A DNA stretch of 5,760 nucleotides from a virus. The stretch lies in IMG/VR virus record IMGVR_UViG_3300045988_116360, positions 1 to 5,760 of that record, one strand, 5' to 3'. Numbering within the stretch: the first letter of the stretch is position 1; the number at the start of each line of letters is the position of its first letter. The notes beneath the pieces are model-generated. The model did not search any database. It was not told where the DNA came from and worked only from the letters and a program-made list of their open reading frames with translations. Both the position numbers and the translations under genes were made by a program. This document shows, in pieces, positions 1-5,760 of this stretch.

Positions 1-119
1 AGTATTGCGAGGATATTATAACGCAAGGTTTTTGTGTTGTTAATGGGCAAAAATTTAAAATTCCTGATTATTATCTTAAACTTTTTGAACGTAAAAATCC
101 TGTTTGGTGTCAAATTTAT
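1..119. repeat. Terminal direct repeat: 1-119 is identical to 5642-5760. This is the overlap of a circular 5641-bp genome that was linearised with redundancy.
   Basis: Aligned base by base: c111 matches c5752 and t119 matches t5760, an offset of exactly 5641. The reading frame of the Rep ORF continues across the junction. Confidence 0.95.
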
Positions 120-239
120 AAAGAACAAAGACGCGCTAACGCTTCATCTGACGTTGATATATATAGACTACAAGCCAAAGAAAAAATCATGATGAAAAAG
201 CAGGAACGTTTTACTCGAGAACTGGATAATTTAGGCTGA
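1..239 (+). CDS. VP4: Replication initiation protein (rolling-circle HUH endonuclease, gokushovirus VP4 / phiX gpA-like), C-terminal part. It continues from 4951..5760 across the circular junction. The first full codon starts at nt 3 and the TGA stop is at 237-239. The joined protein is 309 aa.
   Basis: Nt 3-239 translate without a stop (YCEDIITQGFCVVNGQKFKIPDYYLKLF...RELDNLG*). They are in frame with 4951..5760 through the 5641-bp periodicity. Confidence 0.9.
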   Translation, partial: YCEDIITQGFCVVNGQKFKIPDYYLKLFERKNPVWCQIYKEQRRANASSDVDIYRLQAKEKIMMKKQERFTRELDNLG

Positions 240-292
240 AAAAGTTGCAAAAAGTTGTTGACAGTTGTTATAAGTTGTGGTATAATAATATC
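239..292 (+). promoter_or_regulatory. Near-consensus sigma70 promoter: TTGACA (258-263), 17-bp spacer, TATAAT (281-286). Two phased A5 tracts (239-243, 249-253) lie upstream. Four 10-bp phased repeats AAAGTTGYYN (241-280) overlap the -35 and spacer.
   Basis: Read directly: aaaGTTGCAa / aaaGTTGTTg / acaGTTGTTa / taaGTTGTGg at 241, 251, 261, 271. TTGACA-N17-TATAAT is exact. The A-tracts sit in UP-element position. Confidence 0.75.
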
Positions 293-311
293 AGAAAGTG
301 AGGTAATGATT

Positions 312-671
312 ATGTTAAAAGATTATTTTGATTCTGCTATTTCTCCCGAACGTCTTAAGGTTGTTCATAATCTGCTTGATAGAGTTCCGCGTTGGCAGAT
401 TTTTGATTCTTATGGTCAAGCGCGTTCTTATCGTGCTCTGAATGACTTTAAACGCGAGGATACTGGTTATGATTATTCTATCTTTTTGTATGACGGTTTT
501 TACTATGTTATCCCTAAGGAGTATCGCCGCACTATTATTAATGAGATTGCTTTTGCTCGTCGCTCTGATGATTTTGATGATTTTTACGCTAGATTTGATA
601 AGCTTTACAGTATGAATTTGCATTCTTACTTTATCTCTAATCCTGCTGACCGTCTTATTCCTGTTAAATAG
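312..671 (+). CDS. Hypothetical 119-aa protein with no recognisable family. It is the cargo of an autonomous promoter-ORF-terminator cassette (moron-like) between Rep and VP5. About 19% of residues are aromatic and Asp/Arg are abundant.
   Basis: ATG 312 follows a GAGGT RBS (300-304) by 7 nt. T-rich third-position codon usage matches the other phage genes. The track start at 255 (TTG) is actually the promoter -35 region. ATG 306 is in frame but too close to the RBS. Confidence 0.7.
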   Translation: MLKDYFDSAISPERLKVVHNLLDRVPRWQIFDSYGQARSYRALNDFKREDTGYDYSIFLYDGFYYVIPKEYRRTIINEIAFARRSDDFDDFYARFDKLYSMNLHSYFISNPADRLIPVK

Positions 672-676
672 TTTAT

Positions 677-698
677 AGGCCGCTTCGACGGCCTTTTT
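677..698 (+). terminator. Rho-independent terminator: a 6-bp GC stem AGGCCG/CGGCCT (677-682 / 689-694), loop cttcga, then a T5 run (694-698). It sits just downstream of the 312..671 ORF.
   Basis: ataGGCCGcttcgaCGGCCTTTTTagg read directly. It lies between the stop at 669-671 and the VP5 RBS at 699-704. Confidence 0.7.
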
Positions 699-711
699 AG
701 GAGGTTTTATT

Positions 712-978
712 ATGAAAATGTACTGTATTTACGACCGGAAAGGCGAATTAATGAATCCGCCGTTTACTCAGGCTAATAATGCAATGGCGATTCGCCAGTT
801 CCAGTTGATGGCTAATCAGCCGTCCAGTCCTGAGCGCTCTAACATTATCCATGATTACGCTTCGGATTTCGCACTTTACTATCTCGGTGAATTCGATGAT
901 AAGTCTTGCGCTTTTAAGCCTGAGTGGCCTACCGTCTTGCTCGCCAATGCCGATGAACTCTTGACATCTGCTGAATAG
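712..978 (+). CDS. VP5: Gokushovirus VP5-like non-structural protein (ssDNA synthesis / DNA packaging accessory), 88 aa.
   Basis: AGGAGG RBS (699-704) lies 7 nt before ATG 712. MKMYCIYDRKGELMNPPF...AIRQF...DFALYYLGEFDDKS matches, as I remember it, the conserved VP5 pattern MKxFxIxD...PF...A.R.F...DF.L..LG.FDD. A double stop TAGTAG follows. Confidence 0.72.
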   Translation: MKMYCIYDRKGELMNPPFTQANNAMAIRQFQLMANQPSSPERSNIIHDYASDFALYYLGEFDDKSCAFKPEWPTVLLANADELLTSAE

Positions 979-989
979 TAGCGTAAAAT
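961..989 (+). promoter_or_regulatory. Candidate sigma70 promoter TTGACA (961-966) -N17- TAAAAT (984-989). It overlaps the 3' end of VP5 and reads toward VP3/VP1/VP2.
   Basis: Exact -35 consensus, 17-bp spacer, and 5 of 6 at the -10. Confidence 0.5.
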
Positions 990-1002
990 CAGAACAAATA
1001 AC

Positions 1003-1031
1003 TTGCCTTGCTTTCTTTGTTGTGATATAAT
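1003..1031 (+). promoter_or_regulatory. Candidate extended -10 promoter: TTGCCT (1003-1008) -N17- TGaTATAAT (1023-1031). An 8-bp inverted repeat AACTTGCC/GGCAAGTT (1000-1007 / 1039-1046) brackets it.
   Basis: TGnTATAAT is an exact extended -10. The -35 matches 4 of 6. Inverted repeat read directly. Confidence 0.5.
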
Positions 1032-1066
1032 CAATTTAGGCAAGTTGTGTTTATCACGACTCATTT

Positions 1067-1104
1067 AAGGCTTTGCACGTTATGTGTGAGGCCTTTTTTG
1101 TTTT
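1067..1104 (+). terminator. Possible leaky terminator or attenuator in the VP3 leader. An imperfect 13-bp RNA hairpin (1067-1095, with G.U pairs) is followed by TTTTTTGTTTT (1094-1104).
   Basis: aaggctttgcacg tta tgtgtgaggcctt followed by ttttttgtttt. It lies downstream of both candidate promoters. Together with the promoter at 1003-1031 it would define a ~65-nt transcript. Confidence 0.35.
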
Positions 1105-1218
1105 CGACGCGGCGACTTAAACGACTGCTACGCCAGTCTTTCGCTCACATCTATCTATTGCAGTCGTTTGACAAGCCGTGTCTGCCGCCTGCAAGGCACG
1201 TAGAAAGGAGTTATACCT

Positions 1219-1662
1219 ATGGCAAAATTTTTTACTCTTTACAATCAAAATCCTCCAAAGGACGGAGTTGTATTTGATGCGCCCTCACTTACAGACCAAA
1301 CTTTTAAGGACGAGTGTGATATTCATCACATTATCGACAATTTTGGCCAAACAGGACTTGTGGACAGCATCGGAAGCCGTGACCCGGCTACTTTACAATA
1401 CGGCGATACTACTTTGCTACCTGATTACGAAACCGCTTGTAATCTTGTCGCTAATGTAACCGCTGAATTTGGCGAATTGCCTTCCAAAGTCCGCGCTGAA
1501 TTTAATAACGACCCGCGTTTTCTTCTCGAAGCTCTCGGCAGCACTGAGCCTAGCGTTATCAGCCGTCTTGAAGAGCTTGGATTAAAGCCTAAATCTGATC
1601 AGCCTGACGTGCCGCCTACCACAAATCCCCAAAATTCACCACAACAACCCGAAACCAAATAG
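1219..1662 (+). CDS. VP3: Internal scaffolding protein (gokushovirus VP3), 147 aa, with a Pro/Gln-rich C-terminal tail.
   Basis: AAGGAG RBS (1205-1210) lies 8 nt before ATG 1219. The motif SLTDQTFKDECDIHHII matches the conserved gokushovirus VP3 signature (..KQSFKDECDIN.I..) as I recall it. Confidence 0.82.
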   Translation: MAKFFTLYNQNPPKDGVVFDAPSLTDQTFKDECDIHHIIDNFGQTGLVDSIGSRDPATLQYGDTTLLPDYETACNLVANVTAEFGELPSKVRAEFNNDPRFLLEALGSTEPSVISRLEELGLKPKSDQPDVPPTTNPQNSPQQPETK

Positions 1663-1779
1663 TTAGCTAGTGAACGTCTCTCTTTGGTATGTTCTTCGAT
1701 GGTATGGCTCTGTGAAAAGGCCTAAAGCTTGCTAAATTAGTCTAGCTAAAAACATTTTATAGTATAGGTTAAAATACTA

Positions 1780-1826
1780 GTCACCTGTACCAGTTACCGT
1801 ACTTGATAGTAACTGGTACAGGTGAC
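1780..1826. repeat. Perfect 18-bp inverted repeat forming a hairpin: GTCACCTGTACCAGTTAC (1780-1797), loop cgtACTTGATA (1798-1808), GTAACTGGTACAGGTGAC (1809-1826). It lies in the 283-nt VP3-VP1 intergenic region and is a candidate replication origin.
   Basis: The right arm is the exact reverse complement of the left arm. The loop contains ACTTGATA followed by gTAAC, compared with the phiX174 ori CAACTTGATATTAATAAC. Confidence 0.8.
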
Positions 1827-1840
1827 ACAAAATCTCATCT

Positions 1841-1857
1841 CCGTTGATATAGAACGG
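1841..1857. repeat. Small hairpin: CCGTT (1841-1845), loop GATATAG, AACGG (1853-1857). The stem/loop junction reads cGTTGATAT.
   Basis: Read directly. It contains TTGATAT, the centre of the phiX gpA cleavage sequence CTTG^ATAT. Confidence 0.55.
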
Positions 1858-1954
1858 TTTCCATTAAAATTTATTAAGTTGAGATTTCTAGTAAATAGTT
1901 ACGCATCTGCGGCTATTTACCCGTTTATTTATTTTTAAAAGTGAGGTGTTTTAT

Positions 1955-3712
1955 ATGGCCAAAAATATACGCGTCAATCAAAGTCATTTCGCGCTTTTGC
2001 CGCAGGCTAATATCAAGCGCTCGGTATTTGACCGTTCATTCGTCTATAAAACGACTTTTGACGAAGGTAAGTTAATTCCCTACTTTGTCGATGAAGTTTT
2101 GCCCGGCGATACTTTTACATTGAATCCGGTCGAGTTTTGTCGTTTGTCTACGCCGGTAGTGCCATTTATGGATAATTTGTATATTGAATCATTTTTCTTC
2201 TTTGTCCCTTGTCGTCTTGTATGGGACAACTGGGTACGAATGTGTGGCGAACAAGAAAATCCCGAGGACAGCACAGATTTTATTGTTCCGACAATTTCTT
2301 ATGACGGTAACACTCCTGCTTCTCTTTTTGATTATTTTGGCCTTGGTTCTAAGAGCTTCGGTTCTGCTGCTGTTTCTCAGATGAATGTTAATGCTCTTCC
2401 ATTTCGCGCTTATTGGCTCGTTTGGAATGAGTGGTTTCGTGACGAAAATCTGCAGAAGTCTGTTAAAGTTTCTAAAGGTGATACTAACTCGGTCGTTGAA
2501 GCTATGGGTAGCGGCACTGTTAACCCTAATTACGGTTTTCCTGACGGCGTTACTCGTTGGTATCAATGTGCTCCGCGTGGTAAACGCCACGATTATTTCA
2601 CATCCTGCTTGCCTTGGCCGCAAAAAGGCCCAGCCGTTGATTTGCCATTAGGGCAAACTGCTGATATTGTCTCGACTGGCGAGCCTTTTACTTTGAAATG
2701 GTCTGGTGGTCAACAGGATATTCATGGCGGGGGTGCTCATTACGTTTGGTCTTCTTCTGAGGATACATATCTTACTCCATCTTATTACAAAACTGTTGCT
2801 AATCAGCCTTCTAGTGCTTCTCCTCCTTCTACTGCTGTTACTGATTCTTTAACTTCTTCAACTGGTTCTCGTACTAATGGTTCTGATGTCACTTATAAGT
2901 CTAATGTAGCTTCCTTCGGTTCCGTAACTGGTTTGCAGGCTAATCTTTCTTCTGCTACATCTATAACTATTAACTCTCTGCGTCAAGCCTTTATGCTCCA
3001 GCGTTATTACGAGATTGATGCGCGCGGCGGTACCCGTTATACGGAAAAATTGCAGGCTCACTTTGGCGTAACTAATCCTGATGCACGTTTGCAGCGTCCT
3101 GAGTTCTTAGGCTCTCACAGCGCTATGATGAGCATTAATCCTATTGCTCAGACTTCTAGCACTAACGATACTAGTCCGCAAGGCAACTTGGCTGCCTATG
3201 GCGTTCATGGTCAGCGTTATCATGCTTTCACAAAATCCTTTAGCGAATTTGGTTACGTTATTGGCTTAATTAACGTTCGTGCTGACCTTACGTATCAGCA
3301 AGGCATACATCGTATGTGGACGCGTTCTGACATGTTTGACTTCTATTGGCCATCCTTTGCCCATCTTGGAGAGCAGGTTGTACTTAATAAAGAGATTTAC
3401 GCTCAGGGTACTGCTGATGATGACAAAGTTTTTGGCTATCAGGAGCGTTATGCTGAGTATCGTTATAAGCCGTCTCTGATTACTGGTCAGTTCCGTAGCA
3501 CTTATAAAGAGACTTTGGATGTTTGGCACTTAAGCCAAAAATTTGATTCTTTGCCCACTTTATCTGACCAATTTATTCAAGACCATCCGCCTATCAGTCG
3601 TGTCGTTGCTGTTCCGACTTATCCGCATTTTCTCTTAGATGTTAAGTTTAATTTAAAATGTATCAGGCCTATGCCCATGTTTGGCACGCCCGGTATGATG
3701 GGTCATTTTTGA
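1955..3712 (+). CDS. VP1: Major capsid protein (gokushovirus VP1 / phiX F-like jelly-roll), 585 aa from ATG 1955. An in-frame GTG at 1946 would give 588 aa. It contains a Ser/Thr-rich low-complexity insertion at about nt 2746-2985.
   Basis: GAGGTG RBS (1943-1948) lies 6 nt before ATG 1955. The size and conserved block INSLRQAFMLQRYYEIDARGGTRYTEKLQAHFGV are typical of microvirus major capsid proteins. This is the largest ORF, as expected for VP1. Confidence 0.93.
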   Translation: MAKNIRVNQSHFALLPQANIKRSVFDRSFVYKTTFDEGKLIPYFVDEVLPGDTFTLNPVEFCRLSTPVVPFMDNLYIESFFFFVPCRLVWDNWVRMCGEQENPEDSTDFIVPTISYDGNTPASLFDYFGLGSKSFGSAAVSQMNVNALPFRAYWLVWNEWFRDENLQKSVKVSKGDTNSVVEAMGSGTVNPNYGFPDGVTRWYQCAPRGKRHDYFTSCLPWPQKGPAVDLPLGQTADIVSTGEPFTLKWSGGQQDIHGGGAHYVWSSSEDTYLTPSYYKTVANQPSSASPPSTAVTDSLTSSTGSRTNGSDVTYKSNVASFGSVTGLQANLSSATSITINSLRQAFMLQRYYEIDARGGTRYTEKLQAHFGVTNPDARLQRPEFLGSHSAMMSINPIAQTSSTNDTSPQGNLAAYGVHGQRYHAFTKSFSEFGYVIGLINVRADLTYQQGIHRMWTRSDMFDFYWPSFAHLGEQVVLNKEIYAQGTADDDKVFGYQERYAEYRYKPSLITGQFRSTYKETLDVWHLSQKFDSLPTLSDQFIQDHPPISRVVAVPTYPHFLLDVKFNLKCIRPMPMFGTPGMMGHF

Positions 3713-3727
3713 GCGAGGTGATTTTTT

Positions 3728-4504
3728 ATGGGACTTGGTTGGCTTGGTTCTGCCGTTGGCGGTCTCATTGGCGGCTCACTCTCTAATTCCGCATCTCGTC
3801 ATGCGATGGATAGTCAGATTGCTACTAATCGTTATGATTATCAGCATCGTTATCAATGGGCGATGCAGGATATGCAAAAAGCTGGCCTTAATCCTATTCT
3901 TGCAGCTACGCAAGGTATTGCCGGCACTGTTAATGGTGCTTCCGCCCTCGGCGCGTCTTATAATTCTATTGGCGGCGATTTAGCTGCAGGAGCTGGAGCT
4001 GATGCGGCTTCTAATTCTGCTAAAGCGCAGCAAAAGCACGCTGATGTAGCTGATAAATTGTCCTTTGGCCAAATAAAGCAGATGGATAGTCAAATTGCTC
4101 TTAATGCTTCATCTGCTAAAAAGCTTGATGAGGACACATTAAGTACTCATTTGGCTAATCGTCTTTTTAACGATAGTTATAATTATCAGCTCGATATTTA
4201 CCGGCAAAATCTTGAGAATTCTAAAAAGCAAGGCGCTTATATTGATTCGCAGATTGCTAATAATCAGTTTATGCGTGATGTTGTAATGCCTGCTCAGGCT
4301 TTTAGCTACACTGCCCAAGGCAATGCTTCCAATTCTGCCGCTGATTATAACGGTAAATTAGGTCTTTTGGCTGATAGAGATTATGAGTACAAAGGTTATA
4401 GAAATAAGGATTATGGTACTTATGGTAACGCTGATGATGGCGGTTTATTTTCTACTCTTGGCCGTTATGGCTCGCGTTTGGTCAATAGTATTTTTGGTAA
4501 TTAA
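3728..4504 (+). CDS. VP2: Minor capsid / DNA pilot protein (gokushovirus VP2, phiX H analogue), 258 aa. The N-terminus is Gly-rich and there are three internal [MI]DSQIAxN repeats.
   Basis: GAGGTG RBS (3715-3720) lies 7 nt before ATG 3728. MGLGWLGSAVGGLIGG and the motif QKAGLNPILAA resemble remembered VP2/H pilot proteins. The position directly after VP1 fits. Confidence 0.8.
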   Translation: MGLGWLGSAVGGLIGGSLSNSASRHAMDSQIATNRYDYQHRYQWAMQDMQKAGLNPILAATQGIAGTVNGASALGASYNSIGGDLAAGAGADAASNSAKAQQKHADVADKLSFGQIKQMDSQIALNASSAKKLDEDTLSTHLANRLFNDSYNYQLDIYRQNLENSKKQGAYIDSQIANNQFMRDVVMPAQAFSYTAQGNASNSAADYNGKLGLLADRDYEYKGYRNKDYGTYGNADDGGLFSTLGRYGSRLVNSIFGN

Positions 4505-4519
4505 TAAGGAGTTGATTTT

Positions 4520-4783
4520 ATGTCTAACAAAACTACTGCTATTCTTACTTTCCTCGTCTCTACTGTTATCCCTTTTATCCAAGAGGTAGTCGATTTTATT
4601 TCTATGTTTCGGACTGGGACTTATGACAAATCAGGCTCGGATAGCTTGCGCTCTATCAGCCTTGCTATGCAAGACGACCTTGTCAATATGCAAAAAAGAG
4701 AGGTAAAAACTGAAGATTCCTTTCGCTCCGTTGCAAGTACGGAAGAAAAACCATACTCCAGATTTTTGGGAAAAACTCATTAA
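4520..4783 (+). CDS. Hypothetical 87-aa protein with a single N-terminal transmembrane helix (TTAILTFLVSTVIPFI, with an internal Pro) and a hydrophilic, acidic C-terminal domain. Candidate membrane, lysis or exclusion protein.
   Basis: Strong AAGGAG RBS (4506-4511) lies 8 nt before ATG 4520. Codon usage matches the phage. Without it there would be a 318-nt non-coding gap in an otherwise compact genome. Confidence 0.55.
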   Translation: MSNKTTAILTFLVSTVIPFIQEVVDFISMFRTGTYDKSGSDSLRSISLAMQDDLVNMQKREVKTEDSFRSVASTEEKPYSRFLGKTH

Positions 4784-4822
4784 TATTTTAACTCTCGGCC
4801 TTGCTTATAGGAGGTTAAAAAA

Positions 4823-4936
4823 ATGAAACGTCGACCTATCAGCCGTGGAAAGAGTAAGCGTAATTTTCGCAATCATTCTATTCCGCGTCCAGCAAATCTC
4901 AAAGCCCGCAATATGCGTGGCGGCATTAGAATGTAA
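4823..4936 (+). CDS. VP8: Small, highly basic (13 of 37 residues are Arg/Lys) DNA-binding/packaging protein. Analogue of gokushovirus VP8 or phiX J.
   Basis: TAGGAGGT RBS (4808-4815) lies 7 nt before ATG 4823. It translates to MKRRPISRGKSKRNFRNHSIPRPANLKARNMRGGIRM. The ORF track missed it because it is short. Confidence 0.6.
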   Translation: MKRRPISRGKSKRNFRNHSIPRPANLKARNMRGGIRM

Positions 4937-4950
4937 AGGAACGTGATAAC

Positions 4951-5760
4951 ATGACTTGCCTACATCCGTTGTTGGCGTCTCCATACGCTCTGCCTAACGA
5001 AAATGGCAAAATAGAGTACAAAGTATGGGGCGCAGTAGAAAAATTCGATACAGAGACTCTGAGGCGCTTTAAAACGGGTTTTCACGCTATTCCTATTCCT
5101 TGCGGTCAGTGTCTTGGCTGTCGCTTGGATAAAGCTAACGAATGGGCTATCCGCTGCGTTCATGAGGCTAAGCTGTATCGCCGTAACTGTTTTATTACTC
5201 TCACTTACAATGATGATAATTTACCAGATGACAATTCCCTTCATCGGGAGCATCTGCAGCTTTTTTTGAAAAGATTGCGCAGGAATTTAGATTATGTTAA
5301 AAGTATCAAAATACGTTTTTTGGCTTGCGGTGAGTACGGGTCTCTTAATATGCGCCCTCATTATCATATACTTGTTTTCGGTTGGTTTCCTTCTGATGTT
5401 CGCAAGCTCTCGGCGCTAACTAGTGGCTATAACCTCTTTCGTTCTCCTCTGCTTGAGAGACTTTGGCCGTATGGCTTTAATACTGTTGGAGCTGTAACTT
5501 TTGAGAGTGCGCGATATGTTGCTAAGTATAGCCTCAAAAAGCAGACTGGTCAAAATGCTGCTATGTACGACCTTCTCGGGATTAAGCCTGAGTTTGTCAG
5601 CTGTTCTCTTAAGCCCGGTATTGGAGCTGATTTTTTTAATCAGTATTGCGAGGATATTATAACGCAAGGTTTTTGTGTTGTTAATGGGCAAAAATTTAAA
5701 ATTCCTGATTATTATCTTAAACTTTTTGAACGTAAAAATCCTGTTTGGTGTCAAATTTAT
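4951..5760 (+). CDS. VP4: Replication initiation protein VP4 (HUH rolling-circle endonuclease), N-terminal 270 codons. The ORF is open to the window end and continues at 1..239. RCR motifs: CFITLTY (motif 1), PHYHILVF (HxH motif 2) and ARYVAKY (catalytic Tyr motif 3, identical to the phiX gpA YVAKY).
   Basis: AAGGAA (4936-4941) precedes ATG 4951. It translates to MTCLHPLL...IPCGQCLGCRL...GEYGSLNMRPHYHILVFGWF...ARYVAKYSLKKQ with no stop up to 5760. The ORF track missed it because no stop lies inside the window. Confidence 0.92.
   Translation, partial: MTCLHPLLASPYALPNENGKIEYKVWGAVEKFDTETLRRFKTGFHAIPIPCGQCLGCRLDKANEWAIRCVHEAKLYRRNCFITLTYNDDNLPDDNSLHREHLQLFLKRLRRNLDYVKSIKIRFLACGEYGSLNMRPHYHILVFGWFPSDVRKLSALTSGYNLFRSPLLERLWPYGFNTVGAVTFESARYVAKYSLKKQTGQNAAMYDLLGIKPEFVSCSLKPGIGADFFNQYCEDIITQGFCVVNGQKFKIPDYYLKLFERKNPVWCQIY

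Follow-up and report, generated by a model that had tools for sequence, protein, structure and literature searches.

The gene studied here, ORFx, fills the slot between the Rep and VP5 genes throughout one clade of ~5.5-kb human-gut gokushoviruses. In the records searched it is restricted to that clade plus a distant branch in a ~102-kb dsDNA gut phage. By its sequence it is a real gene that looks translated, and the purifying selection on it is relaxed or diversifying. We rated the chances as about even that promoter P1, ORFx, a leaky terminator and VP5 form one unit, and that ORFx encodes an early host-directed accessory protein with a role in anti-defence or host takeover. The window, the whole 5,760-nt stretch of DNA that was analysed, is a circular gokushovirus genome of 5,641 nt, in which positions 1–119 recur as 5642–5760.

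Transcription signals at the Rep/VP5 junction

The upstream flank of ORFx matched Rep (PF23343, PHROG 942) and the downstream flank matched VP5 (PF20577), which confirmed the two flanking genes named in the original prediction. The elements of the predicted cassette were also found within 239–698 (Table 1). Position 239 itself, however, is the final base of the Rep stop codon (237–239) and belongs to Rep. The cassette had been offered as a reason for the 5.6-kb genome; it accounts for ~460 nt of the excess, whereas the rest includes 728 nt of non-coding DNA and an additional 87-aa ORF. An Rfam search of the window gave no credible match.

Table 1. Features of the Rep/VP5 junction in the window.
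Feature	Position	Strand	Details
Direct repeats (A)AAAGTTGY	239..280	+	10-nt period; includes two phased A5 tracts
Promoter P1	258..286	+	-35 TTGACA 258–263; 17-nt spacer; extended -10 TG 278–279; TATAAT 281–286
Shine-Dalgarno of ORFx	298..303	+	GTGAGG, 8 nt before ATG
ORFx	312..671	+	119-aa coding sequence
Terminator-like hairpin	677..698	+	6-bp stem AGGCCG/CGGCCT (677–694), 6-nt loop, then T5 694–698
VP5 and its Shine-Dalgarno	699..978	+	AGGAGG 699–704; gene 712–978; PF20577, E 4.5e-22

P1 is, by sequence, a sigma-70/sigma-A-type consensus promoter with an extended -10 that is conserved across the clade, and its activity is predicted. In the promoter consensus scan it was the sole 12/12 site in the window, and the TG of the extended -10 was also there, which bore out the textbook strength claimed for TTGACA-N17-TATAAT. 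The pattern with at most one mismatch occurred at three distinct sites in the window, compared with 0.06 expected from 200 shuffles, and three promoter-like sites held fixed positions in the six genomes compared. The TG-n-TATAAT element was invariant in 11 of 11 aligned genomes, with one -10 mismatch in each of two further genomes, and TTGACA was kept in eight of the 11. Transcription from P1 is predicted to start near 293. The Shine-Dalgarno sequence of ORFx lies inside an invariant 5′ UTR, AGAAAGTGAGGT, and together with the ATG at 312 it substantiated the good ribosome-binding site of the original prediction.

The direct repeats begin at the Rep stop codon and continue past the -35 of P1, with AAGTTG copies at 242–247, 252–257, and 272–277 and AGTTG at 264–268. 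The phased A5 tracts that had been noticed earlier were found at 239–243 and 249–253, 10 nt apart and just 5′ of the -35. An UP element or curved DNA would sit at this location. Two to four copies of the AAAGTTG repeat were present in relatives. The KT264820 lineage, with an unrelated slot gene, carried GTTGCAATTTTT two to three times at the same place, and a GTTGCAA core was common to both sets of repeats. It is unlikely that the repeats are a replication origin or an operator of ORFx, because they accompany an unrelated slot gene and because a better origin candidate lies at 1780–1826. A literature search found no described gokushovirus origin hairpin.

Autoregulation, in which ORFx binds the AAAGTTG repeats over its own promoter as a Cro-like early switch, was considered very unlikely. 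The repeats overlap the -35 at a helical period, and both they and a conserved basic helix of the protein are nearly invariant across the clade. However, the repeats with the GTTGCAA core also occur in the KT264820 lineage, and the genome L020, whose ORFx copy is badly diverged, keeps the AAAGTTG repeats though the putative recognition helix is lost. The fold search with ORFx gave no match, including none to a helix-turn-helix or other DNA-binding fold, and repeats of the AAAGTTG type were not found upstream of the large-phage homologues described below.

The GC hairpin with T5 that had been predicted as a terminator was present in the window but confined to its subclade. The folding energy of 677–694 was -10.2 kcal/mol, and the hairpin alone was no stronger than shuffled sequence (z = -0.9). 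It was missed by the consensus scan because one extra A-T stem pair consumes the first T of the run. The hairpin was nevertheless taken as real because it is conserved at its position: all seven genomes of the window's subclade (A) kept the hairpin and T-run, with two unrelated stem sequences. In the sister subclade (B) the terminator was absent from 15 of 15 genomes, and ORFx abuts or overlaps VP5. The hairpin probably attenuates, or partly terminates, transcription on its way from ORFx into VP5. The promoter scan found no good promoter between ORFx and VP5 (672–711), and P1 was the only promoter found upstream of VP5. Since VP5 has no promoter of its own, P1 must feed VP5 through the hairpin, which would therefore be leaky. 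For this reason, and with the terminator missing from the sister subclade, the description of the cassette as a self-contained unit was not sustained.

A similar promoter was found at the Rep/VP5 junction in KT264820, L037, and OM869541, which have unrelated slot ORFs, and in MK765602, which has no slot ORF; two of these lineages also have direct repeats there. Because it recurs at the junction with unrelated slot genes or none, and because it also serves VP5, P1 appears to reside in the virus backbone itself. This spoke against the idea that the promoter formed part of the cargo.

Distribution and evolutionary rate of ORFx

Homologues of ORFx made up 41 clusters and then 72 clusters, and the order Rep-ORFx-VP5 was found in every relative examined. 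With tblastn, neither ORFx nor its large-phage homologue had a match among GenBank phages and PLSDB plasmids, including the 50,697 phage records searched with ORFx, and a metagenome scan contributed only two more loci. No copy was detected in 185,579 representative bacterial and archaeal genomes, so no integrated copies were found. The sole hint of a host, treated as weak, was that one contig of 1,092 nt had been binned with a Phascolarctobacterium MAG. In genomes without ORFx, Rep and VP5 are separated by 13 nt (NC_027637) or 72 nt (MK765602), or overlap (KT264826). The slot ORF of KT264820 was tried as a remote ORFx homologue and found to be unrelated (hhalign probability 0.4%). An accessory gene between VP4 and VP5 was correctly predicted. 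These genes are adjacent in smaller gokushoviruses, and ORFx, in line with the same prediction, is not a core gene of most gokushoviruses.

ORFx diverged much faster than its neighbours. Its dN was 0.21–0.62 and its dN/dS 0.32–0.65, compared with 0.05–0.08 for Rep and 0.01–0.07 for VP5, with dS near saturation in many pairs. It evolves 5–10 times faster than Rep and VP5. Between the window and its relative L002, ORFx was 47% identical, whereas the other six genes were 76–92% identical. VP2 was the only other gene in the clade with comparable dN/dS. The high dN/dS of ORFx may stem from a relaxation of constraint and not from an arms race.

In the contig L014, the promoter and the N-terminal two-thirds of ORFx are gone and an in-frame C-terminal remnant is left. 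This was the single absence among the clade members examined. Judged by this one contig, a metagenome assembly that could be defective, at least one natural genome can dispense with ORFx. The L014 deletion, the high dN/dS and the near-unrecognisable L020 copy would suit a decaying or functionless ORF that stays open only through its position between a needed promoter and VP5, but this explanation is hardly credible. The dN/dS was below 1 in every pair. An alignment of 41 clusters retained 19 invariant residues at identities down to 35%, and its indels were in frame. The AlphaFold fold is also confident, and the family survives in 72 clusters and has members in a second type of virus. The dN/dS below 1 and the invariant residues also upheld the conservation of the ORF, for which the original prediction had named noisy dN/dS as the alternative.

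The architecture in the window, with promoter, gene, and terminator in order, also matches a strict moron, that is, an autonomous unit that entered between VP4 and VP5 by recent horizontal transfer and may be expressed from a prophage for lysogenic conversion. The large-phage array is filled with units of this design, ORFx homologues among them, VP4 and VP5 are adjacent in the smaller genomes, and the GC content of ORFx is somewhat below that of the genome (35.8 vs. 41.5%). A recent insertion is nevertheless quite unlikely. The slot is occupied by ORFx across the whole clade at saturated synonymous divergence, and its sole absence, in L014, is a secondary deletion. The codon usage of ORFx is no outlier, with a cosine of 0.857 that lies inside the range of the other genes in the genome. 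The recurrence of the promoter with other slot genes or none, its service to VP5, the 15 sister-subclade genomes without a terminator and the bacterial and archaeal genomes without an integrated copy point the same way. The label of an inserted moron was therefore dropped.

The ORFx protein and its relatives in a large gut phage

The composition given in the original prediction was accurate: the 119-aa protein contains 23 F/Y/W, 14 Asp, and 12 Arg residues, and it has no hydrophobic segment (top 19-residue Kyte-Doolittle mean 0.12). Residues 1–68 form a conserved alpha/beta N-terminal domain, and residues 69–104 form a long variable C-terminal helix. AlphaFold models reached pLDDT values of 87 and 91.5. 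Conserved features include a QARSYR helix and a Tyr-rich hairpin. Pfam and PHROG searches with ORFx returned no family and no similarity to the gokushovirus core genes (VP1–VP5, VP8). Together with the fold search, this agreed with the earlier impression that the protein carries no recognisable motif. A DNA mimic of the Ocr/ArdA type was rejected because the protein is not acidic, with a pI of 6.7 (family median 8.45); there was also no match to PF07275 and no fold match.

The distant branch of the family was found in an element (IMGVR_UViG_3300045988_146036) that IMG/VR gives as a viral genome of 102,144 bp. The homologue P0051 matched a profile built purely from gokushovirus members with an E-value of 1.8e-6, and hhalign gave 95.7% probability (E 9.8e-9). 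A second paralogue reached 93.5% probability. The element was considered a phage on the basis of its IMG/VR membership and PHROG hits. Two walking steps along the contig encountered no capsid or terminase genes and more accessory and nucleic-acid genes, and megablast of the 20-kb region against public records gave no match.

Both paralogues sit in an array of small promoter-ORF-terminator units. This array contained eight perfect and 11 near-perfect consensus promoters (19 at ≥11/12) and 30 terminator-like sites, compared with 9.8 expected. An ArdA gene lies 3.1 kb upstream of the ORFx homologue, and other neighbours encode a DNA methyltransferase, an RNA ligase, and Tgt/DpdA-like and QueC-like (7-deazaguanine) proteins. 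Guilt by association with ArdA is weak because the array contains dozens of unknown genes. The slot ORFs of other gokushoviruses had no relatives in the array.

These data also bear on a role inside the virus, in which ORFx would work with VP5 or Rep to modulate the switch from dsDNA replication to ssDNA synthesis and packaging, or would bind nucleic acid through an Arg/aromatic surface. ORFx and VP5 share one operon, and in one subclade their stop and start codons abut or overlap; this operon link and close translational coupling could be a sign of a virus-internal role. The QARSYR helix and the Tyr-rich hairpin could bind nucleic acid. Such a role is unlikely, however. Most gokushoviruses replicate without ORFx, L014 has deleted it, and its rate far exceeds that of Rep and VP5. 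Moreover, a homologue and a paralogue are found in a dsDNA phage with entirely different replication and packaging.

Proposed role and comparison with known systems

A protein that serves a 5.6-kb ssDNA virus as well as a 100-kb dsDNA phage would be aimed at the host they share, and not at microvirus replication or assembly. In the preferred, host-directed reading, the incoming ssDNA would be converted to the double-stranded form, from which host RNA polymerase would fire P1. ORFx, as the first cistron of the unit, would yield abundant small soluble protein. Its conserved aromatic and Arg-rich N-terminal domain would bind some component of the host, for example a protein of defence or housekeeping, and the variable C-terminal helix might tune specificity or oligomerisation. 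The outcome could be anti-defence, host takeover or exclusion. In phiX174, weak terminators set the expression ratios between genes. The subclade-A hairpin and T-run would similarly reduce, without being able to abolish, transcription of VP5, giving a high ORFx:VP5 ratio. We further propose, more tentatively and as a possibility only, that ORFx is a new-fold host-directed family exchanged between the gokushovirus clade and a ~100-kb dsDNA phage with which it shares a gut host, and that the Rep/VP5 junction, lying behind a strong resident promoter, is a landing pad where the small accessory genes differ between lineages.

In the prevailing view, microviruses are minimal phages that carry hardly any accessory genes and exchange few genes with other viruses (PMC9239249). 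Against this view stand a defined, promoter-equipped accessory slot in gut gokushoviruses, a fast-evolving orphan protein family that occupies it, and homology evidence that the family also occurs near the anti-restriction genes of a large dsDNA phage. If the reading of exchange and a landing pad were true, it would be a definite exception to the genetic isolation and minimal accessory repertoire that have been reported (PMC9239249). If ORFx acts in anti-defence or takeover, a 5.6-kb synthesisable genome and a 119-aa protein would make a very small, tractable system in which to look for a new target in the host. In that case, the presence of the gene in both virus types could also help to assign uncultured gut microviruses and large phages to one host. 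Together with a downstream small-RNA-like unit, the conserved consensus promoter and the leaky terminator offer a first testable transcription map for this gokushovirus group.

In the moron concept of tailed phages (Juhala/Hendrix), a small non-core gene carries its own promoter and terminator. ORFx resembles morons in being small, non-core, dispensable, and fast-evolving, in lying between genes that are adjacent in related viruses, and in having a strong promoter 5′ and, in this genome, a hairpin 3′. It differs in that its promoter appears to be resident and also serves the core gene VP5, its terminator is lineage-specific, and it is ancestral to the whole clade and no sporadic insertion; there is also no sign of lysogeny.

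Large lytic phages possess early or host-takeover arrays, such as the SPO1 host-takeover module. ORFx shares with them a protein size of ~100 aa, a near-consensus TTGACA-N17-TGnTATAAT promoter, a strong Shine-Dalgarno sequence and often a terminator, and its homologues are placed in exactly such an array in the 102-kb gut phage. Unlike these arrays, the 5.6-kb ssDNA virus has a single gene of this kind, for which early timing and host shut-off are putative.

Anti-restriction proteins of the ArdA/Ocr type are small and are made early by incoming mobile DNA. The ORFx homologues occur in the same large-phage array as ArdA. However, ArdA/Ocr mimics are highly acidic, whereas ORFx is near-neutral to basic and has no sequence or fold similarity to them. 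The K and A* proteins of phiX174 are small, non-essential and overprinted within essential genes. Like them, ORFx would be a small dispensable microvirus protein that modulates infection and does not build the virion, a role that is putative for ORFx. In contrast, ORFx stands alone as a gene, with a ribosome-binding site of its own and a promoter immediately 5′, and it has no similarity to either protein.

The closest parallel within gokushoviruses is the enterogokushovirus defensive hypervariable region, which lies within the VP2 pilot-protein gene, is recombining, and has a proposed role in conflict (superinfection exclusion; Kirchberger et al., 2021, PNAS, as cited in PMC9239249, PMC10002423, and PMC9512667). 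Unlike the region as described in these citing papers, ORFx is a gene in its own right, located at the Rep/VP5 junction and without similarity to VP2. Like that region, so far as those accounts describe it, ORFx is a hypervariable part of a gokushovirus genome, and in its clade VP2 alone matches it in dN/dS.

Genome map and structured elements

The window covered one circular gokushovirus genome, 5,641 nt long, and repeated its first 119 nt at the end (1-119 again at 5642-5760); the + strand carried every gene. The VP4-VP5-VP3-VP1-VP2 gene order was that described for human-gut gokushoviruses (PMC3394797).

Genes in the window, with family matches
Gene	Position	Strand	Match
Rep/VP4	4951-5641 then 1-239	+	PF23343, PHROG 942
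ORFx	312-671	+	without family match
VP5	712-978	+	PF20577
VP3 scaffold	1219-1662	+	PF09675
VP1 capsid	1955-3712	+	PF02305
VP2 pilot	3728-4504	+	PHROG 8693
87-aa ORF	4520-4783	+	PHROG 23638, unknown function
37-aa basic ORF	4823-4935	+	PHROG 10695, unknown function

All of the elements that the original prediction had named at 239-698 (promoter, A5 tracts, RBS, ORF, terminator and composition) were found around ORFx, the 119-aa ORF between Rep and VP5. Its promoter P1 (TTGACA at 258-263, N17, TATAAT at 281-286) was the only site of the window to match at 12/12 positions, and it carried the extended -10 TG; three sites with at most one mismatch were present in the window, vs. 0.06 expected from shuffles. 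Two A5 tracts, 10 nt apart, lay directly upstream of the -35, and GTGAGG sat 8 nt upstream of the ATG at 312. Of the 119 residues of the protein, 23 were aromatic, 14 were Asp and 12 were Arg, and no segment was hydrophobic. The gene was somewhat richer in AT than the genome, and its codon usage was no outlier.

A 6-bp GC hairpin (-10.2 kcal/mol) followed by T5 was located 3' of the ORFx stop. Considered singly, it was not stronger than shuffled sequence. A hairpin and T-run were found at the same position in 7/7 genomes of the window's own subclade (subclade A), built on either of two unrelated stems (AGGCCGC/GCGGCCT or GGGCGCAyGTGCGCCC). This indicated that the structure, not the sequence, was selected.

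Direct repeats started at the Rep stop codon and continued into the -35 (window, 239-280; L005, 4073-4115; L037, 1953-1976). In the window's clade they were two to four copies of GTTGYAAAAA with a 10-nt period, and in the KT264820 lineage two to three copies of GTTGCAATTTTT with a 12-nt period. The GTTGCAA core was common to both sets, and the repeats were independent of the gene that followed. They possibly act as an UP element or curved DNA, or are bound by Rep or by a factor of the host.

Two conserved promoter-like sites, P2 (TTGACA-17-TAAAAT, 961-989) and P3 (TTGCCT-17-TGaTATAAT, 1003-1031), the latter flanked by the invariant inverted repeat CTTGCCT...AGGCAAG, were followed by a conserved ~65-nt unit (1038-1103, -24 kcal/mol, z = -4.75), which comprised two hairpins plus a U-run and had a strong terminator at its end. 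At least six pairs of the 12-bp terminator stem showed compensatory changes in 10 genomes, and the unit had no match in Rfam. Lying upstream of VP3, it is a candidate small RNA or leader/attenuator. An inverted repeat in the VP5-VP3 spacer (1120-1170, AAACGACTGC...GCAGTCGTTT), with apparently compensatory differences in aligned relatives (e.g., ATGGCCGC...GCGGTCAT in L002), may be a further structured element. A perfect 18-19-bp hairpin in the VP3-VP1 spacer (1780-1826) was kept in both subclades with compensatory stem changes, and its loop and the start of its 3' stem, TACTTGATAGTAAC, were invariant. The loop sequence ACTTGATA also occurs, without any difference, at the phiX174 origin, where it surrounds the annotated nick (AACTTG|ATA, 4305/4306); this 8-mer match is not significant by itself, and it is the conserved context that makes the hairpin a candidate viral-strand origin or hairpin-displayed Rep nick site. 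A minus-strand promoter-like site (15-43, equal to 5656-5684; 11/12, TTAACA-17-TATAAT) was antisense in the 3' part of rep, and only the subclade of the window retained it (10-11/12). As the Rep coding stretch in which it falls is highly conserved, coding constraint probably produced it incidentally.

Located after VP2 and before the ORF of the 37-aa basic protein, the 87-aa ORF had a hydrophobic N-terminal segment, TAILTFLVSTVIPFI. It showed 67-92% identity across the clade and 43% in KT264820, with dN/dS of 0.1-0.3, and its product could be a membrane or lysis protein. To our knowledge, the lysis genes of gokushoviruses are mostly unidentified.

Ownership of P1 and the Rep/VP5 junction

The promoter scan gave no credible promoter between ORFx and VP5; P1 was therefore also the promoter nearest to VP5. 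In the sister subclade (subclade B), whose VP5 has 93 aa, the terminator after ORFx was absent in 15/15 genomes, and the ORFx stop fell at most 10 nt ahead of the VP5 start codon and at most 23 nt within VP5. Thus, ORFx and VP5 formed one operon.

In the KT264820 lineage, the Rep stop was followed by the GTTGCAATTTTT repeats, TGtTATAAT and an unrelated ~90-aa ORF, which formed its own small family. OM869541 had TTGTAA-N17-TGtTACAAT and then an unrelated 81-aa ORF. No gene was present in the slot of MK765602, yet its 72-nt Rep-VP5 spacer contained TTGCTT-N17-TGtTAAAAT. Rep and VP5 abut in smaller gokushoviruses. P1 appears from these lineages to belong to the virus backbone. The most economical reading is a resident strong promoter at the Rep/VP5 junction, with different small genes held between it and VP5 in different lineages, and the hairpin terminator of subclade A as a later addition. 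That hairpin probably attenuates VP5 transcription rather than blocking it.

The unit had been described as a self-contained moron. The strong promoter directly upstream agreed with this description, as did the hairpin, in subclade A only; the operon shared with VP5, the apparent backbone origin of the promoter and the missing terminator in the sister subclade did not.

At the same junction, PP511735 (879-1299) had two small ORFs in addition to a basic peptide resembling VP8. In OM869541 (827-1290), the 81-aa ORF driven by its promoter was accompanied by G/C-rich hairpins, another promoter and a peptide that was likewise VP8-like. The junction has the appearance of a general site for accessory genes.

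Distribution, divergence and loss of ORFx

The homologues of ORFx formed 41 clusters at 90% identity (72 with a broader profile) and only 15 at 50% identity when 1.84 billion representatives were searched exhaustively with HMMER. Those in the 41 clusters were all on contigs of ≤5.7 kb, and every locus fetched for them had the order Rep-ORFx-VP5. Nineteen residues were invariant over the 41 clusters, including the N-terminal MLKDY, Y-x-QARS-x-R and Y-x-GF-x-Y. The AlphaFold model (pLDDT 87 at full length, 91.5 for residues 1-72) predicted a small alpha/beta domain and then a long helix (69-104). No integrated copies were found in 185,579 representative genomes. ORFx is a real gene under coding constraint, with a narrow distribution and a fixed position.

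ORFx evolved far more quickly than the flanking genes: it had dN of 0.21-0.62 and dN/dS of 0.32-0.65, and the dN/dS values in the same genome pairs were 0.05-0.08 for Rep, 0.01-0.07 for VP5 and 0.07-0.15 for VP1; VP2 alone came near ORFx. Between the window and its relative L002, ORFx was 47% identical and the remaining six genes 76-92%. The C-terminal tails were shuffled among alleles that were otherwise unlike. The low identity and the shuffled tails pointed to allele exchange by recombination.

Among genomes whose VP5 was 74-79% identical to that of the window, ORFx was clearly recognisable in some and very divergent (17-27 bits) in others, and the copy in L020 was nearly unrecognisable. 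In IMGVR_UViG_3300045988_121362 (L014; 5,276 bp, site 1403-1500), a deletion took P1 and the N-terminal two-thirds of ORFx, and an in-frame C-terminal remnant was left between Rep and VP5. The divergent copies and this natural loss indicated that ORFx is accessory rather than core. The leftover spacer in L014 encoded LFDGLYYVVPHLAKQEFLALLKKKNFEVKK, the C-terminus of an L021-type allele, and its VP5 was without its nearest promoter after the deletion.

Large-phage homologues and the possible role of ORFx

The broader profile detected a distant branch (MLRYGDWKY...DAKKYR...NGRY...YQFDGKYYLLP; 102-103 aa), which was carried by contigs of 50-106 kb. One member, P0051, matched the pure gokushovirus profile with E = 1.8e-6 in the whole 1.84-billion library, and profile-profile comparison of the two branches gave 95.7% probability (E = 9.8e-9, 72 columns). 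The element that carried the branch is a 102,144-bp viral genome in IMG/VR from a human gut sample, and assemblies of ~100-106 kb of this element were found again in several samples. It is called a phage here on its IMG/VR membership and flanking-gene matches, the part covered being without structural genes.

The homologue was part of a long array, all on one strand, whose ORFs of 50-180 aa had no Pfam match. A second full-length paralogue (starting MLK; 93.5% probability) was 360 nt upstream of it, and an ArdA anti-restriction gene was 3.1 kb upstream, within the array. The array contained 8 perfect and 11 further (11/12) TTGACA-N17-TATAAT promoters and 30 terminator-like hairpins vs. 9.8 expected. 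Its promoter-ORF-terminator units follow one another in a row and share the design of the window cassette, and the array resembled an early region and was rich in anti-restriction genes. In mid-array, ~2.1 kb (L038, 11903-14033) had no tRNA or ORF of ≥60 aa. The array was flanked by genes for DNA methyltransferases, an RNA ligase, a Tgt/DpdA-like protein and a QueC-like protein, which are typical of large phages investing heavily in restriction evasion. The promoter and Shine-Dalgarno style common to both viruses points to a Bacillota-like host more than to Bacteroidota. One short contig was binned with Phascolarctobacterium, which is weak host evidence.

A 5.6-kb ssDNA virus has retained this protein, and so has a dsDNA phage of 100 kb, which makes a role in the replication or assembly of either unlikely. 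We speculate that ORFx would be made in abundance once the genome turns double-stranded and would act on some host component. Anti-defence or host takeover is the favoured role, with superinfection exclusion as a variant; this host-directed reading as a whole has about an even chance of being right. Our confidence in the anatomical statements is much higher, and in any specific target much lower. An acidic DNA mimic was ruled out by the pI of 6.7 (family median 8.45).

In its working, ORFx resembles a moron or an early host-takeover gene. It differs from morons in showing no sign of sporadic insertion or of prophage expression, and an autonomous terminator applies solely in its subclade. Nor is it the defensive hypervariable region of gokushoviruses, which published accounts place inside VP2 (PMC9239249, PMC10002423, PMC9512667). 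Microviruses are reported to have limited accessory repertoires, in which methyltransferases and lysis enzymes predominate, and gene exchange beyond the family is reported to be rare (Kirchberger et al., 2022, PMC9239249). An accessory slot equipped with a promoter, together with a gene family also present in a large dsDNA phage, would depart notably from that picture.

Follow-up and report, generated by a model that had tools for sequence, protein, structure and literature searches.

A hairpin in a non-coding stretch of this gokushovirus genome raises the question of where the phage starts to copy its DNA. A preliminary description had noted a phiX174-like core in the loop and had left two readings side by side, a (+)-strand origin and a complementary-strand origin. 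From comparisons of sequence we suggest that the hairpin and about 10 following bases are probably a viral-strand rolling-circle origin, with a predicted Rep nick TACTTG^AT in the loop. As supposed in that description, no defined gokushovirus origin was found in the searchable full-text literature, the older subscription papers on Chp1, Chp2, SpV4 and phiMH2K being beyond reach. The main microvirus diversity surveys and the EC6098 papers, searched for hairpin, origin and intergenic content, mention neither the hairpin nor the motif.

The hairpin and its genomic setting

The window, by which we mean the whole stretch of 5,760 nt analysed, holds a complete circular gokushovirus genome of 5,641 nt as a circularly closed assembly, in which the first 119 nt recur exactly at the end (1-119 equals 5642-5760). 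The nearest GenBank record shows about 68% identity across 40% of the genome. Every gene lies on the + strand:

4951 to 239, + strand: Rep/VP4, spanning the circle junction (PF23343, E = 7e-23)
4951..5760, + strand: first 270 codons of Rep/VP4; the ORF runs on across the circle junction
1..239, + strand: 3' end of Rep, the stop codon ending at 239; bases 1-119 duplicate 5642-5760
315-671, + strand: ORF of 118 aa without Pfam match
712-978, + strand: ORF5/VP5
1219-1662, + strand: VP3 scaffold (PF09675)
1955-3712, + strand: VP1 capsid (PF02305)
3728-4504, + strand: VP2
4520-4783, + strand: ORF of 87 aa without Pfam match

Rep/VP4, the presumed trans-acting nickase, carries the HUH motif as HYH at residues 137-139 (5359-5367) and the two-tyrosine motif YVAKY at residues 189-193 (5515-5529). 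The positions of the two ORFs without Pfam match, 315-671 and 4520-4783, have counterparts called as genes in the close relatives L111-L114. Directly after the Rep stop there is a perfect sigma-70 consensus (TTGACA-17-TATAAT preceded by TG, 258-286), and the gap between ORF5 and VP3 holds a terminator-like hairpin (13 pairs, T-run) and an imperfect inverted repeat of 23 nt (1067-1095 and 1106-1182).

The structure that had been described at 1780-1826 was recovered exactly: a perfect 18-bp inverted repeat around an 11-nt loop, inside the VP3-VP1 spacer (292 nt), the genome's longest intergenic region as noted earlier. Its parts are as follows:

1780..1797, + strand: hairpin 5' arm GTCACCTGTACCAGTTAC, 100% complementary to the 3' arm; among relatives the sequence varies and the pairing is constant
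1798..1808, + strand: hairpin loop CGTACTTGATA, 11 nt, holding the core TACTTGAT at 1800-1807
1809..1826, + strand: hairpin 3' arm GTAACTGGTACAGGTGAC, which doubles as part of the spacer (GTAACTG...) of the origin-like block
1821..1830, + strand: conserved box GGTGACACAA, family consensus rGTGACACC, overlapping the stem base and reaching 3' beyond the stem
1799..1830, + strand: origin-like block that runs colinear with the phiX174 viral-strand origin (30 nt), with a 1-nt insertion (A1808) in the window's clade

This is the longest hairpin of the window genome. As single-stranded DNA it folds with -19.9 kcal/mol (z = -7.85 against shuffles), it appears in both the MFE and the centroid structure of the entire intergenic region, and a perfect 18-bp stem with a loop of 3-20 nt is expected by chance about 1e-6 times in 5.6 kb by our estimate. 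The core TACTTGAT occurs once in the window, and so does GGTGACAC (1821-1828; 0.03 expected). A covariance model of the family element scored 52.5 bits on the + strand of the window versus 16.9 bits on the - strand. The ungapped weight matrix gave only -3.3 bits on the window because its clade carries the A1808 insertion; after removal of A1808, a matrix trained without this clade gave 36.1 bits for the site and -4.2 for the next best in the genome.

Two further core-like sites in the window were set aside. A possible second copy of the motif, TACTTGTT at 5369-5376 within the HUH-coding stretch of rep, has neither hairpin nor box and scores low with the matrix. A small hairpin at 1841-1857 (CCGTT GATATAG AACGG) is found in the closest relatives only and is absent in L001-L016. 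Its loop region GTTGATATAGAAC is core-like, with CTGTTGATGTAGAACGC as the counterpart in L111-L113, and it may be a vestigial duplicate or a product of chance. A third hairpin, GTAAATAG...CTATTTAC at 1890-1935, is followed by a T-rich run just 5' of the VP1 ribosome-binding site; its stem shows compensatory changes (GTATTCAG/CTGAATAC in L111; CGAAAA/TTTTCG versus CAAAAA/TTTTTG in L001-L016), and the whole resembles a leaky terminator or a structured 5' UTR.

Conservation and covariation of the element

The preliminary description had named conservation of the loop, along with compensatory stem changes, as something to look for in related genomes. Both were found, the loop staying near-invariant while Rep identity falls from 94% to about 25%. 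The stem and TACTTGATAGTAAC...GGTGACACAAAATC are constant in four closer relatives (Rep 81-94%), whose flanks drift, the lone stem exception being an A-to-G change (wobble) in the 5' arm of L114. All 16 IMG/VR relatives with VP1 about 70% identical have the hairpin about 170 nt 5' of VP1, and three of them (L006, L013 and L010) show compensatory stem changes.

To a set of 80 gokushoviruses retrieved by Rep similarity alone (36-45% identity) we applied a leave-one-out weight matrix, which found a single site above 20 bits in 70 genomes, the runner-up usually scoring below 10 bits. Most of the other 10 hold a hairpin with 1-2-nt indels or have a contig broken at the site. Overall, the module is single-copy in about 78 of the 80. 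The covariance model likewise gave one element per genome unit. Stem sequences in this set range from closely similar to unrelated, and nearly all genomes show TACTTGAT in the loop.

The element is also present in cultured and named phages: in Chp2 at 2904-2941, where it contains the sole CTTGAT of the genome, in SpV4 at 512-544 and in phiMH2K at 3296-3335, while Chp1 probably carries a variant at 2750-2777. It occurs in the distant microviruses PQ006876 and OL617015, with Rep about 25-30% identical. In a third record, OL617022 (2966-3040), the block CTTCTTGTTG...GGTGACACC lies just 3' of a 14-bp hairpin, outside its loop, and L073 (3221-3255) has the usual stem and box with an unrelated loop, TCCCAGTTCATCT. 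No convincing element was seen in the 6.3-kb microviruses KX513871 and MZ089801. A search of GenBank with the 46-nt consensus matched 250 phage records at 251 places, one per record except one; the organism names listed are those of microviruses, with 11 further names grouped in the tally. Among the matches listed, 35 of 40 had no annotated feature under the 46-nt match. As the motif is common to phages of Chlamydia, Spiroplasma, Bdellovibrio and E. coli, it is more likely to be recognised by a phage protein than by host priming enzymes.

An E. coli gokushovirus prophage likewise has the element between VP3 and VP1. This prophage (L103), at 2677-6993 of the E. coli E9 chromosome (NZ_CP104500) from poultry, sits between fimbrial genes and hipBA with the hairpin at 4295-4331. 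Since the hairpin is carried by such a prophage, E. coli phages of this kind offer a tractable test system. Some gokushoviruses are reported to integrate at dif by way of a phage dif motif (10.1101/743518), and a recombination site, either a dif-like site for XerCD integration or a lysogeny attachment site, could thus be imagined. We regard this as hardly credible: roughly 1.6 kb or more separates the hairpin from each end of the E. coli prophage that contains it, and its arms of 7-20 bp with a spacer of 5-19 nt do not resemble the 28-bp 11-6-11 dif. Further, most gokushoviruses lack the dif motif according to the same source, and almost all have the hairpin.

For the position of the element the preliminary description needs to be corrected. 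It had been equated with the F-G spacer of phiX174, whereas across the family the element comes after VP3 and, as a rule, before Rep rather than VP1: it follows VP3 in 88 of 91 genomes, and the gene after it is Rep in 62 genomes and VP1 in 29, the latter including the window's clade.

This place after VP3, together with a stem that could form in RNA too, might fit an RNA element, either a terminator or a hairpin protecting the VP3 message at its 3' end or the VP1 or Rep message at its 5' end. As an intrinsic terminator the hairpin was rejected, its stem being followed by ACAAAATCTC, without a T-run, and the terminator scan did not list it. Rfam gave no significant match, the only hit being Entero_OriR (1715-1849) with 25.2 bits against a gathering score of 80 (E = 0.068). 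The pattern of changes in the stem also speaks against RNA. In a MAFFT alignment of 68 elements, 10 of 10 core pairs have changed on both sides, with 110 double-change cells versus 39±5 in shuffled alignments, and 80% of cells are paired as against 28-38% with the partners slid. The corresponding values for a covariance-model alignment of 99 distinct rows, which leans towards structure because it was fitted to structure, are 10 of 10 pairs, 173 versus 46±6 double-change cells, and 90% versus 25-35% paired. Wobble pairs make up about 1% of stem cells and one-sided changes are very rare. This near-absence of wobble points to Watson-Crick pairing at the DNA level on both strands, as in cruciform extrusion, rather than to an RNA helix. 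In addition, genomes with an inverted module (see below) keep loop and box on the strand opposite the genes, where a transcript would hold the complement, and the window has its separate hairpin with a T-rich tail at 1890-1935. An RNA role therefore seems very improbable to us.

The anatomy of the family element was derived from 89 distinct elements anchored on CTTG. It consists of a hairpin of variable sequence, with the arm and spacer lengths given above, followed by a conserved block of about 30 nt, yTACTTGAT-GTAACTGTGCT-aGGTGACACC. Only the 5' arm is free to vary, and its variation keeps the pairing with the GTAACTG... part. Within the core TACTTGAT the positions are 91-100% conserved, apart from the first T at 87%, and the C, T, G, A and T positions reach 96-100%. 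The box containing GTGAC holds about 1-1.4 bits per position, and in the window we consider GGTGACACAA a candidate for the 'key' sequence bound by Rep. The loop and the downstream sequence are under selection, and the flanks are saturated.

Likeness to known origins and the proposed cleavage by Rep

The phiX174 origin had been quoted correctly (J02482 4299-4328, CAACTTGATATTAATAACACTATAGACCAC, with rep_origin annotated at 4306), and the phiX174-type core in the loop stood up to comparison: GTACTTGATA matches CAACTTG^ATA at 8 of 10 positions, within a conserved block of about 30 nt that is colinear with the phiX174 origin. Without gaps, the gokushovirus consensus and the phiX174 origin share 15 of 30 positions, including the ACTTGAT that spans the G^A nick and the GAC of positions 25-27, where the phiX174 GACCAC sits at the same offset as the GAC-containing box of gokushoviruses. 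Among 10,772 positions scored with the gokushovirus weight matrix, the true phiX174 origin comes 3rd; the similarity downstream of the nick core is modest (rank 229 of 10,772, p ~0.02). The catalytic motif YVAKY of the window Rep is, as noted earlier, identical to that of phiX174 protein A (343-347), the two proteins align with a blastp E of 3e-4, and their HUH motifs read PHYH and LHFH, respectively. The homologous Rep, ACTTGAT at the cut site, the ~30-nt block and its single copy per genome are features shared with the Bullavirinae phiX174, G4 and alpha3.

The architecture differs from that of this only proven relative. The phiX174 origin lies inside gene A, is unstructured by computation and has a tripartite layout in which an AT-rich spacer parts the cut site from the key (binding) sequence, whereas the element of the window is intergenic and its spacer is a stem arm that is not AT-rich. 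The phiX174 origin depends on melting driven by supercoiling. The plasmid pC194 carries the identical core CTTGATA, and in the double-strand origins of the pC194/pUB110 family the nick falls within CTTG^ATA. The Rep of these plasmids is, like phiX174 protein A, a member of the HUH superfamily and acts with one tyrosine and a glutamate; the flanking sequences differ. The origins of circoviruses, geminiviruses, nanoviruses and the plasmids pT181 and pMV158 follow the same plan, a nick motif in a stem-loop with a Rep-binding sequence beside the stem. Their nick motifs are unrelated (e.g. TAGTATT^AC) and their Reps are of other families, so this is a likeness of mechanism, not of descent. We consider it likely that the gokushovirus element is a hairpin-presented, intergenic version of the phiX174/pC194-type nick origin, with the nick predicted between G1805 and A1806 from homology with phiX174 CAACTTG^ATA.

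All steps of the mechanism that we propose are modelled on phiX174 and on hairpin-origin systems. Rep (VP4) would recognise the conserved GTAAC...GGTGACAC on the supercoiled replicative form, and the inverted repeat would extrude or melt so that TACTTGAT becomes single-stranded in the loop. One tyrosine of YVAKY would then cut between G1805 and A1806 and stay on the 5' end, leaving a 3'-OH to prime displacement synthesis. After one round the hairpin regenerated on the displaced strand would be cut and re-joined by the second tyrosine, releasing the packaged circle. If Rep cuts the TACTTGAT strand in this way, that strand would therefore be the packaged one.

A complementary-strand (single-strand) origin, at which host RNA polymerase, primase or PriA starts the second strand while Rep nicks elsewhere, is the strongest competing reading. 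Such a role is known for the primosome site of phiX174, the primase site of G4 and the sso elements of rolling-circle plasmids, and the phiX174 and G4 sites, like plasmid ssoA and ssoU, are likewise hairpins in non-coding DNA of the packaged strand. A strong hairpin of single-stranded DNA in a non-coding region would suit this role. Plasmid ssoA elements also bear a conserved loop motif; the CS-6-like motif of ssoA (TAGCGT) was not found in the loop CGTACTTGATA. The conserved hairpins near rep in roodoodoo- and reekeekeeviruses, which show compensatory changes, have tentatively been read as negative-strand initiation or primosome sites (PMC9865509). No nick-motif argument was made for them there, and we liken them to the present element by description, not by sequence. 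What makes this reading unlikely in our view is the loop, which is near-invariant over phages of very different bacterial phyla, unexpected for a signal to host enzymes, and which equals the cleavage site of the homologous phiX174 Rep. The complementary-strand origins named above are recognised by host enzymes, are not kept across host phyla and are without a Rep cleavage core. No other conserved non-coding element was seen.

For the viral-strand reading, a precise candidate, some 45 nt long and with TACTTG^AT as the predicted cut site, is now at hand for gokushoviruses, which are among the most abundant single-stranded-DNA phages of guts, oceans and soils. Relatives of EC6098, a phage tractable in E. 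coli, carry the element, and the question can thus be put directly to the test. If it is the origin, it would join the phiX174/pC194 nick core to a hairpin-presented form, and as a marker it could help to orient and circularly permute microvirus genomes from metagenomes.

Orientation of the module and strand composition

In 5 of the first 92 genomes the entire module, box included, was found on the strand opposite all genes, and precisely these five proved to have an A-rich, T-poor coding strand at four-fold degenerate sites. In a larger sample of 268 genomes, partly enriched for relatives of such inverted genomes, the module is inverted relative to all genes in 32, belonging to 11 lineages (L034, L037, L040 at 2259-2289 on the - strand, L087, L096, L116-L127, L141, L145, L146, L167, L178, L195, L215, L243-L247, L250, L273 and L298). 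The composition of the coding strand at four-fold sites differs between the two classes:

Module on the gene strand, 236 genomes: mean coding-strand A-T skew -0.32
Module inverted, 32 genomes in 11 lineages: mean coding-strand A-T skew +0.58

The difference gives p = 7e-18 in a Mann-Whitney test that ignores kinship between genomes, and each of the 11 inverted lineages lies above the mean of its five nearest normal-orientation relatives (sign test, p = 5e-4). GC skew at the same sites differs weakly (p = 0.03). The rule has exceptions, as 24 of the 236 normal-orientation genomes are A-rich and 3-4 inverted genomes are weakly skewed. Some lineages among the former have an A- and C-rich coding strand (L282, L283, L286, L290, L269, L264, L143, L081 and L230); the weakly skewed inverted genomes include L195, L167 and L215.

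Statistically, then, whichever way the module points, the strand bearing the motif is the T-rich one. Single-stranded-DNA phages are known for T-rich viral strands, and the simplest interpretation would have phages of both classes package the TACTTGAT strand, which suggests that those with an inverted module package the antisense strand. As the genes kept their orientation while the module flipped, the element that defines the strand must be non-coding and invertible, and the module is the only conserved candidate for it. Presence on the T-rich, presumably packaged strand would be required of a complementary-strand origin and of a packaging signal too, and the location of the element there in both classes is to that extent in line with either of them. 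With a complementary-strand origin, however, each of 11 independent inversions would need an unseen second nick site to flip simultaneously while the genes did not. Between the two readings first proposed, the (+)-strand origin is thus favoured, as judged from the ~30-nt block colinear with phiX174 and from an orientation that tracks strand composition. A purely complementary-strand origin is less likely, and the data are compatible with a module that serves as both.

A third reading would make the module a DNA site for another phage protein, such as a packaging or condensation signal for a VP8/J-like protein or a switch from replication to packaging for a VP5/C-like protein. The conserved box GTGACACC adjoins the stem and forms part of a second small inverted repeat in several genomes, and the element lies on the presumably packaged strand, all of which such a site would accommodate. 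It would leave unexplained both why the loop equals the nick core CTTGAT of phiX174 and pC194 and why strand composition flips with the module. Packaging in phiX174 is not known to need any sequence beyond the origin. We find this reading improbable, somewhat more so than a complementary-strand origin.

Taking the viral-strand origin further, we speculate, with slightly less than even confidence, that the module is the ancestral viral-strand origin of gokushoviruses and some distant microviruses, that its orientation sets which strand is packaged, that the 11 flipped lineages are antisense and that phiX174 is derived. The module as origin would predict that some lineages package the non-coding strand. 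Were the wider proposal true, the flipped lineages would be the first 'negative-sense' Microviridae, packaging a strand antisense to all genes, and the hairpin-less origin of phiX174 within a gene would be a derived state.

Smaller repeats accompany the module in some genomes. The GTGAC box is often one half of a second short inverted repeat 3' of the hairpin (L017, L034, L040, L051, L081 and L282), for example GACTGAC-ACC-GTCAGTC or GAGTGAC-CCCT-GTCACTC, and in the window's clade its partner is GTCAC at the foot of the main stem. In many aquatic gokushoviruses (L035, L036, L038, L046, L050 and others) another small hairpin, absent from the window and with a loop of the GAATA type (e.g. GGCTGAATAAGCC), lies immediately 5' of the main hairpin, about 5-20 nt upstream.

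What the first reader, a model, noticed from the sequence alone, without database searches (positions are those of the whole stretch)
4520..4783. 87-aa ORF with an N-terminal Pro-containing transmembrane helix after VP2: candidate single-gene lysis (E-like) or membrane-anchored exclusion protein
Gokushovirinae have no characterised lysis gene, and phiX E homologues are not found in them. This ORF has a strong RBS and phage-like codon usage. Its architecture (short N-terminus, one transmembrane helix AILTFLVSTVIPFI containing a proline, about 65 hydrophilic C-terminal residues) mirrors small phage amurins such as phiX174 E (91 aa, one N-terminal TMD with an essential Pro21). It is not one of the conserved VP1-VP5/VP8 genes.
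Basis: inference. Interest (0 to 1): 0.62.

Follow-up and report, generated by a model that had tools for sequence, protein, structure and literature searches.

The report
Conserved small gokushovirus accessory protein
The 87-codon ORF after VP2 is a real, strongly conserved accessory gene of one clade of gut gokushoviruses, encoding a small protein with a hydrophobic N-terminal helix; it may be their missing lysis gene, but nothing here shows that.

Summary
Window 4520-4783 is an ATG ORF of 87 codons with an AAGGAG ribosome-binding site, lying between VP2 and a 37-aa VP8/J-like gene in a complete 5,641-nt circular gokushovirus genome.

It is a real gene:
- 89 protein homologues, 241 IMG/VR loci and 20 GenBank microvirus records, always in the same position.
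- dN/dS of 0.04-0.06 over residues 2-31, with synonymous sites near saturation.

The family is phrog_23638 (function unknown). It occurs in about 1% of GenBank gokushovirus-like genomes and is absent from eight close relatives.

Predicted anatomy:
- one long helix (residues 3-32) carrying a 14-15-residue apolar core, an invariant Pro18-Phe19 and an acidic stripe (E22, D25, E/D28);
- a second, variable helix;
- a disordered linker;
- an invariant C-terminal S-R-F motif.

It is not a phiX174 E homologue. Its hydrophobic segment is far weaker than E's, so membrane spanning is plausible but marginal.

The lysis reading is neither shown nor excluded (about 0.3). Rivals are a virion or assembly accessory, an exclusion protein and a non-membrane helix. 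A conserved 41-codon hydrophobic ORF overprinted in VP4 (5294-5419) is a competing lysis candidate.

The parts
4506..4511 (+). Shine-Dalgarno AAGGAG, 8 nt upstream of the ORF87 ATG
   Evidence: Read from the sequence. An SD-like motif lies within 20 nt upstream in 87 of 90 family loci, and it is AAGGAG in 66 of them.
4520..4783 (+). ORF87 coding sequence (87 aa plus stop); member of phrog_23638, function unknown
   Evidence: Whole-gene dN/dS is 0.10-0.31 against the 89-aa clade.
4520..4612 (+). Residues 1-31: the highly conserved N-terminal helix MSNKTTAILTFLVSTVIPFIQEVVDFISMFR. K4, I8, L9, F11, P18, F19, I20 and D25 are invariant in 52 distinct proteins.
   Evidence: AF2 predicts a helix over residues 3-32, with mean pLDDT of 78, 87 and 76 for the three ten-residue blocks 1-30. 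dN/dS is 0.04-0.06. Identity is 97% where VP1 is 69%, and 73-81% where VP1 is 53%.
4538..4579 (+). Residues 7-20: the apolar core AILTFLVSTVIPFI, the putative membrane-inserting segment
   Evidence: Mean Kyte-Doolittle value over 19 residues is 1.78. The Wimley-White octanol 19-mer scores -4.9 kcal/mol. The crude Hessa sum is +0.6 for the 15-mer and +5.0 for the 19-mer.
4628..4705 (+). Residues 37-62: second predicted helix, variable in sequence, with D53 invariant in the 20-sequence alignment A1
   Evidence: dN/dS over residues 32-79 is about 0.4 or higher.
4757..4771 (+). Residues 80-84: C-terminal motif S-R-F-L-G, followed by basic residues. R81 and F82 are invariant in all 88 sequences compared; position 80 is Ser in 99%.
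   Evidence: Ser80 is encoded by 5 different codons, including both AGC and TCC, and Arg81 by 4, which shows selection on the protein rather than on the DNA.
3728..4504 (+). VP2 (DNA pilot protein), the upstream neighbour. Its stop lies 4-15 nt before the ORF87-family start in most genomes.
4823..4936 (+). 37-aa Arg/Lys-rich protein read as VP8/J-like, the downstream neighbour. Its start overlaps the ORF87-family stop by 4 nt in 64 of 90 loci and lies 38-39 nt downstream in this clade.

Best explanation
ORF87 is a real accessory gene of one clade of animal-gut gokushoviruses. It is co-transcribed, and probably translationally coupled, with the late genes VP1-VP2-VP8.

It encodes a small tether-like protein with four parts:
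- an N-terminal helix of about 30 residues whose 14-15-residue apolar core inserts into, or lies in, the host cytoplasmic membrane;
- an acidic amphipathic continuation of that helix;
- a variable helical and disordered spacer;
- an invariant C-terminal S-R-F peptide with basic residues.

My best single guess for its role is a late-acting effector on the cell envelope: a single-gene lysis or egress protein unrelated to phiX174 E. The conserved N-terminal helix would be the active part, acting either by binding a conserved membrane protein of cell-wall synthesis or by self-assembling through its Thr/Ser/Pro/acidic face.

What is shown: gene reality, family, synteny, the conservation pattern and the predicted helices. 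What is inferred: membrane association (about 0.6) and the lysis role (about 0.3).
For: Real gene under purifying selection.
- 89 homologues, 241 IMG/VR loci and 20 GenBank records.
- Over residues 2-31, dN/dS is 0.04-0.06 with dS 0.7-1.5.
- Invariant residues are encoded by 3-5 synonymous codons.

Expression context.
- The order VP2-ORF87-VP8 is fixed, with gaps of 4-15 nt upstream and -4 or 38 nt downstream, and an SD motif in 87 of 90 loci.
- No promoter-like or terminator-like site separates it from its neighbours.

Anatomy.
- AF2 predicts helices at 3-32 and 37-62 and a disordered tail.
- The apolar core passes the Kyte-Doolittle criterion (1.78) and the Wimley-White octanol criterion (-4.9 to -6.6 kcal/mol across the family).
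- T6, T10, S14, P18, Q21, E22, D25 and E/D28 lie on one helical face, with a resultant of 0.70.

Conservation. Residues 1-30 are among the most conserved 30-residue windows of the whole proteome: only 6 of 1311 windows are more conserved against L004, and 38 of 1311 against L003.

Consistent with a lysis role.
- No recognisable lysin, holin or E-like protein is encoded in the genome.
- The literature states that gokushoviruses lack a known lysis gene (PMC7062461, PMC3394797).
- The gene is lineage-specific, as single-gene lysis genes generally are.
Against: - There is no functional data.
- The hydrophobic segment is much weaker than that of E (-4.9 against -17.3 kcal/mol) and is followed by three conserved acidic residues. 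It could instead be an interfacial helix or a protein-protein interface.
- The strong SD and the coupling to structural genes suggest abundant expression, which is unlike known single-gene lysis proteins (my own knowledge).
- Sequence conservation as high as the capsid core, together with a second invariant motif at the C-terminus, is more typical of an assembly or structural partner.
- Close relatives that lack the gene must lyse some other way.
- An overprinted 41-codon ORF with a strong hydrophobic helix is conserved inside VP4 in this clade, and VP4 synonymous diversity is lowest there (pS 0.44 against 0.58). It is an alternative lysis candidate.
Confidence: 0.3

Rival explanations
1. A virion, DNA-delivery or assembly accessory protein. 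In this reading ORF87 is a small partner of the pilot protein VP2 or of the capsid: a 'mini-pilot' made of a hydrophobic N-terminal helix, a helical middle and a C-terminal capsid- or DNA-binding peptide. It would be incorporated into the procapsid, or act as a membrane-proximal assembly factor.
For: - It sits between the pilot gene and the DNA-packaging gene, with gaps of a few nucleotides or an overlapping start and stop.
- It has a strong SD.
- Conservation of residues 1-30 rivals the VP1 core.
- A second invariant motif at the C-terminus, separated by a flexible variable linker, fits a two-interface adaptor.
- Pilot proteins of microviruses also begin with hydrophobic helices (PMC3394797; window VP2 starts MGLGWLGSAVGGLIGG).
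Against: - The gene is absent from about 99% of gokushovirus-like genomes, including 8 close relatives, so it is not needed for the common virion design.
- It shows no co-variation with the hypervariable VP2 C-terminus: the same ORF87 C-terminus occurs with unrelated VP2 ends.
- No similarity to any solved or predicted viral structure was found.
Confidence: 0.25
2. A membrane-anchored host-modulating or superinfection-exclusion protein. It would adopt a type II (N-in, C-out) signal-anchor topology, with the C-terminal part exposed outside the cytoplasmic membrane, where it blocks entry of related phages or alters an envelope process without causing lysis.
For: - Charge distribution favours N-in/C-out by the positive-inside rule (established knowledge): K4 lies before the apolar core, and E22, D25 and E/D28 lie after it.
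- A 14-15-residue apolar core is the length of a Sec signal h-region.
- The gene is accessory and clade-specific.
Against: - There is no match to any PADLOC model, though that library covers bacterial defence systems rather than phage exclusion genes, so the test is weak.
- Exclusion genes are usually early or constitutively expressed and fast-evolving. This gene is embedded in the late cluster, and its N-terminus is nearly invariant.
Confidence: 0.15
3. Not a membrane protein at all. The conserved N-terminal helix would be the buried core of a soluble homo-oligomer, or the binding helix for a viral or host protein such as the replication or packaging machinery.
For: - The apolar run is only 14-15 residues. 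The crude Hessa sum for any 19-mer is +5.0 kcal/mol, against -3.4 for E.
- Near-invariance at every position of the helix is unusual for a simple membrane anchor.
- AF2 models one continuous 30-residue helix that runs through the acidic segment.
Against: - The Kyte-Doolittle and Wimley-White octanol criteria are both met across the family.
- The Thr/Ser-rich apolar helix with an internal Pro is typical of membrane helices (my own knowledge).
- The AF2 model has low overall confidence (pLDDT 65, pTM 0.31).
Confidence: 0.2
4. A chance ORF or non-coding spacer.
For: None, beyond its small size and the lack of annotation in most GenBank records.
Confidence: 0.01

Closest known systems
phiX174 lysis protein E (Bullavirinae; Pfam Microvir_lysis), an inhibitor of MraY
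   Same: A small protein (87 aa against 91 aa) from a microvirus. Both have a single N-terminal hydrophobic helix containing a conserved proline. In both, constraint is concentrated in that helix and the remainder is variable (the properties of E are from my own knowledge).
   Different: - No sequence similarity: no Pfam hit at E<=1.
- ORF87 has its own reading frame rather than being overprinted.
- It has a strong SD.
- Its apolar core is much weaker.
- Acidic rather than basic residues follow the helix, predicting the opposite topology.
- It has an invariant C-terminal S-R-F motif.
phrog_23638 (PHROGs v4; unknown function)
   Same: ORF87 matches it at E 2.9e-12 over residues 1-56. This is the same protein family as the 79-aa 'hypothetical protein' of human gut gokushoviruses, e.g. 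ARQ16029.1 in KX513872.
   Different: The window belongs to a longer (87-89 aa) subgroup with a different middle region. It is about 40% identical overall to the 79-aa subgroup, but 73-81% identical in the first 30 residues.
Single-gene lysis proteins of ssRNA phages (e.g. the 37-aa LysM, an inhibitor of MurJ), and small phage membrane proteins such as Gp1 of the microvirus Ebor
   Same: Small, lineage-specific, single hydrophobic helix, in a very small lytic phage genome with no endolysin (10.1101/2022.01.20.477139, 10.1101/2023.05.22.541694, PMC11980548).
   Different: No homology. Those proteins are generally poorly conserved and often overprinted, whereas ORF87 is free-standing and its helix is as conserved as the capsid core.
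Type IV pilin N-terminal helix (Geobacter PilA-N; 2m7g, 6vk9)
   Same: It was the best PDB sequence match. Both have a long N-terminal hydrophobic helix that continues into an amphipathic helix.
   Different: The match is at chance level (E 0.74), and by inspection of the sequence ORF87 has no prepilin leader, no G|F cleavage site and no Glu at +5. I do not regard it as related.

Membership tests
phiX174 E / Microvir_lysis | Sequence homology to protein E (Pfam model) | tested here: not met
   No Pfam-A hit at E<=1. No PHROG in a lysis category. No PDB sequence hit to E-MraY-SlyD entries.
phiX174 E / Microvir_lysis | Gene overprinted within the scaffolding gene D | tested here: not met
   ORF87 occupies its own space between VP2 and the VP8-like gene.
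phiX174 E / Microvir_lysis | Strongly hydrophobic N-terminal transmembrane domain of about 20 residues with a conserved proline | tested here: inconclusive
   Pro18 is invariant, but the apolar run is only 14-15 residues. Wimley-White octanol score is -4.9 against -17.3 kcal/mol for E.
phiX174 E / Microvir_lysis | Expression causes lysis by inhibiting MraY, with SlyD dependence | not testable with these tools
   Requires expression and genetics.
Single-gene lysis proteins (a functional class, not a homology family) | A small membrane-associated protein that alone is sufficient for lysis | not testable with these tools
   Small size and a hydrophobic helix are met. Sufficiency for lysis is untested.
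Holins | Match to a holin family, and an adjacent endolysin gene | tested here: not met
   No Pfam, PHROG or NCBIfam holin match. No lysin is recognisable among the annotated genes of the genome. The other unknown gene, ORF120, has no family match and only 7 homologues.
phrog_23638 | Profile match above noise | tested here: met
   E 2.9e-12, 47.8 bits, residues 1-56. Confirmed by alignment with the 79-aa proteins.
Gokushovirus core genes VP1-VP5 and VP8 | Homology to one of the core families | tested here: not met
   The core genes are all accounted for elsewhere in the genome, and ORF87 matches none of them.
Anti-phage defence / exclusion systems (PADLOC) | Match to a PADLOC model | tested here: not met
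   0 families at E<=1.
Sec signal peptide (cleaved, secreted protein) | Small residues at -3 and -1, within 3-7 residues after the h-region | tested here: not met
   The sequence after I20 is QEVVDF, conserved across the family, with no A-x-A-like site. This was by inspection only; no predictor was run.

The most novel reading that the evidence does not exclude
ORF87 and its relatives are the first free-standing (not overprinted) single-gene lysis family of the Gokushovirinae. The nearly invariant N-terminal helix (K-T-T-x-I-L-T-F-x-V-S-x-V-x-P-F-I-Q-E-x-V-D) would bind and block a conserved membrane step of cell-wall synthesis in a gut anaerobe host, possibly a Clostridiales bacterium. That would make it a new 'protein antibiotic' with a new target interface.
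Probability: 0.25. Interest if true: 0.75.

Novelty: new member of a known kind. Interest (0 to 1): 0.42.

Why it matters
How gokushoviruses lyse their hosts is unknown, even though they are among the most abundant ssDNA phages in guts and oceans (PMC7062461, PMC3394797).

A small, free-standing gene with a highly constrained membrane-type helix is one of very few testable candidates. This work gives precise targets for such a test: the invariant residues (K4, L9, F11, P18, F19, D25, R81, F82) and a set of natural variants for mutagenesis.

If it is a lysis protein, its conserved helix points to a conserved host target and possibly a new antibacterial mechanism. If it is instead a virion or assembly factor, it would show that some gokushoviruses use an extra structural component next to the pilot protein.

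Either way it is at present an uncharacterised family, with no evidence beyond sequence.

Tried and rejected
1. Homology to E, holins, lysins, defence proteins or any curated family. None was found in Pfam, NCBIfam, PADLOC or the PHROG functional categories.

2. Solved-structure and predicted-structure similarity. The best PDB sequence hit was a type IV pilin helix at E 0.74, which I rejected as chance. Foldseek against BFVD gave nothing below E 2.

3. Fusion to VP2. Three GenBank hits listed 'VP2' under the match, but the overlap is only 8 nt of adjacent genes. In the window, two TAA stops separate the genes.

4. A C-terminal motif shared between VP2 and ORF87. Rejected: VP2 C-termini are hypervariable and unrelated to S-R-F.

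5. A DNA-level constraint explaining the N-terminal conservation. Rejected: synonymous codons turn over freely, and the overlapping alternative-frame ORF 4383-4589 carries stops in relatives.

6. Remote homologues in close non-carrier genomes. An hmmsearch with all filters off over six-frame translations of 8 genomes found nothing below E 2.

7. Host assignment. This was left unresolved.
- The one genome-collection hit is a free phage contig binned with a Clostridiales MAG.
- Two metagenome contigs join phage DNA to bacterial DNA. One joins it to Segatella copri (PanB and MoxR identical). The other has its break inside VP4 with a 62-nt overlap.
- The junctions look like assembly chimeras and disagree with each other.

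8. Literature. Six full-text searches found no paper characterising this ORF or any gokushovirus lysis gene.

Full report
**Context.** The window is a complete circular gokushovirus genome. The first and last 119 nt are identical, so the unit length is 5,641 nt. All genes are on the + strand:
- an unknown gene of about 120 codons (309-671);
- VP5 (712-978, PF20577);
- VP3 (1219-1662, Chlamy_scaf);
- VP1 (1946-3712, Phage_F);
- VP2 (3728-4504, pilot-protein PHROGs);
- the ORF in question (4520-4783);
- a 37-aa Arg/Lys-rich protein read as VP8/J-like (4823-4936, phrog_10695);
- VP4, which runs across the junction (4951 to 239 of the next turn).

At DNA level, the nearest GenBank genomes match only within VP1, at 71-78% identity.

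**Observation.** The ORF is exactly as described: ATG at 4520, 87 codons, with AAGGAG 8 nt upstream. VP2 ends 15 nt before it, with two consecutive TAA codons in the same frame, so read-through fusion is not expected.
- An ATG ORF this long arises in only 8 of 5000 shuffles of the 318-nt interval.
- Its codon usage (CAI 0.59) falls within the range of the core genes (0.58-0.72) and above the other five frames of the same DNA (0.41-0.52).

**It is a real gene.**
- The large protein collection holds 89 homologues. IMG/VR holds 241 loci, of which 80 were fetched. GenBank phages hold 20 records, where the gene is mostly unannotated or labelled 'hypothetical protein'.
- In every genome inspected it lies directly after VP2 and before the small basic protein and VP4.
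- The VP2 stop lies typically 4-15 nt before its start. Its stop overlaps the next start by 4 nt in 64 of 90 loci. An SD motif precedes it in 87 of 90 loci.
- Invariant residues are written with several synonymous codons: L9 with five, P18 with three, V24 with four, S80 with five (including both AGC and TCC), R81 with four.
- Against the 89-aa clade, residues 2-31 have dN/dS of 0.04-0.06 at dS 0.7-1.5. Residues 32-79 have about 0.4.
- The alternative-frame ORF that overlaps its start (4383-4589) is broken by stops in relatives, so the constraint is on this protein.

**Family and distribution.**
- The only library match is phrog_23638, function unknown (E 2.9e-12).
- A profile search of 1.84 billion representative proteins found just 28 clusters. 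Nearly all are 75-100 aa or fragments, and none is fused to a known domain.
- VP1 of the window finds 2,068 gokushovirus-like GenBank records, but ORF87 finds 20, about 1%.
- The eight records closest by VP1 all carry it.
- Eight somewhat more distant genomes do not. In them the VP2-VP4 interval holds only the small basic protein, and an unfiltered profile search of their six-frame translations found nothing.
- It is therefore a clade-specific accessory gene of gokushoviruses of about 5.0-5.6 kb from human, pig, monkey, dog and mink faeces.

**Anatomy.** Four parts can be distinguished.
- *N-terminal helix.* AlphaFold2 on a 20-sequence alignment predicts one continuous helix over residues 3-32. 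Mean pLDDT is 78, 87 and 76 for the three ten-residue blocks 1-30.
- *Second helix and tail.* A second helix spans residues 37-62, followed by a disordered tail. Overall confidence is low (pLDDT 65, pTM 0.31).
- *Invariant residues of the first helix.* In 52 distinct proteins, K4, I8, L9, F11, P18, F19, I20 and D25 are invariant. T5, T6, T10, S14, Q21, E22 and V24 are nearly so.
- *Polar face.* T6, T10, S14, P18, Q21, E22, D25 and position 28 fall on one face of the helix, with a resultant of 0.70. Position 28 is E or D in 50 of 52 proteins; the window's Ser is an exception.
- *Middle.* This part varies in sequence and length.
- *C-terminus.* R81 and F82 are invariant, and position 80 is Ser in 99% of sequences. 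The motif is followed by L/F/I and basic residues.

Residues 1-30 are 97% identical to the 89-aa clade, where VP1 is 69% and VP4 66%. They are 73-81% identical to the 79-aa clade, where VP1 is 53% and VP4 32-38%. Among all 30-residue windows of the proteome, only 6 of 1311 (against L004) and 38 of 1311 (against L003) are more conserved, and all of the top-ranked ones lie in VP1. In two other comparisons, however, the segment ranks mid-table.

**Is the helix transmembrane?**
- The uninterrupted apolar run is residues 7-20, i.e. 14 residues.
- The best 19-mer has a mean Kyte-Doolittle value of 1.78, above the usual 1.6. Its Wimley-White octanol free energy is -4.9 kcal/mol (-4.9 to -6.6 across the family).
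- These are far weaker than phiX174 E (-17.3; sequence from memory) and the overprinted ORF described below (-15.6). A crude position-independent Hessa sum is +5.0, against -3.4 for E.
- I could not run TMHMM, DeepTMHMM or the full delta-G predictor.
- Membrane insertion is therefore plausible but marginal. An interfacial helix or a buried protein interface are real alternatives.
- If it does span the membrane, the positive-inside rule favours N-in/C-out, the opposite of E: K4 lies before the core and three acidic residues lie after it (inference).
- No signal-peptidase site follows the core (inspection).

**Function.** Nothing computational identifies the function. There is no Pfam, NCBIfam, PADLOC, PDB-sequence or BFVD-fold match. 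The best PDB hit, a type IV pilin helix at E 0.74, is at chance level and lacks the pilin processing motif. Six literature searches found no study of this ORF, and confirmed that gokushoviruses are still described as lacking a recognised lysis gene apart from occasional acquired peptidases.

*For the lysis reading:*
- the genome has no lysin, holin or E-like gene;
- the protein is small, with a hydrophobic Pro-containing helix in which the constraint is concentrated, as in E;
- lineage-restricted distribution is typical of single-gene lysis genes.

*Against it:*
- the weak hydrophobic core and acidic flank;
- the strong SD and tight coupling with structural genes;
- capsid-level conservation plus a second invariant motif, which suggests an adaptor with two binding interfaces;
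- relatives without the gene must lyse anyway.

**A rival lysis candidate.**
- ORF 5294-5419 is overprinted in the +1 frame of VP4, across the HUH motif. It encodes a 41-aa peptide with a strong hydrophobic helix and basic ends.
- A same-position ORF of 40-41 codons with a conserved ATG is open in all 89-aa-clade genomes and in L084; a comparable open frame (42 codons from a GTG start) is present in L085. Most other alternative-frame ORFs are broken in relatives.
- VP4 synonymous diversity is lowest in that region (pS 0.44 against 0.58 elsewhere).
- This could be a by-product of T-rich third positions and a conserved VP4 motif. It nevertheless removes the argument that ORF87 is the only possible lysis gene.

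**Host.** Every gene has a good SD sequence, which argues against a Bacteroidota host (my own knowledge of SD usage). One relative is a free phage contig binned with a Clostridiales MAG. Roux et al. suggested Clostridiales hosts for some gut gokushoviruses, based on peptidase phylogeny (PMC3394797). Against this, one metagenome contig joins a VP2/ORF87 fragment to Segatella copri DNA, and another joins a whole genome, broken inside VP4, to other bacterial DNA. These look like assembly chimeras. The host remains open.

**Verdict.** The gene is real and belongs to an uncharacterised, narrowly distributed family.

The architecture loosely resembles E and the gene passes the proposed refutation tests. 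However, it is not an E homologue, its transmembrane character is marginal, and there is no evidence for lysis.

My estimates are: envelope or lysis effector 0.30, virion or assembly accessory 0.25, non-membrane helix 0.20, exclusion or host modulation 0.15. I rate the finding a moderately interesting, directly testable candidate rather than a discovery.

Noticed in passing
window 5294-5419 (+): A 41-codon ORF overprinted in the +1 frame of VP4, across the HUH motif: MLKVSKYVFWLAVSTGLLICALIIIYLFSVGFLLMFASSRR. It is strongly hydrophobic, has basic ends, and has a weak AGGA motif 9 nt upstream. A same-position ORF with a conserved ATG and a basic C-terminus is open in all 89-aa-clade relatives and in L084, with a comparable GTG-started frame in L085. 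VP4 synonymous diversity is lowest there (pS 0.44 against 0.58). It is either a rival lysis or membrane-peptide candidate, or a by-product of T3 codon bias.
   Followed up: partly
window 309-671 (+): An unknown gene of about 120 codons between VP4 and VP5, preceded by a perfect sigma-70 consensus (TTGACA-17-TATAAT with TG, 258-286). It has no family match in any library and only 7 homologues in 5.8 billion proteins; the equivalent position in the 89-aa clade is about 27% identical. It is a fast-evolving accessory gene with very T-rich third codon positions (T3 = 0.68).
   Followed up: partly
window 1-119 and 5642-5760: An exact 119-nt terminal direct repeat. The contig is a circular genome of 5,641 nt, and VP4 spans the junction.
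   Followed up: yes
L092 1-9878 (ENA contig) and L093 1-8064: Phage DNA joined to bacterial DNA. L092 joins the VP2 3' end and the first 48 or so codons of an ORF87 homologue to the Segatella copri chromosome (PanB and MoxR identical). L093 joins a full phage genome, broken inside VP4 with a 62-nt overlap, to genes including UDP-galactopyranose mutase. These are probably assembly chimeras, but integration is not excluded.
   Followed up: partly
L095 2299-2397 and L096 4403-4501 (PV067910, KX513869): In two close relatives that lack ORF87, a conserved 32-aa amphipathic cationic peptide ORF (MIDTI[LV]KFVNVLLNSGSAIWEAFKAVKKLFKK) overlaps the VP2 stop at the same locus. It has no significant similarity to ORF87 (E 6.5). 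It is unannotated in both records.
   Followed up: no
window 1067-1095 (+): A strong terminator-like hairpin (13-bp stem followed by a T-run) between VP5 and VP3, with two promoter-like sites just upstream of it (961-989 and 1003-1031). This suggests a transcription-unit boundary before the late genes.
   Followed up: no
VP2 C-termini in L001, L013, L015, L018, L019, L025, L086: The last 30 or so residues of VP2 are unrelated between genomes that share nearly identical ORF87 N- and C-termini. This suggests recombination or hypervariability ending exactly at the VP2/ORF87 boundary.
   Followed up: no
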